DNA of 64,000 nucleotides from a virus: the IMG/VR virus record IMGVR_UViG_3300035438_000194, positions 1 to 64,000 of that record; one strand, given 5' to 3'. A model generated the notes under the pieces. That model was not told where the DNA came from and made no database searches. It was given only the letters and a program-made list of their open reading frames with translations. Position 1 is the stretch's first letter. The number at the start of each line of letters is the position of its first letter. Shown here one piece after another: positions 1 through 64,000 of the stretch. Both the position numbers and the translations under genes were made by a program.

Positions 1-436
1 TCTTCTCTTCAATCAACTTATTGACAATCTGTAACTTGGAAACACCAAGGTCCTTGAATTCAACAGTGCTAATATAAGTAGGATCAATATCACACGCAAA
101 CTTTTCTTTGTAGTCCTTGGCCAATGCGCTATGCCAGAACAGTTTGGACAACAGGTCACTAGCCCAATTATTGGTTAGCTCTTGTTTCCATAGATTCAAA
201 ACGTGTTGAGCTCGGTTATGCACCTTCTCAATACGTTTCTTCTTGTCCCAATGCATCTTACTCAGTTCTTCCTCCCCATACACAGATAGACCAAATAATG
301 CACGCTTGTACAGAAAATTCTGATAAGGTGTAAACGGGTCTTTCTCAAATTGAACTTTAGACTTTTGGAACTGCTTACCATAACGCTGGTAGCTACTTAA
401 CTTACCTTCATAGGTAACTTTTTGATAGGAACTCAT
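1..436 (-). CDS. Hypothetical phage protein, truncated by the window edge (MSSYQKVTYEGKLSSYQRYGK...)
   Basis: ATG at 436 on - strand, frame open to position 1; absent from the ORF track because its stop lies outside the window. Confidence 0.75.
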   Translation of the reverse strand, partial: MSSYQKVTYEGKLSSYQRYGKQFQKSKVQFEKDPFTPYQNFLYKRALFGLSVYGEEELSKMHWDKKKRIEKVHNRAQHVLNLWKQELTNNWASDLLSKLFWHSALAKDYKEKFACDIDPTYISTVEFKDLGVSKLQIVNKLIEEK

Positions 437-536
437 GATTGAATTGTGGGGTTAGATTATACAATAAGACAATACAGAACAGAACAGAGGTGATAGTAAA
501 TCAATACTACCACCCCCGCAATGAACATTTAACAAC

Positions 537-986
537 TTACAAACTGATTTCTTCAGACTCTACTTCCACAGAGTTGAAGGCTTCACGGATAGCCTCAGTA
601 TTGGTATGAGCAATTAACTCATCCATATCTGTACCCGATACATTATAGAAACAGTTACGGTAGATTGGTTGACCATCAACACAACATACAATACCTGTAT
701 CACCTGCCATCTTATAATCCTTCTCTGGATTCTTAGTATTGAATGGCTCTAAAGACTCTTTAACTACAATCTTACCAGGTAGTTCCTGATCAGCCTTGTA
801 ACCAAACATTTCTAAGTGCTCAACCTTACCTTTGATAAGTGCACTTAATACCACTGGTTTAGCAAACCCTGTCTTCTCATCAATACTCATACGAGTTTGA
901 GATACACGGATGAAACCATAACCTTTACCGTTAGAGGTAACAACAAGACCTGCTTTATTAGCAGTAACGCGAACTGATGTGTTCAT
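537..986 (-). CDS. Conserved phage protein, possibly ssDNA-binding (beta-rich, acidic C-tail)
   Basis: ORF 537..1052; likelier start MNTSVRV at 986 after an AT-rich leader; tail EVESEEISL; SSB function is a guess. Confidence 0.55.
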   Translation of the reverse strand: MNTSVRVTANKAGLVVTSNGKGYGFIRVSQTRMSIDEKTGFAKPVVLSALIKGKVEHLEMFGYKADQELPGKIVVKESLEPFNTKNPEKDYKMAGDTGIVCCVDGQPIYRNCFYNVSGTDMDELIAHTNTEAIREAFNSVEVESEEISL

Positions 987-1048
987 TTTAATAAAAGATT
1001 TAATTAGTTGATTGTTAGTAGAATAGGGCAACAATCTCACCCGTAAGA

Positions 1049-1339
1049 TCACTCTGGATCAATGTCCAGATCTGTAGCATCAAACCCGTCTTCATCAATG
1101 ATGTCATGACCGAAGTATTCATTGTGATATCTCTCATGGTATTCAACATCATCAATAGGCTCATCATCCTCATCAGGATCAATGATAGGTGCCTTCTTAA
1201 TAACTGAACCGTGAAAGGGATTTGTTACATGCTCTCCAGCATTAATAGATATAAGGTATTGTATATCAGCATCACTCAGATCAAGTATGTCCGAGATGTC
1301 TAAGTTTACAACCTTTCCATTGGGTAGCTGGTAATACAT
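1049..1339 (-). CDS. Hypothetical acidic protein
   Basis: 96 aa ORF with TATATTTG promoter element 15 nt upstream. Confidence 0.75.
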   Translation of the reverse strand: MYYQLPNGKVVNLDISDILDLSDADIQYLISINAGEHVTNPFHGSVIKKAPIIDPDEDDEPIDDVEYHERYHNEYFGHDIIDEDGFDATDLDIDPE

Positions 1340-1354
1340 TTACATAGTGTTACA

Positions 1355-1362
1355 CAAATATA
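1355..1362 (-). promoter_or_regulatory. Bacteroidota -7 promoter element TATATTTG
   Basis: Matches the TAnnTTTG consensus just upstream of ATG 1339. Confidence 0.6.
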
Positions 1363-1417
1363 GATTGCATAAGAAGAAAACCGTTGATTTACAATAAGAT
1401 AAGAAAGATATGTTACA

Positions 1418-1597
1418 TTATATAACAAAAGCCACTAAGGCAATTACTAATGCAACACCGGCCAAGATGGTATTATACTTTATTAACAACTTCATAGCTG
1501 CTAACTGAGTAATTATATCATCGTGCTTAACCTGTAATTCTTTCTTATATCTCTCGTATGTGCCCATATATAATGGACGCTTATCTTGCTCACTCAT
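1418..1597 (-). CDS. Small membrane-anchored protein (59 aa, C-terminal TM helix)
   Basis: Manual translation MSEQDKRPLY...TILAGVALVIALVAFVI*. Confidence 0.6.
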   Translation of the reverse strand: MSEQDKRPLYMGTYERYKKELQVKHDDIITQLAAMKLLIKYNTILAGVALVIALVAFVI

Positions 1598-1667
1598 ATT
1601 AAAAAATTGTTTAAAGCTTGGATAATCAATGAATTATCCCTAATCTTGTATAAGATATCCACACTCT

Positions 1668-2669
1668 ATGAATAAGATCACCATTAATGGTAAGCTTGCA
1701 AAGCAGTATCTTAAGAAGTATCCTAAACTTCCCATCATGACCATCGCTAAACTTATGTACTCTGAGAATGATATGCACTTCAATAGTGTGGATCACGCTC
1801 GGTCACTACTTAAGAATCATGCAGGACTAGCGGGTAAAGAAAAAAGAAAGACCGTAGATCCAGAATTACAAAGACCTATTACCTACAACTATGCACCATT
1901 TAATGATATACCAAAATCATATAAGTCTGGACCTAATGACTTTGTACTACCAAATGATGCTAATCATATCCTTGTTCTTTCTGATGTACACTTCCCTTAT
2001 CATGATGAAGAAGCTCTTGGTACTGCTATTCAATATGGTATTCAACAACAAGTAAACACAATACTTCTTAACGGTGATATCTTAGATTTCTACCAGTTGT
2101 CACGCTTTGATAAGGACCCAAGCAAACCTAAGATGCAAGTAGAACTTGAGCAAGGTAGATGGTTTATGAAAGCACTACGCACAGCATTTCCTAAGGCTAG
2201 GATTTACTACAAGATTGGTAATCATGAAGAACGCCTAGAGAAATGGCTAAGACTTAAGGCACCCGAGTGGATTGGTATGGATGAGTTTGAGTTAAAGATG
2301 TTACTCCGTTTTGGGGAGAATCAAATACAACTCATAGACTCAACATCAACAATCAAAGTAGGTAACCTTAATATCATCCACGGTCATGAATACCTTGGTG
2401 GTGGTACAGTGAACCCTGCAAGGAACCTATACCTAAAAGCAAAAGCAAGTACTATCTGCGGTCACTTCCATAGAAAATCAGAATTTACAACTCGTGATAT
2501 AAACAACAAAATCCAAGGGGCTTGGACTACAGGTTGCTTATGCGAGTTATATCCTGAGTATATGAAAGGGCATTCAGATTGGGTACATGGATTTGCAGTA
2601 GTTAAAGTAGAAAAGGACGGTACCTTTTCAGTAGACAACAAGTTGATCATTGACGGAGTAGTAATGTAA
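1668..2669 (+). CDS. Calcineurin-like metallophosphoesterase
   Basis: Motifs SDVH, GDILD, GNHE, HGH and GHFH in canonical order. Confidence 0.9.
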   Translation: MNKITINGKLAKQYLKKYPKLPIMTIAKLMYSENDMHFNSVDHARSLLKNHAGLAGKEKRKTVDPELQRPITYNYAPFNDIPKSYKSGPNDFVLPNDANHILVLSDVHFPYHDEEALGTAIQYGIQQQVNTILLNGDILDFYQLSRFDKDPSKPKMQVELEQGRWFMKALRTAFPKARIYYKIGNHEERLEKWLRLKAPEWIGMDEFELKMLLRFGENQIQLIDSTSTIKVGNLNIIHGHEYLGGGTVNPARNLYLKAKASTICGHFHRKSEFTTRDINNKIQGAWTTGCLCELYPEYMKGHSDWVHGFAVVKVEKDGTFSVDNKLIIDGVVM

Positions 2670-2676
2670 GATAACT

Positions 2677-2898
2677 ATGGCAACGTATATAAAGGCAGGA
2701 ACATACCAAGTGCCACACTCTGATGAGCAGATTGAGGCTAACATTTATATAGATGCACGAGTAATACAAGTACTAGACAGTGAAGAGGATCTTGTTATAG
2801 AACTTACATATGAGGAACTCCGTGGTATTATGGCCATTATGGCAGCAGAGCAGGAGAAGACTCACTTAAGAATACAAGCCTTGGGTAGAAATAATTAG
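2677..2898 (+). CDS. Hypothetical protein
   Basis: 73 aa ORF 7 nt downstream of the phosphoesterase. Confidence 0.65.
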   Translation: MATYIKAGTYQVPHSDEQIEANIYIDARVIQVLDSEEDLVIELTYEELRGIMAIMAAEQEKTHLRIQALGRNN

Positions 2899-3251
2899 CC
2901 AAAGATACTATTCCATATCCTTCTAAACACACCCGCCTTTGGGTTCTTGCGAGCCTTTCTAGTAGATCTCTTAGCTTTTGGTTCTGTAGTATTCTCACGA
3001 AGAGGATATCTTTTTCTATAAAGATCTTTCTGATAGTCATAATAGAGTTTTATAAAGTTATTATAACGCTCATCGTGTATGCGTATTCTTCCTTGCCACT
3101 TTCCCGTAATAGAATCTTTGTAAAGAATACCCGATTCAATAAGATGTTTAGCCAGAGGCATACCTTCTAACCTTGCTGCGGTAGTTGGACTCATACCCTC
3201 ATTTACATTTTTGCATACCTTTAATACGCGTTCTTTGGTTAATTTACCCAT
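2895..3251 (-). CDS. Hypothetical basic protein
   Basis: 118 aa ORF with AT-rich leader. Confidence 0.7.
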   Translation of the reverse strand: MGKLTKERVLKVCKNVNEGMSPTTAARLEGMPLAKHLIESGILYKDSITGKWQGRIRIHDERYNNFIKLYYDYQKDLYRKRYPLRENTTEPKAKRSTRKARKNPKAGVFRRIWNSIFG

Positions 3252-3345
3252 ATAATTGTTTGTTTAATTGATACTTGCTTAACCCTAACTGCAAAGTGGG
3301 AGAATCGTAACTCCCACAATGCATCAGGTCTCTTCACCCTTAAAA

Positions 3346-4491
3346 TTACATCCAATCAACTTCCACCAGTTGAATAGGATCACCTAAAGAATTAACCTTA
3401 TAGTTATCCTTGAACCACTGCTGTACTTCAGGTTTCTCTAACCATTCTTTCACATAATCGTGATAGCATTGGTCAACAGACTTGTTATTCTTACTATACA
3501 TCTGGTTAATAATGAAGTTATCATCTTCCCAGTTTTTAGTAATACCAACAGTAGCACGTGCATCACGGTCAGCAAACTTCAATACAAAGTAACTCTTGTC
3601 AGTAACCTGTGTATTATAGTTAGTATACACACAGTGAGACATCATTCTGCCTTCTATATATAGGTCCTTACTATTAGTGATTAATTCTAGACAACCGTTA
3701 TGTGGTAAGCTGTTAAGATACTTATAGTCAACAGACTGTACAGAATCTTGCTCAATATCCATTATCTCTTTGGTCCAATCTTGGTGAACTTCTTTGACAC
3801 GGTTATTTGACCACTTAAAGTCTATCTTACGCCCTAACATTTGAGCCTGCTTGATTAAGTCTTGCATTATCCAATCTACAGCACCATTTGAAATTACATA
3901 TTCAATAGCGTGGTTAGGATCCTTGGCAACACTTAATGTATCAGCAAGACCCTGAATTCTAAAGCCTTGATTCTTATTAACATAGTCCCATACTAACTCG
4001 GTAGATATATTCATACCACGCATAGTTGGGTTAGTCTTAATGATAGCCTTGATTAAGTCTCTTGGATTAGTAATCTTACCTAACAATACCTTATTGATAT
4101 TGCTATTGGTAGTACTCATTTGTAATCCCATAGGTGAATTGGTAAACCATTCAGCCTTAAAGTACTTACACATATCACCGAGTAGAAGAGTACCGTTAGT
4201 AGCAGCCTGCTTACCATACCACCACTTAAATTTCTTGGTAGCCTTCTCATATGTACAACCAAAGGTGGAATCTCTTTTAAGATATAACCCTGTTTTGTTA
4301 TTCCATCTAGGGTTGCAGTTATTACTTGCCCAATAGATATGAGTATCAGACTCTGCTCTGGTATCTTCTGTCCAAACATATAAAGAACCCTTAAAGTAGT
4401 GGAACCTTTGCTTATCAATAGGTTGACTCTTAACGTTCAGATATGTAGTTTTTTGAATAGGAGTAAAATCCGTAATATTAGTTACTTGCAT
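3346..4491 (-). CDS. PcfJ-like domain protein
   Basis: C-terminal DLYIEGRMMSHCV fits the PcfJ-like L-x-x-E-G-x-x-M-x-H-C-V signature. Confidence 0.75.
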   Translation of the reverse strand: MQVTNITDFTPIQKTTYLNVKSQPIDKQRFHYFKGSLYVWTEDTRAESDTHIYWASNNCNPRWNNKTGLYLKRDSTFGCTYEKATKKFKWWYGKQAATNGTLLLGDMCKYFKAEWFTNSPMGLQMSTTNSNINKVLLGKITNPRDLIKAIIKTNPTMRGMNISTELVWDYVNKNQGFRIQGLADTLSVAKDPNHAIEYVISNGAVDWIMQDLIKQAQMLGRKIDFKWSNNRVKEVHQDWTKEIMDIEQDSVQSVDYKYLNSLPHNGCLELITNSKDLYIEGRMMSHCVYTNYNTQVTDKSYFVLKFADRDARATVGITKNWEDDNFIINQMYSKNNKSVDQCYHDYVKEWLEKPEVQQWFKDNYKVNSLGDPIQLVEVDWM

Positions 4492-4524
4492 TTGAGTTGG
4501 TTTTTTAGTTGATATAAATTTTAG

Positions 4525-4603
4525 AAGCCAGGGTGAGACTCGAACTCACAACGCACAACCATAAAGGGTGTGATACCATTTCCACATTACGTGCTACCTG
4601 ACT
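4525..4603 (-). ncRNA. tRNA-like element (non-canonical tRNA or tRNA mimic)
   Basis: 7-bp acceptor stem AGTCAGG/CCTGGCT and perfect T-arm GTGAG-TTCGAGT-CTCAC; D and anticodon arms irregular; no encoded CCA. Confidence 0.65.
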
Positions 4604-4703
4604 GGGTTACCCCGCGTCACCGTTGTATTTAACAGTAACTAAACTTAATTTGAGGACCGTTGTCCTTCCCGATGAAAAAAGTTGTGACGCGAGGTAGTAT
4701 TGT

Positions 4704-4871
4704 TTACCACTTGTTGTGTTTCTTATAACACTTGGAGGGCTTAGCATTGTGAGACTTCTTATGATGAGTCTTATAATCATACCCGTGTTGTGAACTTGAG
4801 CAGGAGGTTAACAATGCGACCAATGTGATTAGGGCAAAATACATTATGATGTACGCATTACTCTTCTTCAT
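4704..4871 (-). CDS. Small lipoprotein (55 aa, lipobox LTSC)
   Basis: Manual translation MKKSNAYIIMYFALITLVALLTSCSSSQHGYDYK...KHNKW*. Confidence 0.75.
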   Translation of the reverse strand: MKKSNAYIIMYFALITLVALLTSCSSSQHGYDYKTHHKKSHNAKPSKCYKKHNKW

Positions 4872-5025
4872 TCTCTTTTGTGTTTAAGGGTTGGTTGTCT
4901 TCTTCTGCTAATTCTCTGAAGAGTAGTTCTCTTTCCTGTTCTTGTTCTTGGTAATGAAAGGAAGCAGATAACTCTTGCTCATCTAACATCTTCTGAAACT
5001 CGGGGCTATTCTTTGTCTTACTCAT
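4858..5025 (-). CDS. Small acidic hypothetical protein (55 aa)
   Basis: Manual translation MSKTKNSPEFQKMLDEQEL...KENEEE*; overlaps the next start. Confidence 0.6.
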   Translation of the reverse strand: MSKTKNSPEFQKMLDEQELSASFHYQEQEQERELLFRELAEEDNQPLNTKENEEE

Positions 5026-5061
5026 AAGGCTTTAGTTATTTATTAGCACTGAAAAAAATAT

Positions 5062-5090
5062 AAAAGGGACACCATTACAGCATCCCTTTT
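5062..5090 (-). terminator. Putative intrinsic terminator after the DUF2828 gene
   Basis: AAAAGGGA...TCCCTTTT inverted repeat followed by a T-run on the - strand. Confidence 0.6.
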
Positions 5091-5104
5091 AATATATGTA
5101 ACCA

Positions 5105-6508
5105 CTAATCCAACTTGATACAACTGTATCTATCAGAGTTAACGGTCTTTAGCATTACTGCTAACGGATTCAAATCATCACCACCTAATACAGACTTGAT
5201 AATGCTCGGACTATATCCGCTCACAAGTGCAGTGTTTGGTGTGTCAACCTTCACAGGTACATTACCCAATCTACCATTCACATTCCAAAAGATTATACCT
5301 GGCATCTGATAGCCTGCAGCAGCATACATACCCTTGATTGCATCAAAGTTAGTACGTCTATCACACGCTTGGTCAAACTCCATATCACTGATAATCAGTA
5401 ACTTGGTTGGCATATCTTCCTGTGATACTTTACCTGCAATTGCACGGTTAAGTAACACATTGAATGTCTTGAATAAGTCAGTGTTCATACCCCAATCTGC
5501 TTGACGTAGGTTAACTACTCTCTCTGCAAGAGTATTACCTTGTATCAGGCGGAACTGTGGACTCTCACTAAACGTCAATACTAAATCCTTGAAAGGACCT
5601 TCATTGCGTTCAGAGATATACAAACCTAACCCGATTGATACGTCCATTGGTGTACCCATCATACTACCTGATACATCACAGATTGGTAAGATACGCTCTG
5701 TACAACCTTCCATATAATTAGGTAAAGACTTCCACATAGCATCATATGCTGCTGCGTTAGACTCTTCACCCCAATTCATATTTGTGATCTTGTTAACAAT
5801 ATCACTTGGAAACAGTACCGAAGCGTTCATCTTCTGTTTACCTTCCATAACATCACTGATATAAGAACTGTATCTTACACCATCGTGCTTGGTAAAAGAG
5901 TTACTATATCTCTTTCCTGCAACAGATGGAACTGTACTATACTGAATAGTTTCCCATTCATTAGCACACATCTTCTGCTCAACAGTATTAGACATAGCAG
6001 TTAGTCTTCTACGGAAGGTACCCGCTGATACATTGAGGTACTTATGCATAGCAACAAACCATTCACCTTTACGGGGAAACCATTTGGCTAACAGATTAGC
6101 ATTCTCATTCTCCTTCAGTTGGTGGTCCAACCAATTAAGAGTATTATCACTCGGTCTTTCAATGATGAAGATGTCTTTCCAATAACCAAACACAGGTATA
6201 TGTATAGCAACTTGCTCATACACATCTGGGAATGATATCAAAAGACTTCTCATTATCACTTGGAAGAAACGCTTCTCACCTGCACCACCGCGTGCATCAC
6301 GTGCCCAAAATACTATCTTAAGAGCAGTAAGTTTATCTTCACGATAAGCCCTGATAAATGCTTTTATGATATCTTCTTCAGGCATAAAACGGCTCGCACC
6401 TGCTATAAAGAACAGGTCAATACAGAAATTACCCGCAGTACTATGTGTAACTGCTCCGTTATTGGTAAGACTGTCATTAGAAAACATTGCGTTGGTAAAA
6501 GTATCCAT
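5105..6508 (-). CDS. DUF2828-family protein (TROVE/Ro60-like helical domain + VWA domain)
   Basis: TNNGA, RDARGGAGEK, GYWKD, AKWFPR, MIDAS-type CDVSGSM, ISDMEFD and IIFWNV motifs; likelier start MDTFTN at 6508. Confidence 0.85.
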   Translation of the reverse strand: MDTFTNAMFSNDSLTNNGAVTHSTAGNFCIDLFFIAGASRFMPEEDIIKAFIRAYREDKLTALKIVFWARDARGGAGEKRFFQVIMRSLLISFPDVYEQVAIHIPVFGYWKDIFIIERPSDNTLNWLDHQLKENENANLLAKWFPRKGEWFVAMHKYLNVSAGTFRRRLTAMSNTVEQKMCANEWETIQYSTVPSVAGKRYSNSFTKHDGVRYSSYISDVMEGKQKMNASVLFPSDIVNKITNMNWGEESNAAAYDAMWKSLPNYMEGCTERILPICDVSGSMMGTPMDVSIGLGLYISERNEGPFKDLVLTFSESPQFRLIQGNTLAERVVNLRQADWGMNTDLFKTFNVLLNRAIAGKVSQEDMPTKLLIISDMEFDQACDRRTNFDAIKGMYAAAGYQMPGIIFWNVNGRLGNVPVKVDTPNTALVSGYSPSIIKSVLGGDDLNPLAVMLKTVNSDRYSCIKLD

Positions 6509-6573
6509 TGCTTTAAGGGTTTTGGTTAAACAAATTATGAGATTGGTAGGCCACGGTATCACTACTCGGCTTT

Positions 6574-6842
6574 GCACATACTACAGAATGAAGAGAGCCT
6601 AACAGTTAACTGTTGTGACCTACCATCTCGTTTTGCATTGTATTTTTTTTACAGTGCTGATTCATTCTTTAATGTGCGGGGTTATCTTATGCTAAACAGA
6701 ATAGTTGTTTAACCTTATTATAATTGTAGTTTTAATAGTGCTGAACTATACTTCACTAACATAAGACGGGTTGTAAAGATACAGAATGCAGTTTAACTTA
6801 CCATAGTTTTTTATAGTGCGGTTAACATTCTTCACTTTACAA
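6574..6842 (-). ncRNA. Three tandem structured RNA modules upstream of DUF2828
   Basis: Units 6574-6677, 6685-6766, 6771-6842: variable outer stem, internal loop, AGWAU/AUUCU inner stem, C(A/C)GCACU, AU-rich loop. Confidence 0.7.
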
Positions 6843-6936
6843 TAGGGTACGTGATAATCAGTAAAGGTGCAGGGGGCTACCCATTTTTTGAACCTTGCGG
6901 GTTTTTACCGCTTCTGCATTACCACAATATGAGTAG

Positions 6937-7101
6937 TTATAACATATCAAGAATCGGTAACTCATCATCTTCATCACTAATAACTTTGCGGTAGTTATCA
7001 TCATCACACATAAGAGAGTAAACAGAGTAGAAATCTAACTTACTAATAGAGGAGTAGACTATCAGAGCAGTAGGCTTATGTACTAATAGGTAGGTAATCA
7101 T
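6937..7101 (-). CDS. Small hypothetical protein (54 aa)
   Basis: Manual translation MITYLLVHKPTALIVYSS...DDELPILDML*. Confidence 0.5.
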   Translation of the reverse strand: MITYLLVHKPTALIVYSSISKLDFYSVYSLMCDDDNYRKVISDEDDELPILDML

Positions 7102-7233
7102 AGTTTTTTAATTTGCTATATATTACAGTAATTGTACTATAAGGGTGATTTTCAGTGAGTTGTAACTGTTACAAGAGTGCAGTGTGTGTTGCTGTCACAC
7201 ACACTAACACGCTTATAATCAATTAGTTAACCA

Positions 7234-7698
7234 CTAAAATATGGTTGGGTCAGGGTTTTCACTCTGATTCACTACCACTTCCTTCTGAACAGGTGCTTGG
7301 TTCAATTGTGGACGCTTTGTACCACCTGCAAGACCTCTAATCTCCAAATATCTTTGAGCCTGTGCGGTTGCAACTGCTGCCTGCATTGCTGGAGACTTGC
7401 GTAATGCACCTTCTAACTCAAAAGTCTCAAGGTCACCGTTAACAACACTGCCATTTTCAGTAATGACAAGGTCTGTAGCGTAATCACCTATCTTTTTGCA
7501 ACCGTGTTTATCCCACAATGTTACTCGTGGAACTTCCATAATGTCACCGTTTAACTCTACCATATCACTACGGAAGTTCTCACCTTTGTTTTTCTTGATT
7601 GCTGCAATCTCTTCATCTGTACAGTTGTACAAGTGGAAGGTGTAACAAGGTGTGCCTGTACCTTTTGCAAGGTAGAAATTGTTCAATTTTGCTTTCAT
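7234..7698 (-). CDS. Hypothetical protein, probable paralog of 8155..8595
   Basis: 154 aa; shares KSPA, AQxYL and a PTxF C-terminus with 8155..8595. Confidence 0.75.
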   Translation of the reverse strand: MKAKLNNFYLAKGTGTPCYTFHLYNCTDEEIAAIKKNKGENFRSDMVELNGDIMEVPRVTLWDKHGCKKIGDYATDLVITENGSVVNGDLETFELEGALRKSPAMQAAVATAQAQRYLEIRGLAGGTKRPQLNQAPVQKEVVVNQSENPDPTIF

Positions 7699-8116
7699 AA
7701 GCTGTTGATTTTGAGGGTTTTAAGTTATTAAATTGTTTATTGTTAACTGACACATCTATGAGGAAGTGCAAATTATTAAGGAAAGTAGTCGGGGAAGAAA
7801 GAGGCAGATAGGGACAGGACAGAGCAATAGGATTACAAGAATGAGCAGTTTGCTAACTGACTGATTATCAGTACCAAGTTATCAGTTTTCCCAGAGTAGT
7901 ATACTAACAACCTGCTATGTTAGGAATCCAATAGTCTGACATATGAGTAGTAATAGAGTAGTAAGTTAATAGCCTGTTAGATACTGACCACTGCATACTG
8001 TCTGCTGTTAGGCTGTGTACGCATTTCAATCATTAAGGACCGTAGTCGGGGAGGAAGGCACACGTTAATGTCCACGCATAAGGTCACGCATTGCCCTGTT
8101 GTGCAGAGGTGATAGT

Positions 8117-8150
8117 AAAAACCCCACGCACCGTAAGGCACGCAGGGTTT
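8117..8150 (-). terminator. Hairpin/terminator after 8155..8595
   Basis: 15-bp stem AAAACCCUGCGUGCC/GGUGCGUGGGGUUUU that pairs fully (with G-U) only on the - strand. Confidence 0.7.
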
Positions 8151-8154
8151 TAAG

Positions 8155-8595
8155 TTAGAAGGCGGTAGGTGGAAGGTCACTGTTCACTTCAATTTCAACA
8201 GGTTCTTCTTGGAACTGCATCAAGTATTGAGCACGGGCTTTTCCTTCAAGCATAGCAAAGCCACGGTCAGTATTAGCCAACGCAGGGCTTTTTGCTACCA
8301 AAGAGTCAAGGAATGATTCTTCCGTCTTCAAAGGATACCACGAGAATTTGCCATTCTTACCCGTTGAGCGTCTGACAATAATTTCAGCACCCAAATTGTC
8401 ATTGCAACGGAAGGAAGGTTTTCCCGCGTTAGGTCCTACACTGATATCACCGCTGTAATAAGATTTCCCGTTTTCAGGGTTTACACCGCAGTCATCAATG
8501 TATTGGGCTTTGGAGTCAGCGTCCATACCAATAATAGCATAAAAGAATTTACCCGTCTTGGAAGGGTTGTCATAAACGGCTTTGAATTGTGCCAT
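8155..8595 (-). CDS. Hypothetical protein, probable paralog of 7234..7698
   Basis: 146 aa ORF; 12-mer 34 nt upstream. Confidence 0.75.
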   Translation of the reverse strand: MAQFKAVYDNPSKTGKFFYAIIGMDADSKAQYIDDCGVNPENGKSYYSGDISVGPNAGKPSFRCNDNLGAEIIVRRSTGKNGKFSWYPLKTEESFLDSLVAKSPALANTDRGFAMLEGKARAQYLMQFQEEPVEIEVNSDLPPTAF

Positions 8596-8892
8596 AGGTT
8601 AAAAAAGTTTAAAGGGTTAACATTAGAAGATTAAGGACTTTGAAAGCACAGGCAACACGCAGCGTCTCCCGCTAACCCCCGATATAGAAGGTGTGTGAGG
8701 TAGGAAAGAGGCTGTGTGTGTGCAGTTCATTAAGGACTTTGACGCAGAGGAGTAGTAGGTAAACCACCCTAACTTCCGCGCTTGGGCCACGGTAATACAA
8801 CAGGACAGAGCACCCACAACGGAGTACCCTGTCCAACACAGCAGGACCCCGATTAGAGTGCACTGCTGTGTTTGTTTTAGTAACGAGCCTTA

Positions 8893-9192
8893 TCAGAAGC
8901 AACCTACAACATTAGCAACAGTATCCGCAGATGACTGTCTCGCAAGTTGTGCTGCCTCCATAAGTTGAACTGATAAGAACTCGGTTGTGATAATCTCCTT
9001 GAAACTCTCAAGGGCATTGTCGCCATATTCACCACGGGCTATAGAATACAAGGCATTTGCGACATTGTCAGCCTTATTTCTGATACCAATGGTGTCAGGT
9101 TTGAAACTCAATAAGAGTTCCGTTAATAATGCAGAGTCAATTGACACTGCTTCTCTACCCGCGCAGGATAAGATTGGTTGGTCTTTTTTCAT
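8893..9192 (-). CDS. Small early hypothetical protein
   Basis: 99 aa; 12-mer 21 nt upstream. Confidence 0.75.
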   Translation of the reverse strand: MKKDQPILSCAGREAVSIDSALLTELLLSFKPDTIGIRNKADNVANALYSIARGEYGDNALESFKEIITTEFLSVQLMEAAQLARQSSADTVANVVGCF

Positions 9193-9247
9193 AACTTTAG
9201 TTTAGTTTAAATCATTAAGGACTTTGAGGACAGAGAGGAGGAAGGCC

Positions 9248-9481
9248 CTAAAGCCCACCATACATCTCACTGTAATCATCACCGTGCATATAGTCTATCT
9301 CATCTTCCATAAAGTTAGACTCAATGTTACCTATTGGTTTACGCACGGTAATAGGTTTGTTTGCTAACAGACCTTCATAGTAGGCAATTATGTGACCTAC
9401 ACTGATTCCGTTTAACACTTTACCGTCAAGTAAGTTAGTAAACTTACGCTCTGTTTCTTTTAACGCTGTTTCTTTGTCCAT
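9248..9481 (-). CDS. Small early hypothetical protein
   Basis: 77 aa; AT-rich leader, no 12-mer of its own. Confidence 0.7.
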   Translation of the reverse strand: MDKETALKETERKFTNLLDGKVLNGISVGHIIAYYEGLLANKPITVRKPIGNIESNFMEDEIDYMHGDDYSEMYGGL

Positions 9482-9524
9482 ATATAAGGTTTAAAAGTTT
9501 ACATAAGAAAGAGATAGCACAAGG

Positions 9525-9743
9525 TTACATACCCTGTGCTGTCTCATACGCAGATATTTCTGTTTCAATCTGCTCTTGGAAGTGTTCTGCAAGTCTTTCA
9601 AACCTGCGTATAACAGATACTGTTGCAAAGTCTTCTTCAAATGAGAGGGACTCGGCACTCTCACTTGCTAAATAGTCTCTGTCTGACTTGATTTCAGCCT
9701 GAATATAGGCTACTACTTCCATTAATACTGATGCTTTGTTCAT
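9525..9743 (-). CDS. Small acidic early protein
   Basis: 72 aa; 12-mer 16 nt upstream; stop inside a hairpin. Confidence 0.75.
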   Translation of the reverse strand: MNKASVLMEVVAYIQAEIKSDRDYLASESAESLSFEEDFATVSVIRRFERLAEHFQEQIETEISAYETAQGM

Positions 9744-9799
9744 ACTGTTATTTTGTTTGATTAAGGACTTTTAAAAGAAAAGCACAAGGGAGTTACCCC

Positions 9800-10012
9800 T
9801 TATGCCTGAACACCATAAGTGTCATCTTCAACCACCATTTCAATAAAGTCCTTGCTAATGAACTTGATTTCAATAGGCTCTATCAAACCTTTGCAGTATT
9901 GAAAGGTAGTAAGAGCATCAATGATGCTGTCACCTGCAACATAAAGAATTTCTTCTACACCTTTGTAAAGGTGATGCGGGTAAGTAATTAAGTACAAGTT
10001 TTTTGTTCTCAT
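9800..10012 (-). CDS. Small early hypothetical protein
   Basis: 70 aa; 12-mer 17 nt upstream. Confidence 0.75.
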   Translation of the reverse strand: MRTKNLYLITYPHHLYKGVEEILYVAGDSIIDALTTFQYCKGLIEPIEIKFISKDFIEMVVEDDTYGVQA

Positions 10013-10084
10013 ATTATTAGATTTGAACCATTAAGGACTTTGTATTAGATAAGAACACAGCCCCCTATTACGAGGGCTATGTTA

Positions 10085-10408
10085 TTAGTTTGACAATTCA
10101 GCAGCGTCAAGTTCCGCTTGAAGTTCATCAGTTACAGGCAGTGTGAATACAATATGTCCTGAACATACTTGCATTTTACCGTCTTTAACATAGAACCCAA
10201 TACCTGAAGTACACTTGTGCCCGTCAGGTTGAACAAGTACAACAGTGCAAGAATAGTGGTCCCAACCTACGAACTCCGTATCAAAGAAGATTGTGCCTTC
10301 TCTGTATACTGTCTTACGCAGTGGTCCAACTTCACCTGTTGGCGTTTCACCATAGTTGTCTGAACCTTCTTTAAAGGCTTTGATTGCAATTTCTGATAAG
10401 TTTTTCAT
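10085..10408 (-). CDS. Small early hypothetical protein
   Basis: 107 aa; 12-mer 24 nt upstream. Confidence 0.75.
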   Translation of the reverse strand: MKNLSEIAIKAFKEGSDNYGETPTGEVGPLRKTVYREGTIFFDTEFVGWDHYSCTVVLVQPDGHKCTSGIGFYVKDGKMQVCSGHIVFTLPVTDELQAELDAAELSN

Positions 10409-10466
10409 AATAAAAGGTATTAATTTTAAATCATTAAGGACTTTGTGCTAAAAGAAAACCACGGTG

Positions 10467-10670
10467 TTACCCGTGATTCTCCTGTGCACGCATCTCTCTC
10501 ACTTGGAATACAACTATCCAAGTGATAAAGGCGGTGATGATACCAAAGAATATGTTCATTGGTGTTGACAGCTCTCTTACTTCTTCATTACAGGTGAAGT
10601 TGATGATATACAAGATTGTAATAGCATCTAATAGAGCAATGATTGAGATGATGAGGGTGAATAGTCTCAT
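10467..10670 (-). CDS. Small two-TM membrane protein
   Basis: Likelier start MRLFTLII at 10670; two hydrophobic helices. Confidence 0.7.
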   Translation of the reverse strand: MRLFTLIISIIALLDAITILYIINFTCNEEVRELSTPMNIFFGIITAFITWIVVFQVREMRAQENHG

Positions 10671-10692
10671 AGGTTTATAATTGATTAAGAGT

Positions 10693-10845
10693 TTACCACC
10701 AATTGGTACCGCGAGAATTGTAGTTCCCGTTGTGTTTAGGTTGAAATGTATCGTGACAACTGTGTGTGGTTGCACAAGATGTGAGCATTGCTACTATTAA
10801 GATGGTTGCAATGTAGAGTAGAGCATAGGCTGTTGACTTTTTCAT
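10693..10845 (-). CDS. Small lipoprotein (50 aa, lipobox LTSC)
   Basis: Manual translation MKKSTAYALLYIATILIVAMLTSCATTHSCHDTFQPKHNGNYNSRGTNWW*; 12-mer 19 nt upstream. Confidence 0.8.
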   Translation of the reverse strand: MKKSTAYALLYIATILIVAMLTSCATTHSCHDTFQPKHNGNYNSRGTNWW

Positions 10846-10950
10846 AGGGTTATAATTTACATTGATTAAGGACTTTTGTGCTAACAGAGTAGTAGGCCAA
10901 AAGACCTAACTTCTGCCCTTGGGGCCCAGAGGCGCTAACACACCACGAGA

Positions 10951-11136
10951 TTAACTCTCGGGTGCATCAGCATTGCCAATGGCTTTATTAACAAGTAAGT
11001 TGAATAACAACTCACCCGTAGGTAAGATGTGTATTTCAAACTTCTTGATGTGACCTGTGGTCAACCAAGTGTTAATCTTCTGTTGCATCTTCTTGTGGTC
11101 TGCAACAGGAACTATTTCAAATTGAACTTTATACAT
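10951..11136 (-). CDS. Small early hypothetical protein
   Basis: 61 aa; 12-mer 17 nt upstream. Confidence 0.75.
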   Translation of the reverse strand: MYKVQFEIVPVADHKKMQQKINTWLTTGHIKKFEIHILPTGELLFNLLVNKAIGNADAPES

Positions 11137-11227
11137 AGGTTTACATTTGAATCATTAAGGACTTTTGTGAGCGTGAGTGGGAAGGAGAGAGGTGATAGTA
11201 AAAAATAGAAACCTACCACCCCTTCAA

Positions 11228-11377
11228 CTACTCTGTTATCTCATACCACGTGTCATCCTTCCGCACTACCTTATAGGTAATAGTTCCGTCTTCATTGAGT
11301 CTAACATCTCTAATGAAGTCACCGCGGAATCTCTTCTTGAGACCCGCGATGATTTGTGTTAGGCTGTTAACTCGCAT
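11228..11377 (-). CDS. Small hypothetical protein (49 aa)
   Basis: Manual translation MRVNSLTQIIAGLKKRFRGDFIRDVRLNEDGTITYKVVRKDDTWYEITE*; overlaps the end of the upstream gene. Confidence 0.6.
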   Translation of the reverse strand: MRVNSLTQIIAGLKKRFRGDFIRDVRLNEDGTITYKVVRKDDTWYEITE

Positions 11378-11553
11378 AACTTCTTCATCAAGTAAAGGTT
11401 ATACAGCAACAGGGCTTCCGCAGGTGCTTCAAACATTCTCTCAAATGATTGAGCATCAATAGGTTGCTTGGTTATAGTTGTATACAACTTGCAATTCAGG
11501 ACACATAGGTCTCTACGCTGTTTTGCAGTAAGCGTGATTTTCTCTTGTACCAT
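11359..11553 (-). CDS. Small early hypothetical protein
   Basis: Likelier start MVQEK at 11553, 15 nt after a 12-mer. Confidence 0.7.
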   Translation of the reverse strand: MVQEKITLTAKQRRDLCVLNCKLYTTITKQPIDAQSFERMFEAPAEALLLYNLYLMKKLCELTA

Positions 11554-11600
11554 ATTATATTTTAAACTATTAAGGACTTTATACAACAAGCATAAGCCCC

Positions 11601-11795
11601 CTAAGAAGGGAGCTCAGCTGTTGGTTCTATTCTGAAGGCAAAGCAGGTAAGGTCTCCGAAGTCTCCTTCAGAGAATTGCCATTTGATTGTCTCTGCTTTC
11701 TCAAGTGAATCGCAAATTGTTGAATGCGTCTCAATTGTTTCTTCTGCATCTCCTTCATAGGTGATGGCTGTCTTGTAAGTCAGTTTGTAGTGCAT
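11601..11795 (-). CDS. Small acidic early protein
   Basis: 64 aa; one-mismatch 12-mer 15 nt upstream. Confidence 0.75.
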   Translation of the reverse strand: MHYKLTYKTAITYEGDAEETIETHSTICDSLEKAETIKWQFSEGDFGDLTCFAFRIEPTAELPS

Positions 11796-11845
11796 AATGT
11801 TATTTCAATCATTAAGGATTTTACACACAAAAGAAAGGAAGAGGC

Positions 11846-12031
11846 CTAAGCCTCAACCTCATTACAACCATAGAGCTCAGCCTTCCGTTGGACTAACCTT
11901 GCCTCTACATCATCAAGCGCACTAATATAACCGTCAGAATATTCATCCATACCGTTGGCCCTAATATCTTCCCAGGTATTCTTAATAGCGTCCTTAACAA
12001 TAGCAATAGCCAAATCTAAATCTGTTTTCAT
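11846..12031 (-). CDS. Small early hypothetical protein
   Basis: Likelier start MKTDL at 12031, 16 nt after a 12-mer. Confidence 0.75.
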   Translation of the reverse strand: MKTDLDLAIAIVKDAIKNTWEDIRANGMDEYSDGYISALDDVEARLVQRKAELYGCNEVEA

Positions 12032-12076
12032 AATGTTATTTAAAAGCATTAAGGACTTTACAATCAGAGAACAGGG

Positions 12077-12304
12077 TTATTCACCCTGCTCATCTGTTGC
12101 ATTGAAGAACTCGAGTTCCCCACACTCACATAGGTTGTCATCATAAGTAAAGACTCCCGTCTCTAACCACTGATAGACTTCACCTTCACAAGCGTCATAC
12201 ACCCAATCATATTGGTTGTTAACATCAATGTGAATATTGTACAGCGGACCGTGCTGCTCCATTCTACCCGTCATAAGGTAGAAGATAATAAATAAAGACT
12301 TCAT
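12077..12304 (-). CDS. Small acidic early protein
   Basis: 75 aa; degenerate 12-mer upstream. Confidence 0.7.
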   Translation of the reverse strand: MKSLFIIFYLMTGRMEQHGPLYNIHIDVNNQYDWVYDACEGEVYQWLETGVFTYDDNLCECGELEFFNATDEQGE

Positions 12305-12458
12305 ACTATAAGGTTTAAATGATTACGGAGTTAAAACATATTACTTCCGCACCGTAGGTCCGCCTAAGTCTTCATTGAAGAGACCGCATATGGCAAGAGT
12401 TATCTCGGCTACCCTAGTCTGTAACAGACGCAGAAGTAATAGTTAAAGAAGAGAGAGG

Positions 12459-12662
12459 CTAAAAGCCCCCCTCTTGGTTCATCAACTTAGCCACGTGGCT
12501 TGGGTCAACAAAGCGTTTGGTTATCTTGAATGCTGCTGCAGGTGGACAGCTGTCAAGATATTGTTGCGCTAAGAATGCGCTATGTTTAGTGGTTGAAGTC
12601 CATTGAAGGCGTTCAACTTCTGTACCCTTGTGGTCAAGGATGTAAGCAAAGTAAAGTGTCAT
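12459..12662 (-). CDS. Small early hypothetical protein
   Basis: 67 aa; 12-mer 17 nt upstream. Confidence 0.75.
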   Translation of the reverse strand: MTLYFAYILDHKGTEVERLQWTSTTKHSAFLAQQYLDSCPPAAAFKITKRFVDPSHVAKLMNQEGGF

Positions 12663-12733
12663 ATCTGTTATTTGAATGCATTAAGGACTTTCCATCACGC
12701 TGAGAGAGCGAGGGGATTTCTCCCCCTCTCTCA

Positions 12734-12958
12734 TCACATCTTGTTGATGATACTTCTGATTTGAGTCAGTTGCTTTACAACATCAGGCTGTGCCTCTCTA
12801 AGTTCTTCAACAAGAATTTCATAGGCATCTTCAAGACCTCTGCGTACGCCCAATTGGAATTGTTCATCATCCTTTGGAAACGCGTTTATGCTAAGACGTC
12901 TTTCTTGTTGTTTGATTGCAGAATCAACCGTGAAGGTTGCAATAAGTAAATGGTTCAT
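12734..12958 (-). CDS. Small early hypothetical protein
   Basis: Likelier start MNHLL at 12958, 18 nt after a 12-mer. Confidence 0.75.
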   Translation of the reverse strand: MNHLLIATFTVDSAIKQQERRLSINAFPKDDEQFQLGVRRGLEDAYEILVEELREAQPDVVKQLTQIRSIINKM

Positions 12959-13011
12959 AGTATTATATTTGAATTGATTAAGGACTTTACTATACAATCA
13001 AATGAACCCCC

Positions 13012-13251
13012 TTAGAAAGGAGGTCCATCTGGAAATGATGCAGCCCAACGCTCAGCATCACGTTGCTTTTGGTGTTCAGTGTTACACTTAGGACAATAGT
13101 CTTCAAAGCCAACTATCTCATAGTTATCAGTGACTATTGGGTCAAACTCTTGGCCTGTCTCATCAAAGTCGTGATAGATAACCACAGGCTTCTTGATGAA
13201 GTTTGTTTCTTCTTGCATGCAGCATAGGCATATTGAACTTTCTGTTTGCAT
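13012..13251 (-). CDS. Small early protein with two Cys clusters (possible Zn-binding)
   Basis: Likelier start MQTES at 13251, 18 nt after a 12-mer; CLCC...CPKC. Confidence 0.7.
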   Translation of the reverse strand: MQTESSICLCCMQEETNFIKKPVVIYHDFDETGQEFDPIVTDNYEIVGFEDYCPKCNTEHQKQRDAERWAASFPDGPPF

Positions 13252-13584
13252 AATGTTGTTATTTAACTCATTAAGGACTTTCATACATATACATCTCTGC
13301 CTCGCTCGCTCCCTCCCTCCTCTCTCTGTGCTTGTGCTTGGCTCGTTGTTCCTGGCCACGTCAGACCATCCATCTCACTCAGACCACAAACTTTCTTCTG
13401 CCACAGCTTTTTTTTGCAACATCTGTCTAATAGGTAAATTGAGCCTTGCCATTTGATAGGGGGTACCACCCTTTGGAAAGTTTTGCCGGGGATTGTTTTG
13501 GATCCACCCATTACATCCTCTCACACAGTAAAAATCCCCCACACCAGATCAGCCCAGGGGTGTCCCGATAAACCTTACTACCCG

Positions 13585-14012
13585 GGGACTATATGTCCCT
13601 ACATATAGAAGTGTCCCGTGGAGTCTTATTATATGTAGATGCATGTAGTTTTTGGAAAAATTCATGCAAAATTATATAGGGTAACTCGGTAAACTTCCGA
13701 GTTTGGCTCTGTTTTGTTACGGAGTTTGGCAAGGGGGTTGGGGATTATTTTCCACTAAAAGCCTAATTCTGGTGATTATTTTCCACAATAGCTGTCGCAA
13801 AAGTCTACTATACTTGCGACAGATGTCAAGTTTATTGAGCAGGAAACTTGTCACAATTTTAGCAAACATTTGTGACAGATGTTATAAACCACATCTAACT
13901 CATATGGATAATGTCCCTTATAGGGTATAAGAATGAGGTTTTTTGTTTCTTATAAACCACATTATTGTATGGTATACTATGCAGCCTAGTATAAAACTAG
14001 CGCTTTTGCATA
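13585..14012. repeat. Cluster of short inverted and direct repeats at the strand-switch region
   Basis: At least 8 different palindromes with 5-9 bp arms plus two 13-bp direct repeat pairs. Confidence 0.8.
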
Positions 14013-14022
14013 TTAAAACATG

Positions 14023-14589
14023 TTATAATGTGATTTGCCTAGCTCTTTTACCAATGACCTTTGTCTTAAGATCTACCGCTTTAAGTGCCAGTACACATTT
14101 CTGAATAACTGCTAAACTTACGTTATCCCCTTTTTCTAATAGAGAGAGGGTAGACCTTGATACTCCCATTAATTCGGATAGCTGCTGTTGGGTTAATTTT
14201 CTACACAACCTTTCTTTTTTTAGTATAGATGATATGTTATGCATGATTCTAAACAATCCATCAAAGTCTTTTGCGTCATCATCTGATCTTGTTTCTACTA
14301 ACTGCCCCGGCATTAGCATTATATTAAGCAAGCTGGGATTTATGTCATAGTAGTAACCTATCCAGTATTTTTCTCTATCAGCTAGATCGTTAATATCCTT
14401 TACCTCTTCTATGATATCTATTTTGGGGTATAGCCAGTTCTCTTCTAGAGTTTTTACCCAATCATTAACGTGCGAAGAATGTGACTTAGTTAAATGTTGC
14501 AGAGGTCTTTTCTCACCTACCGTGCTTTTGCCTATGTACTGGTATACATCATTTCTGGGATCTCTTAGTCCATAGATTATGTTCTTCAT
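14023..14589 (-). CDS. GIY-YIG nuclease fused to an XRE-type HTH domain
   Basis: IIYGL...YQYIGKS at the N-terminus, REKYWI; C-terminal LTQQQLSELMGVSRSTLSLLEKG. Confidence 0.8.
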   Translation of the reverse strand: MKNIIYGLRDPRNDVYQYIGKSTVGEKRPLQHLTKSHSSHVNDWVKTLEENWLYPKIDIIEEVKDINDLADREKYWIGYYYDINPSLLNIMLMPGQLVETRSDDDAKDFDGLFRIMHNISSILKKERLCRKLTQQQLSELMGVSRSTLSLLEKGDNVSLAVIQKCVLALKAVDLKTKVIGKRARQITL

Positions 14590-14613
14590 ATTTAGTATGT
14601 ATTATATATACTA

Positions 14614-14621
14614 CAAAGGTA
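14614..14621 (-). promoter_or_regulatory. Bacteroidota -7 element TACCTTTG
   Basis: TAnnTTTG 24 nt upstream of ATG 14589. Confidence 0.6.
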
Positions 14622-14728
14622 TGAAATATAATACACATAAACAATACCTCTCGTAACATTTTTATATATGTTTTTGTTACGAGACATACTTTAGTGTGGT
14701 AACAATTTTACGCTATATTTGTTACAAG

Positions 14729-14893
14729 ATGAAGGTAGATATCACTATAGAAGAACTAGAACGGGTTGTTGTTAACGCCTTCATGGCTGGGTACAATACT
14801 ACTAAGGAGGAAATGAACACTCTTAGTGATAATGACCCGGTCACTGATCAGATCTTATTCCTACTTGCAAAATATCGGGTGAAGAATATGTAG
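14729..14893 (+). CDS. Small hypothetical protein
   Basis: Likelier start MKVDI at 14729, after TATATTTG at 14714-14721. Confidence 0.6.
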   Translation: MKVDITIEELERVVVNAFMAGYNTTKEEMNTLSDNDPVTDQILFLLAKYRVKNM

Positions 14894-14909
14894 TTCCCAG
14901 AATTTTGTA

Positions 14910-14917
14910 TATATTTG
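14910..14917 (+). promoter_or_regulatory. Bacteroidota -7 element TATATTTG
   Basis: Consensus match 22 nt upstream of ATG 14940. Confidence 0.6.
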
Positions 14918-14939
14918 CTCTACACTAAACCAATGAACT

Positions 14940-15233
14940 ATGTCATTATTTAAACAACTACGTGGTAAACGCGTAATGATTCAGAAGCCTGAGCCAGAGA
15001 CTAAGAACTCTCTCGTACAACTTACCCCAGAGATTGAAGCACAACTTGAAAAGGAAGCTATTGCTAAGTGGACCCGTCTTACAGTATATGCTGTAGGTAC
15101 AGATGTTGCTGATATCAAAGCTGGTGATGAGGTATATATCACACCAGGTATCTTAGCTACAGCAGAGATCTTCAAAGTTGAAGAAGAAGTATTTATGATT
15201 GTACCGGAACACGCGGTTGCAATCTTGTATTGA
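14940..15233 (+). CDS. GroES/Cpn10-like co-chaperonin
   Basis: 97 aa; LRGKRVMI, VYAVG, IKAGDEVY and IVPEHAVAI parallel GroES motifs. Confidence 0.7.
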   Translation: MSLFKQLRGKRVMIQKPEPETKNSLVQLTPEIEAQLEKEAIAKWTRLTVYAVGTDVADIKAGDEVYITPGILATAEIFKVEEEVFMIVPEHAVAILY

Positions 15234-15363
15234 TTTACGTAGGGTCTACTTTACTCCAAACGCTTTTTATCTCGGGATAGAATCGCGCTCGTAATGTAGA
15301 CCCTACTCCCTTTTTGCACCTATAATTCTTGTGGTGCTCCTAAAATTATTGTATCTTTATAAT

Positions 15364-15654
15364 ATGAGAAACAGTCTAGCTGGAAAATCTACAGGTAAGT
15401 CTAAGTCTGCTAAGTACTTTGCTGCTAATCCAGAAGCGCGTGCTAAGAAGAATGCTTATAACAAAGAGTATCATAGCACACCTGAGAGGAACAAGTATAG
15501 AGCTAAGCTGAATATGGCTAACAGAGCTGCTGGTACTTATGGTAATGGAGATGGTAAAGATGTTTCTCACACTAAAGCGGGTAAGCTTGTTAAGGAGACT
15601 AAGTCTACTAACAGGGCTCGTAATGGTAAAGGAACCAATAAGAGACTAAAATAA
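15364..15654 (+). CDS. Small basic protein with a degenerate HNH-like C-terminus
   Basis: Likelier start MRNSL; GDGKDVSH...NRARN. Confidence 0.55.
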   Translation: MRNSLAGKSTGKSKSAKYFAANPEARAKKNAYNKEYHSTPERNKYRAKLNMANRAAGTYGNGDGKDVSHTKAGKLVKETKSTNRARNGKGTNKRLK

Positions 15655-15718
15655 TTTGGTTGTCTCCTAGACTTTCCTTATATTATAGTATATACTAATC
15701 CATTAATCAAATCTAATC

Positions 15719-16213
15719 ATGGACATTCTAAACTGGCTATATCTAGTCAAAAACAAGTTCACGCGAACTACAATTGAAAACCCAGATACTGACCTTGTTG
15801 TGCTTGGAGCAGACGTAGGCTTTCAAAAACGAGGAGACAAGTACCAAAACTATGTAATGACCGCACAGGACTTCGGTATCTCTGCAAAGGGCTATAAGTC
15901 TACAGTGCTTGTTATTTCTCAAAAAGATATAAATGCGCCTGTAATACAAAATGTATTAATAAATGAGATAGGTGGCACATGGACAGGTACATATGATGCT
16001 GTTGGTAATTATACTTTAAACAATTCTGATACAAGTTTAGTTTTTTTAAATGCTACCACAGCTATATTCTATACAGATGGTGATAACACCATCCCTGGTG
16101 AAGTAGCTTTTTATAATAATGGTAGTAACATACGTATTGCAACCTGGAATTCTGCAGGTGTAGCAACAGATGAGATCCTATACGGATTTCTAGAAATTAG
16201 ACAATACATCTAA
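15719..16213 (+). CDS. Virion fibre/decoration protein, MDILNW paralog 1
   Basis: About 53 aa N-terminus shared with 16226 and 16975; beta-rich C-domain. Confidence 0.65.
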   Translation: MDILNWLYLVKNKFTRTTIENPDTDLVVLGADVGFQKRGDKYQNYVMTAQDFGISAKGYKSTVLVISQKDINAPVIQNVLINEIGGTWTGTYDAVGNYTLNNSDTSLVFLNATTAIFYTDGDNTIPGEVAFYNNGSNIRIATWNSAGVATDEILYGFLEIRQYI

Positions 16214-16225
16214 TAACACACTACA

Positions 16226-16861
16226 ATGGATATCTTAAACTGGCTTTATATAAAGAAGCAAAACTTAATCAGAACTACCCTAGATAGTCCAAAGGACTTG
16301 GTAATACTAGGAGCTGATGTATCATTCCAAAAGCGTGGTGATAAGTACCAATCTTATGCTATACCTGCTGAGGACTTCGGTTTAGCTGTGGGTGTTAATC
16401 CGCAGTTTATTGGTACTACCGATGGTACTGCTGTAACAGGTAATACAATAGCAACTAAATCTACAAGTGTGCTTATACCAGCTAACACAGTAGCTGCTGG
16501 AGACAGCATATTTGTAAGAACCCGTTGTAGAAAAACCGGTACTGCAGGGATTGCTTCTCAGTTAATAACTATAAATACATCAGATACTGTTGGTGGTAAT
16601 AACATTGCTATTGCTGCTTTAGGCGCTAATGCAACATATGCACAGTCGTCAAGAACGCTTGTTGTAAAGTCAAGCACTTCTACTGAGGTGTTTCCTTATA
16701 ACACTGGTGGATTTGATGATGATGCCTCTTCTACTACAGCAGTTTCTACATATAATATAAACTGGGCGGTAGACCAATACTTTATATTTTCTATGCAGAA
16801 TCTTAGTGCAGCAGATTCAACTGTAGTAAGCTATTATGAGGTAACAGTAAATAAAGGATGA
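16226..16861 (+). CDS. Virion fibre/decoration protein, MDILNW paralog 2
   Basis: Shared N-terminus; Thr/Ser/Ala-rich beta domain. Confidence 0.65.
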   Translation: MDILNWLYIKKQNLIRTTLDSPKDLVILGADVSFQKRGDKYQSYAIPAEDFGLAVGVNPQFIGTTDGTAVTGNTIATKSTSVLIPANTVAAGDSIFVRTRCRKTGTAGIASQLITINTSDTVGGNNIAIAALGANATYAQSSRTLVVKSSTSTEVFPYNTGGFDDDASSTTAVSTYNINWAVDQYFIFSMQNLSAADSTVVSYYEVTVNKG

Positions 16862-16862
16862 T

Positions 16863-16973
16863 ATGGCACTGGGTAACGGTAACTACACTAACGGTAACAA
16901 AGGTTCTAACTTTAACTTTCAGTTGAAAGTGTTACAGTCTTTACAAAGAATCCTGAACGCGATTAATAACTAA
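16863..16973 (+). CDS. 36 aa mini-paralog of the N-terminus of 17663..18100
   Basis: Manual translation MALGNGNYTNGNKGSNFNFQLKVLQSLQRILNAINN*; fills the intergenic gap exactly. Confidence 0.75.
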   Translation: MALGNGNYTNGNKGSNFNFQLKVLQSLQRILNAINN

Positions 16974-16974
16974 C

Positions 16975-17661
16975 ATGGATATTTTAAACTGGGTATATCT
17001 ACTCAAAAACAAACTAGTAAAAACTACAGTACAGGATCCTGAGAAAGACTTGCTCGTTCTTGGTAATAATGTGTCATTTGCAAAACGCGGAGATAAATAC
17101 CAGTCTTATGGTATGACCGTACAAGACTTTGCTGCATCAATAGTACCTGGTACTTACGGGTTATATGCACAAACTGCAAACAGTACTCCTATAACAGGTA
17201 CTATTGTTGAAACATCTTTAGTAAACGGGGGTGTAGGAACACTCTCTGTACCAGCAAATGGATTTAAAGTAGGAGATAGTTTTAGAGCGGTAGTAGGAGG
17301 TGTTCTAAATGCGGCAAATAACCAAACTATAAGAATTAGGGTAAAGGCAGGAGCTCTTACCCTTCTAGATAGTGGGGTACAACCTATTTCAAATATTACT
17401 AATGACATATTCTCTTTGAATGTAGATTTTACTATTAGACAATTAGGTGGTCCTGGTACAGCTTCTATTGTATCTTTGGGTAGTTTTCACTATGCTAAGA
17501 CATCAAATGCTAGTGTTCAGGGATTTGCATTTAACGTAGTGAATAGTACAACCTTTAACACTACTATACCCAATACACTAGATATTACGGTGCAATGGGG
17601 AAGTACTAACGTTGGTAATAATATTTATAGTGACATTTTTATATTAAATAAAACATACTAA
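16975..17661 (+). CDS. Virion fibre/decoration protein, MDILNW paralog 3
   Basis: Shared N-terminus; beta-rich C-domain. Confidence 0.65.
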   Translation: MDILNWVYLLKNKLVKTTVQDPEKDLLVLGNNVSFAKRGDKYQSYGMTVQDFAASIVPGTYGLYAQTANSTPITGTIVETSLVNGGVGTLSVPANGFKVGDSFRAVVGGVLNAANNQTIRIRVKAGALTLLDSGVQPISNITNDIFSLNVDFTIRQLGGPGTASIVSLGSFHYAKTSNASVQGFAFNVVNSTTFNTTIPNTLDITVQWGSTNVGNNIYSDIFILNKTY

Positions 17662-17662
17662 T

Positions 17663-18100
17663 ATGGCATTAGGAAACGGAAACCCCAAAGACGGGGATAA
17701 AGGCTCAAACTTTAACTATGAGCTAAAAGTATTACAAGGACTTCAAAGCATTATTAATAATGTTATTGCGGGCATTGATGTCACTGTAGTAAATGGTGCA
17801 GGAGCTGCAGCAGTAAACATCCAGGATGGAGGTAACTCTATTACTGTAGATGGAGGAACGGGGGTACAAAGAACCCCAACATTCCTTAGACCTGCTAATA
17901 CCTCAGGTACTATACCAGCAGGTAGATACTCTATGTCATTTGCTAATGTAGGAACCATCAACGCAACAGTTGGTGGTGTTACATTAAAGCCTGGTGAAAC
18001 AATAAACTTTGATGCAGGAGCAATTAATAATACACTAGGTTCTGTAGCTTATAGTGCTACCGGAGCAGGTGGAGAATTATTAATCATCTCAATTGTATAA
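17663..18100 (+). CDS. Virion structural protein (MALGNGN family)
   Basis: Gly/Thr-rich, contains VNIQDGGNSITVDG. Confidence 0.6.
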   Translation: MALGNGNPKDGDKGSNFNYELKVLQGLQSIINNVIAGIDVTVVNGAGAAAVNIQDGGNSITVDGGTGVQRTPTFLRPANTSGTIPAGRYSMSFANVGTINATVGGVTLKPGETINFDAGAINNTLGSVAYSATGAGGELLIISIV

Positions 18101-18102
18101 TT

Positions 18103-19989
18103 ATGCCTACAAATATAAATTTTGTAGAAAAACTAGATGCTGGCTGTGATACTCAGGTTAGTTTTAACTTGCCCAAAACTTTATCACTAGGTACAGTAAA
18201 GAAGTCTTTTGATAATAATGGATTATCTGAAGCAGAGGGTTGTTCCTATCTTGCTTTAAATACACTAAATCAAGTGGGTCTTTTAGGTAAAGCGTCTCTT
18301 ATTGTTAACCCATCTTCTTTTTCAGAGAATACCTTATATGCAGATTTACCAGCTAATAGTACATTAGGGGATCTAACTTTTACAAGGGCTACTGACGCTT
18401 GGCGTGTCAACTCACAAGGGTTGGTGCAGAGAACGCCTTGGAATATACTTAGATTTAGCGAGCAGTTTGACAACGCAGCTTGGGACAAGACAAGAGCAGG
18501 GGCAGGAGTAAATTCTGTAGTTACTGCTAACGCAGGAATAGCTCCTAATGGTACTAATACAGCAGATAGAGTTCAATTTAATTGTGTTGGAAATACATCA
18601 GCAGATAGGTCTATTTTAAAACAGCAAATTACCCCTGTTGTTGGTACTAATTATACTGCGTCTTTTTATATTAAAGCATTTTCTGTAGGAGAAGTAGGAA
18701 AACAACTACGGGTAGTTGTAGAAGGAGCAAGCATACCTTCTACCATAATTACATTAACTGCTGATTGGACAAAAGTAATCATAACAGGGTCAGTAGCAAG
18801 TGTTATTACAGGTAATTATATATTTGAAACAAGAGGTACTGCTACTGCTAACACTACAGCTGATATTTTATTATGGGGTGCTCAGTTAGTAGAAGGCTCA
18901 TCAGCCTTGGAGTACTTCCCAACGACAGACAGACAAGACGTCCCGCGTATTGACTACTCATTAGGCGGATGCCCTACCTTATTGGTAGAGCCGCAGAGGA
19001 CGAATATTGCGCTTCAGTCTGAACAGATATCAACATCTCCTTGGACAAACAATGGAGGAACTACTACATTAGATGCTATCACCGCTCCGACAGGGCTTAC
19101 TACAGCTGATAAGTTTATTGAAGATGCGTCTACAGGGCAGCATTACATAGGTCAGCAGATTACAGGATTAGCTTCAACAACTTATACAATGTCTGTCTTT
19201 GCTAAAAAGGCAGAGAGAGACATTATATATATTCGATGCTTTAACTCTGCTTTTGGAGTTACATATTGCGATGTCAATTTTAATTTAACTACAGGTGTAG
19301 CCACGGGTGCTTCAACAAAAATTGAGGCGTATCCAAATGGATGGTACAGATGTTCTGTTACTTTTACTACAGGCGCTGACCCTATTATTCAAGTTAGATT
19401 GAATATGACCGTCAATGGGAACTACAACGGAATAGTTGGATATGGTATGTATATGTGGGGTGCTCAGCTTGAAGCCGGCTCATACCTTACTTCATATATC
19501 CCAACCACTACCGCGAGTGTGACGAGGAACGCGGATAGCTTTGTTCGTAATAATATCTATAGTAATGGGCTAATAACTGCTGCGGGTGGTACTTGGTTTG
19601 TGGAGTTTAGGAATAATATTGTATATACCGGGGGGATTACTCAAGCACAACTTTTAGGACTTGGAAATGATACTATTGGAGCAACTGCTAACAATATATT
19701 TTTAGCTTGCTCGAGTGGTACTAGAATACGAGTTTGGAAGCAAATTGCCGGAACTCTTACAACATTGTATGTAACTTCAACTGATACTTCGAAAGTAGCT
19801 ATTAAATGGAACGGAACTACTGCTGACATTTTTGAGAATGGTGTTAAAGTTGTAAGCGCAACTGCATTTACACCTACTGCTTTAGAAACATTACGGACTA
19901 TAGCAACTCAACATCCTTACTATATCAACGAAATGGCTTTATTCCCTACACCACTAACCGATATGGAATGCCTGCTCATCACTAGTTAA
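18103..19989 (+). CDS. Fibre/spike protein with duplicated carbohydrate-binding-like domains
   Basis: LTFTRA, two WGAQL-ending repeats, TSYIPTT, LamG-like C-terminus. Confidence 0.7.
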   Translation: MPTNINFVEKLDAGCDTQVSFNLPKTLSLGTVKKSFDNNGLSEAEGCSYLALNTLNQVGLLGKASLIVNPSSFSENTLYADLPANSTLGDLTFTRATDAWRVNSQGLVQRTPWNILRFSEQFDNAAWDKTRAGAGVNSVVTANAGIAPNGTNTADRVQFNCVGNTSADRSILKQQITPVVGTNYTASFYIKAFSVGEVGKQLRVVVEGASIPSTIITLTADWTKVIITGSVASVITGNYIFETRGTATANTTADILLWGAQLVEGSSALEYFPTTDRQDVPRIDYSLGGCPTLLVEPQRTNIALQSEQISTSPWTNNGGTTTLDAITAPTGLTTADKFIEDASTGQHYIGQQITGLASTTYTMSVFAKKAERDIIYIRCFNSAFGVTYCDVNFNLTTGVATGASTKIEAYPNGWYRCSVTFTTGADPIIQVRLNMTVNGNYNGIVGYGMYMWGAQLEAGSYLTSYIPTTTASVTRNADSFVRNNIYSNGLITAAGGTWFVEFRNNIVYTGGITQAQLLGLGNDTIGATANNIFLACSSGTRIRVWKQIAGTLTTLYVTSTDTSKVAIKWNGTTADIFENGVKVVSATAFTPTALETLRTIATQHPYYINEMALFPTPLTDMECLLITS

Positions 19990-19990
19990 T

Positions 19991-20713
19991 ATGGCAGTAG
20001 TATATTCACATATGAAAAAGGATAGTAGAGAAATCTACTATATTGGTATCGGCAAGGATATTAAGAGAGCATACCACACTGGTTCTAGAAGCGAGATATG
20101 GAAGCGTCACTATGCCAAATATGGATTAATTGTAGATATACTTTGTAACAACATAGACCTAGATTCAGCAAAAAACATTGAGAAATTTCTTATTGCTCAG
20201 TATGGAAAAAATCAGTTATGCAACAGGACTGATGGCGGTGAAGGTTTTTTTGGAGGCAAACATACTGAAGAAACCAAAAAAATTATTAAAGAGAAAAACA
20301 CTGGAAAAAAAGCAAGTCAAGAGACATTAATAAAAATGTCTTTATCTTCTAAAGGTCACAATAGAAGGCCAAAAGGCACATGGAATCAAAAACCTGAATC
20401 TGTAGAAAAGATATCTAAGGCATTTAAAGGCAAAAAAAGAAGTGAGTATTTTTGTCAGCAAGTGAAAAAATCAAAGGTAGGATATAAGCCCGCTAAAGTA
20501 ACATTGGAAGCTGCTGCTAAGAAAAAGAGAGAGAACGCTTGCCTAATTATTGAAAATAAAACAGGCTTTATAGGCAATATATTTGATGTTATGGATAAGT
20601 TTAATCTAGATAAGAGTCATATATATAAGCTTTGCAAAAGAAAAGAGCCAATAAAATATGGTCCAAATGAAGGGCTTGATTTTAAAAAACAACATAACTA
20701 TGAATATTTATAA
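19991..20713 (+). CDS. Free-standing GIY-YIG-type homing endonuclease with NUMOD3-like repeats
   Basis: VVYSH...YYIGIG, NRTDGGEG, HTEETKKII and SQETLIKMS repeats. Confidence 0.8.
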   Translation: MAVVYSHMKKDSREIYYIGIGKDIKRAYHTGSRSEIWKRHYAKYGLIVDILCNNIDLDSAKNIEKFLIAQYGKNQLCNRTDGGEGFFGGKHTEETKKIIKEKNTGKKASQETLIKMSLSSKGHNRRPKGTWNQKPESVEKISKAFKGKKRSEYFCQQVKKSKVGYKPAKVTLEAAAKKKRENACLIIENKTGFIGNIFDVMDKFNLDKSHIYKLCKRKEPIKYGPNEGLDFKKQHNYEYL

Positions 20714-21014
20714 GTTAAAATTTGCTGATAAGGCAGAAGCACTCACAGTGTTAGAAGAAAAGCAAATCCTTATTCCTAATGATGAGGGTTTTACTTATGG
20801 AGAAGGAGTACAAGCCGTTGTTGAGATAGGACTAATATGCTTAGATCCTACAGTTGAACCACCTGTATATGTAGAGGGTTATCACTATGATGTGATGGCA
20901 GAACAAGTAATTGATTTTGGCGCATATCTTATTGAACCTAAGAATCCTAAGCATGCATTTGCGGGTTACCCAACTACTGAAGAATATGTCCCTGCAATAG
21001 AGGATATTAGCTAA
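20700..21014 (+). CDS. Fibre-associated hypothetical protein
   Basis: Likelier start MNIYKLKF at 20700; C-terminal PKNPKHAFAG. Confidence 0.65.
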   Translation: MNIYKLKFADKAEALTVLEEKQILIPNDEGFTYGEGVQAVVEIGLICLDPTVEPPVYVEGYHYDVMAEQVIDFGAYLIEPKNPKHAFAGYPTTEEYVPAIEDIS

Positions 21015-21051
21015 TTTTTTAGTATATTAAGTATATATATTTATTACAGTT

Positions 21052-21405
21052 ATGGGATCAGCAGAAGCGTGGGTATTTACCACTAAAGATGTTATCTGGA
21101 TAGTGATGACAATAGGCTCGGGTTTATCAGCATATTATGCTCTTAAGCAGGAACTGGGAAAGTTGAGAGGGAAAGTAGATAAACTTACGGGTGATATGGA
21201 ATCCCTAGAAACTGACCTAATGGCTAAAGAAACAAGCATCTACAATAGAATGGAAATACTTAAAGAAGATCAGAAAGCTGCACACGAGAAGCTTGATCTA
21301 AAGATGGACAACTTAACTACACACATGACGCAGTTGAGTACTAACATAGCTGAGTTAACAGGATACATAAAAGCAAAGAGAGAAGAAGACGGTAAACGCG
21401 CTTAA
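21052..21405 (+). CDS. Membrane-anchored coiled-coil protein (possible holin/lysis accessory)
   Basis: N-terminal TM helix followed by heptad-like sequence. Confidence 0.55.
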   Translation: MGSAEAWVFTTKDVIWIVMTIGSGLSAYYALKQELGKLRGKVDKLTGDMESLETDLMAKETSIYNRMEILKEDQKAAHEKLDLKMDNLTTHMTQLSTNIAELTGYIKAKREEDGKRA

Positions 21406-21438
21406 CTCTTGTGGTTGATATATGATTTAGGTTAAGTA

Positions 21439-21480
21439 CCCACTGGCATACCGTGAGATCTGCTAGTGGGTCTTTTTTTG
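21439..21480 (+). terminator. Intrinsic terminator
   Basis: ACCCACTGGCA...TGCTAGTGGGT followed by a T7 run. Confidence 0.75.
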
Positions 21481-21510
21481 TTTAAATGTTGTAAGTTTAA
21501 ACTTTTAGCA

Positions 21511-21518
21511 TATATTTG
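21511..21518 (+). promoter_or_regulatory. Bacteroidota -7 element TATATTTG
   Basis: Consensus match between the terminator and ATG 21542. Confidence 0.65.
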
Positions 21519-21541
21519 TCTAAACCTAAATAAGTTACATC

Positions 21542-21775
21542 ATGGAAAACCAACCAAAAGAGATGTCTCCTCAGGAGATGGCTGAAAGAAAATCTAAGCT
21601 ATCTGCATTCTATAAAGAACAAATTGAGTTCCTTAAAGTACAACTAGAATATGAAACCTTAGTAGCTGATGTAGAAGATCAACGTGCTCGCGCTACATAC
21701 GCTCAGGTTAAGCTTGCTCAAATGCTAGCTGGACCATCTAAAGAAGCACCAGAACCCTCTAATACAGAAGACTAA
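21542..21775 (+). CDS. Hypothetical helical protein
   Basis: 77 aa ORF, coupled to the next gene. Confidence 0.75.
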   Translation: MENQPKEMSPQEMAERKSKLSAFYKEQIEFLKVQLEYETLVADVEDQRARATYAQVKLAQMLAGPSKEAPEPSNTED

Positions 21776-22158
21776 TGGCTATTGTAAATCAGGTACGTAA
21801 GACTGTTAAGATGGACCTATGGAGTATAGTTAAGTTTCAACTTTCTGTACACTGTCATCTTAAGCATTTGAATTTATCAGATTTGGACCTTAATTGTGTT
21901 ACGTTCTTAGCATTATCAGGAGAGACAGAGCTTACAGAGTTTTGTGAAAACGCTACAAAGAATAAGATCTTTAGTAGTGCACAGTCAGTAAGGAACGCTG
22001 TTACTAAAGCGGAGAAGAAGAACTTGTTGAAGAAGAATGGTAAGAACAAGAAGACAATTGAACTGAACCCAGAGCTGAACATTCAGATTACAGGCAACAT
22101 ATTATTAGAATATAAAATACTACGAGTTGAAACCAAAGAGTCTGAAACTACTGCTTAA
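21775..22158 (+). CDS. Hypothetical protein, possible winged-helix DNA-binding
   Basis: SAQSVRNAVTKAEKKNLLKK helix-wing-like segment. Confidence 0.6.
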   Translation: MAIVNQVRKTVKMDLWSIVKFQLSVHCHLKHLNLSDLDLNCVTFLALSGETELTEFCENATKNKIFSSAQSVRNAVTKAEKKNLLKKNGKNKKTIELNPELNIQITGNILLEYKILRVETKESETTA

Positions 22159-22513
22159 CGAGTTTGCTTCTCAACAAGAGGATCCAGCTTTTGCAGAAGA
22201 GCTGATTAGATTCTACTGGGAGTACTTAAGAAAAGCTATGTCTAATAAGGACCACTTTAATCTTAAACTTAAGGGGTTTGGTACATTCAGTATCAATGAA
22301 GCTAAACTTAATAAAGTTTTAGCCATTAGCCATGAGCATCTTAAGACACTTAACCCTAAGGAGTTTACAGGATTCAGTAGATATGAGTCTGTGCACAATA
22401 AGCACCAGCAACTTGTAAGAATTAAGGATATGATTGTTAAAGAAAAAGACAGACGTATAAAACACAAACAAAGCGTGTATGCTACAAAAAATAAGAAAGA
22501 TCTGGAAGAATAA
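22127..22513 (+). CDS. HU/IHF-like DNA-binding protein
   Basis: LKLKGFGTFSI signature after two helices; TTG start. Confidence 0.65.
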   Translation: MKPKSLKLLLNEFASQQEDPAFAEELIRFYWEYLRKAMSNKDHFNLKLKGFGTFSINEAKLNKVLAISHEHLKTLNPKEFTGFSRYESVHNKHQQLVRIKDMIVKEKDRRIKHKQSVYATKNKKDLEE

Positions 22514-22805
22514 GTGGTTTATTCTAGAAGGAGTATTCAACTACTACTTTACTAGAAAGAAGATCAAGCGTGTTGCTTATTGGCGCAATGAGATATGTAA
22601 AGCGTGTCCACTTATTGATCTAGAAGGATCTAAATGTGAGGTGCCTGGTACACAGCCTTGTTGCGGTGACTGCGGATGCTCTCTTAAGTATAAGACACAT
22701 AGTATGTCATCAGCATGCCCACAAGGAAGATGGTTTGCTATAATGACAGAAGATGAAGAAGATGATATGAACGCTAAACTAGAAAACTATGGCGATAGTA
22801 TTTAA
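22479..22805 (+). CDS. Cys-rich putative Zn-binding protein
   Basis: ICKACP...CCGDCGC...CPQGRW. Confidence 0.7.
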   Translation: MLQKIRKIWKNKWFILEGVFNYYFTRKKIKRVAYWRNEICKACPLIDLEGSKCEVPGTQPCCGDCGCSLKYKTHSMSSACPQGRWFAIMTEDEEDDMNAKLENYGDSI

Positions 22806-23610
22806 ACCCGATACTCACAGTTATACAAGCATTGACCCTAATGAGAACATATCTTGGATTAGTGTAACTGGTGTTATATCTAAGTTCAAGAAACCATTTG
22901 ATGCTGATACTATTGCTGCTAAGTCTGTAAAGAATAAGAAGAGCAAATGGTATGGTATGAGCGTAGATGATGTTAAAGAAGCTTGGAAGAATGAGTCACA
23001 GAAAGCTGTAAACCTAGGTACATGGTATCATAACCAGAGAGAAGCTGCTTACACATCATGCGATACTATAGAGAAGGATGATTGCATCATACCTATCTTT
23101 AAACCTATTGAAGTAGATGGTATTAAGAATGCGCCTAGTCAAAAGTTAGAAGAAGGTATATACCCGGAACATATGGTGTATCTTAAGAGTGCAGGACTAT
23201 GCGGTCAGGCAGATAGGGTGGAAGTAATTAAAGGAACTGTCAACATATATGATTACAAAACTAATAAAGAAATTAAGACTGAGTCTTATGTTAATTGGGA
23301 AGGAGTTAGTGATAGAATGCTTGCTCCACTCAATCATTTGGATGATTGTAATCTTAACCATTATGCGTTACAGTTAAGTCTGTATATGTATATGATCATC
23401 AAGCATAACCCTAAGTTAAAACCGGGTAAGATGATTATAGAACACATCGTGTTTGAAGAAGCTGGTAAAGATGCTTATGATAACAGAGTTGTACTATACG
23501 ATGAGTTGGGAGAACCCCTAGTTAACAAGATAGTAGAATACAATGTACCTTATCTTAAGGATGAGGTCATTAATATAATAAACCAACTTAAAGAAAATGG
23601 CACAGCTTAA
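22789..23610 (+). CDS. PD-(D/E)XK (RecB/lambda exonuclease-like) nuclease
   Basis: GTWYH, PE, GQAD, IYDYKT and YALQLSLY motifs. Confidence 0.85.
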   Translation: MAIVFKPDTHSYTSIDPNENISWISVTGVISKFKKPFDADTIAAKSVKNKKSKWYGMSVDDVKEAWKNESQKAVNLGTWYHNQREAAYTSCDTIEKDDCIIPIFKPIEVDGIKNAPSQKLEEGIYPEHMVYLKSAGLCGQADRVEVIKGTVNIYDYKTNKEIKTESYVNWEGVSDRMLAPLNHLDDCNLNHYALQLSLYMYMIIKHNPKLKPGKMIIEHIVFEEAGKDAYDNRVVLYDELGEPLVNKIVEYNVPYLKDEVINIINQLKENGTA

Positions 23611-24238
23611 TGCAAATATTCCTTTTACAGAATGCTACATTCGCAATAAGTATATAAACCAAGAAGAGGGTTTAACATCAGGATATCTATTTGGTGCTAA
23701 GTCTATGATTAATAGACCTCTTCATTTTCATTTTCAATCTTGTTTTGGTGCAATATTTTGGAACATGCCTATTTCAGCGTTTACTCATCTTGAAGATTTT
23801 GATATATTAGATGAGGATGAACAAAAAAGATTATCAATGTTGCAGTCTTGGGATTGCCAAAGTAATAACATAGCGGTTACTACATTTTCTTTTTTACAAA
23901 ATAAAGTAGTAGATGTTTTTTGTAGAGATATGAAATGGCGTTCTGGTAGGTACATTACTACAATAGATGATTATGAGGGTGATTTAAACGAGTTAAACTT
24001 AGGATATTCTAATCATCAGGACAGCAAGTGTTACCATATTATAGCACTTGAAGATGGTAATTTTTGTGCACAGCCTAATAATTTACTAAGATGGCATAAT
24101 CCTGATTTTATTATACCTTATGATAAAGACAATCCTCCCAAGTTAAAAATATTTAAAGAACAGTTGTCCTCAGAAAAAATAGACAGAAGTTATGGGAATA
24201 GTCCATACTACTTTTATTGTGTTGAAGATAAAAAATAA
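23597..24238 (+). CDS. Hypothetical phage protein
   Basis: 213 aa AT-rich ORF overlapping the upstream gene. Confidence 0.7.
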   Translation: MAQLNANIPFTECYIRNKYINQEEGLTSGYLFGAKSMINRPLHFHFQSCFGAIFWNMPISAFTHLEDFDILDEDEQKRLSMLQSWDCQSNNIAVTTFSFLQNKVVDVFCRDMKWRSGRYITTIDDYEGDLNELNLGYSNHQDSKCYHIIALEDGNFCAQPNNLLRWHNPDFIIPYDKDNPPKLKIFKEQLSSEKIDRSYGNSPYYFYCVEDKK

Positions 24239-24243
24239 AAATT

Positions 24244-24762
24244 ATGCTAGTAAAACTATTTGATATTGAGAATGGTACACTGATACCAAGCGAGAGTTGT
24301 TTTGCTTTACCTACTTTGAGACGCATAATGGATGAGTATCCTGAGAACTACCTTAAGGTTTATCAGTATCTTTTCTATATGAGTTGTCCGAACCCAGATA
24401 TAAATCCTTTCTTTCATATTGCAGATGATGACAAAGAAGAGCTTATATTAGCGGAAATAGATGCGGACTTTACATCTGAAGATGACTACATCCCAGGAGC
24501 GTTAGAGTTCTGTAAGAAACTTTATGAGACACCAACCTCCAGAGCTTACAATGGTATTAAGCAGATGCTTGATAGACTTGGTAGGTATATGGAAACAACA
24601 AACATAACCGATGGAAGAGATGGCAACCTCACAGCGCTCGTTAACGCAGCGTCAAAGTATCAACAAATCAGAGAAGCCTACAAAGGCGCGTACAAAGACC
24701 TCCAGGAAGAGCAGGCGGGCCGTGCTAGAGGTGGGGCGGGGCTTGCATATGACCAAATGTGA
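24244..24762 (+). CDS. Conserved protein upstream of TerL (possible small terminase)
   Basis: Helical 172 aa protein ending RARGG; call rests on position. Confidence 0.55.
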   Translation: MLVKLFDIENGTLIPSESCFALPTLRRIMDEYPENYLKVYQYLFYMSCPNPDINPFFHIADDDKEELILAEIDADFTSEDDYIPGALEFCKKLYETPTSRAYNGIKQMLDRLGRYMETTNITDGRDGNLTALVNAASKYQQIREAYKGAYKDLQEEQAGRARGGAGLAYDQM

Positions 24763-24931
24763 TTACTTATATGACTATATGCTACACTATAATATCTACA
24801 CTGAGAAATGGCATGCTGTCCTTAGAGAAGATATTGAAGCATATCTTAATGGGCAAATCAAACTCAGAGGTTTTAAAGAACTTAAAGATCTTTTGCACAC
24901 ACTAAAAAAGAAACATGCTAAAACAGTTTGA
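24749..24931 (+). CDS. Small hypothetical protein (start uncertain)
   Basis: 3' part of ORF 24611..24931 fills the gap before TerL. Confidence 0.45.
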   Translation: MTKCDYLYDYMLHYNIYTEKWHAVLREDIEAYLNGQIKLRGFKELKDLLHTLKKKHAKTV

Positions 24932-27128
24932 TATAGAGATTCCTACATGGGAGAATGGAGAGTGGTCAGTAACTACTTTTCCTACCCGTGATGACTTTAA
25001 GGAGTTTGTAGTTAGCATATTTAAAGAACCAGGTCAGTATCAGTTTGATGAAACTAGCTTAATGTTTAATGAACAGGCTAGACAATTCAATACTCAAGGG
25101 TTCTACTGCAAGTCTCCTCAGGGTACTAAGGACTTTATTGTATACTGGAATGATCAGAAGAACAAGTGTAGAACCGGAGCTATTTATAAAAGCAATGGTA
25201 ACGCTTGGTTTATTCCACGTGACTATTATATGTGGTTAAACTTTCTACCTATTTTTAATAAAGAGATTCAGAAGTTTGGTTTTGCGGATGTGAGAGATGC
25301 TCAGTATCATCTAGCTCTGTATGAATGTTTAGCAGAGTTACACTATAGACATTCTGCTATCTTAAAGAAACGTCAGATTGCATCATCATACTACCATGCT
25401 GGTAAGTTAATTAATCAGATCTGGTTTGAAGAAGGGGTTACTCTCAAGATGGGAGCTAGCCTCAAAGACTATATAAATGAGAAAGGTACATGGAAATTCT
25501 TAAATGAATATGAGGCATTCTTAAATCAACACACCGCTTGGTACCGTCCTATGAACCCTAACAAGGTTATGATGTGGCAACAAAAGATTGAGACTACCAC
25601 AGGTATACAGAAACGTAAATCTGAGATAGGTCTTAAGGGTGTAATGCAAGGGATGTCATTTGAGAAAGATCCTACTAACGGGGTAGGGGGACCATGTAAG
25701 TACTTCTTCCATGAGGAAGCTGGTATTGCTCCTAAGATGGATACAACCTTTGAGTACATCCGCCCTGCTATGAAATCAGGATTTATGACTACCGGGATGT
25801 TTATTGCCGCAGGATCTGTGGGTGACTTGTCTCAGTGTGAGCCACTGAAGAAGATGATAACTAGACCTGATGCTAATGATATCTACGCTATTGAGTCTGA
25901 CTTAATTGATGAGACTGGTGTTACAGGTAGAACAGGATTGTTTATTCCTGAACAATGGTCAATGCCGCCATACATTGACAACTTTGGTAACTCTAAGGTG
26001 GAGGAAGCATTACTAGCATTAGATGAACAGTTTGCTGAGTGGAAGAGAGAGTTAGATCCATCTGAGTATCAGCTCCGTATATCTCAGCACCCTAGAAATA
26101 TTAAAGAAGCATTTGACTTCAGAACTGTATCAGTATTCCCTTCTCACTTAGTGACTGCTCAGATACGCAGGATTGAAGATAAGATGTATCCATATGAGTT
26201 CTTAGATATCTACAGAGATGATCACGGTCTACCTGCTGTAAAGGAAACAAACAAGTTACCTATATCAGAGTTTCCAATTACTAAGAATACAGAAGATAAG
26301 ACCGGCACCCTTGTAGTGTATGAACGCCCTGTAAAGGATCCTGAGTTTGGGATGTACTATGCAAGTATTGACCCCGTGTCAGAAGGTAAGACAACTACGT
26401 CTGAATCCCTATGTTCTATCTATGTGTATAAGACACCTGTAGAGGTAACTAGGAATGATGGTGAAAAGGTTGAGACCTTTATAGAGAATGATAAGATTGT
26501 AGCAGCTTGGTGTGGACGCTTTGATGACATCAATAAAACACACGAGCGCTTAGAGTTAATTATTGAGTGGTATAATGCCTGGACTATTGTGGAGAATAAC
26601 ATTAGCCAGTTCATCAACCACATGATGTACAGAAAGAAACAGAAGTATCTGGTGCCTAGATCACAGATCTTGTTCTTAAAGGACATTGGTGCAAATGCCA
26701 ATGTGTTCCAAGAGTATGGATGGCGCAACACAGGTACCTTATTTAAAAGTCATATGGTAAGTTATGCTATTGAGTTCTTGAAAGAAGAGATTCATCAGCA
26801 AACAACTGATGATGGTAAAGTGGTTAAGACAACCTATGGTATTGAGAGAGTCCCAGATATAATGTTGCTCAAAGAAATGATGGCTTACAGAGATGGAGTC
26901 AACGTGGATAGACTTGTATCCTTTGCAGCCTTAATTGCTTTTGCTAAAGTACAGCAAGCAAATAGGGGTTATAAAAAACGTTATGAGGAAACAGGAGCAG
27001 CAAAAAACTTGGATAACCGCAATAATTTCAGTAAATTAAATATGAGCCCTTTCCGTCACATGGGTGGTGGTGGGCATAAGTTTGATGGTATGAAAATACC
27101 ACGATCACCTTTTAAAAATTTCAGATAG
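24915..27128 (+). CDS. terL: Terminase large subunit
   Basis: Walker A-like LKKRQIASSY, Walker B FFHEEAG, nuclease-domain SIDPV and DRLVS; directly before portal. Confidence 0.92.
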   Translation: MLKQFDIEIPTWENGEWSVTTFPTRDDFKEFVVSIFKEPGQYQFDETSLMFNEQARQFNTQGFYCKSPQGTKDFIVYWNDQKNKCRTGAIYKSNGNAWFIPRDYYMWLNFLPIFNKEIQKFGFADVRDAQYHLALYECLAELHYRHSAILKKRQIASSYYHAGKLINQIWFEEGVTLKMGASLKDYINEKGTWKFLNEYEAFLNQHTAWYRPMNPNKVMMWQQKIETTTGIQKRKSEIGLKGVMQGMSFEKDPTNGVGGPCKYFFHEEAGIAPKMDTTFEYIRPAMKSGFMTTGMFIAAGSVGDLSQCEPLKKMITRPDANDIYAIESDLIDETGVTGRTGLFIPEQWSMPPYIDNFGNSKVEEALLALDEQFAEWKRELDPSEYQLRISQHPRNIKEAFDFRTVSVFPSHLVTAQIRRIEDKMYPYEFLDIYRDDHGLPAVKETNKLPISEFPITKNTEDKTGTLVVYERPVKDPEFGMYYASIDPVSEGKTTTSESLCSIYVYKTPVEVTRNDGEKVETFIENDKIVAAWCGRFDDINKTHERLELIIEWYNAWTIVENNISQFINHMMYRKKQKYLVPRSQILFLKDIGANANVFQEYGWRNTGTLFKSHMVSYAIEFLKEEIHQQTTDDGKVVKTTYGIERVPDIMLLKEMMAYRDGVNVDRLVSFAALIAFAKVQQANRGYKKRYEETGAAKNLDNRNNFSKLNMSPFRHMGGGGHKFDGMKIPRSPFKNFR

Positions 27129-27129
27129 T

Positions 27130-29880
27130 ATGCAGGTATATAATGCGATGCAGTTAAAGAATGGGGCTAAGGGTGAGTACAACCGTATGGGTACTCTCAA
27201 TCAACCTGTTCAGTTTTTACCTAAATCTAAGAAGGACCAGGAATGGGCTGCTTGGAATATGGACTGGTTAGAGTGGGAGGGATTGAAACATGTACGCAGA
27301 AATGCGCGCAGATTCATGAAGAACTACAAACTAGCTAAAGGTATCATTGATAGAACTGACTATGTTGTTGAAGAAGACAATGAGCATGCTGATCTTATTG
27401 ATACACTTACAAGAGAAGATGCTTCTGCACTAGAACTAAAGTTCTATCCTATTGTACCTAACGTAATCAATACATTAGTATCTGAGTTTGCTAAAAGAAA
27501 TACCCGCGTTAGTTACACAGCTGTTGATGAGTACTCTTACAATGAGATGCTTGAACAGAAGCGTTCTAAGATTGAAGAGGTGCTTTTATTTGATGCACAG
27601 CAGAAGATGGCTATGAAGCTTGCAGAGATGGATCAAGATCCAGAGTCTGAAGAGTATCAACAAGCTATGCAACCACAGAACTTAAAGACACTACCAGAGA
27701 TTCAAGAGTTCTTTAATAAGGACTATAGAAGCATGGTAGAACAATGGTCTGAGCATCAGCACCGTGTGGATGTAGAAAGATTTAGAATGGATGAGTTAGA
27801 AGAGCGTGGTTTCCGTGATATGTTAATCACTGACCGTGAGTTCTGGCACTTCCGTATGTTGGAGGATGACTATGATGTTGAGTTATGGAATCCGGTTCTT
27901 ACATTCTACCACAAGTCACCAGCTTCACGTTATATCTCTCAAGGCCAATGGGTTGGTAAGTTTGATATGATGACTGTAGCAGATGTTATTGACCGTTATG
28001 GTTGGTGTATGACAGAAGATCAGATGAAAGCATTAGAGCTTATCTACCCTGTACGTTCTGCTGGTTATCCTATTCAAGGTTATCAGAATGATGGTACCTA
28101 CTATGATGCTACCAAGTCTCATGACTGGAATACTAAGATGCCTTCATTAGGTTACCGTCAGTTTACATCTATGTGGGACAATGCTCACTATGGTGGGGAC
28201 ATTGTTAACTGGATCATGATGAATGATGAGGACTATCTAGATATGGGTATGAGTAACATGTTACGTGTTACAACTGTATACTGGAAATCACAACGTAGAG
28301 TTGGCCATCTTACTAAGATCTCTGATAATGGTAACATTACACAAGATATTGTTGATGAGACATATAAGGTTACAGATAAGCCAGTTTACAACGCTAACAT
28401 TATCAAGAATAAGACTAAGGATAACTTAGTATTTGGTGAACACATTGACTGGATCTGGATTAATGAGGTATGGGGTGGTGTTAAAATTGGACCTAACCGT
28501 CCTACATTCTGGGGAAGTAATAACCCTGGAGGTATTAACCCTATCTACTTAGGAATTAATGAGAATAACATTAAGCCTATTAAGTTCCAATTCAAAGGTG
28601 ATAACTCTCTATATGGATGTAAGTTACCAGTAGAAGGTTCTGTATTCTCTGACCGTAACACAAGATCTACTTCTCTAGTAGACTTAATGAAACCATTCCA
28701 GATTGGATACAACATTGTAAATAACCAGATTGCTGACATCCTAGTAGATGAATTAGGAACTGTTATCTTACTGGATCAGAATGCTTTACCAAGACACTCA
28801 CTAGGAGAAGATTGGGGAAAGAACAACTTAGCCAAAGCATATGTGGCTATGAAGAACTTCCAGATGTTACCATTGGATACTTCTATTACTAATACAGAGA
28901 ACGCATTAGCATTCCAGCATTACCAGAAGCTTGACCTTGAGCAAACTAACCGCTTGATGTCACGTATTCAATTGGCTAATTACTTTAAGTTACAAGCGTT
29001 TGAAACTATTGGTATTACACCACAACGTCTAGGACAACAGATTGGACAACAAACTGCTACAGGAGTTGAGCAATCAGTTAATGCTAGCTATGCTCAAACT
29101 GAAACTTACTTCATACAACACTGTGATTATTTGATGCCTCGCGTGCATCAGATGCGCACAGACTTAGCACAGCACTATCAATCAACCAAACCATCTACAA
29201 GATTACAGTACATCACATCAATGGATGAACGTAAGAACTTTGAGATCAATGGTACTGATTTGCTTCTAAGAGACCTTAACATATTCTGTACTACCAAAGC
29301 TAATCATAGAGCTATGCTTGAGCAACTTAAGCAGATGGCTATCCAGAACAACACAACTGGTGCTAGCATCTATGACCTTGGTAATGTCCTTAAGTCTGAG
29401 TCTATCGCTGAAGTATCTAACATCCTTAAAGAGGCTGAGAAGAAACAACAAGCTGAGAAACAACAACAGATGCAGTCTCAACAACAAATGCAAGATCAAA
29501 TGCTTCAGGCTAAGGCTGAGGAAGCTAAGATGAAGATGGAGTTTGAAGCTGCTGAGAATGCTAAGGATCGTGAAGCTGATATCCTCCAGGCTCAAATTAA
29601 GGCTGCTGGATACGGTGCTATGCAGGATATGAACCAGAACCAAGAGAGTGACTATGTAGACTACATGGATAAGCTACAGAAGACTGAACAGTATCAGGAG
29701 ACTATGAACTTTGATCGTCAGAAAGAGACCACAAAGCAAATGGAACACCGTGATAAGATGAATATAGAACAACAAAAAATACAAGCTCAACAACAAATAG
29801 CTCAGACTCAATTGCAAATTGCTCGTGAAAACAAGAACAAATTTGACAAGGCGTCTGATGATAAAAAGAAGAAGAAGTAA
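27130..29880 (+). CDS. Portal protein
   Basis: 916 aa after TerL; GITPQRLGQ, Q-rich coiled-coil C-terminus; crAss-like gene order. Confidence 0.88.
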   Translation: MQVYNAMQLKNGAKGEYNRMGTLNQPVQFLPKSKKDQEWAAWNMDWLEWEGLKHVRRNARRFMKNYKLAKGIIDRTDYVVEEDNEHADLIDTLTREDASALELKFYPIVPNVINTLVSEFAKRNTRVSYTAVDEYSYNEMLEQKRSKIEEVLLFDAQQKMAMKLAEMDQDPESEEYQQAMQPQNLKTLPEIQEFFNKDYRSMVEQWSEHQHRVDVERFRMDELEERGFRDMLITDREFWHFRMLEDDYDVELWNPVLTFYHKSPASRYISQGQWVGKFDMMTVADVIDRYGWCMTEDQMKALELIYPVRSAGYPIQGYQNDGTYYDATKSHDWNTKMPSLGYRQFTSMWDNAHYGGDIVNWIMMNDEDYLDMGMSNMLRVTTVYWKSQRRVGHLTKISDNGNITQDIVDETYKVTDKPVYNANIIKNKTKDNLVFGEHIDWIWINEVWGGVKIGPNRPTFWGSNNPGGINPIYLGINENNIKPIKFQFKGDNSLYGCKLPVEGSVFSDRNTRSTSLVDLMKPFQIGYNIVNNQIADILVDELGTVILLDQNALPRHSLGEDWGKNNLAKAYVAMKNFQMLPLDTSITNTENALAFQHYQKLDLEQTNRLMSRIQLANYFKLQAFETIGITPQRLGQQIGQQTATGVEQSVNASYAQTETYFIQHCDYLMPRVHQMRTDLAQHYQSTKPSTRLQYITSMDERKNFEINGTDLLLRDLNIFCTTKANHRAMLEQLKQMAIQNNTTGASIYDLGNVLKSESIAEVSNILKEAEKKQQAEKQQQMQSQQQMQDQMLQAKAEEAKMKMEFEAAENAKDREADILQAQIKAAGYGAMQDMNQNQESDYVDYMDKLQKTEQYQETMNFDRQKETTKQMEHRDKMNIEQQKIQAQQQIAQTQLQIARENKNKFDKASDDKKKKK

Positions 29881-29985
29881 ACTTTAGCTATAGTATGGCA
29901 TTTAAAAAAAATAATGCATCAATCTTTAAAGTTTAAACCACTACTTTTGTGTATATTGATATTGTAGACTAAAACCAACAAACTA

Positions 29986-31227
29986 ATGGCTACTGAAGAA
30001 AAAACCAACCAGATGGAGACAACCTCCATTGAACAAGTAGAAATGAACCTAGATGAACTTCTAGGTACACCGGGTGCAGAAAACGTTATGCTCCCAGAGG
30101 CTGATAAGAAACCGAGTATTTTTACTCAGGAGAAAACAGACCTTTCCTTTATTGATAATGACACAGATGAAGAGGACTCTGAGTCAGATGATAAAAAACC
30201 TAAGGATAATCCTGCGGATGTTATTAAAGAACTTGATGATGAGTTCTTAGGAGCACCTGCAGATACTGAGGATGAACCAAAGAAATCTAGTGCAGGGAGA
30301 CCTAAAGTAGATAAGAGTGGTGTTAGTGAACTTTTCAATAAACTTATTGAGAAGGGACAGATTGTACCATTTGATGATGACAAACCATTGGATGAGTATA
30401 CTCTAAAGGATTTTGAAGAACTTATGGAAGCTAACATAGCTGAAAGAGAGAACAAGATCCGTGAGACTACACCAGTTGAATTCTTTGATTCATTACCAGA
30501 AGAACTACAAGTTGCTGCAAAGTATGTAGCAGACGGTGGTGAAGATCTAAAAGGTTTATTCCGTATTCTTTCTGAAGTAGAAGAAGCACGTCAGTTAGAT
30601 CCTAATGATGGTAAAGATCAAGAACACATTATTAGAGAATACCTAAGAGCTACCAATTTTGGTAATGAAGAGGAGATTGATGAAGAGATCTATGAATGGA
30701 AAGACAGAGGTGAGCTAAAGGCTAAAGCTTTAAAGTTCAAACCAAAGTTGGATAAAATGCAAGAGCAAGTAGTTGCTCAGAAGTTAACCCAACAGGAGAA
30801 CATGCGTAAGCAACAGCAGAATGCAGCTCAAGCGTATATGCAAAACGTATACAACACTCTGAATGCAGGTGAGGTAAACGGTATTAAGTTAGACAAGAAG
30901 GTACAAGGTTTATTGTATACAGGTCTTGTTCAACCTAACTACCCATCAATCTCTGGTAAACAAACTAATATGCTAGGACACCTCCTAGAGAAGTATCAAT
31001 ATGTTGAACCAAGACATGACCTTATTGCTGAAACACTTTGGTTACTAGCTGATCCTGAAGGATACAAGGCTAAGATCAGAGAGCAAGGTAAAACTGCACA
31101 AGTGGAGAAAACTGTACGTCAACTTAAGACTGAACAAGCTAAGATGGCAAGTAGTACTCCTGTTATAGAAAAAGAAGAAACAACTCAAAGAAGAATCCCT
31201 CGCGGGGGTGGCTTCTTTAAGCGATAA
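29986..31227 (+). CDS. Acidic scaffold-like head protein
   Basis: Highly acidic, helical, between portal and capsid genes. Confidence 0.7.
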   Translation: MATEEKTNQMETTSIEQVEMNLDELLGTPGAENVMLPEADKKPSIFTQEKTDLSFIDNDTDEEDSESDDKKPKDNPADVIKELDDEFLGAPADTEDEPKKSSAGRPKVDKSGVSELFNKLIEKGQIVPFDDDKPLDEYTLKDFEELMEANIAERENKIRETTPVEFFDSLPEELQVAAKYVADGGEDLKGLFRILSEVEEARQLDPNDGKDQEHIIREYLRATNFGNEEEIDEEIYEWKDRGELKAKALKFKPKLDKMQEQVVAQKLTQQENMRKQQQNAAQAYMQNVYNTLNAGEVNGIKLDKKVQGLLYTGLVQPNYPSISGKQTNMLGHLLEKYQYVEPRHDLIAETLWLLADPEGYKAKIREQGKTAQVEKTVRQLKTEQAKMASSTPVIEKEETTQRRIPRGGGFFKR

Positions 31228-31257
31228 TTAATTAACCCTTAAATAAACAAAAAAAAC

Positions 31258-32877
31258 ATGGCAACTCCAGTTTTAAACAATGGTATATTTCTACGAGATA
31301 CCAACTACGCAGCTAGTTCACACGTAGATTCTTACCACTTGGTTAACATGCTCAAGAATGCTGAACCTATGGATTTAGGACCAGTAGATCTTTGGGCAAT
31401 GGCGCAAAAGGTAGAAATGCCTTTGTACCAAATGTCTAGCTTTGGTGGAAAGAACGTTATCAATGTTGACAATGCAAGAGGTGAGTACAAATGGCAAACG
31501 CCAATTGTAATGGATCTTCCTTACATTGTTGATGATATCTTGACCGATGGTGATACCTTAGGAAGAGATGGTCAAACTTTCCAAATCAAAATGTCTCGTA
31601 GAGAATTTGGACATGGTGATATCATCACTTATGACAAATACAACGGGGCTGAGATGTACATCGTTCCTACTGAGGATATCATTCCATTAGGTGACGGTTT
31701 CTTGTACACTGTTCAATTGGTGAACAACGACAGTACTTATGGATTGGATACTTCTATCCTTGCTCCAGGTACTAAGATCTTCCGTAAAGGTTCTGCTCGT
31801 GGTGAGTACGGAGAGCGTTTCTCTGACATCGTGACTGCAACTGGTTTCCGTGAATTCTACAACTTTGTAGGAGGAGCTGAAGCACACGTACACTATTCTG
31901 TATCTTCACGTGCTGATCTTATGATCAAAGGTGGAATGAACGCAGATGGTACTGTACCAGTAGTAGAGATCTGGCGCAACTTTGACAAAACTTCTGATCC
32001 ATCTGTAACTAGTCTTGAGACTATGGTTTCACGCATGGGTAAGGACTATGTTAAGCGTGCTGTAAACAACGGTTCATTATCTCGTACTTTCTTAACTGCA
32101 ATGGAAGCAGCTCACTTGACTAAAGTAGCTACTGACATCGAGACCTACTTAATGTGGGGACAAGGTGGACGTGTACGTCAAGACGGTCCGGATGACTTGC
32201 GTTTATCTGTGGGTCTTTGGAAGCAATTGGATAACTCATTCAAGCGCATCTATAACAAGTCTAACTTCAACTTGGATTTGTTCCGTTCAGAGATTTATAA
32301 CTTCTACGCTGGTAAGGTTGACTTCCAAGGACCAGATCCTAAGCGTCAGTTGATTGTACAAACTGGAATGGGTGGTATGCGTATGGTTAACGAAGCAATC
32401 AAGCGTGAAGCAATGTCTTCTGGATTGTTGATCCAAGCTGCTGACATCGGAGCAATCACTGGTAAAGGTATGGACTTGAACTTTGGATTTGCTTACACTT
32501 CTTATGTTATCCCATTCTTGGCTAACGTTAAGTTTGTGTTGAACCCAGCGTTTGATAACTTACATACTAACGACATTGAAAACCCAATCATTGATGGTTT
32601 CCCATTGTCTTCTTACTCATTCATTATCTTTGATATCACAGATAACACTAATGACAACATCTTCTTGTTGAAGTTATCTTGGGATAATCAATTGAAGTGG
32701 TGGTACCAAAACGGAACTATGGATTACATGGGACGTACCCAAGGTTTCCAAAGCTCTGGTCAATTCAACGGATACCGTGTATTCATGACACAAACAATGC
32801 CTGCGATCTGGGTTAAAGACCCAACCAAAGTATTGAAGATTGTTATGCGTAACCCGGTTACTGGCGGATCATTCTAA
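31258..32877 (+). CDS. Major capsid protein
   Basis: 539 aa, strong codon bias, YLMWG and GLWKQL motifs, strong terminator downstream. Confidence 0.88.
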   Translation: MATPVLNNGIFLRDTNYAASSHVDSYHLVNMLKNAEPMDLGPVDLWAMAQKVEMPLYQMSSFGGKNVINVDNARGEYKWQTPIVMDLPYIVDDILTDGDTLGRDGQTFQIKMSRREFGHGDIITYDKYNGAEMYIVPTEDIIPLGDGFLYTVQLVNNDSTYGLDTSILAPGTKIFRKGSARGEYGERFSDIVTATGFREFYNFVGGAEAHVHYSVSSRADLMIKGGMNADGTVPVVEIWRNFDKTSDPSVTSLETMVSRMGKDYVKRAVNNGSLSRTFLTAMEAAHLTKVATDIETYLMWGQGGRVRQDGPDDLRLSVGLWKQLDNSFKRIYNKSNFNLDLFRSEIYNFYAGKVDFQGPDPKRQLIVQTGMGGMRMVNEAIKREAMSSGLLIQAADIGAITGKGMDLNFGFAYTSYVIPFLANVKFVLNPAFDNLHTNDIENPIIDGFPLSSYSFIIFDITDNTNDNIFLLKLSWDNQLKWWYQNGTMDYMGRTQGFQSSGQFNGYRVFMTQTMPAIWVKDPTKVLKIVMRNPVTGGSF

Positions 32878-32896
32878 TCAAACTATATGTAAAACG

Positions 32897-32922
32897 GGGG
32901 AGAGTCAAATCTCCCCTTTTTT
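32897..32922 (+). terminator. Intrinsic terminator after the capsid gene
   Basis: GGGGAGA-GTCAAA-TCTCCCC-TTTTTT. Confidence 0.85.
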
Positions 32923-32961
32923 ACTACCTTTACAAAAACCAATAAAATAAAACCAACTATT

Positions 32962-33975
32962 ATGAGCTTTACACTTGTAGAAACTAAGTCCAGTACTAAG
33001 CGTAGTCCTGTGGCTGTTAAACCTTACTTTGACGGAAATTTATCAAACATGGGTCTAGAGAAATACGGACTATCATTGTTTGAAGGAGTAACCCACTATG
33101 AACAACTAGCATGCCTTGAGAACAATGGTATCAAGCGTTATGTTACAGGTCTTAATGAGTTTGCACCGGATGTTAGAAACATTCCAGATCCTGAGAAGCG
33201 TGAGGCAAAGATTAGAGAGATTAGATCAGCTGTTGCTGAACTAGAAAAGATTCTAGCTGCTAATACAGTAGACATAGATGACAAAGACTTCTGGCACAAA
33301 GTTGAATTGTTAAAACCTAACAATGATGAATTTTGGGGCAAGATTGAAATGAAGTGTGGTAATGATCCTATATTCTTAGATCCTACAGATCCTTATGATT
33401 TGATTAAGATCTACGCAATTAATGCTGGAGGATTCAGCATCATTGCAAAGAGCTATGAGGATGCACGCTCACGTCAGAAGGCACCTAAGTTCTTTTTAGA
33501 TAGATTTGAAGACACTGTATCTACTAAGACTGAAAGTAAGAAATTACGTAACAAAGCACTTGCTGAGTTACAGAAGATATTTGATAAGAATACAAACAAA
33601 CTACTTTTTGTAGCTAAGGTTGTAGACATTGCTGGAGCACAATATAAGAAAGCTACTTCTAATGATGTTGTTTATGATAACATGGATAGCTTTATTAATG
33701 GAGAGGGAAGTGAGAAGAATCTAAACAGAGCGGCCCAAATGTTTTTGGATACCTGCAATTTGGATATGGAGACGTTGAAGTTACGTGCTATGGTTAAGGA
33801 TGCTACTTACTACAAGATCATCATTACAAAAGCAGATGGATTTATCTACCACAAAGATAACGCAGCGTTATTAGGTAGAAACCAAGCGGATGTAGTTGAG
33901 TATCTTAAGAACCCGTTGAATGATGAAATTCTTCAGGATATTACAAAAAAAGTAGAGAAGTTTTGGAATTCTTAA
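32962..33975 (+). CDS. Conserved crAss-like head-module protein following the capsid gene
   Basis: 337 aa; position; C-terminal LGRNQADVVEYLKNPLN. Confidence 0.7.
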   Translation: MSFTLVETKSSTKRSPVAVKPYFDGNLSNMGLEKYGLSLFEGVTHYEQLACLENNGIKRYVTGLNEFAPDVRNIPDPEKREAKIREIRSAVAELEKILAANTVDIDDKDFWHKVELLKPNNDEFWGKIEMKCGNDPIFLDPTDPYDLIKIYAINAGGFSIIAKSYEDARSRQKAPKFFLDRFEDTVSTKTESKKLRNKALAELQKIFDKNTNKLLFVAKVVDIAGAQYKKATSNDVVYDNMDSFINGEGSEKNLNRAAQMFLDTCNLDMETLKLRAMVKDATYYKIIITKADGFIYHKDNAALLGRNQADVVEYLKNPLNDEILQDITKKVEKFWNS

Positions 33976-34008
33976 TTAACTTAGTATAAACTATATATAT
34001 TAAATACA

Positions 34009-34842
34009 ATGCCAAAAAATCCAGTAAGAGCGGCCCGTCAAGCATCTAGACAGGCAATCCGCACTGCAAAAACTGCAAATCGTCAAGATGCACGTACTTT
34101 AAAGACTACTGCTAAAGTAGAAAAGATTGCTAATAAAACAGCTAGCAAGATAGCTAAGATCAAAGCTGCTGCACCTAAGAGAGCTGCTGAAGCTCCAATG
34201 GAGAAAATAGAAGCTAAAGGAATGACTAAGATTAGTTCACCTAAATCTTCAGGACCAGTTAAGTCTACTCCACGTTCTATGACTGAAGTAGCTAAAGGAA
34301 TGAAGCCTAAGAAGTCTGCTTCTAGGTCAGGTTCTAGATCTGGTTCAGGTGGCGGTGGTGGAAGACCAGCTCCAGCAAGAACTACTCCTGTTTCAGAAAC
34401 TATTAAAAAGTCTGCTGAAAAAATGGGATGGGATCTTAATAAGAAGAACACACCGAAAGGTAAGGGTATTTATGATGGCATGAGCAAAGATGCTATGGAC
34501 TATTCTGCTCGTGATATTATTAGAGGTGGAAAGAATACCGTAAAAGAGACTGGAAGACAGATCAAGATGTACGGTGAGGCTAAAGGGCGTCAAGCTAATG
34601 ACAGTTATGAAGGTGCGAAACAAGCTGTAAAACGCGGTCTTGATATGATCAATCCTTTCAGCACTAAGAAAAAAGGTGGATCTGTTAAGAAATATCAAAC
34701 TGGCGGTAAGGTAGATCCTTATACAACTAAGCCTACAGCTACATCACCTATGTACAAAAGATCAGGTGTTACTTTAAAAAAGAATCCTGATGGTACATAT
34801 ACTAAAGCTAAAGTAGGTGGAATGGTTAAACGTAAAAAATAA
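34009..34842 (+). CDS. Lys/Arg-rich low-complexity protein (putative internal DNA-binding)
   Basis: Very basic; xxGG motifs. Confidence 0.65.
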   Translation: MPKNPVRAARQASRQAIRTAKTANRQDARTLKTTAKVEKIANKTASKIAKIKAAAPKRAAEAPMEKIEAKGMTKISSPKSSGPVKSTPRSMTEVAKGMKPKKSASRSGSRSGSGGGGGRPAPARTTPVSETIKKSAEKMGWDLNKKNTPKGKGIYDGMSKDAMDYSARDIIRGGKNTVKETGRQIKMYGEAKGRQANDSYEGAKQAVKRGLDMINPFSTKKKGGSVKKYQTGGKVDPYTTKPTATSPMYKRSGVTLKKNPDGTYTKAKVGGMVKRKK

Positions 34843-34848
34843 TATATT

Positions 34849-35064
34849 ATGAAAGCTTCAGGAAAAGGGATTGGTGGAAAATCCAACCCAAACAACAAAT
34901 CAGTATTTAACTATACTCCTACATCATTAGGTAAGTCATCAGGTCATGTTAACGCATCACCAAAGGCTACTAAGATTTCTGCTGGTAAATCTTCAGGTCA
35001 TGTGAACAAACCAGTTCCTATGCCTAAGAGAAGTGGTGCTACACAAATGCGTAGAGGATACTAA
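34849..35064 (+). CDS. Small basic protein with a duplicated GKSSGHVN motif
   Basis: 71 aa ORF. Confidence 0.65.
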   Translation: MKASGKGIGGKSNPNNKSVFNYTPTSLGKSSGHVNASPKATKISAGKSSGHVNKPVPMPKRSGATQMRRGY

Positions 35065-35065
35065 G

Positions 35066-35197
35066 ATGAATACTATACTAGATAAAAAAGAGGCTAGTAA
35101 ATTAATTGGTGCTTCAAAGTCCCCAGCCTATAAAAAGGGCGGGGCTTTGACATCTATCTACCCTACTAAAAAAGATGGCTGCGGCTGCAAGAAGTAA
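35066..35197 (+). CDS. Small basic protein (43 aa)
   Basis: Manual translation MNTILDKKEASKLIGASKSPAYKKGGALTSIYPTKKDGCGCKK*; TAATG coupling to the next gene. Confidence 0.6.
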   Translation: MNTILDKKEASKLIGASKSPAYKKGGALTSIYPTKKDGCGCKK

Positions 35198-35535
35198 TGC
35201 CTAAAGATGCTTGCTATAGTAAAGTAAAAGCACAGTATGCTGTGTTCCCCTCAGCGAGGGCTTCTCAGGCTATTGCTAAATGTAGAAAAGGATCTGGTAC
35301 AGTTAGAAAAACTAAAGCAGGTTCTGATCTAAAAAGATGGCAAGCTGAAAAGTGGCAAGATACTAAGAGTGGTAAAGCTTGTGGTGCAGGTGGTAAGAAT
35401 GAATATTGCAGACCCACCAAGAAAATATCTAAGGATACGCCTAAAACAAAATATCAACTTACTCCATCTAAACTAGCTGCTAAGAAAGCAGAAAAGTCTA
35501 GAGTGGGTATGGGTAACAGAGTTAAAAAAGCATAA
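35197..35535 (+). CDS. Small basic phage protein (DUF5872-like)
   Basis: LKRWQAEKW...CG...YCRP. Confidence 0.55.
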   Translation: MPKDACYSKVKAQYAVFPSARASQAIAKCRKGSGTVRKTKAGSDLKRWQAEKWQDTKSGKACGAGGKNEYCRPTKKISKDTPKTKYQLTPSKLAAKKAEKSRVGMGNRVKKA

Positions 35536-35536
35536 T

Positions 35537-35809
35537 ATGGCAAAGACACCAGCTTGGACCCGCAAGGAAGGTAAAGACCCAAAAGGAGGTCTTAATAAAA
35601 AAGGTGTAGCATCTTATAGAGCTGCTAACCCGGGAAGCAAGTTACAGACCGCTGTAACTACTAAACCTTCCAAGTTAAAACCTGGAAGTAAAGATGCTAA
35701 CAGAAGAAAGAGCTTCTGTGCTAGAATGTCTGGTATGCCCGGACCTATGAAAGATGAGAAAGGCAAACCTACAAGGAAAGCCTTATCACTTAGAAAATGG
35801 AATTGTTAA
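35537..35809 (+). CDS. Small basic phage protein (DUF6321-like)
   Basis: AWTRKEGKDPKGGLN...RRKSFCARM...SLRKWNC. Confidence 0.65.
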   Translation: MAKTPAWTRKEGKDPKGGLNKKGVASYRAANPGSKLQTAVTTKPSKLKPGSKDANRRKSFCARMSGMPGPMKDEKGKPTRKALSLRKWNC

Positions 35810-35828
35810 ATATTAAAACTTATATACA

Positions 35829-36488
35829 ATGAGAAACGCAGCTAAAGCAGGTGGTCCTGTTACTAAAAAGAAAAAATATAATACAGGTGGTGGTTTTATC
35901 ATGGGAGATCCCAAAAAAGCTATCAGAATAGATAATAGAATGGAGCGTTTGGGTGAAAGAAGTCAAAGACTTCAGAGTAAAGCAAATAATTCTAGTACCA
36001 TGAGCCAAAAAAGAGATGATAGGCTTATGGATAAAGTTCAAAAGATACAAGAAAAAAAAGGAGCATTACGTAAAGAACGCAATGCTTTAACTAATTATAC
36101 TGAAGGTTATATGGCAAAAGGTGGTGTGGTTAAAAAGAAAATGGCCAGTGGTGGTGCTGTTATAGCATCTCCTATTCAAACACGTCTAGGTAATAAACCA
36201 GTTGCTGGTGGTAACATGGCTAAAGGTGGATCTACATCTTTTGGTATGCTCTCTGTAAAAAAAGGAGTAGACAATAATCCTGCTCCCACAAAAGCTGATC
36301 AAATTGCAGGAGCTACTATGAAAAAAGGCGGTGGTGTAAAACACCCTGGATTCAAAGCAGTTCAAGCAAAGATTGCTGCTAAATCTGGTGTATCTAAAAA
36401 AGCTGCTGGAGCTATCTTAGCTGCTAGCACGCGTAAGGCTTCTGCTAAAGCAAAGGCTGCTAACCCAAGACTAAAGAGAGTTAAATAA
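35829..36488 (+). CDS. Lys-rich protein with repeated MxKGG motifs
   Basis: Six xxGG motifs; AAGAILAASTRKAS tail. Confidence 0.65.
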   Translation: MRNAAKAGGPVTKKKKYNTGGGFIMGDPKKAIRIDNRMERLGERSQRLQSKANNSSTMSQKRDDRLMDKVQKIQEKKGALRKERNALTNYTEGYMAKGGVVKKKMASGGAVIASPIQTRLGNKPVAGGNMAKGGSTSFGMLSVKKGVDNNPAPTKADQIAGATMKKGGGVKHPGFKAVQAKIAAKSGVSKKAAGAILAASTRKASAKAKAANPRLKRVK

Positions 36489-36490
36489 GA

Positions 36491-37198
36491 ATGAACAACA
36501 CAACCCTACAGCTTAAAATTAAGCAGAGACTTAACAAGCTTGATAGCCAAGACTATGACAACATTGAATGTTGGCAAATGGTTGAGGCTTTCAATAAGGG
36601 TCAGGTTGAATGGGTGAGACGTCAGATCCAAGGCTTGAACATTACCAAAACTGGTGATGAGCAAACTACCATGCGTGTAGATGACTTACAAAGACTTCTT
36701 ACAGAGGAAAGATTAGATATGACTTCTAGAGATAGTTTCTATGAGTCAGACCTACTACCTTCTAATTATATGTATTATAAGAGAGTTAATATCCATGCTC
36801 ACAAAGATTGTTGTGAGACCAGAAAGGATATGACTGTTACTTATCTTGCAGAAGAAGAGAACGTATCCTTACTTCTAGGTGATTCTTTAAAGAAGCCTAG
36901 TTTTGAATGGGGTGAAACATTCTGCACATTTGTGGGTAACCATCTTAGAGTTTATACAGGTAATGATTTTGAAGTAGCAACAGCTATCTTAATGTACTAT
37001 AGATTCCCGGTTAATGTTCAGTTTGCTGGATGCGTGGATCCTTATACATTACAAGCATCTGCAACAGATGTAGAGTGCGAGTTCAAAGATGATATTGCTG
37101 AAATCTTAGTTGATGAAGCAGTACAGATTCTTGCAGGAGACATGGAGTCAATTACTCAGTATCAGATAGCCCAGTCTACATCACAAAGCAATACATAA
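36491..37198 (+). CDS. Head-tail adaptor/ring-like structural protein
   Basis: 235 aa; position in head module; EILVDEAVQILAG. Confidence 0.6.
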   Translation: MNNTTLQLKIKQRLNKLDSQDYDNIECWQMVEAFNKGQVEWVRRQIQGLNITKTGDEQTTMRVDDLQRLLTEERLDMTSRDSFYESDLLPSNYMYYKRVNIHAHKDCCETRKDMTVTYLAEEENVSLLLGDSLKKPSFEWGETFCTFVGNHLRVYTGNDFEVATAILMYYRFPVNVQFAGCVDPYTLQASATDVECEFKDDIAEILVDEAVQILAGDMESITQYQIAQSTSQSNT

Positions 37199-37209
37199 AA
37201 TTATATATC

Positions 37210-37731
37210 ATGGCGGAAGCACCTAGAAATTTATTAAAGAGAGATTCAGAACCGGTTAAGAAAATTAGCAGACCTGTTGCTACAGTAACACAACCTAAAG
37301 AAGAATCTGCTAAACCTGAGCCTACTCCAGATGCTGGTGTTGGTGGTAGTTCATTAGATACTATGACTGCAGCTTGTGCAACAGAAATGATGAACGCTGC
37401 AGTAAGTTTTCATAGACTGCATCTCAAAGTAAAAGGTGATGGTTCATATGCCGCTCATAAAGCGTTGGGTGGATTCTATGAAGGATTGCACGGTTATGCT
37501 GATACACTTATAGAAGGTTATCAAGGTGTAGCTGAAAAGCTTTTAAGTTATAAAGATATGCCTATCCGTACACTAGATACTACAGCAGATGCGGTAGCTT
37601 ATCTTAGAGATATGTATAACTCTATCAATAAACTTCAAGGTATGATGCCTTACTCTGAGATAGTTAATAACTTAGATTTAGTTAAGGATTCTATTAACTC
37701 AACTAAATACAAACTACTTTTCTTGAAATAA
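37210..37731 (+). CDS. Dps/ferritin-like protein (DUF5856-like)
   Basis: HRLHL...SYAAHKALGGFYE...DTLIEGYQG four-helix-bundle signature. Confidence 0.75.
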   Translation: MAEAPRNLLKRDSEPVKKISRPVATVTQPKEESAKPEPTPDAGVGGSSLDTMTAACATEMMNAAVSFHRLHLKVKGDGSYAAHKALGGFYEGLHGYADTLIEGYQGVAEKLLSYKDMPIRTLDTTADAVAYLRDMYNSINKLQGMMPYSEIVNNLDLVKDSINSTKYKLLFLK

Positions 37732-37796
37732 TTTGGAGAATCTAAAAGTTCTTCTTATATTGAATATATATTTATAACCCTTAAAAAAACAAAAAC

Positions 37797-39095
37797 ATGG
37801 CTTATTTTAATCATGCCTTTCAAAAGATGTTTGTTGGAACCAGTGGTTTCCGAACAGCTGCTGGACAGTCTACGACTAGCCTTGATTTAGGAGAATTCAC
37901 TTTTGTGGATCCTAAAACTTGGTTAACTCCAGACTTAATTCCTGCTACTACTGTTAAGTGCCCATTGGTGCTTGTATCAGGTTCAATTCACGAAGGAAAA
38001 GACAAGATTGGTCCTTACCACGGTGGATATGCTGAGACTGTAAAGTCTAAGACTATCAATCCTAAGTATGTATCAGCTTTCTATCGCGTTGATCCATGTC
38101 CTGCACAACAAGCTCAACTTACAGTTGGTGCTACAGAGACTAGCTTTGAGACTGCTTCTTGCACAAAAGATTTCTTGTGTGGAGAAACTTACAACCTACG
38201 TGTTGACATCAAAGGTTCACCAGTATTGCGTACGTTAACTCGTAACACTTACTATACTGCTGCAGCTTATACAGGATGTTGCGCTGAGGATGCAATTGCT
38301 CCAGTAGCAGTTAATCCTTTGATTGTATACGTACAATGGGCTTACCAATTGTTGAACTCACCTTTGATCAATCCGTTCATTCAAGTAGGTATCACTTACA
38401 CTACTGATAGCGGTACAAGCTGGTCTGAACTTGGAGATGGTACTTCTTCAAAATCTAACTTAGATGAGTTGTTAGGATATATCCAAGATCCAACTTCTCT
38501 TCCTACAGTTGACCCTACTGCTGCTACAGATGGAGCTGGTTTGATTGTTACTGGCGCTTACGTTGATACACGCTTTAGCAACTGTACTTTCTACCCAAAT
38601 GATTCTATCATTGCTTTCTTAGAGCCAGTTAAGCTTTATGCTTCTGAAGTAGATCTTAATGGTGATCCATGTGCATTTAACGGTATCTGTGTAAATCAAG
38701 GTTGTCCTGGTTATCAGTTGAAAGGGTCAGGAGAGAATATCATCCGTGATCTTATCTTGACTGAAGGTTACATGCAACAACCTTTCTATACTGGATCTGA
38801 CTTGCGTATCCGCGAGATCACTAACGGTACAGATGTGTATGATGCAATTGATCGTTTCTCTACATACACTCGTTACTACTTGCAACACAGTGTACCACGC
38901 TTTAACAACCCTTCTGGAACATTTGATAATGACCAGTACTTGTTAGAGATTGTTACTGATGGTGATGATGCTGCTTTTGAAGCATTTGTTGCAGCATGGT
39001 TGACTAACGCTGGTTCTGATTGTGTAATATCTGACCCATATGGTTGTCCAGATGAGTGTGTTTACACTGAGCCTGCTATATTTCCGGTAGTCTAA
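37797..39095 (+). CDS. Abundant virion structural protein (auxiliary capsid/tail)
   Basis: 432 aa, strong codon bias, own promoter-like leader and terminator. Confidence 0.65.
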   Translation: MAYFNHAFQKMFVGTSGFRTAAGQSTTSLDLGEFTFVDPKTWLTPDLIPATTVKCPLVLVSGSIHEGKDKIGPYHGGYAETVKSKTINPKYVSAFYRVDPCPAQQAQLTVGATETSFETASCTKDFLCGETYNLRVDIKGSPVLRTLTRNTYYTAAAYTGCCAEDAIAPVAVNPLIVYVQWAYQLLNSPLINPFIQVGITYTTDSGTSWSELGDGTSSKSNLDELLGYIQDPTSLPTVDPTAATDGAGLIVTGAYVDTRFSNCTFYPNDSIIAFLEPVKLYASEVDLNGDPCAFNGICVNQGCPGYQLKGSGENIIRDLILTEGYMQQPFYTGSDLRIREITNGTDVYDAIDRFSTYTRYYLQHSVPRFNNPSGTFDNDQYLLEIVTDGDDAAFEAFVAAWLTNAGSDCVISDPYGCPDECVYTEPAIFPVV

Positions 39096-39111
39096 TCTTA
39101 ACTAAACTTAT

Positions 39112-39143
39112 AAAAAGGGAGGGAGCAAATCCCTCCCTTTTTT
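39112..39143 (+). terminator. Bidirectional-type intrinsic terminator
   Basis: AAAAAGGGAGGGA-GCAAA-TCCCTCCCTTTTTT. Confidence 0.85.
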
Positions 39144-39148
39144 ATATA

Positions 39149-39472
39149 ATGAAAACCTGTGAATATAGAAATTGTAGTAACGTCTTTAAAGAAAGAGGTC
39201 CTAAAAAGTTTTGTTCTAGAAACTGTAAGCAGTATAATAAACACGTTAACTGTGAAAAAAGAAAACTGATTAAGAAAATTAAGAAAAGACCCTATATTGT
39301 TTATAGAAAAAATTACTGCGAGAACTGTAAATTTGTAGCCTTACACAAGTGTCAACTTGATGTGGATCATATAGATGGTAACCATAAGAATAATGATCCA
39401 AGTAATCTTCAGACACTGTGTGCAAACTGCCACAGATTAAAAACTTACTTGAATAAGGATTGGATTCCATAA
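39149..39472 (+). CDS. HNH endonuclease
   Basis: CENC...VDHIDGNHKNNDPSNLQTLCANCH plus an N-terminal Cys cluster. Confidence 0.88.
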   Translation: MKTCEYRNCSNVFKERGPKKFCSRNCKQYNKHVNCEKRKLIKKIKKRPYIVYRKNYCENCKFVALHKCQLDVDHIDGNHKNNDPSNLQTLCANCHRLKTYLNKDWIP

Positions 39473-39524
39473 AAAAACTCCTTCCCTTTTTATTTTTTAC
39501 CTTATATCTTTGTAACTTAGTACT

Positions 39525-40079
39525 ATGGCACAACACGCACTCTCAATAGAAATTCCAGATGTTCTTACTACATGTATCTTTAGAGTTATTGATACAAGTA
39601 CATATAATGAGAACGTACCGCTGGAATGCCCTAAGCTGCAAATAACAGCTCCGGGATTTACCACTGCAACTGAGTTGCAACCAGGTACAGACTTCTCAGT
39701 TAATTACACAGCTTGTGATTTAGGTCTACAGCTAACTAACTGTGCGACAACTAGAAATGCAATACCTGACGGTGTGTATGTTGTTAGATATAGTGTAGCT
39801 CCCAATGAGACTGTTTATGTAGAGTATAACCACTTGCGTATTACTCAGGCATTGAACCAGATCAATGAGTTACTTTGTTGTCTTGATGTTCCTAGTTGCG
39901 AGCCTCAGGGACCAATTAAAACTAAATTACAAGAAGTGCAACTTCTTTGGACCATGTTGCAAGCTGCTAAAGCACGTGTAGAGTATTGTCACAATCCTTC
40001 TGAAGGTATGGCAATGTATACATATGTTATAGGTAAGCTTAGAAAGCTAGCTTGTGGATGCGGGTGCGGATCATGTTAA
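39525..40079 (+). CDS. Structural protein (Cys-rich)
   Basis: 184 aa; IPDGVYVVRYSVAP. Confidence 0.65.
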   Translation: MAQHALSIEIPDVLTTCIFRVIDTSTYNENVPLECPKLQITAPGFTTATELQPGTDFSVNYTACDLGLQLTNCATTRNAIPDGVYVVRYSVAPNETVYVEYNHLRITQALNQINELLCCLDVPSCEPQGPIKTKLQEVQLLWTMLQAAKARVEYCHNPSEGMAMYTYVIGKLRKLACGCGCGSC

Positions 40080-40100
40080 TAATTTAAAAACCAACATATT

Positions 40101-40232
40101 ATGAAATGTCCAAATTGTGGTGCAACGTTTACTTGCGGTTGTCAGAAGAGAGCAACTGCTGATGGAAAACAAGGATGTACAAAATGTATAGCTACCTTAA
40201 AGAAAGATAAGGTAGCATCAAAAATTAAATAA
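40101..40232 (+). CDS. Small Cys-rich protein (43 aa)
   Basis: Manual translation MKCPNCGATFTCGCQKRATADGKQGCTKCIATLKKDKVASKIK*. Confidence 0.7.
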   Translation: MKCPNCGATFTCGCQKRATADGKQGCTKCIATLKKDKVASKIK

Positions 40233-40238
40233 AACAAA

Positions 40239-41012
40239 ATGGCAGTAGCAACCTGTTCTTTTATAGATTGTAAGGGTGAGTTACCCGATATGCGTACAAC
40301 GGTGGCACTGACTCCTGCGCTATCAACTTTTCCTGCAAATCTTAATAACGTAATAGTTTATCTTGCTGAGTATCCTGACACTTGTTGGAGAGCTTTAAAA
40401 ACGGGAGACCCTGCGTTGCAATTGCCATACAATGTATTAAACGTATATACAGAATGCGCTGCTTGTATAGATGCTATACCCGTACCAGCTATAGTTAATG
40501 TTTATATTCTAGAAGACTGTTTAGAAGTTGAAGATCCTATATATTCTTTCTCATCAGCTCTTGAAGATGCTGTAGGTAAGGTTATAAAGATTGAAGGATC
40601 AGAACTTTGTTGGGGTGTATCAACAGTATTATTTGATGATCAAACTATTACTAATGTTGTAATAGCTACTAATAAAGCTGATGTTCCTCAGATATTTGCA
40701 GACTGTGAGTGCTGTCTTCCTACACCGGAACCAGCTCCTATTAAGTATACTAGAGTTATACCTAAGCCTGATAGAAAGTTTTATCAGATTAAGCAGAGCC
40801 AGTGTGATATAAAAGCTAACATACGATTTGCAGATGGATACTATAGACTATTCAAGCAATTAAAGTACGGTATAGATAGTCAATGTGATAATGTTAATCT
40901 AGAAAGATTGTGGATAAAAAAGAATCTATCTGATCTAGCGGTGATTAATGATCCTACAGCTTGTATTATAACTACTCCTGTTACTCCAGTTATTTGTCCA
41001 GAACCTAGTTAA
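40239..41012 (+). CDS. Cys-rich structural protein
   Basis: 257 aa with repeated CW...CxxC modules. Confidence 0.6.
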   Translation: MAVATCSFIDCKGELPDMRTTVALTPALSTFPANLNNVIVYLAEYPDTCWRALKTGDPALQLPYNVLNVYTECAACIDAIPVPAIVNVYILEDCLEVEDPIYSFSSALEDAVGKVIKIEGSELCWGVSTVLFDDQTITNVVIATNKADVPQIFADCECCLPTPEPAPIKYTRVIPKPDRKFYQIKQSQCDIKANIRFADGYYRLFKQLKYGIDSQCDNVNLERLWIKKNLSDLAVINDPTACIITTPVTPVICPEPS

Positions 41013-41040
41013 TTAGATAAAAATTTTGTAAATTATATAT

Positions 41041-42507
41041 ATGGCACTTCCAATTCAACCTTCAGATACACAAGCAGGATGCAATCCTGTTTCTAGTAAC
41101 TGCGTAATCTGGCAAGGGCCAGATATTCCATGCATTACATTATGCAGAGGGGATAGCATTTCTGATGTTACTTATAAGGTAGCAACAGAGCTTTGCACAT
41201 TAGTTAATCAACTTGATATTGTTAATTTTAACGTATCGTGTTTTCCTCCTATTTGTCCTAAGCCTGAAAATATTAATGATCTAATTCAATTTATATTAGA
41301 TCAACTTTGTCTATTACAGGGCGATGTAGCTACTACTAAATCTAATACAGGTTTTGATTGCACTGATGCTTTAAACTGTCAAATATCAATCGCGCCTTGT
41401 TTCCAATACACTAATGCATTTGGTGACTTAGTTACTCAAATGTCTTTGAGCGATTATGCTACAGCTATTGCTACTAAAGTATGTGATATTGTAGATGATA
41501 TTACAACTATCAATGCTACACTTGTAACTATTGATGGACGCTTAGATGTACTTGAGGCATGTGTACTTCCATGCACACCTCCTGTATTTAATGTAACCAT
41601 TCCTACTAGCTGCTTATCAGCTGAAACAGATATTCCACTTGAGACATTTGTAGAAGATCTTGAGGCTGCTTTCTGCGCATTGCAAACAGCAACTGGTAAT
41701 CCTACTGAAATTGCAGGTGCTATTGCTCAGCAATGCATTAACTTAGATACTACTCCAACTATTAATAATGCAGCTGTTACTTACAATGCATTACCAGGTT
41801 GGGTAAATGCTGGTTCATATAATACAATGGCGGATGCTATTAACAATATGTGGATTACAATCTGTGATATCAGAACTGCTGTGCAAAGTGTTGTAACTAA
41901 CTGTTGCAATCCAACATGTGCTGATGTGGATATTACAATGACCTCTAGCTTTACTAGCCCTAACTTATCACTTGTATTTAATGGTACAGCACCCGGTTTC
42001 TCAGATTGTTATCCTGCAGGTATGTATGTAACAATTACAGATGCTTATGGAGTATCTTATATAGAACAGGTTTCAGTTATTCCTAACTTAGGCGCTGGTG
42101 CTCAAATTATTGATCTTACATTATCAGGATTGAACTTATTTACAAACTTCACAGTTCAGTTAAATGTTTGTGCTGATAGTGCTGGTCTTAAGTGTAATGA
42201 TACTATTATTCAAACTGTTGAGAATACAGCGCTTTGTCCAGCTATGACTTATGCAGCTGAAACAACCTATATTGACTATACATTTACTAACCCATTGTCC
42301 AGTCCTGTAACATACATTATTGAATGTTGGAACTCAGGTCTTACTGCAATCATTGCATCGAGCACTGAAGTGAATCCTGCAGCTGGTGCTGTAACAGGAT
42401 CTATTACAGGTCTTGTAGCAGCAACTACATATAAATTACGTTTAAGAACAATCATTGGTTCTACAATCAGAGACTGCTCTTATACATCAGTAACTACTAA
42501 ACCCTAA
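41041..42507 (+). CDS. Cys-rich fibre-like structural protein with C-terminal FN3-like domain
   Basis: SSNCVIWQGPDIPC; GLVAATTYKLRLRT. Confidence 0.65.
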   Translation: MALPIQPSDTQAGCNPVSSNCVIWQGPDIPCITLCRGDSISDVTYKVATELCTLVNQLDIVNFNVSCFPPICPKPENINDLIQFILDQLCLLQGDVATTKSNTGFDCTDALNCQISIAPCFQYTNAFGDLVTQMSLSDYATAIATKVCDIVDDITTINATLVTIDGRLDVLEACVLPCTPPVFNVTIPTSCLSAETDIPLETFVEDLEAAFCALQTATGNPTEIAGAIAQQCINLDTTPTINNAAVTYNALPGWVNAGSYNTMADAINNMWITICDIRTAVQSVVTNCCNPTCADVDITMTSSFTSPNLSLVFNGTAPGFSDCYPAGMYVTITDAYGVSYIEQVSVIPNLGAGAQIIDLTLSGLNLFTNFTVQLNVCADSAGLKCNDTIIQTVENTALCPAMTYAAETTYIDYTFTNPLSSPVTYIIECWNSGLTAIIASSTEVNPAAGAVTGSITGLVAATTYKLRLRTIIGSTIRDCSYTSVTTKP

Positions 42508-42511
42508 TTAA

Positions 42512-43060
42512 ATGGCTTGCTCAAATTGTAATTGTAATAATAACACATGTGGTTGTAAGGATACTCCCCTTACAACTGCACCTGTATATACATGCCCTCC
42601 CGATATAACTTGCCCGGATCCAACTCCGTGCTATGAGACTATCCAGGACACTTGTGTAAAACACAGTTCTCTATACTCTATATATCAGTTTGGTATTGGT
42701 ATAGCTAATAATGATTATTATCCGGTACTATCTGCAGGTGCATCTTTAGAAAATGCATATCAAGCATTATCAGTTGGAACTCTAAATACAGACTGTCTTC
42801 CTCCTATTAATGTGCATCCTAGTTACGTGGGTACAACAGCTATTATACTTAACTGGGAAGATACTGGTGCAGATAGTTACACTGTAGATTATGGTACAGT
42901 ACCAGGTGTGTATACAACTACACCTAGCTTAACAACTCCTACATTTACACTTACTCTTTTAAATTCTAATACCAACTATTATTTTAGAGTAAGAACAGAT
43001 TGTGATGGCGATAGTTCTATTAGCGCAACCATTATAGTAAAGACATTACCCGTATTATAG
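42512..43060 (+). CDS. Cys-rich protein with fibronectin type III domain
   Basis: ILNW...SYTVDY...LNSNTNYYFRVRTDC. Confidence 0.7.
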   Translation: MACSNCNCNNNTCGCKDTPLTTAPVYTCPPDITCPDPTPCYETIQDTCVKHSSLYSIYQFGIGIANNDYYPVLSAGASLENAYQALSVGTLNTDCLPPINVHPSYVGTTAIILNWEDTGADSYTVDYGTVPGVYTTTPSLTTPTFTLTLLNSNTNYYFRVRTDCDGDSSISATIIVKTLPVL

Positions 43061-43096
43061 TCCACGTTTGTTGGTTTAGCGTGACTAAACAGGAGG

Positions 43097-43123
43097 ACCC
43101 CTGGGCGAAGGCTCGGGGGTTTT
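43097..43123 (+). terminator. Intrinsic terminator
   Basis: ACCCCTGGGC-GAAG-GCTCGGGGGT-TTT. Confidence 0.7.
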
Positions 43124-43199
43124 CTACTATATTTGTTTAGTAATCAGTAATGTATTACTTTTAAAGCTGCGAGAAATTTTGTAAATTATAGTAGGGGAT

Positions 43200-43790
43200 A
43201 TGGAAACTTTTGAAAAAGTAGATCTTAGTTTACCTAGATATAGGGCTAAGGCACATGAGGTGGACGGTAAAGACTTCTTTAAGGCTTTATGTAAGAAGAT
43301 GCCAAAGGCTAAAGAGCTGGGTCATTCTAAAGTAAAGAAACTTATAAAGGCATTCAATGAGAGCATCACTGATGTTGTTATTGAAAACCGAGATGGAGTT
43401 GAACTATTAGAAGGCATAGGATACATCTTTATACTTAGTTGTAACATTAAGGTTAAAGAGAATGTAGACTACGCCAAGTCTAAGAAGTATGGTGTAAAGG
43501 TTTTGCATAAGAACTGGGAGACAGAAGGTAAAGTTGGTAAAATAGCTTACACTAACTGTAAGGTAAAATATAAGATCAAAGACAGCAATGTGTGGTTGTT
43601 TAGACCATGCAGAAGATTTAAGAAAGCTGTCTCCAAAGCTTATGTTGAAGACTGGACAAAATATATTGAACTAGCTAGAAATGAAAAGGTTTCTGCTCTG
43701 ATAGACAGACAGGTTAAACAAAGAGACTATGGTAGGAAACTAACGTCACAAAAGCTAGAGACTTATAATGAATTTGATTTAAACGATTAA
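43200..43790 (+). CDS. Divergent HU/IHF-like basic protein
   Basis: Helix pair then VELLEGIGYIFI and FRPCRRFKK; crAss-like position before the tail genes. Confidence 0.55.
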   Translation: METFEKVDLSLPRYRAKAHEVDGKDFFKALCKKMPKAKELGHSKVKKLIKAFNESITDVVIENRDGVELLEGIGYIFILSCNIKVKENVDYAKSKKYGVKVLHKNWETEGKVGKIAYTNCKVKYKIKDSNVWLFRPCRRFKKAVSKAYVEDWTKYIELARNEKVSALIDRQVKQRDYGRKLTSQKLETYNEFDLND

Positions 43791-43791
43791 C

Positions 43792-44457
43792 ATGAATACA
43801 ATAGGAGAAGCAATATCAAGGGTTAGAAACGGTATCAAAGCTGTTGATACTGATTCCTTCATCACTGATAGATTGATATACAGTAACATTATTAAGTATG
43901 CTAAGATGTATATCAAACAACAAACAGCTCAAAGCAGTCAGACTAGATTTAATAGTCTTTATGTTAAGCTTCCTTGTGTGGATCTTATTGAAGTAGACAA
44001 AGTAGAAGCATGCTGTGAGGTTAAGTCTGGTGTTCTTATTAAGAGAACAAAAGACAAACTACCGGGTGTACTAGAGGGTGGTCAGGGTTTATTACTTAGA
44101 ACCGTGGCATCAGTAGATAACTCTATTGAAGCTTACAGAAGCACACCACAGTTTTATACTGCTCAACAGAAAACATCTGGAGCACGTTACAACAAAACAA
44201 AATATTACTGGTATCTTAATGGGTATTTATATCTACCTAATGTAGACTGGGATGCAATCACTATAGAAGGAATCTTTGAGAATAAGTTAATGCCTACATG
44301 TGATGATCCTTGTGCACCTATTCAAGACCAGTTTCTCAATATACCTGCAGAGTTGTTTGCTCAAGTAGAGCAGCAAGTTATTAATGACTTTATCAGAATG
44401 TCTCAGATTAATACTGATCCAGCTATTGCGGATAAACAATCACAACTTAGATCATAA
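43792..44457 (+). CDS. Tail ring/adaptor protein
   Basis: 221 aa; YYWYLNGYLY; position. Confidence 0.6.
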   Translation: MNTIGEAISRVRNGIKAVDTDSFITDRLIYSNIIKYAKMYIKQQTAQSSQTRFNSLYVKLPCVDLIEVDKVEACCEVKSGVLIKRTKDKLPGVLEGGQGLLLRTVASVDNSIEAYRSTPQFYTAQQKTSGARYNKTKYYWYLNGYLYLPNVDWDAITIEGIFENKLMPTCDDPCAPIQDQFLNIPAELFAQVEQQVINDFIRMSQINTDPAIADKQSQLRS

Positions 44458-45359
44458 TGAACTACAACTACACACTTAAATATAGAACCTTTACTTCATT
44501 ACTTGAAGATGTAAGAACAGACTTGAAGAGTCTAACTACTGATGGTGTAATTGATCCTTCTCAATTGATCAAAGTTGCTATGAGAGTTAACTATGATCTT
44601 GGTCTTAGAATCTACATGACTAAGGAAAGAGTATTAACTATTGAGAAAGGTAGAGTTAGATTACCAGATGACTTCTATGTAATGAACTTTGCTATGCTAT
44701 GCGGTGAGCAAACGGTTAGTACTGTTAGCCCGCAAGGTACTAATATTCAAGAAGTTGTACCAGAGTACAGACCTTGGATTGATGAGCTACCTTGTACTAA
44801 TGATATAAATCTTGGAGAGAAAGCGTGTCTTACCAAATGCGGTAACAGCTATGAACTTATCCAAGTTATTGGTACTCAGGAGAGAACATACAAGTTAATG
44901 GAGCCTGTATCTTTTAAGAACTCTCAGTATGTAGATTGTGACTGCCCTAACTTAAGTTACAGAAGTCATAATGCTGCTTATATAAAAGATGGATGGATCT
45001 ACATAAACCTTGAAGACGGTAAGATGTATCTTAACTACCAAGGTACTCTTGAGGATGATGAAGGTGACTTGATGGTACCAGATCATCCAATGATCAATGA
45101 GTACTATGAATATGCCCTTAAGAAACGTATACTAGAGAACTTAATTATGGACGGTGCTAATGTAACTAACCAATTACAATTAGTTATGCAAGAGTACAGA
45201 ACCGCTAGAAACTATGCACTCTCTATTGTTAATACTCCTAACTTCTCTGAGATGGAAAAAGTATGGGCTATGAACCGTAAAGCAATGTACGCTAAGTACT
45301 ACGATATGTTCAAGTCTTACTTTATACCAACTAAGTTTAATATAAATAACGCTGTATAA
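44457..45359 (+). CDS. Tail tubular/ring protein
   Basis: 300 aa; RLPDDF, YIKDGWIY; directly before the stabilisation protein. Confidence 0.65.
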   Translation: MNYNYTLKYRTFTSLLEDVRTDLKSLTTDGVIDPSQLIKVAMRVNYDLGLRIYMTKERVLTIEKGRVRLPDDFYVMNFAMLCGEQTVSTVSPQGTNIQEVVPEYRPWIDELPCTNDINLGEKACLTKCGNSYELIQVIGTQERTYKLMEPVSFKNSQYVDCDCPNLSYRSHNAAYIKDGWIYINLEDGKMYLNYQGTLEDDEGDLMVPDHPMINEYYEYALKKRILENLIMDGANVTNQLQLVMQEYRTARNYALSIVNTPNFSEMEKVWAMNRKAMYAKYYDMFKSYFIPTKFNINNAV

Positions 45360-45361
45360 GT

Positions 45362-48300
45362 ATGGCTAAAAATATGCAAGGCGGCATCAGCGCTGAAACA
45401 GATGTTTTTAATAAAGGTCTGGTTAAAGATTTTGATGATGTTTATAATCCTGAAGGAGCGTGGTCTCATGCCCGCAATGCTGTTAACAATAGTGTAACGG
45501 GTAAGATTGGTGTGCTTGGTAATGAACCTGCAAATGGTTTCTGCACACAAGCCCCCTACACGGTAATTGGTGCAATCAACCTAACATTAGATAAGTGGAT
45601 TATATATTCTACTGATGATACTAATAGTGAGATTGGATACTTTGAAGAAGATGCTTGTGCATATACAACTATAGTAAATGATCCTTGCTTAGGTTTTAAA
45701 AAGACCAACTTAATTAGTGGTATTTCAAAGGAGAACTTTGATTGCTCTTGGCAAGTATACTGGGCAGATGGTTTGAATCCAGATAGAACTCTTAATGTAG
45801 GAAACTATCTTAATGCTCCTTTCACACAACCTTGGCCAGGTGTACCCTATGTATGTAGAGATACTTTAAGCGGACCGTGTGAGAACTGTGAGCCTATCTT
45901 ACCATTACAGTTAGACTGTGATAAGATAAGACTATCTAAGTTAATGAGCACACCTTGTGTGACTGTAAGTAAAGGTTCTTCAGGTGGTACACTTCAGAAT
46001 GGATCCTATTATGCAATTATTGCATATTCCGTTAACCAGCAAAAGGTAACTGATTACTTTACACCTAGTAACGTACAAGCGTTATTTGAGCATGATAACT
46101 TATCAGGATCTTTATTGATCACTGTTACAAATGCGGAAACTGAAGTATTTGATGAGTTTGAATTGACTATAGTAAGAACTATTAATCAACAAACTAGTGC
46201 TAAGAAGATTGGGTACTACAATACTAATGGTGTTGTAGAGATCCCGTTAGATTATATTAATGAGGCACTTGTAACAGTTCCTATTGAGACTATTCCTATC
46301 AGAACTCCTGAGTATGAAAAGTCTGAGGCTATTTATAGAAATGGAACATATGCATTGCGTGTGGCTCCTACTAGTAAGTTTGACTTTAACTACCAACCAT
46401 TAGCTAATCAGATTGAAGCTGAATGGGTTATGGTAGAACAACCATATAACTACTATGCAAAAGGTGGTAATGAAACAGGGTACATGCGTGATGAACAGTA
46501 TGCATTCTGGATCAGATGGGTCTATAATACAGGAGAGAAATCTAGCTCTTACCATATCCCAGGTAGGCCTAAGCAAGTAGGACTTGAGATTGATAACGCA
46601 GGATTGGATCTACCAACTCCTGGTTTGGGTTCTGCAGACAATATTGAACTAGCTCAGTTTAATGATGAGGGTGGTGTGTATCAGGCCCCTAAGTTATGGG
46701 AGATGATAAATACTGCTTATGCAACAACATCTAACTTACCTACTGATGCTGCACCTGTAGTTTCAGGTCAAGTTGTAGCACGCGGTAAAATGGGTTACTG
46801 GGAATCAACAGAAACATATCCTGCTGATAATCATGAAGTATGGGATGCAAGTGCTCACACTTGGTCTAATACTGGTATGAGTTATCATGACTTATGCGGT
46901 AAGCCTATCAGACATCATAAGATGCCAGCTGACATAGTTAATACTACATCTAACAGTGATGGTAGTGTATCTAACTACTCGCGCGTGCGTACAGACGGAG
47001 CTGTTCCAAAAGCAATTAGAATACTAGGAACATCCTTTAGTAATATCAGACCTCCTGTAGATAACAACGGTGTGTTGATACCAGGTATTGTGGGATATGA
47101 AATACTTAGAAGTTCTCGTGAGGGAAACAAATCTGTAGTAGCAAAAGGTATTATTAATAACATGCGTTCTTATCAGAATGCGGATAATGATAAAATATAC
47201 TACCAGAACTATCCATATAATCCACTAGGTACTGACTACAGTTTAACAACAAAACCTTGGACGGATACTGATGGTTGGAATGATGATAAGAACTTACTTA
47301 AGTCTTATAGTAAATCATTATTTACTTTTCACTCGCCTGATACTCAGTTTAAGAATCCGTTCTTATCTGCACAAGAGTTAAGACTCTATGGTGAGGTTGG
47401 ATCTGAGAATAATGTTAGTGGTAACTTTCAAAAGGTTAATGAGCATCCTAAAGAAAAGCTACCAACTAATATTGCGTTTGCCGTATCAATGGCTGTAGGT
47501 ATAGCCCTTGCTGGTAAAGCTGTGCAAGGTAAAGAAACAAGAGCTATTGAATTACCTAGAATTTTTAATGCTGGTGTTAATGGTACAGCTGGAGTTTCTA
47601 CAGGTAGTGCTGTAATAGTAAATCCTATTACAGGTTCAAATACATCTGAGGCTACTTATCAAGAAACAGCTTCATCCACTATTAATACAGCAGCCGTTGC
47701 TGTTGGATTACCTAGTGCAATAAATGTTTTAAATGCAAGTGCAGAAACTATGAACGCTACGCTTGTGGGCGTTCCTACAGTAGGTGGCGGTATAGGTGGT
47801 GCAAAAAATAATACTATTGAGAAAAGTGATACTGAGTATATGCCTGCCGGTGTAAAAATCTTTGGTGGTATTATAACTTATGCTCAGTATATGGTGCAAG
47901 GAGCTGATGCTACTTTGGATATTATAAGAGGTTTTTCTAAGTACCAGCAGTTTGCAGTATCTTATATATCACATGGTGATATGCATAAGCACAACATAGG
48001 TAACGCTAAACATACTACAGGTACTTCTAGACGTTATATAAGAAACTCTAATTATTTAGATAATCAGTTACAACAGTTTGGTGAACTTACAATTAATAAC
48101 GCATACAGAGGTAGAGCTGTTGTTGTAGATTTAGTTAAAGCAAACGGTGGTGGTATAATAGAAGGTGATATTAATAACCCTTCTCAAACAGATAACACTG
48201 CACAAATTATAAGTACTGCTATGACCAGCGGATTGCTTACTTATAATCCAAACAAACCAATGGATGGTGATAATAATGCTCAACATCACTTTGATACATT

Positions 48301-50506
48301 TAATACAACAGCAATTTCCTACTATGCTGGTATGAAGATTAGACTTCGTAACCAGTATGGTCAGTTAGATTCTATTAGACAGCTTACAACTGGTTGTTAC
48401 AATCCTGTAAGAAATGTAACATTAGGATCAAGATTTACATCAGCTGTTACATTTGGTGGAGATGTTTATATAGGAAGATATACTGAGAAAAATACTTTCT
48501 TTTATTTCTATGACTGGATGGTAAATCAACCTGATGGGACTGAGTTTGATTATAGACTTAGATCAATGATTAACAATCCTAGATTCTGGGCTGACTTTAC
48601 TAAGTTTGACACCAACCAGTTTATACAGAATGTAATAGGAAGTATTATAAGTTTACCACCACAACTAGGAAACTTAATATCAGATGGTATTCCATCAGCC
48701 CTTAGCAATCTTGATTTAACCATTGGTACAAATACTATTAATGGAGGAGGTATTTCTTTTGGGGATATGGCTCAATCAATTGCTGCTTTCTTCAGGTTAA
48801 TGAAGAAGAACTGTTACTTCTACTTATTCCAATCAGGTGTAAGAGACTTCTTTGTTGAGTCTGAAATAAATGTAGATCTAAGAGACTGGGGAACACAACC
48901 AAGTGAATGGCACTATGATCCATACAGAAGAACAGACCTTCAACAATTATTTAATATTGATATTATTAAGTCTGGTAACTACTTTAAGTATGACCTTTCA
49001 TTAAGTGTATCTAGAATATTTAACAACTTCATTTCATGGGGTAACATGCAGCCTAGATATTATAATCCGTATATTGCTGAGACATGTTATACACATTATA
49101 AGAATAGAATTGTATATTCATTACCGCAAACACAAGATGCTATAAGAGACTCATGGAAAGTTTATCTAGCTAATAACTATAAAGATTTTACATCACGAGT
49201 TACTGCAGTTAAACCTATTGGTAAGACCGGAGCTTTAATATTATTTGATAGAGACTCTCCTGTGCAATTCTTAAGTAGTGAATCAATGGAGTTAGACTTG
49301 GGAACTAAGATAACTATTGGTGACGGTAGTTTATTCTCTCAAGCAATGCAGAACTTATCTAACTCTGATCCTGAATACCAACATGGTTCTTGTCAGAATA
49401 GATTATCTGTAATTAATACCCCAGCTGGTATATACTTTATGAGTCAGTCCCAGGGTAAGATCTTTGCTGTTACGGGAGAAGGTTTGCAAGAAATATCAGC
49501 AGCAGGAATGCGTTGGTGGTTTAATAAGTATTTACCATATACTTTATTAGAAGACTATCCTAACTTTGAGTTAGTGGATAACCCGGTTGTAGGTATTGGT
49601 TGTCAGTCTACATTTGATAATACTAATATCTTATTGTATTTCTGTAAGAAAGACTATAGAGTTAGACCGGAGTATAAAGATAGAATCACATACGGTAGAG
49701 CAAAGGACCCACGTTACTTTACTTTAGACGGTCTTCACAATATCATATTAGGTGATCCTATATATTTTGAGGATACATCTTGGACTATTAGTTATGACCC
49801 TAAAGCGCAAGCATGGATATCATTCCATGACTGGCACCCAGAGTTAGCTATTGCAAGTAAAACAAACTTCTTAACTACTCAGACCGGCCTTCTTGGGGAA
49901 GGTAAGATATGGAGACATAACCAAAGAACTGATGCATTTGCAAACTACTATGGTCAAGACTACCCATTTGAAATTGAGTTTATTAGTAATACAGGACAAC
50001 AGGTAAACACACTTAAGAGTATTGAGTACCAGTTAGAGTGTTACACATACCGCACAGATGGGTTAGATACATACCATGTGCTCGATCACAACTTTGATCA
50101 TGCTGTAATATCCAACACTGAACAAGTTTCTGGTTTACTTAACTTGAATATTATGCCTAAGAACAATGCACCAGCATTGGTAAACTATCCTGTAGTAAAC
50201 TTAGGTAGCATTGATATTCTTTATAGTAAAGTAGAACAGAAATATAGATTCAATCAATTCTGGGATATTACTAGAGACCGTGGTGAGTATACTTACCCTA
50301 ACGTTCAACAACCTATTTGGAATACAGAACTAAATGGTTATATTAGAACACTGAATCCTAACAACTTGAACTATCAGAAACCTGCATTCCAGCATAAGAA
50401 GTTTAGACACTACACATCTTATGTACTGTTATACAGAAATGTATCAGGACCTGTGAAAATGTTGTTCAGGTTATCTACTAATAAGAATCTTAACTCACCT
50501 AGATAA
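45362..50506 (+). CDS. Tail stabilisation/nozzle protein (P22 gp10-like)
   Basis: 1714 aa; YMRDEQYAF, WTISY..WISFHDW; crAss-like order. Confidence 0.75.
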   Translation: MAKNMQGGISAETDVFNKGLVKDFDDVYNPEGAWSHARNAVNNSVTGKIGVLGNEPANGFCTQAPYTVIGAINLTLDKWIIYSTDDTNSEIGYFEEDACAYTTIVNDPCLGFKKTNLISGISKENFDCSWQVYWADGLNPDRTLNVGNYLNAPFTQPWPGVPYVCRDTLSGPCENCEPILPLQLDCDKIRLSKLMSTPCVTVSKGSSGGTLQNGSYYAIIAYSVNQQKVTDYFTPSNVQALFEHDNLSGSLLITVTNAETEVFDEFELTIVRTINQQTSAKKIGYYNTNGVVEIPLDYINEALVTVPIETIPIRTPEYEKSEAIYRNGTYALRVAPTSKFDFNYQPLANQIEAEWVMVEQPYNYYAKGGNETGYMRDEQYAFWIRWVYNTGEKSSSYHIPGRPKQVGLEIDNAGLDLPTPGLGSADNIELAQFNDEGGVYQAPKLWEMINTAYATTSNLPTDAAPVVSGQVVARGKMGYWESTETYPADNHEVWDASAHTWSNTGMSYHDLCGKPIRHHKMPADIVNTTSNSDGSVSNYSRVRTDGAVPKAIRILGTSFSNIRPPVDNNGVLIPGIVGYEILRSSREGNKSVVAKGIINNMRSYQNADNDKIYYQNYPYNPLGTDYSLTTKPWTDTDGWNDDKNLLKSYSKSLFTFHSPDTQFKNPFLSAQELRLYGEVGSENNVSGNFQKVNEHPKEKLPTNIAFAVSMAVGIALAGKAVQGKETRAIELPRIFNAGVNGTAGVSTGSAVIVNPITGSNTSEATYQETASSTINTAAVAVGLPSAINVLNASAETMNATLVGVPTVGGGIGGAKNNTIEKSDTEYMPAGVKIFGGIITYAQYMVQGADATLDIIRGFSKYQQFAVSYISHGDMHKHNIGNAKHTTGTSRRYIRNSNYLDNQLQQFGELTINNAYRGRAVVVDLVKANGGGIIEGDINNPSQTDNTAQIISTAMTSGLLTYNPNKPMDGDNNAQHHFDTFNTTAISYYAGMKIRLRNQYGQLDSIRQLTTGCYNPVRNVTLGSRFTSAVTFGGDVYIGRYTEKNTFFYFYDWMVNQPDGTEFDYRLRSMINNPRFWADFTKFDTNQFIQNVIGSIISLPPQLGNLISDGIPSALSNLDLTIGTNTINGGGISFGDMAQSIAAFFRLMKKNCYFYLFQSGVRDFFVESEINVDLRDWGTQPSEWHYDPYRRTDLQQLFNIDIIKSGNYFKYDLSLSVSRIFNNFISWGNMQPRYYNPYIAETCYTHYKNRIVYSLPQTQDAIRDSWKVYLANNYKDFTSRVTAVKPIGKTGALILFDRDSPVQFLSSESMELDLGTKITIGDGSLFSQAMQNLSNSDPEYQHGSCQNRLSVINTPAGIYFMSQSQGKIFAVTGEGLQEISAAGMRWWFNKYLPYTLLEDYPNFELVDNPVVGIGCQSTFDNTNILLYFCKKDYRVRPEYKDRITYGRAKDPRYFTLDGLHNIILGDPIYFEDTSWTISYDPKAQAWISFHDWHPELAIASKTNFLTTQTGLLGEGKIWRHNQRTDAFANYYGQDYPFEIEFISNTGQQVNTLKSIEYQLECYTYRTDGLDTYHVLDHNFDHAVISNTEQVSGLLNLNIMPKNNAPALVNYPVVNLGSIDILYSKVEQKYRFNQFWDITRDRGEYTYPNVQQPIWNTELNGYIRTLNPNNLNYQKPAFQHKKFRHYTSYVLLYRNVSGPVKMLFRLSTNKNLNSPR

Positions 50507-51699
50507 TGAAAGGTAACGTTACCAAAACAGGATACTGGCCAGATAGTCCAGACAGAAATAATGACTTTAATATCATACCCTCCAATGAAATAACAATGGA
50601 GGGTATGGACATGCCTTTAATGGGTGTAAGTAATACAGGTGATAAGAAGCTTATGCTTCCCGGTAAAAATTATAAATTCAAAGGTGAATCAGTTATGGAG
50701 ACTCCTCTAGACAAAGGTATATTCCTAGGTGCTTACAAACAAGTTGGTGGTCAACTAGTACCACATGATATATCAGTACCTAATCTTAGTAGACAGCAAG
50801 GTGGTTCTAATTTTAAAACTAAATTGAATCCTCAAGAGGAACAACAGTTTAAACAGTTTTACCAAACACTTCCTGGTAACCTAAGAGAGGATGATGCTAG
50901 CTATGATACACGTGGTTATTGGGATGCATCAGGAAGACCTTCAGAGTTTGATTACTCACAGCCTACAGATGAAGATGGTTATTACCATGCGTTTAGTAGA
51001 CATCCTGAAACCGGTAAGATATTAAAGTCACCAGGACATCCTACATTCAAGTATGCTGTAGATAAGACACCTATTGATGGTAACACTTATATACCTACCG
51101 TAGGAGTTGACGGTAATGTTTATATGAGAGATCTTAATCAAGATGCTGAAAGTCTACAAAGACAGAAGGGAGGTCCTGCTAAAAGATTTAATACAAATCT
51201 TAGGGGTGCTGAACTTGAAGCATTTAATCAACATGCTCAACAATTTCCATCATTAACAACAGATACTGGAGATTACGATACACAAGGTTTTTATAAAGAA
51301 GTTTATAATAAGAACAATGGTGACATGAATGCAATTACTGCAGCATTAACCCCGGGTTCTCCAACAGCGCATGTTGGTAATGATAGGTATAAGAAACCTA
51401 ATCATCCTACTTTCTCTAAAGAATCAAAGTATCATATACCTGTCTTAAGACCTGCTGGTGAATGGGGACATAATGAAGAGGGTGATTATGATTACTTCAA
51501 TGCCTCTAGACGTAATATTAAAAACATGACTAAGTCTGATGGGTCTCCTTTAGATTATTTTAAAAGAGCGGAAGATTATAATCAAGATGGTACACCCGAT
51601 GTCAAGTTGTTTTATAAAGGACAACCCGTGTTTAAAGAAGGAGGATCAGTAAAGAAGGTTAAGATAAAGTCACTACCTAAGAATTGGAAAACCCAGTAA
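50506..51699 (+). CDS. Virion protein with an internally duplicated YDTxG...HPTF domain
   Basis: Two related segments separated by xxGG motifs. Confidence 0.6.
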   Translation: MKGNVTKTGYWPDSPDRNNDFNIIPSNEITMEGMDMPLMGVSNTGDKKLMLPGKNYKFKGESVMETPLDKGIFLGAYKQVGGQLVPHDISVPNLSRQQGGSNFKTKLNPQEEQQFKQFYQTLPGNLREDDASYDTRGYWDASGRPSEFDYSQPTDEDGYYHAFSRHPETGKILKSPGHPTFKYAVDKTPIDGNTYIPTVGVDGNVYMRDLNQDAESLQRQKGGPAKRFNTNLRGAELEAFNQHAQQFPSLTTDTGDYDTQGFYKEVYNKNNGDMNAITAALTPGSPTAHVGNDRYKKPNHPTFSKESKYHIPVLRPAGEWGHNEEGDYDYFNASRRNIKNMTKSDGSPLDYFKRAEDYNQDGTPDVKLFYKGQPVFKEGGSVKKVKIKSLPKNWKTQ

Positions 51700-51738
51700 A
51701 AATCAGTATCTTATAAATAATTAGTATATTAGCAAATT

Positions 51739-54294
51739 ATGGATAATAACTATCTTTTTTTAGCAATGCAAACCGGAGGTCAGTTATCTCCTGAGCAATT
51801 GCAACGTGCCCAACAGATGGGTCAATTACCCCAAATGAATATGGGTGCAGGTCTTAATGATATTCAGAAAAAGAATATGGCAGAGGCTCAACATTACAAT
51901 ATGTTTAGAAAGGGCGGTGTACCTAAGAGGTATGCTGAAGGTGGAGAACAAGAAGAGATTGATCAGCAATATATGTCTCCATATACACAATATAATCAGC
52001 GTGTATCTGATTTCTTACAGAATCTTAGAGCTACATCAATGAATGCATTGCAAGATGAGATGGTTGGTGTTAATGATGAGTATGCTGAAGAAGCTGATCA
52101 GATTGAGATGGAACAAGCTCAGTATGGTAGACAAGTATCACAATCTACAGTAAACCCTCAGGGTATGGCTGCGGTTAATGCTTGGACTCAAGCTGCTCAA
52201 AATACAAAAGATTTAACTAAACCTCTTGCTCAAACAGCAGGACTAATGTCTGGTCTTAAAGGATACTTTGGAGATAAAGCGTCTTATGAGGCTAACCCTT
52301 ATAATGCTGCATGGAATCCTACAAGACTTACTATGACTAATGTAGGCACCGGTGAGAAGACTGTGACCCGTGCTGGACGTGATGGATTCTTTTCACAACC
52401 TGCACCAACAGGTACTCAAGCACCTGCAAATACAAATACTGAAGAATGTACCCCAGGTATGAATTGTTTTGAATATGGTGGACAATACTTTCAAATAGGT
52501 GGTTCAAACTGGGAACAACAATTGTTTCAAGGTACACCTATGGCTCCACAACAAGCTCAACCACAACGTGGAACAGGTGACATGTTAAGAGTGCAGCCAC
52601 AAGGATCTCAGTATAGTGCAGAAGCTATAGCAAATGCAAGAGCTATGGGATGGGGTGATGATGTAGCTGGTTATGCTAATTCTGGATGGGGAGTGAATCC
52701 GGCAAGTCTACCAAAAACTACTAAAAAGAAATCGGGTACTAAAACTACTCCTGCGGCTACTACAACTACAACTGCACCAGCTGCAACTACAGACGCTACT
52801 AAAAAAGCTGAAGAGGAAAAGAAAAAAGCTGATGAAGCTAAAAAGGCTGAAGAAGATAAGAAGGCTAAAGAAGAAGGTAAGACTACAACTACTGAAGAAA
52901 AGCCTAAGGAGGAACAAAAGAAAACAGGTGAAGTAGATTACTTAGCAATGTTAGCAGATCCAACTGGTCAGAATGCTGGGGGAGTGTATAGAACTGATAA
53001 GAATGGTAATCCTGTTCCTATGGCTTTCTATGATCCAAACATGCGTTTGACAGGAATGGATGCTACATATAGAAACAATGCTGCGTCATGGTTTAGAAAG
53101 AATAAGAAACCTGGGCAGATGAAGTCTGTATCATTTGACTTTGCATCAGGAACACCTTATACAGTTCCTGGTACACAAACTCCTGCTGCAAATACAACAG
53201 CACCAACTGTTGCAAATAATGCAACAACTCCACAACCTGGAACTACAACAACTCCAGCTAGTAATCAATCAGCACCAGCTGCTCAACCAGTACCTAACCA
53301 AACTAGTAGATTTTTCCCACAGGCTCCACAGCCTACAACAACATATCCAGGAGGACCATTTCCTGCTGGTAATGTAAGTGATGCTAACTTTATAGATGAG
53401 CAATGGAAAGAAGCTGCTGCTAACTGGCGTCCTGGTATGCAATGGAATGGTCCGCAAAATATGCTACCGTCATCTATTAGACAGACTCCAAAAGTAGCAC
53501 CAGGATCAGCAACTCAAAGTATGATTGCTCCTAGTATTACACCAGGTATGCAGAATGTATTTCCTTACGCTCCTGCAACAGGTCCTGTACAACCTCAAGT
53601 TCAACCACAAGCTCCTGCTCCTCTTTCAGGAAGAGAACAAAGACAGCAAATAAGACAAACTGGTAGAGAGAACAGACGCAACTCAATTGAAGAAGCTAAT
53701 AGAAGAGCAGCTGAAGAAATTCAAAAAGCTATACAAGGTTATGCTTATGGAGGTCAGTACTTTCAAATAGGTGGTGAAGAAGAAGGTATTGGAGTTTTAG
53801 CAAATCCTGTAGCACCAGAAACTAATACCAATTTCTTTGAGACTGGTTTATTACCTAAAGCAGAAGAATCAAACTATATGTCTCCAGCTTTACCAGGTGA
53901 AACTGTTATAGAACAAGACAAGATGTTTAGAGCCACTTATGATAAGAATAAGAAGAGTAATCCATTCTTTGCTCCAGCTATGTTAGCTGGTCTTAATCTA
54001 GTAGCAGGTGCTGCTGAAAATATGGATGCTAAAAAGAAAGAAAAAGAAGCAAGAGGTAAGTTTTCATATGATCAAATCTATACTGCTAACCCTGAGACAT
54101 CAGGTAGCAGAGGTGACTGGACAGTCAATGAAGGTTACAAGAGACCTAATGATACGGTAGCAACTCAGTTTACTGGAGCTGGTAGACAAATGCAATGGGG
54201 TGGAGCTTATGCTGAAGGTGATGAACTATACTTAGATGAAGATGCAATCCAAGCATTCTTAGCAGCAGGTGGTCAGTTAGATTATTTAGATTAA
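51739..54294 (+). CDS. Low-complexity internal/ejected virion protein
   Basis: 851 aa Q/P/T-rich, many xxGG motifs. Confidence 0.65.
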   Translation: MDNNYLFLAMQTGGQLSPEQLQRAQQMGQLPQMNMGAGLNDIQKKNMAEAQHYNMFRKGGVPKRYAEGGEQEEIDQQYMSPYTQYNQRVSDFLQNLRATSMNALQDEMVGVNDEYAEEADQIEMEQAQYGRQVSQSTVNPQGMAAVNAWTQAAQNTKDLTKPLAQTAGLMSGLKGYFGDKASYEANPYNAAWNPTRLTMTNVGTGEKTVTRAGRDGFFSQPAPTGTQAPANTNTEECTPGMNCFEYGGQYFQIGGSNWEQQLFQGTPMAPQQAQPQRGTGDMLRVQPQGSQYSAEAIANARAMGWGDDVAGYANSGWGVNPASLPKTTKKKSGTKTTPAATTTTTAPAATTDATKKAEEEKKKADEAKKAEEDKKAKEEGKTTTTEEKPKEEQKKTGEVDYLAMLADPTGQNAGGVYRTDKNGNPVPMAFYDPNMRLTGMDATYRNNAASWFRKNKKPGQMKSVSFDFASGTPYTVPGTQTPAANTTAPTVANNATTPQPGTTTTPASNQSAPAAQPVPNQTSRFFPQAPQPTTTYPGGPFPAGNVSDANFIDEQWKEAAANWRPGMQWNGPQNMLPSSIRQTPKVAPGSATQSMIAPSITPGMQNVFPYAPATGPVQPQVQPQAPAPLSGREQRQQIRQTGRENRRNSIEEANRRAAEEIQKAIQGYAYGGQYFQIGGEEEGIGVLANPVAPETNTNFFETGLLPKAEESNYMSPALPGETVIEQDKMFRATYDKNKKSNPFFAPAMLAGLNLVAGAAENMDAKKKEKEARGKFSYDQIYTANPETSGSRGDWTVNEGYKRPNDTVATQFTGAGRQMQWGGAYAEGDELYLDEDAIQAFLAAGGQLDYLD

Positions 54295-54297
54295 GCT

Positions 54298-56976
54298 ATG
54301 AGAAAAGTAAAAATTACAGGTTTACCAAAAAATGCCAAAGGCGGTACAGCTCCAACAAGTTTGTACAAACAGATAGCGCCTAGCTATATGGCTGACTCTT
54401 TATCTACTAAAGAGTTAAAAAAGAAAACTACCTTAGGACCTGTACCTGAGGGTATGGCTAATCTTGAGGCGGAGAAGGGTGAAACAGCACTTGTTCCAGA
54501 TGTTGATGGTTTACCAGCTCACTACCAGATTGGTGGTAAGCGTCACTCACAAGGTGGTACTCCATTAAACTTACCAGAGAACTCATTTATCTTTAGTGAT
54601 ACATCTTCTATGAAGATTAAAGATCCTAAAGTTCTTGAGGAGTTTGGTATGCCTAAGAAGAAAGGTGGTTATACTCCAGCTGATGTAGCTAAAAGATATG
54701 ATATCAATAAGTACCGCGAGATACTTTCTGATACAACTACAGACAAGATGGCTAAGGAGACAGCTGAGAAGATGATCTCTAACTATAACGTTAAGTTAGC
54801 TAAGCTTGCTTTATATCAAGAATCTAAGAAAGGTTTTCCTGATGGTATTCCTACAGTAGCATTACCATACTTAGCAATGAATGCTGTTCAACCTCAGGAT
54901 ATATTACCTCTAAAAGAGGCTCAGACTCCCGCAATGCAAGGAGCTGAAGCTGAAGTTGAAGCTGCAAGTAATCCTACTGAGGCACAATTTGAAGCACAGC
55001 AAACTGAACCAATGGCTCGCTATGGTGGTGTTGCTAATAAGATTAAAGGTAACCCTTTGCTTAAGAAAGTATACGCTAAGTTAGGTGGATCTAAAAACAG
55101 ATTCAAACCTGAGACTGGTATATATATGACTATGGCTGAAGGGGGTCCTGTATTTACTGATGGTAATGGTGTACAGTATTCTAAGAATACAAGTGACATT
55201 GATATTCCAGCTATGTTTGGATATGGTGGTCAAGCAATGTATCAGAAAGGTGGTGATGTACCAAACACTCCTGTAGATGCTTCTAAACCAGCTGATAATA
55301 AAATACCAGAGGGTAAGATTAAAAAGATTGATGATCCTTCACTAGCTGTAGGTGATTACTATAAAGATGCTGAAGGTAAAGTTAGAAAGGTAACTAAGAT
55401 TAAGGCTACTGATAAAGTAGTAAACAAGTCTGTATCTGGTAAAGAGAACTACAAGCCTAAGTATGGTTCTGTAGAAGAAGATGTAAAGAAAGCTGAAGAG
55501 ATCATGAAAGGTCTTGAAGCTAAAGGTTACGCTAAGAAAGGTGATACAGGATGGATTGTATATAGAGGTGCTGCTAAAGCATTGAACCTACAAGATAAAG
55601 ACTTCTTAACTGGACTATCTTCTTATAACAAAGGAGAAGACGGTAAGTCACTTGGTGCCCCAGGATTTAAAATTGCTAAGCAATCCTCATATGAGGACAA
55701 GACTATGAAGAAAAGAGTTAGTGATGGCTTCTATGGCTATGCTGACCCAAGCATGGTTGAGTTACGTTACTGGCAGGCAAGAAATCCAAATGCTCCTATA
55801 GAAGAGTTTGATAAACTTGATGATAAAGCTAAGGTTCAGAACCGTAAGGAAATGCTTAAGTTTTATAACTACTCAGATGATGAGATTAACAAACTAGGTG
55901 ATGCTATCAATGACCCTGCTAAGTTATATACCAAAGACTTTGTATCTAATAAAGAAAAAGGTTTAGTAAAGAGAAACCAACAGAAGTTTGAGACTTCAGG
56001 TTATCGTTCTCAATTAGGAGATGACTTTATGTTTGGTCTTGAGCATATGGACAAGTACAATATGGAGATGGCTCCAGAAGGTGATCTTGCTGATGCAGAA
56101 GTTACTAAAGAAAAGGATAACAAAGAGATACCAAAAAATGAATCAGAAGATCCAGCAGCTAAGCCTCAGATGGGTCCTGAGTGGTGGTTACAAGATGTAA
56201 TCAAAACTGCAGGAGCTGCTGGTGATATGGCTCGTGTGCAAAAACGTTTACCTTGGGCACCTAAGTTAAACCCTGTATTAATGGATCCTACATTCTATGA
56301 TCCAACTAGAGAGTTAGCTGCTACACAAGAACAGTATAACATAGGTATGCAAGGAGCAACTGCTTATGCACCATCTCAAGCTTTGAATTCTCGTCAGTCT
56401 CAAATGGCTGGTCAAGGAGCTAAAGCTGCAGCAGATATACTAGGTAGATACAACAATATGAATGTAGGTCAAGCTAATCAGTTCTCAGCAACTAAAGCAC
56501 AAGTCCTAAATCAGGCTAATGCAAGCAATGCTGAGATTACTAAAGGATTGTTTGATGCTACTACTATTGCTAATCAGCAGTATGACAACGCTAAGAACCA
56601 AGCTCGCCAAGAATTACGTCAGTCTTACATTGATGCAATTACTAATAAGGAACAAGCATATGCGTTGAACCAACTGTACCCTAACTATCAGATTGATCCT
56701 TCTCAAGGAGGTAGACTTATATTTTCAGGCGGTGATGATCTTACTGGTCAAACTACTGGAGATAACGCTAGTGTTGCAGCATTTAAGAAACTTAAGGATG
56801 ATCCAGCTATGCAAGGTATAGATGATAACACATTGCTTCAGTTGGTTACAGGTAAGGGTTATACTCAACAACCTAAGTCTGAAAGTGACTCATGGTTGGC
56901 AGCAATGCAGAATATAGCTCCGGGTGGTGCAGGATTAGGACCTTACTACCAACAAGGACCAGAGGATCAAGGATAA
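54298..56976 (+). CDS. Internal/ejected virion protein
   Basis: EAEKGE...GKRHSQGG...FIFSD N-terminal domain; N/Q-rich coiled C-terminus. Confidence 0.7.
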   Translation: MRKVKITGLPKNAKGGTAPTSLYKQIAPSYMADSLSTKELKKKTTLGPVPEGMANLEAEKGETALVPDVDGLPAHYQIGGKRHSQGGTPLNLPENSFIFSDTSSMKIKDPKVLEEFGMPKKKGGYTPADVAKRYDINKYREILSDTTTDKMAKETAEKMISNYNVKLAKLALYQESKKGFPDGIPTVALPYLAMNAVQPQDILPLKEAQTPAMQGAEAEVEAASNPTEAQFEAQQTEPMARYGGVANKIKGNPLLKKVYAKLGGSKNRFKPETGIYMTMAEGGPVFTDGNGVQYSKNTSDIDIPAMFGYGGQAMYQKGGDVPNTPVDASKPADNKIPEGKIKKIDDPSLAVGDYYKDAEGKVRKVTKIKATDKVVNKSVSGKENYKPKYGSVEEDVKKAEEIMKGLEAKGYAKKGDTGWIVYRGAAKALNLQDKDFLTGLSSYNKGEDGKSLGAPGFKIAKQSSYEDKTMKKRVSDGFYGYADPSMVELRYWQARNPNAPIEEFDKLDDKAKVQNRKEMLKFYNYSDDEINKLGDAINDPAKLYTKDFVSNKEKGLVKRNQQKFETSGYRSQLGDDFMFGLEHMDKYNMEMAPEGDLADAEVTKEKDNKEIPKNESEDPAAKPQMGPEWWLQDVIKTAGAAGDMARVQKRLPWAPKLNPVLMDPTFYDPTRELAATQEQYNIGMQGATAYAPSQALNSRQSQMAGQGAKAAADILGRYNNMNVGQANQFSATKAQVLNQANASNAEITKGLFDATTIANQQYDNAKNQARQELRQSYIDAITNKEQAYALNQLYPNYQIDPSQGGRLIFSGGDDLTGQTTGDNASVAAFKKLKDDPAMQGIDDNTLLQLVTGKGYTQQPKSESDSWLAAMQNIAPGGAGLGPYYQQGPEDQG

Positions 56977-57047
56977 CTCTTAAAAGTTTAAACTTAAATC
57001 ATTTAATAAACTTCTAAGATTTTATTTGTATATTTACAATATAAACT

Positions 57048-59879
57048 ATGGCAACGTACTTACAAGGTGTAACCGATTATATCCCACAGATTCAACCCTT
57101 CAAACCGGACTTGAATTTCTATCAGGGAGTGCTTGAAACTAAACAGGCACAATACAAGGCTGGCTATGACCAGCTTAACAACATTTATGGAACTATGCTT
57201 AACTCAGAGTTGTCTCGTACAGATAACAATGAGAGAAGAGATGAGTTCTTTAATAAGATTCAGACAGACATTCAGAAGATATCTGGTTTAGATCTTTCTC
57301 GCAATGAGAATGTTGAGGCGGCACAAAAAGTATTCCAACCTATTATTGATGATAAGTACATCCTTAAAGACATGTCTTTTACCAAATCTTACAGAAGAGA
57401 ACAAGGTAAGGCTGATGCTTTTATGAATTGTACAGATGAAAAGAAGTGTGGTGGTAAGTATTGGGAAGGTGGTGTAAGAGCTTTAGATTATCAGAGACAA
57501 GACTTTATGGATGCTGATATTGACCAATCACTTGGTTATCAGAATCCAACGTATACTCCTTATGTTAACGTGTATAAGAAAGCTATGGACTTTGCTAAGG
57601 ACATGGGCTTTGATACTAAAACTGTAAGCTGGAGTCCAGACGGTAGATATATTATTACTACCAAGAACGGTCCTCAGATGGTTACAGGATTAACTGATGC
57701 TTTTGTAAATGCATTTGCTGGTGACCCTACGGTTACAGGTATGTATAAAACACAAGCGTACTTAGATAGAAAAGATTATACATCAGCAAACGCTGAAAGA
57801 TTTGGTGGTGATAAAGTAGCTGCTGAAAAAGAATACCTTGTTGCAGAATCTAATAAGATTAACGAGTACATGCGTAACCTTCAAGCTCAAGCTGAAAAGG
57901 ACAAAGAACAAGTTAAAGTAACTAAGGCTGCTGCACAAGAATCTGTAGAGAAGACTCCAATCAATCCTGATCTTGACCAAGGCTTTGCTGCTATGATCAA
58001 TGGTTTGGATGCAGATGAGCAAAATGCTAATACAGTAGCTACTGTAGCAACAGAAAGTTTAGATGCAACAAATGGTATAGACTACAATAAGATGAGTCTA
58101 GAAGCATTGCGTTACAGAGTTGATACAGCTAAAGCTAATCAGTTATTATACTCTGATATGGCTGGCGCTGCTGAGAACTATGCAATGAATACTATGGAAC
58201 AAGAAGTAGAGGTAGACAAGTATGCCTTTGCTAACTTTGAACATGGTCTTAGAATGTCTGAGATTGCTTATAAGGATTCTCTTGAGCAAGCAAAAAAGAA
58301 AAAGGAAGATGAAGAGGAAGCTGCACTAGAAGCTGAGTATACCTTAAATGGTGAAATGGGAACTCCTGTAGATACTGGTGCTGACAGCGGTCTAGTAGAC
58401 ATGCAGAAACTTATTACAGATGCTCAGAATGAATCTGTTAGTGAAGTTACTGGTGCAACTGATAAGAAGTCATTGTATGTATATGAAAAGTTAAATACAA
58501 TTGCTAACGGTTCTGGATACACAGATGCACAAAGAGCATCAGCTAAAGCGTCAATGCAAAATATCTTTGGTGGATTAGGTAGTACAGATGCTGAAATACG
58601 CGAGGCATTATCTACTGGTGGTCAAGGTGGTCTAGCTGAAATGTGGGGAACATTTAAAAAAGCAGTAAGAGGTAAAGACCTTAACGCTAAACTTGACGCA
58701 TTTACTTCAACAGGAGGTAACGGTTTATTTAGAGAGGATGCTGCATTCTCTGCAGATATGGCTAGATTTGATGCTCAGTTGGAACCAGCTAAGATGAAAG
58801 CTGAAGCTATTACTCAGGCTACTAAAGAAAACAATAAGGCTGTTAGACAGCAAATGATAGCTGAAGGTATGGATCCTACTAAAGCAGATATGTTCATTGA
58901 TGCTTCAGGAAATCTACGTGGAGTTAGTGAATTCAAGAAACGTTGGAACGGTAAGTATGGTGATAACTATATGATCAATGACTGGGAGGACGGTTTAGAT
59001 GATTTACAAGAAAGATATAAGAAAATATATAATGGTGGTAAAGTTCCTATCAAATCTCACTTACAAGGTATGGATGAAGTAGGAGCAAGTGGTTTGCATG
59101 CTATGGCTACTATGTTTAGCATGGACCCTGCACAACTTGGAGGAATGCGTACTAAAGCTAAGGAATTATATCAATCTGATATTATGCCAGCTATGATGGA
59201 TCCTGCTAAAGGTAACGCACGTTTCTTTACTGGAGATATTATTGGCAAAGATGCAGATGATATTGCTGATCTAGAAGTAGATGGTGAAGACGCTGTATTA
59301 GCTAAGAACATGCTTAATGACATTATGCGTTCTGCATTCACTACTAAGTGGAAAGGTGAGAAAGCTGAAAGACCTACAATGGATATCACAAGACACTCTC
59401 TAGTAGGGGGTGATCCTAATAAAGTAGGTGTTACATTTACCATTAACCAAAACTATATTGACGGGTTCAAAGGTTCTGCAAAAGAAAAAGGACTGTTAAA
59501 TAGTATGTTTGGAGCAGCTGGTAACAATAAGATATCAGTTGTAATGGATAAGAAAGCTGCTAACTCAACGTTCTTTAGAGAGCTTGAGCCAACACCAGTA
59601 GAATATGTATTCAACAGTAAGGGTAGCATAGCAGTTAATGCGTTCGCTAACACAGCAGGGGCTGCTACTATTTCTAAAACACCAAGTGGATTTATTTCTA
59701 TTACGGGTAATATGAAGGTGTTTGATCCAGACTCAGGAAGACTTGTAGACATGCCTAATGCGTGGAACGGTTTACTTGAGAATGATGCAAATATTAATGA
59801 TGCATACGCAATGGTTACCCAAGCTTTACATGAACAAGCTCAAGACAACATAGCTCAGTCTAGAGGCTTAATAAAATAA
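57048..59879 (+). CDS. Large ejected (cargo) virion protein
   Basis: 943 aa helical protein before the giant ORF. Confidence 0.65.
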   Translation: MATYLQGVTDYIPQIQPFKPDLNFYQGVLETKQAQYKAGYDQLNNIYGTMLNSELSRTDNNERRDEFFNKIQTDIQKISGLDLSRNENVEAAQKVFQPIIDDKYILKDMSFTKSYRREQGKADAFMNCTDEKKCGGKYWEGGVRALDYQRQDFMDADIDQSLGYQNPTYTPYVNVYKKAMDFAKDMGFDTKTVSWSPDGRYIITTKNGPQMVTGLTDAFVNAFAGDPTVTGMYKTQAYLDRKDYTSANAERFGGDKVAAEKEYLVAESNKINEYMRNLQAQAEKDKEQVKVTKAAAQESVEKTPINPDLDQGFAAMINGLDADEQNANTVATVATESLDATNGIDYNKMSLEALRYRVDTAKANQLLYSDMAGAAENYAMNTMEQEVEVDKYAFANFEHGLRMSEIAYKDSLEQAKKKKEDEEEAALEAEYTLNGEMGTPVDTGADSGLVDMQKLITDAQNESVSEVTGATDKKSLYVYEKLNTIANGSGYTDAQRASAKASMQNIFGGLGSTDAEIREALSTGGQGGLAEMWGTFKKAVRGKDLNAKLDAFTSTGGNGLFREDAAFSADMARFDAQLEPAKMKAEAITQATKENNKAVRQQMIAEGMDPTKADMFIDASGNLRGVSEFKKRWNGKYGDNYMINDWEDGLDDLQERYKKIYNGGKVPIKSHLQGMDEVGASGLHAMATMFSMDPAQLGGMRTKAKELYQSDIMPAMMDPAKGNARFFTGDIIGKDADDIADLEVDGEDAVLAKNMLNDIMRSAFTTKWKGEKAERPTMDITRHSLVGGDPNKVGVTFTINQNYIDGFKGSAKEKGLLNSMFGAAGNNKISVVMDKKAANSTFFRELEPTPVEYVFNSKGSIAVNAFANTAGAATISKTPSGFISITGNMKVFDPDSGRLVDMPNAWNGLLENDANINDAYAMVTQALHEQAQDNIAQSRGLIK

Positions 59880-59883
59880 TTTT

Positions 59884-62800
59884 ATGGCGGAACAAAATAC
59901 TCCTGAGAAAGGTGCGCTTGTCACACCTGCTACTTTAAAATTGCAAAATGCACAAGGTGCTAAGTCACCTGTTAGTGGTGCTCCAGTAACTGGAGATATA
60001 AAAAGGGCAGCTGGTACTTCAGCAGGACCGCCTAATAAGCAGCCTGCTAACATGTCTAATCAGGAGAGGGCATTAGCACGTATGAACGGAGCTATGCTTA
60101 ATGCATATACTCCAGATACAAATAAGTATAATAAGATTACTACCTATAATGCAACGCATCATGGTAGAAACTTTGAAAGATACTATGCTCACCCTAAGTT
60201 TAAAGAGTTAGGCTTTAGTCCGTTTAGAGATAACGAGGCTCACTATAATAAGAACTCTTCTCTATGGGATGATGCACAAAGAGGTATTGTAACCGCTGGT
60301 AAGCTATTTGGTGGAGCATTTGTTGGGGCAGCTAAGAACTGGTCTAACCCGTTTTCAATGGAGCCTGATACAGAAGCTAGTGATGAAATGGAAAGACTTA
60401 TGTCTATTGGTTCCTCAAATAGAGGAGGCTTTGGCTCAAGTGTAATCAACTTTGGAGTTAACTCAGCTTACGGTTTTGGTGTAATGGGTGAGGTACTTGC
60501 TGAAGAAGCAGCGCTTGCATTAGGTACAGCTTTTTCTGGTGGTGCGTTAGGAGGGATGGCAGGTTTAAGAACCGCTTTAAATGCTAAGAAACTAGCAGGA
60601 GCATTTAGTTTAGGTAAAGCTGCAAAGTCTTTTACTAGTGCATTTAAAAATGTGACTAAGATAAATGAAGCACGTCAACTATGGGGTGCTGCAAAAGGAA
60701 TTGGTAAAGCAGCTGATTATCTTACACCGTTTAGTCAAACAAGATCTTTACTTACTCAAGCAGGTAGAGCTGAAGCTAAATGGGATAGTCTCGATAACAT
60801 GGCTAAAGTATCTAAAGGCTTTGGTTCATTCTACAGAGACTTACGTGAGATTAATGCTGTTACATATGAATCTAAATTAGAAGGTGGTGGAGTTCAGACT
60901 GAGGTTATTAACAACTTGATGTCTGACTTTAGAAAGAAGAACGGTAGAGACCCTAATGACCAAGAGGCACAGCTTATGTACCAACAAGGTCATAAAGCTG
61001 GGTACTTAAATGCTCAGATGAATGCTGTTGGTATTTATATATCTAACAAGATTGTATTAGACAAAGCATTAAAGGGTATACCGGGAATGGCTCAAGCTGA
61101 TAATGTAGCTAGAAGAACCATGAAAGGTACATTACTAAAGGTTCAGGACTGGGCTAAGAAAGGAGTTAATCCTTGGGAAGTTGCGTCTGGTATTAAGAAG
61201 TATGGTAAAGCTGCTTTCTACAAACAAACATTCAATCCAAAGAACTTAGCTAAAGGTGGTTTAGGTTACCTGTCTGCTAACTTAATGGAAGGTACTCAAG
61301 AGGTATACCAAGAAGCAATTGCTAATGGTATTACTAGTTATTATATGGACTCATTTAATAATCCATCTCGTGTAGGTGGAGCAGAGTTCCAAGCTAAGAT
61401 GTTAGGTGGTTTAAAGTCACAGATGAGTGGACAAGGTATGGAAACATTCTTATCTGGATTCTTGATGGCTGGACCAATGACTGCAGCTCAGTCAGCATTC
61501 TTTAAAGGAATGGACATGACTAGAAGAGCTAAGTTAAAGATGCAAGATAAAGCTTTTAAAGCTGATCCTGCTAATGCTGGTAAGGCAAGTCCATTTGAAG
61601 AACAACTCAATGCAGAGAAAGACTACGACAACAAAGTTGTAGATGCGTTGAATGATATGACAATGGATCCTAAGAAGTACTTCTCTGCTATTGAGCAGAA
61701 CGCAAGAACTCAGGCTGACTTAGAAAGATTAGGAGAACAAGCCGCAGCTGATGGAGACATGCATGCTGCTAAAAATATTAAGGATGAATCATTGACCAAC
61801 CACATTATTACAATGTTGGAGTCTGGTCACTTTGAAATATTCCAAGACCAACTTAAAGGTCTTAAAGAGTTAGATACTCAAGAGTTACAAGAAGCTTTTG
61901 ATGAGCCTGGTGATGCTAAGAAAACTGTAGCACAAAGAATTGATGCTGTACTTAAAAGAACAGAACAAATCAAAGCTACTTATCAAAAGTATCAAGAGAA
62001 AACAAATCCATTCTCAATGCGTGAAGACCCATTGAGCTATATGGCATTTGAACAAGCTAGAAATATTGCTATTAGAAATGATGTGACCTACCAGCGTACT
62101 GGTGAGCGTATGACTGATATCTTAAATCAGTTTAATAGTAATATGCCTTTCACAAATGCTGATGCTACAGACTTTACTAATTTGTTTGTAGTAGGAGGTA
62201 TGACTGAAGGCGGTAGTCCTAGAATAGGTTTAGGTAGTGAAATCAACTTATTGGATCAACAAATCCAAGGTTTAGATCCAGACATCCCAGAACAAAAAGC
62301 TGAGATGGACCGCCTTACTGAGAAGAGAGATAATCTTAAAAGTCTTAGCGGAACCTTACAAGCTTTTGCGTCTGCTTATAAAACAACACAGTCTGCTGCT
62401 CAAACTGAAGAGAAACATGCTACTAACATGGATACCTTCATTGAGACTGAGAAAGTATTCAAAGAAGCTTATGCTACTTATGTAAGAGGATTGGCTAAAG
62501 CTTCTGGTCAAACTGTTCTTGATTCAGCAATAGATGAAGGTTTCCAACAACTAGCTGACTTCTGGAAACTTAATGCAGATAGACAAGATGTAGCTAATGC
62601 TGTTAACATGATGCAGAATCCTGACATGTACAGAAACGCTACGGAAAAGATAAGAGATGCAATGGATAAAGCATTTGCAGCTCGTAAAGAAAGTTTAAAG
62701 AAAGCACTAGATGGCTATAAGAAAAAGCATTTAGTTAACGCTTTCTTTAATGACTTATTTGAAAAGTATAATGCGTTTGTAGAACCAGAGGAAGCTAATG

Positions 62801-64000
62801 GTTATATAGATAAGAATATAGTACCTGAAACATTCTATGATGCTGATACCCTAGAAGAAATTGAACCGGGGTCAGAAAAGTATAAAGGTATCATGGCACT
62901 GATTGATCAGTATGATGAAATTTACTTTGAAGAAACTGGTGAGCGTCTTATAAGAACAGAGTTACCAGAGAACATGCAAAGACTTGCAGGTTACAACACT
63001 GAGACTAAAGAAGCTATTTACCAAGAGTTCACACCTAGAGATCCTAAAGATAAGAGAAGTATTGCAGCTCTTGCAAAGGAGTTTGGGTTTAACAACATAG
63101 ACACTGAGTCACCTGTTGAGGCCCTGGAGGTACTTAAAGCAATTGCTAGAAGCAAACATGGTTATGTACCAAGAGCGCAAAAGAAACTGGCTCAAGCCTT
63201 ACTAGGATTTATTAAACCAGGTACATTAATCAGATTTAAGAATGGTCACCGTACAAATAGTACGTTTGATCCTGTTAATGGTATTATTGTAGATGCTAAC
63301 TTCAGTGCAGAAGGTTTTCAAAATGCTAACATTCCTATTGAGTTCTCTATCTTAAATGCAGTAATGCAACAAGTAGCTTCTGAGTCATTAGCTGACCCGG
63401 ACTTCAATAACAGAATAACAGCTCTTAGAGAACAGTTCAATGAGTCATTAGAAGCAAACGATAGAAACTACTTTAAGTATGCTTTAGCAAATAACCAACA
63501 GTTTGTTGCAGAGGCGATGACCAATGCAGACTTACAAGCTGAGATGGGTAAGAAGCCATTTGAGGGAGAGATGACTGAACAAACCGCAGAGGCTAAGACC
63601 ATGTGGGAATCATTCATGGACTCCATCTATGAGGCACTTGAGAAGATATTTGGTGTTACAAGAGGTAAGAGCCTTTACCAAGAGGCTATGAATGTTATCA
63701 CAAACAAGCTTGCTCAACCTGGCGTTGCTGGTCCTTCAGCTGTACCTAGTGTATTAGCTGAAGATGAGGTCATTGAAGATGATATTGATATTGAGGAAGA
63801 TGAACCAGAGTTGGATCAAATGCTTCGTGCTAAATTCAACGAGATAGTAAATGCAATGCCTGCTGCAGACAAAGTAGGTATGAACTTTGAAACTTGGAAG
63901 CAAAGTGACTCAGTAGCTATCAGCATGCGTAATAAGTATAATGCTGATAAGATTAAGAAAAAAACTGGCACCCCTGGTGGAGCTACAGTAATGACTGAGG
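59884..64000 (+). CDS. Giant virion cargo protein (over 1370 aa, truncated), probably in the virion RNA polymerase locus
   Basis: ATG 59884; frame spot-checked at 63301 and 63481; Gly/Ala-rich membrane-like segments, EGTQE motif, degenerate zincin-like domain; no RNAP catalytic motif seen in the window. Confidence 0.7.
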   Translation, partial: MAEQNTPEKGALVTPATLKLQNAQGAKSPVSGAPVTGDIKRAAGTSAGPPNKQPANMSNQERALARMNGAMLNAYTPDTNKYNKITTYNATHHGRNFERYYAHPKFKELGFSPFRDNEAHYNKNSSLWDDAQRGIVTAGKLFGGAFVGAAKNWSNPFSMEPDTEASDEMERLMSIGSSNRGGFGSSVINFGVNSAYGFGVMGEVLAEEAALALGTAFSGGALGGMAGLRTALNAKKLAGAFSLGKAAKSFTSAFKNVTKINEARQLWGAAKGIGKAADYLTPFSQTRSLLTQAGRAEAKWDSLDNMAKVSKGFGSFYRDLREINAVTYESKLEGGGVQTEVINNLMSDFRKKNGRDPNDQEAQLMYQQGHKAGYLNAQMNAVGIYISNKIVLDKALKGIPGMAQADNVARRTMKGTLLKVQDWAKKGVNPWEVASGIKKYGKAAFYKQTFNPKNLAKGGLGYLSANLMEGTQEVYQEAIANGITSYYMDSFNNPSRVGGAEFQAKMLGGLKSQMSGQGMETFLSGFLMAGPMTAAQSAFFKGMDMTRRAKLKMQDKAFKADPANAGKASPFEEQLNAEKDYDNKVVDALNDMTMDPKKYFSAIEQNARTQADLERLGEQAAADGDMHAAKNIKDESLTNHIITMLESGHFEIFQDQLKGLKELDTQELQEAFDEPGDAKKTVAQRIDAVLKRTEQIKATYQKYQEKTNPFSMREDPLSYMAFEQARNIAIRNDVTYQRTGERMTDILNQFNSNMPFTNADATDFTNLFVVGGMTEGGSPRIGLGSEINLLDQQIQGLDPDIPEQKAEMDRLTEKRDNLKSLSGTLQAFASAYKTTQSAAQTEEKHATNMDTFIETEKVFKEAYATYVRGLAKASGQTVLDSAIDEGFQQLADFWKLNADRQDVANAVNMMQNPDMYRNATEKIRDAMDKAFAARKESLKKALDGYKKKHLVNAFFNDLFEKYNAFVEPEEANGYIDKNIVPETFYDADTLEEIEPGSEKYKGIMALIDQYDEIYFEETGERLIRTELPENMQRLAGYNTETKEAIYQEFTPRDPKDKRSIAALAKEFGFNNIDTESPVEALEVLKAIARSKHGYVPRAQKKLAQALLGFIKPGTLIRFKNGHRTNSTFDPVNGIIVDANFSAEGFQNANIPIEFSILNAVMQQVASESLADPDFNNRITALREQFNESLEANDRNYFKYALANNQQFVAEAMTNADLQAEMGKKPFEGEMTEQTAEAKTMWESFMDSIYEALEKIFGVTRGKSLYQEAMNVITNKLAQPGVAGPSAVPSVLAEDEVIEDDIDIEEDEPELDQMLRAKFNEIVNAMPAADKVGMNFETWKQSDSVAISMRNKYNADKIKKKTGTPGGATVMTE

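What the first reader, a model, noticed from the sequence alone, without database searches (positions are those of the whole stretch)
6574..6842. Three-unit RNA array with covarying stems and a conserved C(A/C)GCACU motif
Minus-strand reads. Unit A: UUGUAAAG-UGA-AGAAUG-UUAACCGCACU-loop-CAUUCU-GUAU-CUUUACAA. Unit B: UCUUAUGUUA-GUGA-AGUAUAGUU-CAGCACU-loop-AACUAUUCU-GUU-UAGCAUAAGA. Unit C: GCACAU-UAA-AGAAUGAA-UCAGCACU-loop-UUCAUUCU-GUAGU-AUGUGC. The outer stems differ completely in sequence yet all pair, while the internal loop (URA/GU), inner stem and GCACU are kept and the AU-rich loops differ. This points to selection on RNA structure with a protein-recognition motif and a variable payload loop.
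Basis: seen in the sequence. Interest (0 to 1): 0.85.

Follow-up and report, generated by a model that had tools for sequence, protein, structure and literature searches.

The report
Phage Ro60-like protein's partner RNAs
Three small folded RNAs sit in a row just ahead of a phage gene for a ring-shaped Ro60-like RNA-binding protein; the same RNA "handle" lies beside this gene in very different phages, so they are most likely its partner RNAs, a little-described cousin of the Ro60/Y-RNA particle.

Summary
The three minus-strand units (6842-6771, 6767-6684, 6677-6574) exist as described. Ten related viral contigs keep them, with compensatory changes.

They lie directly upstream of gene 6508-5105. 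That gene matches Pfam DUF2828 and DUF7788, and its model matches solved Ro60 structures (TROVE ring plus vWA).

A covariance model of the inner hairpin gave these results:
- In the complete 113.8-kb phage it finds only these three units.
- In 48 sources it finds 69 matches, all on the Ro-like gene's strand and all in the fetched stretches around it.
- The loci come from Listeria, Staphylococcus, Felix O1-like, Vibrio and mycobacterial phages, among others.
- T4 and T5, where no DUF2828 match was found, have no credible match.

In one relative the same helix encloses a tRNA-like domain that matches Rfam YrlA below its cut-off. There it sits where YrlA has its proposed Ro-binding stem.

Best reading (about 0.7): these are Y-RNA-like partner RNAs of the phage Ro60-like protein. 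Binding is inferred, not shown.

Its interior pairs with the mRNA leader about 35 nt before the start codon.

The units fail the sequence tests for Y RNA and YrlA. They resemble the Class I RNAs of social amoebae.

This scan has already noted the same pairing on DNA from at least 78 other genomes. I found no paper or Rfam family describing these RNAs.

The parts
6771..6842 (-). Unit A. 8-bp outer stem, internal loop, inner 'handle' helix (AAG start at 6832-6830, 3' strand and CUGU at 6788-6781). Motif variant CCGCAC at 6821-6816. Short hairpin in the loop.
   Evidence: Sequence. Fold, z -4.5. Model R1 match 6780-6834, 53.3 bits. Orthologues in 8 contigs.
6684..6767 (-). Unit B. 12-bp outer stem with 3 G-U pairs, handle helix with one U-U mismatch, motif CAGCAC, AU-rich loop.
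   Evidence: R1 match 6695-6755, 28.5 bits. Compensatory outer-stem changes in L004-L006, and a wholly different stem in L010.
6574..6677 (-). Unit C. 6-bp outer stem, 8-bp handle helix (6668-6661), motif CAGCAC (6659-6654), a hairpin right after the motif, and a 64-nt interior. The interior holds the 5' strands of two long-range helices (6624-6615 and 6599-6596).
   Evidence: R1 match 6582-6671, 31.8 bits.
6539..6573 (-). Leader extension of unit C. It holds the 3' strand of the short helix (6571-6568), a GNRA-tetraloop hairpin (6567-6555), and the 3' strand of the 10-bp long-range helix (6554-6545) with a further possible 5 bp (6543-6539). This either crosses the unit C hairpin as a pseudoknot or is an alternative fold.
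   Evidence: Pair tables in 11 clade members show U-A, U-G and C-G at one pair, and a covarying hairpin base. An equivalent 10-13-bp helix ends 33-42 nt before the ATG in 12 loci of four sequence classes.
5105..6508 (-). Gene for a 467-aa Ro60-like protein: a TROVE-like helical-repeat ring plus a vWA domain with the DxSxS metal-site motif. It is the proposed protein partner of the RNAs.
   Evidence: Pfam DUF7788 (2.3e-53) and DUF2828 (1.9e-31). PHROG 850 'RNA-binding protein'. AlphaFold model pLDDT 88.6. Foldseek top hits are Ro60 structures 9kop, 1yvr and 2i91, E 2.6e-8 to 1e-5. D278, S280 and S282 are invariant.
5061..5091 (-). Terminator-like hairpin with a T run just after the gene. None lies between the units and the gene, so the array and gene are probably one transcript.

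Best explanation
The three units are small non-coding RNAs that partner the Ro60-like (DUF2828-type) protein encoded right after them. They are probably transcribed with the gene and cut out of that transcript.

Each carries the same 'handle':
- an A, then a 6-9-bp helix that starts AG and ends CU, then an invariant G;
- the motif CAGCA(C/A) one to four bases after the 5' strand;
- A-rich single strands at both ends of the loop.

The ring protein is inferred to bind this handle, as Ro60 binds the conserved stem of Y RNAs. The different loops and outer stems would give each RNA its own role: gating the ring, or tethering it to host RNA decay or repair enzymes, as Y RNA tethers Rsr to PNPase.

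Unit C in addition folds together with the mRNA leader. It may therefore also let the protein feed back on its own mRNA.

Shown: the structure, its conservation, and the strict association with the gene in position and strand. Inferred: binding, processing and downstream function.
For: 1. The protein has the Ro60 fold.
2. Model R1 finds only these three units in the complete phage genome.
3. R1 gives 69 of 69 matches on the gene's strand across 48 sources.
4. In whole genomes of five unrelated phages the best matches abut the Ro-like gene, either upstream or downstream. Only two matches at E below 0.01 lie further off, 7 kb upstream in V09 and about 40 kb away in HY02.
5. T4 has no match and T5 only two partial ones at E 0.1.
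6. The neighbouring genes differ between these phages, so the shared neighbour is the Ro-like gene, often with tRNA genes.
7. In L037 the handle helix encloses a permuted tRNA-like domain that matches Rfam YrlA at 49 bits, below the cut-off of 69. The handle therefore occupies the place of YrlA's proposed Ro-binding stem.
8. Mycobacteriophage Moostard has a sub-threshold YrlA match (37.9 bits) flanked by weak handle matches beside its 'Ro-like' gene.
9. Published precedent: Y RNAs are encoded within 4 kb of Ro60 on the same strand in bacteria and phages (PMC4201824). Thermus phage Ro60 binds two upstream Y-like RNAs and host PNPase (PMC12135203). A Listeria phage shows highly abundant RNAs upstream of its Rsr-like gene (PMC12282133), and I find three handle units in the related phage LMSP-25.
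Against: - No binding, expression or processing data exist for this phage.
- The units lack the published Ro-binding motifs (GGUCCGA, GNCGAA) and match no Rfam family.
- The Ro-like protein is only a remote structural relative of Ro60: 10-16% identity, TM 0.5-0.65.
- The association is also with tRNA clusters in several phages, so another shared factor could read the handle.
- R1 scores for units B and C are modest (28-32 bits).
Confidence: 0.7

Rival explanations
1. The units are cis-acting leader elements of the Ro-like mRNA, such as an operator or RNA switch. They would control its translation or stability rather than act as free small RNAs.
For: - The array is directly upstream with no terminator in between.
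- Unit C's interior pairs with the leader at a fixed distance from the ATG in 12 loci.
- In L014-L016 a leader segment has two conserved alternative partners.
Against: - In Felix O1-like, Staphylococcus, mycobacterial and many T4-like phages the same units lie downstream of the gene or among tRNA genes, where they cannot be its leader.
- Units A and B are self-contained, closed by their own outer stems.
- This reading may still hold for unit C alone, and it is compatible with the best explanation.
Confidence: 0.12
2. The hairpins are processing or punctuation signals read by a host RNase or another factor. On this view they mark cleavage sites in polycistronic tRNA and small-RNA transcripts and have nothing to do with the Ro-like protein.
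For: - In HY02 the units are interleaved with tRNA genes.
- C-rich spacers follow the outer stems in the window clade.
- A hammerhead-like ribozyme sits in the same intergenic array in L041.
Against: - T4 and T5, both with tRNA clusters and no DUF2828 match found, lack the units.
- An invariant six-base motif plus an invariant G across hosts from Listeria to Bacteroidota-type phages is unlike a signal for host enzymes that differ between these hosts.
Confidence: 0.08
3. The units are base-pairing guide or regulatory RNAs whose variable loops target host or phage transcripts.
For: The loops differ completely between the three paralogous units while the scaffold is shared.
Against: - The longest antisense match of each loop to the phage genome is 12 nt, the same as shuffled loops.
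- The loops are largely folded into hairpins and are conserved among orthologues.
- The host is unknown, so host targets are untested.
Confidence: 0.06
4. The repeats act at the DNA level, for example as protein-binding iterons or a mobile repeat.
For: They form a tandem arrangement of similar units.
Against: - Covariation keeps pairing rather than sequence.
- G-U pairs, three in unit B's outer stem, would be A-C mismatches on the other strand.
- The orientation always follows the gene.
- There are no copies elsewhere in the genome.
Confidence: 0.02

Closest known systems
Ro60 (Rsr) with Y RNAs, including bacterial and mycobacteriophage YrlA/YrlB (Rfam RF02553; PMC4201824) and Thermus phage phiLo Ro60 with Yrl1/Yrl2 (PMC12135203)
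   Same: - A ring protein of TROVE plus vWA fold.
- Small RNAs encoded within a few hundred bases on the same strand, often several per locus.
- A terminal stem with conserved bases plus a variable module.
- Some family members carry a tRNA-like domain that matches YrlA below its cut-off.
- Neighbours include tRNA genes and, in the Listeria phage LMSP-25, a gene annotated 'tRNA splicing ligase'.
   Different: - The protein matches DUF2828 and DUF7788, not the TROVE Pfam model.
- The RNA stem motif is different: there is no GGUCCGA or GNCGAA.
- The window's three units have no tRNA-like domain and no Rfam match.
Class I RNAs of dictyostelid social amoebae (PMC7919456; search pattern in PMC5054030)
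   Same: - Starts with AAG and ends with CUGU.
- A 6-bp terminal stem whose sequence varies by compensatory change.
- A conserved 11-nt motif (CCUUACAGCAA in D. discoideum) right after the 5' strand.
- A variable remainder, about 60 nt in all, and many paralogous copies.
- The phage family consensus fits these points.
   Different: - Class I RNAs are eukaryotic and expressed from their own DUSE promoters.
- Their known binding protein is an RRM protein.
- The window's units end the motif in C, not A. Unit A has C at the second motif base, and the U at motif position 3 is not kept in units B and C.
- They also carry an extra outer stem.
- Homology is not shown.
CAGCAA-hairpin arrays beside DUF2828 genes noted earlier by this scan in giant viruses, phages and bacteria
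   Same: The same protein family, the same handle and the same tandem arrangement. My model, built here independently, recovers this pattern in the loci I fetched.
   Different: These are unpublished AI notes, not an established family. This window is a crAss-like phage, with the CAGCAC variant, two-tier stems, and a last unit knotted into the mRNA leader.

Membership tests
Y RNA / YrlA (Rfam RF00019, RF02553) | Encoded near a Ro60 orthologue, on the same strand | tested here: met
   The units end 66 nt before the start of a gene with a Ro60-like fold, on the same strand. This holds in all 48 sources searched.
Y RNA / YrlA (Rfam RF00019, RF02553) | Terminal stem with the Ro-binding motif (GGUCCGA in animals, GNCGAAN0-1G in bacteria) | tested here: not met
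   No such motif occurs in units A-C. Rfam gives no Y_RNA or YrlA match even at E up to 10.
Y RNA / YrlA (Rfam RF00019, RF02553) | tRNA-like domain (T and D arms) in at least one RNA of the locus | tested here: not met
   ARAGORN and Rfam find nothing in 6400-7100. Relatives do have it: L037 at 49 bits, L057 at 38 bits and L038 at 34 bits, all below the cut-off of 69. A non-canonical tRNA-like element lies downstream at 4525-4603, with no Rfam match.
Y RNA / YrlA (Rfam RF00019, RF02553) | Physically bound by the Ro60 protein | not testable with these tools
   Needs pull-down or gel-shift assays.
Ro60 / TROVE protein family (for the neighbouring gene) | Helical-repeat ring plus vWA domain with a MIDAS motif | tested here: met
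   The model (pLDDT 88.6) aligns over its full length to 9kop, 1yvr, 2i91 and 2nvo. DxSxS is invariant. The sequence-level TROVE Pfam model was not matched.
Dictyostelid Class I RNA | AAG start, CUGU end, and a 6-bp terminal stem kept by compensatory change | tested here: met
   All three units read AAG-helix...helix-CUGU. Family-wide pairing is 97.4%. Features are as stated in PMC7919456.
Dictyostelid Class I RNA | 11-nt motif with U3, C6, C9, A10 and A11 next to the 5' strand | tested here: inconclusive
   The family consensus fits. The window's units keep C6, C9 and A10 but have C at position 11, and position 3 is U only in unit A.
Dictyostelid Class I RNA | DUSE promoter about 60 nt upstream; restricted to Dictyostelia | tested here: not met
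   This is a phage locus, and the units are spaced 5-10 nt apart with no room for separate promoters.

The most novel reading that the evidence does not exclude
DUF2828-type ring proteins and AAG-stem-motif-CUGU handle RNAs form an undescribed, very widespread branch of the Ro60/Y-RNA ribonucleoprotein. It is shared by crAss-like, T4-like, Felix O1-like, Listeria, Staphylococcus and mycobacterial phages. It would also be homologous to the Class I RNAs of social amoebae. That would give those orphan RNAs a candidate protein partner and a testable function.
Probability: 0.35. Interest if true: 0.85.

Novelty: new variant of a known kind. Interest (0 to 1): 0.7.

Why it matters
Ro60 and Y RNAs are a classic RNA-surveillance particle, but the bacterial and phage side is known from few cases, all with YrlA-type RNAs. 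Here a divergent Ro60-like protein, found by tblastn in 706 deposited phage records, turns out to travel with its own recognisable RNA handle.

This has three practical consequences:
- The partner RNAs become predictable from sequence.
- The particle becomes easy to test in cultured phages such as Felix O1-like, P100-like and Staphylococcus phages.
- It offers a lead on what abundant phage small RNAs do during infection.

The likeness to Dictyostelium Class I RNAs, unexplained for twenty years, is a second reason for interest.

This window adds a two-tier version of the RNA. It also adds a last unit that is knotted into the protein's own mRNA leader, which hints at feedback control.

Tried and rejected
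- Rfam at gathering and at permissive thresholds on the window: nothing relevant.
- tRNA search: none in the window.
- DNA similarity of the region to deposited phages: none.
- Sequence search of the protein against solved structures: nothing. Only the fold search worked.
- MAFFT alignments of whole units mis-register the stems, because loop sizes differ, so RNAalifold found only 6 pairs. I had to pick 17 units of equal geometry to build the model.
- Kink-turn reading of the internal loop: rejected, because the 3' strand lacks the G-A step.
- T4-type late-promoter reading of the A-rich stretch after the motif: rejected, because the box is not kept across the family.
- Sigma-70 promoter scan: no more sites than in shuffles.
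- Sense versus antisense folding energy does not tell the strands apart: mean difference -0.16 kcal/mol.
- Antisense targets of the loops in the phage genome: chance level. A first script for this timed out.
- The 12-mer repeat noted upstream by another reader does not precede the array.
- The tRNA-like element downstream of the gene is not kept in close relatives.
- Literature searches for DUF2828, for Ro-like phage RNAs and for the motif found no description of these RNAs.

Full report
**Observation**

- Each unit folds that way on its own. The z-scores against dinucleotide shuffles are -4.5, -1.7 and -3.1.
- Rfam has no match at any threshold, and there is no tRNA.

**The neighbouring gene**

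The units end 66 nt before the ATG (6508) of a 467-aa gene.
- It matches Pfam DUF7788 and DUF2828, and PHROG 850 'RNA-binding protein'.
- tblastn finds relatives in 706 deposited phage records. Some are annotated 'Ro-like RNA binding protein' in mycobacteriophages.
- I aligned 30 homologues (the DxSxS metal site is invariant) and obtained a model with pLDDT 88.6.
- The model's best matches among solved structures are Ro60 proteins. They include the Thermus phage Ro60 (9kop) and Xenopus Ro60 with RNA (1yvp, 2i91), at E 2.6e-8 to 1e-5 and TM 0.5-0.65.
- The gene therefore encodes a remote Ro60-like ring protein.

**Conservation of the three units**

Fifty viral contigs encode relatives of the protein.
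- A sequence-only pattern finds units A, B and C upstream of the gene in the ten closest contigs (76-87% protein identity), and one unit in L016.
- Outer stems are present in all copies. Compensatory changes include L009 unit C (A-U to G-C), L004-L006 unit B, and a completely different 12-bp stem in L010 unit B.
- Units A and B are 83-92% identical to their orthologues, while the coding gene is 75-87% identical at the DNA level.

**A family, not a local oddity**

More distant loci carry simpler hairpins with the same core.
- I built covariance model R1 from 17 units of equal geometry, with a 7-bp helix.
- Over 397 kb, both strands, it gave 69 matches at E up to 1. All were on the strand of the Ro-like gene and inside the fetched stretches around it, upstream or downstream. 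Many were not in the training set.
- On the resulting alignment 97.4% of helix cells pair, all seven pairs show double changes, and no shuffle or slid control comes close. The alignment leans towards the model.
- The consensus is an A, a helix beginning AG and ending CU, an invariant G, the invariant CAGCA followed by A or C, and A-rich flanks inside the loop.

**Specificity**

- In the window's own complete genome (113,846 bp, terminal repeats) R1 finds only units A, B and C.
- In whole genomes of Listeria phage LMSP-25, Escherichia phage HY02, Staphylococcus phage BE02, Vibrio phage V09 and mycobacteriophage Moostard, the best matches abut the Ro-like gene. Only two matches at E below 0.01 lie further off, 7 kb upstream in V09 and about 40 kb away in HY02.
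- T4 has none, and T5 has only two partial matches at E 0.1. Both have tRNA clusters and no DUF2828 match, although that Pfam search did not ring in its controls either.
- The other neighbours differ from phage to phage.

**Link to Y RNAs**

- In L037 the handle helix encloses an anticodon-like hairpin, a T arm, an acceptor-like hairpin and a D arm. This stretch matches Rfam YrlA at 49 bits, E 5e-10, below the cut-off of 69. The handle thus stands where YrlA has its proposed Ro-binding stem.
- Moostard and L038 also have sub-threshold YrlA matches beside the gene.
- Published work places Y RNAs within 4 kb of Ro60 on the same strand in more than 250 bacteria and 22 phages (PMC4201824).
- It also shows a phage Ro60 binding two upstream Y-like RNAs and host PNPase (PMC12135203).
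- In a P100-like Listeria phage, very abundant RNAs arise upstream of the Rsr-like gene, and that protein was detected in virions (PMC12282133). I find three handle units in the 396-nt gap before the homologous gene of LMSP-25.

**Unit C is bigger than reported**

- Its interior (6624-6615) pairs with 6554-6545 in the leader, with a further possible 5 bp.
- A second short helix (6599-6596 with 6571-6568) and a GNRA hairpin (6567-6555) lie between.
- Within the clade one pair runs U-A, U-G, C-G, and the hairpin base covaries.
- In L014-L016, L041 and L051 the sequences are quite different. An equivalent 10-13-bp helix still ends 33-42 nt before the ATG, so 12 loci in four sequence classes keep it. 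Single-locus shuffle p values are 0.003-0.09.
- These helices cross the unit C hairpin, so this is either a pseudoknot or an alternative fold. I cannot tell which.

**Mechanism**

Shown:
- The RNAs are structured and under selection.
- They keep a fixed orientation and position relative to a Ro60-fold gene.

Inferred:
- The protein binds the handle.
- The RNAs are cut from a common transcript. No terminator lies between them and the gene, and one follows the gene.
- The different bodies give different roles, by analogy with Y RNA gating Ro60 and tethering it to PNPase.

The loops show no above-chance antisense match in the phage genome. I therefore do not favour a guide function.

**Comparison with known families**

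- The units fail the sequence-defined tests for Y RNA and YrlA. I file them as working like Y RNAs, not as members.
- Earlier notes of this scan pointed to Dictyostelium Class I RNAs, and I checked the papers. Class I RNAs start AAG and end CUGU. They have a 6-bp terminal stem that varies by compensatory change, and an 11-nt motif next to the 5' strand (PMC7919456). The D. discoideum search pattern is given in PMC5054030.
- The phage family consensus fits this closely. The window's units differ at the last motif base and carry an extra outer stem.
- Whether this is homology or convergence is open. I did not test whether dictyostelids encode DUF2828.

**Context**

- The phage is a distant relative of crAss-like phages by its portal protein and has standard head and packaging genes.
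- The scan has noted the same protein-RNA pairing on DNA from at least 78 other genomes.
- My searches found no paper or Rfam family that describes these RNAs.

**Verdict**

This is a real, strongly supported structured-RNA array. It is most likely the partner RNAs of a phage Ro60-like protein: a new variant of the Ro60/Y-RNA kind, with an interesting possible tie to Class I RNAs.

Noticed in passing
L014 2358-2480 and 2686-2790; L015 2648-2790; L016 2150-2305; L041 2487-2587: A second conserved structured element shares the intergenic region with the handle units in more distant loci. It has a 5-bp closing helix, a small hairpin, and a long variable arm closed by a conserved 9-bp helix, followed by a G-rich tail. 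No Rfam family matches it at gathering score.
   Followed up: partly
L041 2566-2651: A hammerhead ribozyme core lies directly after that element. It matches Rfam RAGATH-1 hammerhead at 35.5 bits (cut-off 56.3), E 3.5e-4 in a 600-nt search. A self-cleaving ribozyme inside the array would fit processing of a long precursor.
   Followed up: partly
L002 4395-4637 (Cronobacter phage LPCS28, downstream of its Ro-like gene): Two tRNA-like genes score 57 and 41 bits as tRNA but carry 52-55-nt insertions in the anticodon arm that contain the handle motif. A third RNA (4654-4788) has the handle helix around T-arm and D-arm-like hairpins. The record annotates none of them.
   Followed up: partly
L054 1970-2521 (Listeria phage LMSP-25): A ROOL RNA match (88.5 bits, just under the cut-off of 99.1; E 1.9e-16) lies about 1 kb upstream of the Ro-like gene. 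It may be one of the highly transcribed regions reported for the related phage CKA15.
   Followed up: no
window 4525-4696 (-): Downstream of the gene and two small ORFs lie two elements: a 13-bp stem enclosing about 60 nt, then a tRNA-like element with a 7-bp acceptor-like stem and a canonical T arm. ARAGORN and Rfam do not call it, and it is not found in the close relatives' fetched flanks.
   Followed up: partly
window 6843-6936 (-): The 90-nt spacer between a conserved 54-aa ORF (7101-6937) and unit A folds into a hairpin-rich structure. It is not conserved in relatives, and its function is unknown.
   Followed up: no
window 8630-13281 (-): The 12-mer AAAGTCCTTAAT occurs 13 times exactly, all on the minus strand, in the small-gene block upstream. 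No copy lies between that block and the RNA array.
   Followed up: partly
L039 1689-2084; L017 349-2532; L055 5040-7924: The Ro-like gene often sits beside a phage tmRNA gene (L039) or large tRNA arrays (L017, HY02). In HY02 the handle units are interleaved with tRNA genes that the record does not annotate.
   Followed up: partly
L014-L016, leader between the last unit and the ATG: One leader segment can pair either with the interior of the last unit or with a following segment. Both pairings are kept by compensatory changes between L014 and L015, which looks like an RNA switch.
   Followed up: no

Follow-up and report, generated by a model that had tools for sequence, protein, structure and literature searches.

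Organization of the array

The stretch of DNA analyzed here, referred to as the window, comprises 64,000 nucleotides, namely positions 1 to 64,000 of the IMG/VR record IMGVR_UViG_3300035438_000194, which is 113,846 bp long as a whole. Its source is an uncultured, divergent crAss-like phage from a lake. On the minus strand lies an array of small units headed by the 12-mer AAAGTCCTTAAT or a variant of it (Table 1). The 12-mer occurs in 13 exact copies within positions 8630-13281, all on the minus strand, while shuffled sequences would be expected to contain 0.02; three variants accompany it (AAAATCCTTAAT, ACGGTCCTTAAT and ACTTTCCTTAAT). An earlier note on this DNA had claimed 13 exact copies plus variants in a single orientation, with none in the structural arm, and both claims are confirmed, as no exact copy was found in the rest of the 113,846-bp record; position 7775, given there as the start of the array, corresponds to the variant copy ACTTTCCTTAAT.

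Table 1. Units of the array, variant motif copies and the module downstream. For exact copies of AAAGTCCTTAAT, the second motif coordinate is the plus-strand start.
Feature	Position	Strand	Motif	ORFs and remarks
Unit 1	13012-13281	-	13281-13270	ATG 13251; 79 aa; exchanged for a different ORF in same-allele relative L313
Unit 2	12734-12988	-	12988-12977	ATG 12958; 74 aa; hairpin 13022-13007 upstream
Unit 3	12077-12691	-	12691-12680	12662-12459 (67 aa); 12304-12077 (75 aa, family F1, at other array positions in G006, L215 and L312)
Unit 4	11846-12059	-	12059-12048	ATG 12031; 61 aa
Unit 5	11601-11822	-	variant AAAATCCTTAAT, 11822-11811, also kept in L313	ATG 11795; 64 aa
Unit 6	11228-11580	-	11580-11569	11553-11359 (64 aa); 11377-11228 (49 aa); closes with GGGGTGGTAG...CTATCACCTCT hairpin, ~11225-11190
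Unit 7	10951-11165	-	11165-11154	ATG 11136; 61 aa (family F3)
Unit 8	10467-10876	-	10876-10865	ATG 10845; 50 aa (F4); another small ORF follows, with a hairpin-plus-T-run terminator at 10470-10445
Unit 9	10085-10444	-	10444-10433	ATG 10408; 107 aa (F5)
Unit 10	9800-10041	-	10041-10030	ATG 10012; 70 aa
Unit 11	9248-9771	-	9771-9760	9743-9525 (72 aa); 9481-9248 (77 aa)
Unit 12	8893-9225	-	9225-9214	ATG 9192; 99 aa (F13)
Unit 13	8642-8740	-	8740-8729	87 nt without ORF, then the next motif
Unit 14	8155-8641	-	8641-8630	ATG 8595; 146 aa (F6, 8155-8595)
Variant motif	8032-8043	-	ACGGTCCTTAAT, 8043-8032	CCCCGACT before; mostly non-coding sequence after
Variant motif	7775-7786	-	ACTTTCCTTAAT, 7786-7775	CCCCGACT before; ATG (7698) of conserved 154-aa gene 76 nt on
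Downstream module, conserved	5105-7698	-		154-aa gene 7234-7698; small ORFs; DUF2828/DUF7788 gene 5105-6577

Together with the 5 nt and the TAAAT-like box that follow it, the 12-mer forms a rigid element of 21 nt. Units follow one order: a GC hairpin with a T-rich tail upstream, the element, an AT-rich leader of ~10-15 nt after the box, and a small ORFan. The box keeps a constant spacing from the 12-mer, whereas the ATG follows at a variable 15 to 35 nt; measured from the motif end, this gap is 15-24 nt in 12 units, the range previously claimed for most of them, and 34-35 nt in two, with unit 13 lacking an ORF. The ORF-less double-motif arrangement, headed by its own motif, is kept in four relatives (G006, L215, L313 and L315), and this favours a signal that acts in transcription over one that acts in translation. 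The first ORFs of the units encode 50-107 aa, and 146 aa behind the last exact copy.

Terminator-like sites number 14, against 5.6 ± 2.2 in shuffles, and 13 of them lie on the minus strand. Moreover, the 45 nt upstream of the motifs fold to -5.7 kcal/mol, compared with -2.4 in controls, and these hairpins differ among units in sequence and spacing. The 12-mer itself is non-palindromic, and the core windows lack structure, with a folding energy of -0.13 kcal/mol where random windows give -1.14. Overall, an invariant element of ~20 bp is found in the phage genome only, in one orientation and directly upstream of genes. This anatomy of promoter-like element and terminator-like hairpin, together with the comparative data below, supports the description of the units as self-contained.

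The Bacteroidota-type promoter TAnnTTTG, previously said to be used elsewhere in the window, was indeed found at -70 to -5 of 11 of the 98 non-array ORFs (2.9 expected). It heads no array unit, in agreement with a private signal unlike the host promoter, and neither the -35/-10 nor the -33/-7 consensus is present in array units.

Array genes and downstream module

At a cutoff of E<1e-4, no array ORF of this genome was found to be a paralogue of another, in agreement with the earlier note, which calls the genes mutually unrelated. No significant Pfam match was obtained for the 13 array ORFs scanned, and no PHROGs match for the 10 of them that were also compared with that database. Because all array ORFs are ORFans, a host-takeover or anti-defence role for them is a guess. 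In the module downstream, the DUF2828/DUF7788 gene is TROVE/vWA-like and co-directional with the array. The early operon of crAss001 includes a TROVE gene (PMC8375218); the present genome likewise combines a small-gene block co-directional with a TROVE-like gene and, as described below, a gp66 homologue. The paired variant motif copies have an equivalent location in G006 and L215.

Motif alleles and cassette exchange in related phages

Homologous arrays in relatives carry other forms of the motif, and all copies are switched together (AAACTCCTTACT, AAACTCTTTACT, TAACTGTG..TTACT). The allele of G006, AAACTCCTTACT (allele B), is present in 9-10 copies, in the array only; that of L215, AAACTCTTTACT, in 10-12 copies; that of L312, TAACTGTGyyTTACT, in 11; and that of G007, ATATTTACTTAAA, in 6, again in the array only. 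Families F3, F4, F5, F6, F12 and F13 have orthologues behind different alleles in different phages: those of F3 in G006 and L312 stand behind each phage's own allele, and a lineage-specific motif precedes each orthologue of F5, the best-conserved array gene, in 21 metagenome loci. Since the switch is concerted even upstream of orthologous genes, the reader of the element is probably phage-encoded. F6 tracks the allele, with 96% identity in the same-allele L313 versus 34% in the allele-B genomes G006 and L315.

In L313, which shares 91-99% nt identity with the genome under study (G000), two whole cassettes are replaced, and the replacements are bordered by motif plus leader on one side and by the next motif on the other. 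The whole ORF block of unit 11 is replaced there, identity ending at the ATG and returning 15 nt before the next motif. In L315, two adjacent cassettes are permuted relative to G000, the orthologue of unit 10 standing before F5, not after it, and behind allele B. Moreover, 22 of 34 ends of long HSPs fall within -45 to +40 of a motif start, against 8.1 expected, these ends not being independent events. Comparative alignments, the test set beforehand for the claim that the repeats are crossover points, thus show breakpoints at the motif. Breakpoints at gene borders are expected from selection for intact genes, whatever the mechanism. Neither a tyrosine nor a serine recombinase was found in six frames, with positive controls.

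Candidate polymerase

The sole polymerase of the genome is a 4063-aa crAss-type virion RNA polymerase (vRNAP), encoded at 68664-80855, beyond the window. A profile of the centre of this giant ORF matches phi14:2 gp66 (PDB 6VR4) with E=7e-29 and the catalytic DFDID aligned; the enzyme is of the gp66-type, two-barrel kind and not T7-like. Searches in six frames found neither Sigma70_r2/r4 domains nor a T7-like RNAP, the control for the T7-like family being uninformative. According to the accessible text of a preprint (bioRxiv 10.1101/2020.03.07.982082), gp66 transcribes the early genes of phi14:2, the one crAss-like phage studied by experiment, and is rifampicin-resistant, the early transcripts have no common upstream motif, and denatured and single-stranded DNA served as templates in assays of the purified enzyme. 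From its homology to gp66, the 4063-aa RNAP would be delivered with the DNA, and it may be the enzyme that reads the element.

The vRNAPs of G000 and G006 are only 40% identical, whereas their other proteins are mostly 75-96% identical. Alleles differ wherever vRNAPs differ, every genome compared differing in both (no same-allele vRNAP genome was found). In addition, a comparable repeat was looked for in the early region of crAss001 and is absent there, and no clear array motif is present in G001, a complete relative in which a vRNAP is encoded; the signal is thus no general feature of this polymerase family.

Proposed function and alternative explanations

We propose, with a probability of roughly 0.6, that the array is made of phage-specific early promoter-plus-terminator cassettes that are read by the virion RNAP and double as recombination anchors. 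For the narrower statement that the 21-nt element is the promoter of the crAss-type two-barrel vRNAP, with alleles co-evolving with this hypervariable polymerase, we see an even chance. About 15 autonomous transcription units would head the leftward (replication plus early) arm. The element would follow a T7-type logic, as a contiguous, double-stranded promoter whose upstream part confers specificity and whose AT-rich part serves initiation; the preceding unit would be closed by a GC hairpin that resembles an intrinsic terminator and has a pyrimidine/T-rich tail. Each unit would yield one, sometimes two, small ORFan genes, and in one case a short non-coding RNA. A phage-encoded reader, most likely the 4063-aa vRNAP, would recognize the element, and the array genes would be transcribed ahead of any phage protein synthesis. 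As the same 20-30 nt recur at every unit border, the element could also provide anchoring homology; general recombination, within or between relatives that infect together, would replace, permute, gain or lose ORF-plus-terminator cassettes, which would always end behind the resident phage's own promoter allele. From the earlier reading, the self-contained units, the private signal and the crossover points are upheld, while the promoter function and its virion-RNAP reader, like the location of transcription starts, the early timing and the mechanism of recombination, are what we infer from the sequence.

The element could also be a promoter that is read not by the virion RNAP but by the RNA polymerase of the host, redirected to it by a factor specific to the phage. 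Such a factor might be a protein that comes with the virion or an early protein unlike sigma70, e.g., the 146-aa F6, which tracks the allele and is preceded by two tandem motif copies; furthermore, the phi14:2 vRNAP showed no promoter motif in the text cited above. We consider this unlikely, as no sigma70 region 2 or 4 was found in six frames, host -7/-33 elements are absent from the units, a factor made early could not start its own expression, and no DNA-binding domain is recognizable in F6 (an AF2 model of it gave no information, and an atlas search was empty). A slightly smaller likelihood is given to an RNA-level element, with hairpins and 12-mers working as processing, stability or translation-control sites on one long early transcript, read by a phage-encoded RNA-binding protein or nuclease (cf. 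T4 RegB/RegA and T7 RNase III sites). This would fit the location of the element 15-24 nt ahead of most start codons, the gene for a TROVE-like RNA-binding protein just downstream, and the host-type TAnnTTTG promoters that precede the array, at 14621 and 13674. However, the hairpins are short, GC-rich and T-tailed, terminator-like and unlike RNase III sites; the box is fixed to the 12-mer rather than to the ATG; one unit is ORF-less and two variant copies are followed by long non-coding stretches; and the TROVE-like protein does not track the alleles, being 84% identical between the two.

An invariant, phage-private sequence whose copies switch in concert might also be the operator of a phage-specific DNA-binding regulator, acting for instance in early shut-off and overlapping other promoters. 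This is improbable, given that the units contain no second conserved promoter-like element besides the box 5 nt downstream, that the motif is not palindromic, as most operators are, and that the sole nearby HTH protein (14023-14589) is a GIY-YIG endonuclease-like insertion, absent from relatives that keep the array. Finally, replacement and permutation of cassettes with breakpoints at the repeats would be expected of dedicated site-specific recombination sites in an integron-like cassette system, but the recombinase searches were negative, the sites are not imperfect palindromes of the attC-like kind, and each copy is placed as an expression signal, which makes this explanation very improbable.

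Comparison with known systems

In the T4-type phages RB49 and phi1, promoter-early stem-loop (PeSL) cassettes carry strong sigma70-like host promoters (Arbiol et al. 2010, PMC2839356). The array resembles these in its modules of putative early promoter and stem-loop terminator, repeated through a hyperplastic small-ORFan region, and in the insertions, deletions or replacements between close relatives that the modules bound. It differs from them in that its signal departs from both the sigma70 and the Bacteroidota consensus, is lineage-private and has all copies switching together.

Promoters of the T7 group are contiguous and double-stranded from -17 to +6, with specificity alleles in T7, T3 and SP6 (PMC4496689). 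Here, too, a ~20-nt invariant, non-palindromic element combines an upstream, presumed specificity part with an AT-rich part near the presumed start, is repeated in the phage genome only and in one orientation, and differs at few positions between relatives' alleles; however, the only polymerase is of the two-barrel crAss type and forms part of a 4063-aa fusion protein. Coliphage N4 has three early promoters, which extrude as hairpins and have conserved bases in both stem and loop (PMC4496689). The presumed reading of phage-specific early promoters by a giant, DNA-delivered polymerase is shared with N4, whose polymerase has a different fold. An N4-type hairpin promoter, with a GC-rich heptamer centred at -11, inverted repeats on either side and conserved bases, was rejected: the core lacks self-complementarity, as the folding energies given above show, and nearby hairpins vary in sequence and distance. 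In addition, ~15 monocistronic units contrast with three N4 promoters.

In Thermus phage P23-45, a tape-measure-fused two-barrel virion RNAP acts with AT-rich pre-early promoters, and transcription starts were located there by ONT-cappable-seq and ChIP; relatives without the polymerase also lack the motif, which is accompanied by a sequence-conserved terminator motif (PMC10770324). A strongly conserved motif upstream of the presumably first-expressed genes and a two-barrel virion RNAP are common to both, although phage group and motif are different. The present phage resembles phi14:2 and crAss001 in that it encodes a gp66-type vRNAP homologous to theirs, has its small, presumably early genes grouped on one arm and includes a TROVE-like gene in the block; its invariant, multiplied signal sets it apart, none being reported in the accessible text on phi14:2 and none found in crAss001.

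Significance

Few known phages are as abundant as the crAss-like phages, and, to our knowledge, the promoter of the RNA polymerase that they inject is still undescribed. The locus gives an exact sequence, natural alleles with one to three differing positions, and divergent polymerases that match them, and the promoter question is therefore accessible to simple in vitro transcription. In addition, it offers a single-cassette view of fast-turnover early ORFans, possibly involved in host takeover or counter-defence, that are exchangeable between relatives, and each cassette copy seen so far sits behind the resident phage's own signal. If the proposed reading is true, these phages would hold natural orthogonal polymerase-promoter pairs, and swapped early-gene cassettes would stay under the control of the resident phage.

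The Array Motif and Its Units

We counted 13 exact copies of the 12-mer AAAGTCCTTAAT, all on the minus strand, against 0.02 expected from dinucleotide shuffles, which agrees in number and orientation with the earlier note, and no further copy was found outside the array in the whole genome (G000). Three variant copies are also present, and the one at 7786 accounts for the array start that had been placed at 7775. Conservation of the 12-mer starts abruptly at its 5' end, and 5 nt separate its 3' end from a TAAAT-like box (consensus gatTtAAAt), whose position relative to the 12-mer is constant. No folding potential was detected in the 30-nt core windows (-0.13 vs -1.14 kcal/mol in random windows).

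Regarding the units themselves, the 12-mer lies 15-24 nt upstream of the ATG in 12 of them, the gap claimed for most units, and 34-35 nt in two. The leaders are ~76% A+T; AT-rich leaders are expected with the Shine-Dalgarno-less translation starts of Bacteroidota. First ORFs encode 50-107 aa, except in the last unit with an exact motif (146 aa), and four units contain a second small ORF. The array genes had been described as unrelated to each other, and indeed no paralogy was found among their ORFs at E<1e-4; moreover, the 13 array ORFs scanned against Pfam gave no significant match, and 10 of these gave none in PHROGs. Of the 15 units, 13 are closed by strong hairpins (-15 to -25 kcal/mol within the final 60 nt). 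Most of these hairpins are GC-rich and have a tail rich in T or pyrimidines, and they end ~10-20 nt before the following 12-mer. In agreement, a terminator scan returned 14 sites (13 on the minus strand) vs 5.6±2.2 in shuffles.

Two motif-headed stretches are devoid of ORFs, an arrangement common to G006 and L215 (a relative's genome and contig, respectively) with differing sequence. These are candidates for early non-coding RNAs, and a preprint on phage phi14:2 also describes abundant early non-coding RNAs (bioRxiv 10.1101/2020.03.07.982082).

A second conserved element, TTTTTACTATCACCTCT, is constant across phages with different motif alleles, unlike the 12-mer. It forms the 3' arm of a hairpin, GGGGTG(G/A)TAG...CTATCACC, with G-U/A-U variation, in two of its three window copies (11200 and 498), while a different hairpin lies upstream of the copy at 8117. 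Its role could be that of a sequence-specific terminator or of some other regulatory site.

Features of the array, its surroundings and the giant ORFs (genome coordinates)
Feature	Position	Strand	Remarks
Exact 12-mer copies (13)	8630-13281	-	AAAGTCCTTAAT
Variant motif copies (3)	11822, 8043, 7786		
ORF-less unit 13	8642-8740	-	87 nt non-coding between two exact motifs
ORF-less stretch	7699-8043	-	~340 nt behind two CCCCGACTAC-type variant motifs
Second conserved element	11200, 8117, 498	-	TTTTTACTATCACCTCT; also in G001, G006, G007, L215
DUF2828 + DUF7788 gene	5105-6577	-	PHROG 850 'RNA-binding protein'; vWA DVSGSM motif; co-directional with array
188-aa ORF	14023-14589	-	weak N-terminal GIY-YIG match, C-terminal Xre-type HTH; own TAnnTTTG promoter at 14621
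Clear intergenic TAnnTTTG	before ORFs at 14940, 21542, 29986, 39525	+	
Clear intergenic TAnnTTTG	before ORFs at 14589, 1339	-	
Three giant ORFs	59884-86406	+	2919, 4063 (RNA polymerase) and 1849 aa; extend past the window's end
4063-aa ORF	68664-80855	+	beyond the window; DFDID at residue 2244

Genomic Setting

The 113,846-bp IMG/VR record, whose first 64 kb form the window, has a 122-bp terminal overlap, indicating a circular assembly. This repeat was considered as an indicator of the first-entering end and dropped, as the records of relatives are circularly permuted and it thus represents an assembly overlap. PHROG matches were obtained for portal, major capsid and terminase, and the large terminase shares ~25% identity with its counterparts in Crassvirales and in Flavobacterium and Cellulophaga crAss-like phages. 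Megablast with the array and with the structural arm gave no match among GenBank phages. Rightward genes, at ~15.7-88 kb, comprise the structural genes and the three giant ORFs. The remainder is leftward and includes a replication module with primase, DnaB, UDG, a SNF2-type helicase and, as a weak match below threshold, a family-B DNA polymerase. The array is located at the head of this arm. Rfam (E<=1) and tRNA scans of 1-16 kb and of the window returned nothing.

Motif Alleles in Relatives

Relatives were gathered via a conserved flanking gene, via F5 (the best-conserved array gene), and as whole genomes. The motif reads AAACTCCTTACT in G006, a 116-kb genome with most proteins 75-96% identical to those of G000 (9-10 copies, array only); AAACTCTTTACT in the shorter contigs L215 and L217 (10-12 copies); TAACTGTGyyTTACT in the 34.5-kb contig L312 (11 copies); and ATATTTACTTAAA in the 113-kb genome G007 (6 copies, array only). 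Every one of these relatives presents the same succession of terminator hairpin, motif copy, TAAAT/TTAAT box and ATG, and orthologues of the ORF families F3, F4, F5, F6, F12 and F13 stand behind each phage's resident allele. In addition, 21 metagenome contigs form a graded series of lineage-specific motifs 5' of F5 orthologues. Pattern scans of IMG/VR for other arrays with the alleles of G000 or G006 returned chance single matches only, G006 itself excepted.

On a 1.1-kb metagenome contig (L328), the exact L215 allele AAACTCTTTACT precedes an F5 orthologue 50% identical to that of G000, and therefore alleles do not simply track the divergence of neighbouring genes. Other repeats were observed elsewhere. 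In the complete relative G001, five TACTATGGAC(T/A) copies within ~250 nt of non-coding DNA (locus L221, 5671-5915, minus strand of the locus) replace the putative promoter array, and may represent regulator binding sites or an origin. In four distant relatives (L287, L288, L290 and L293), the conserved flanking gene is followed downstream by 8-12 AACCTTTAACCCTT-type motifs on the rightward strand, and these may be another lineage-specific promoter class.

Candidate Readers of the Motif

Since the motif is identical in all copies of one genome, and one to three positions are changed between close genomes, the factor reading it is probably phage-encoded. The same sequence comparison makes recognition by a conserved host component (sigma factor, ribosome or host RNase) improbable. 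Host-type promoters are nonetheless used by this phage, as had been proposed: the Bacteroidota -7 element TAnnTTTG is found at -70 to -5 of 11 of the 98 non-array ORFs, vs 2.9 expected. None heads an array unit, however, in line with the earlier statement that the motif does not resemble it, and a sigma70 promoter scan showed no enrichment. The array motif is thus not the host promoter.

Among phage-encoded factors, six-frame searches of the whole genome revealed neither sigma70 region 2 or region 4 (controls positive) nor a T7-like RNA polymerase (control uninformative). The central part of the 4063-aa ORF, as a profile of seven relatives (alignment A1), matches phi14:2 gp66 (PDB 6VR4; E=7e-29), and the catalytic motifs of the two coincide in the alignment. 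The gp66 protein is a virion-packaged polymerase which produces the early transcripts of phi14:2 despite rifampicin (bioRxiv 10.1101/2020.03.07.982082). The giant ORFs belong to the most diverged part of the proteome, with 45%, 40% and 57% identity between G000 and G006 (2919, 4063 and 1849 aa, respectively) and 25-28% between G000 and G001; even lower identity is seen for F6 and a few other ORFs. No close relatives of the virion polymerase were found in IMG/VR. Moreover, the DUF2828/DUF7788 protein shows weak, collinear similarity, including DVSGSM, to the TROVE protein gp96 of crAss001, whose gene belongs to an early operon (PMC8375218); no Y-RNA-like Rfam match was found near the gene in G000. 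Based on the missing sigma70 and T7-like candidates, the gp66-type match, the divergence of the polymerase and the TROVE-like gene context, we infer that the virion RNA polymerase is the best candidate for the motif's reader.

Nevertheless, some caution is needed in assigning this role to the virion polymerase: the phi14:2 preprint reports no common motif for early transcripts (bioRxiv 10.1101/2020.03.07.982082), a comparable repeated k-mer is absent from the crAss001 early region, and G001 has the polymerase without a clear array motif. F6 (146 aa, unit 14) also follows the allele, being 96% identical in L313, a contig with the G000 allele, and 34% in phages with the G006 allele. Neither a domain scan nor an ESM Atlas search recovered a function for F6, and its AlphaFold2 model was unusable (pLDDT 37).

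The 188-aa HTH protein, considered as an operator-binding regulator, was ruled out as it is homing endonuclease-like and is missing in L313 and G006, where the array is retained. Its Xre-type HTH is above threshold and its GIY-YIG match reaches 21.6 bits, below the 22.6-bit cut-off; if the latter is real, the layout would be that of a free-standing homing endonuclease. As L313 and G006 are otherwise collinear, the ORF is an insertion of the presence/absence type, located immediately upstream of the array.

Cassette Exchange

L313, a 7-kb contig from another metagenome, has 13 exact copies of the G000 motif and the same AAAATCCTTAAT variant, at 91-99% nucleotide identity. Relative to G000, however, whole cassettes are replaced at two places, units 1 and 11. 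In both, identity spans the 12-mer and the leader up to the ATG, is lost across ORF and hairpin, and is regained 43 and 15 nt, respectively, before the next 12-mer; the substitute ORF of unit 1 is that of G006 unit 1. In L315, a locus with the G006 allele, the orthologue of G000 unit 10 precedes F5, while in G000 it follows F5, and motifs bound both blocks. Family F1 occupies four different positions across four arrays, and two G000/G006 alignment blocks consist of terminator and motif alone, with unrelated genes on either side.

Overall, 22 of 34 internal HSP ends fall within -45 to +40 of a motif start vs 8.1 expected, the events not being independent; the count was limited to HSPs of at least 100 nt, as short motif-to-motif cross-hits inflate the statistic. 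Together with the L313 replacements, this supports the suggestion that the repeats may act as crossover points with breakpoints at the motif. Part of the pattern is due to selection for intact genes. As six-frame searches revealed neither a tyrosine nor a serine recombinase, the simplest account of the exchange would be general recombination between copies of the repeated 20-30 nt. Such recombination at repeats has been demonstrated in T4-type phages for PeSL cassettes (PMC2839356).

Comparison with Known Systems

The array resembles PeSL cassettes in function and evolution (PMC2839356), but its candidate promoter is not of the host sigma70 type. In its logic, the element is similar to promoters of the T7 group, being contiguous and non-palindromic with specificity alleles, although the candidate polymerase here belongs to the two-barrel crAss enzymes. 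It does not fit an N4-type hairpin promoter, as the core windows lack folding potential (PMC4496689). The nearest precedent is Thermus phage P23-45, which combines a two-barrel virion RNA polymerase with a conserved early motif (PMC10770324).
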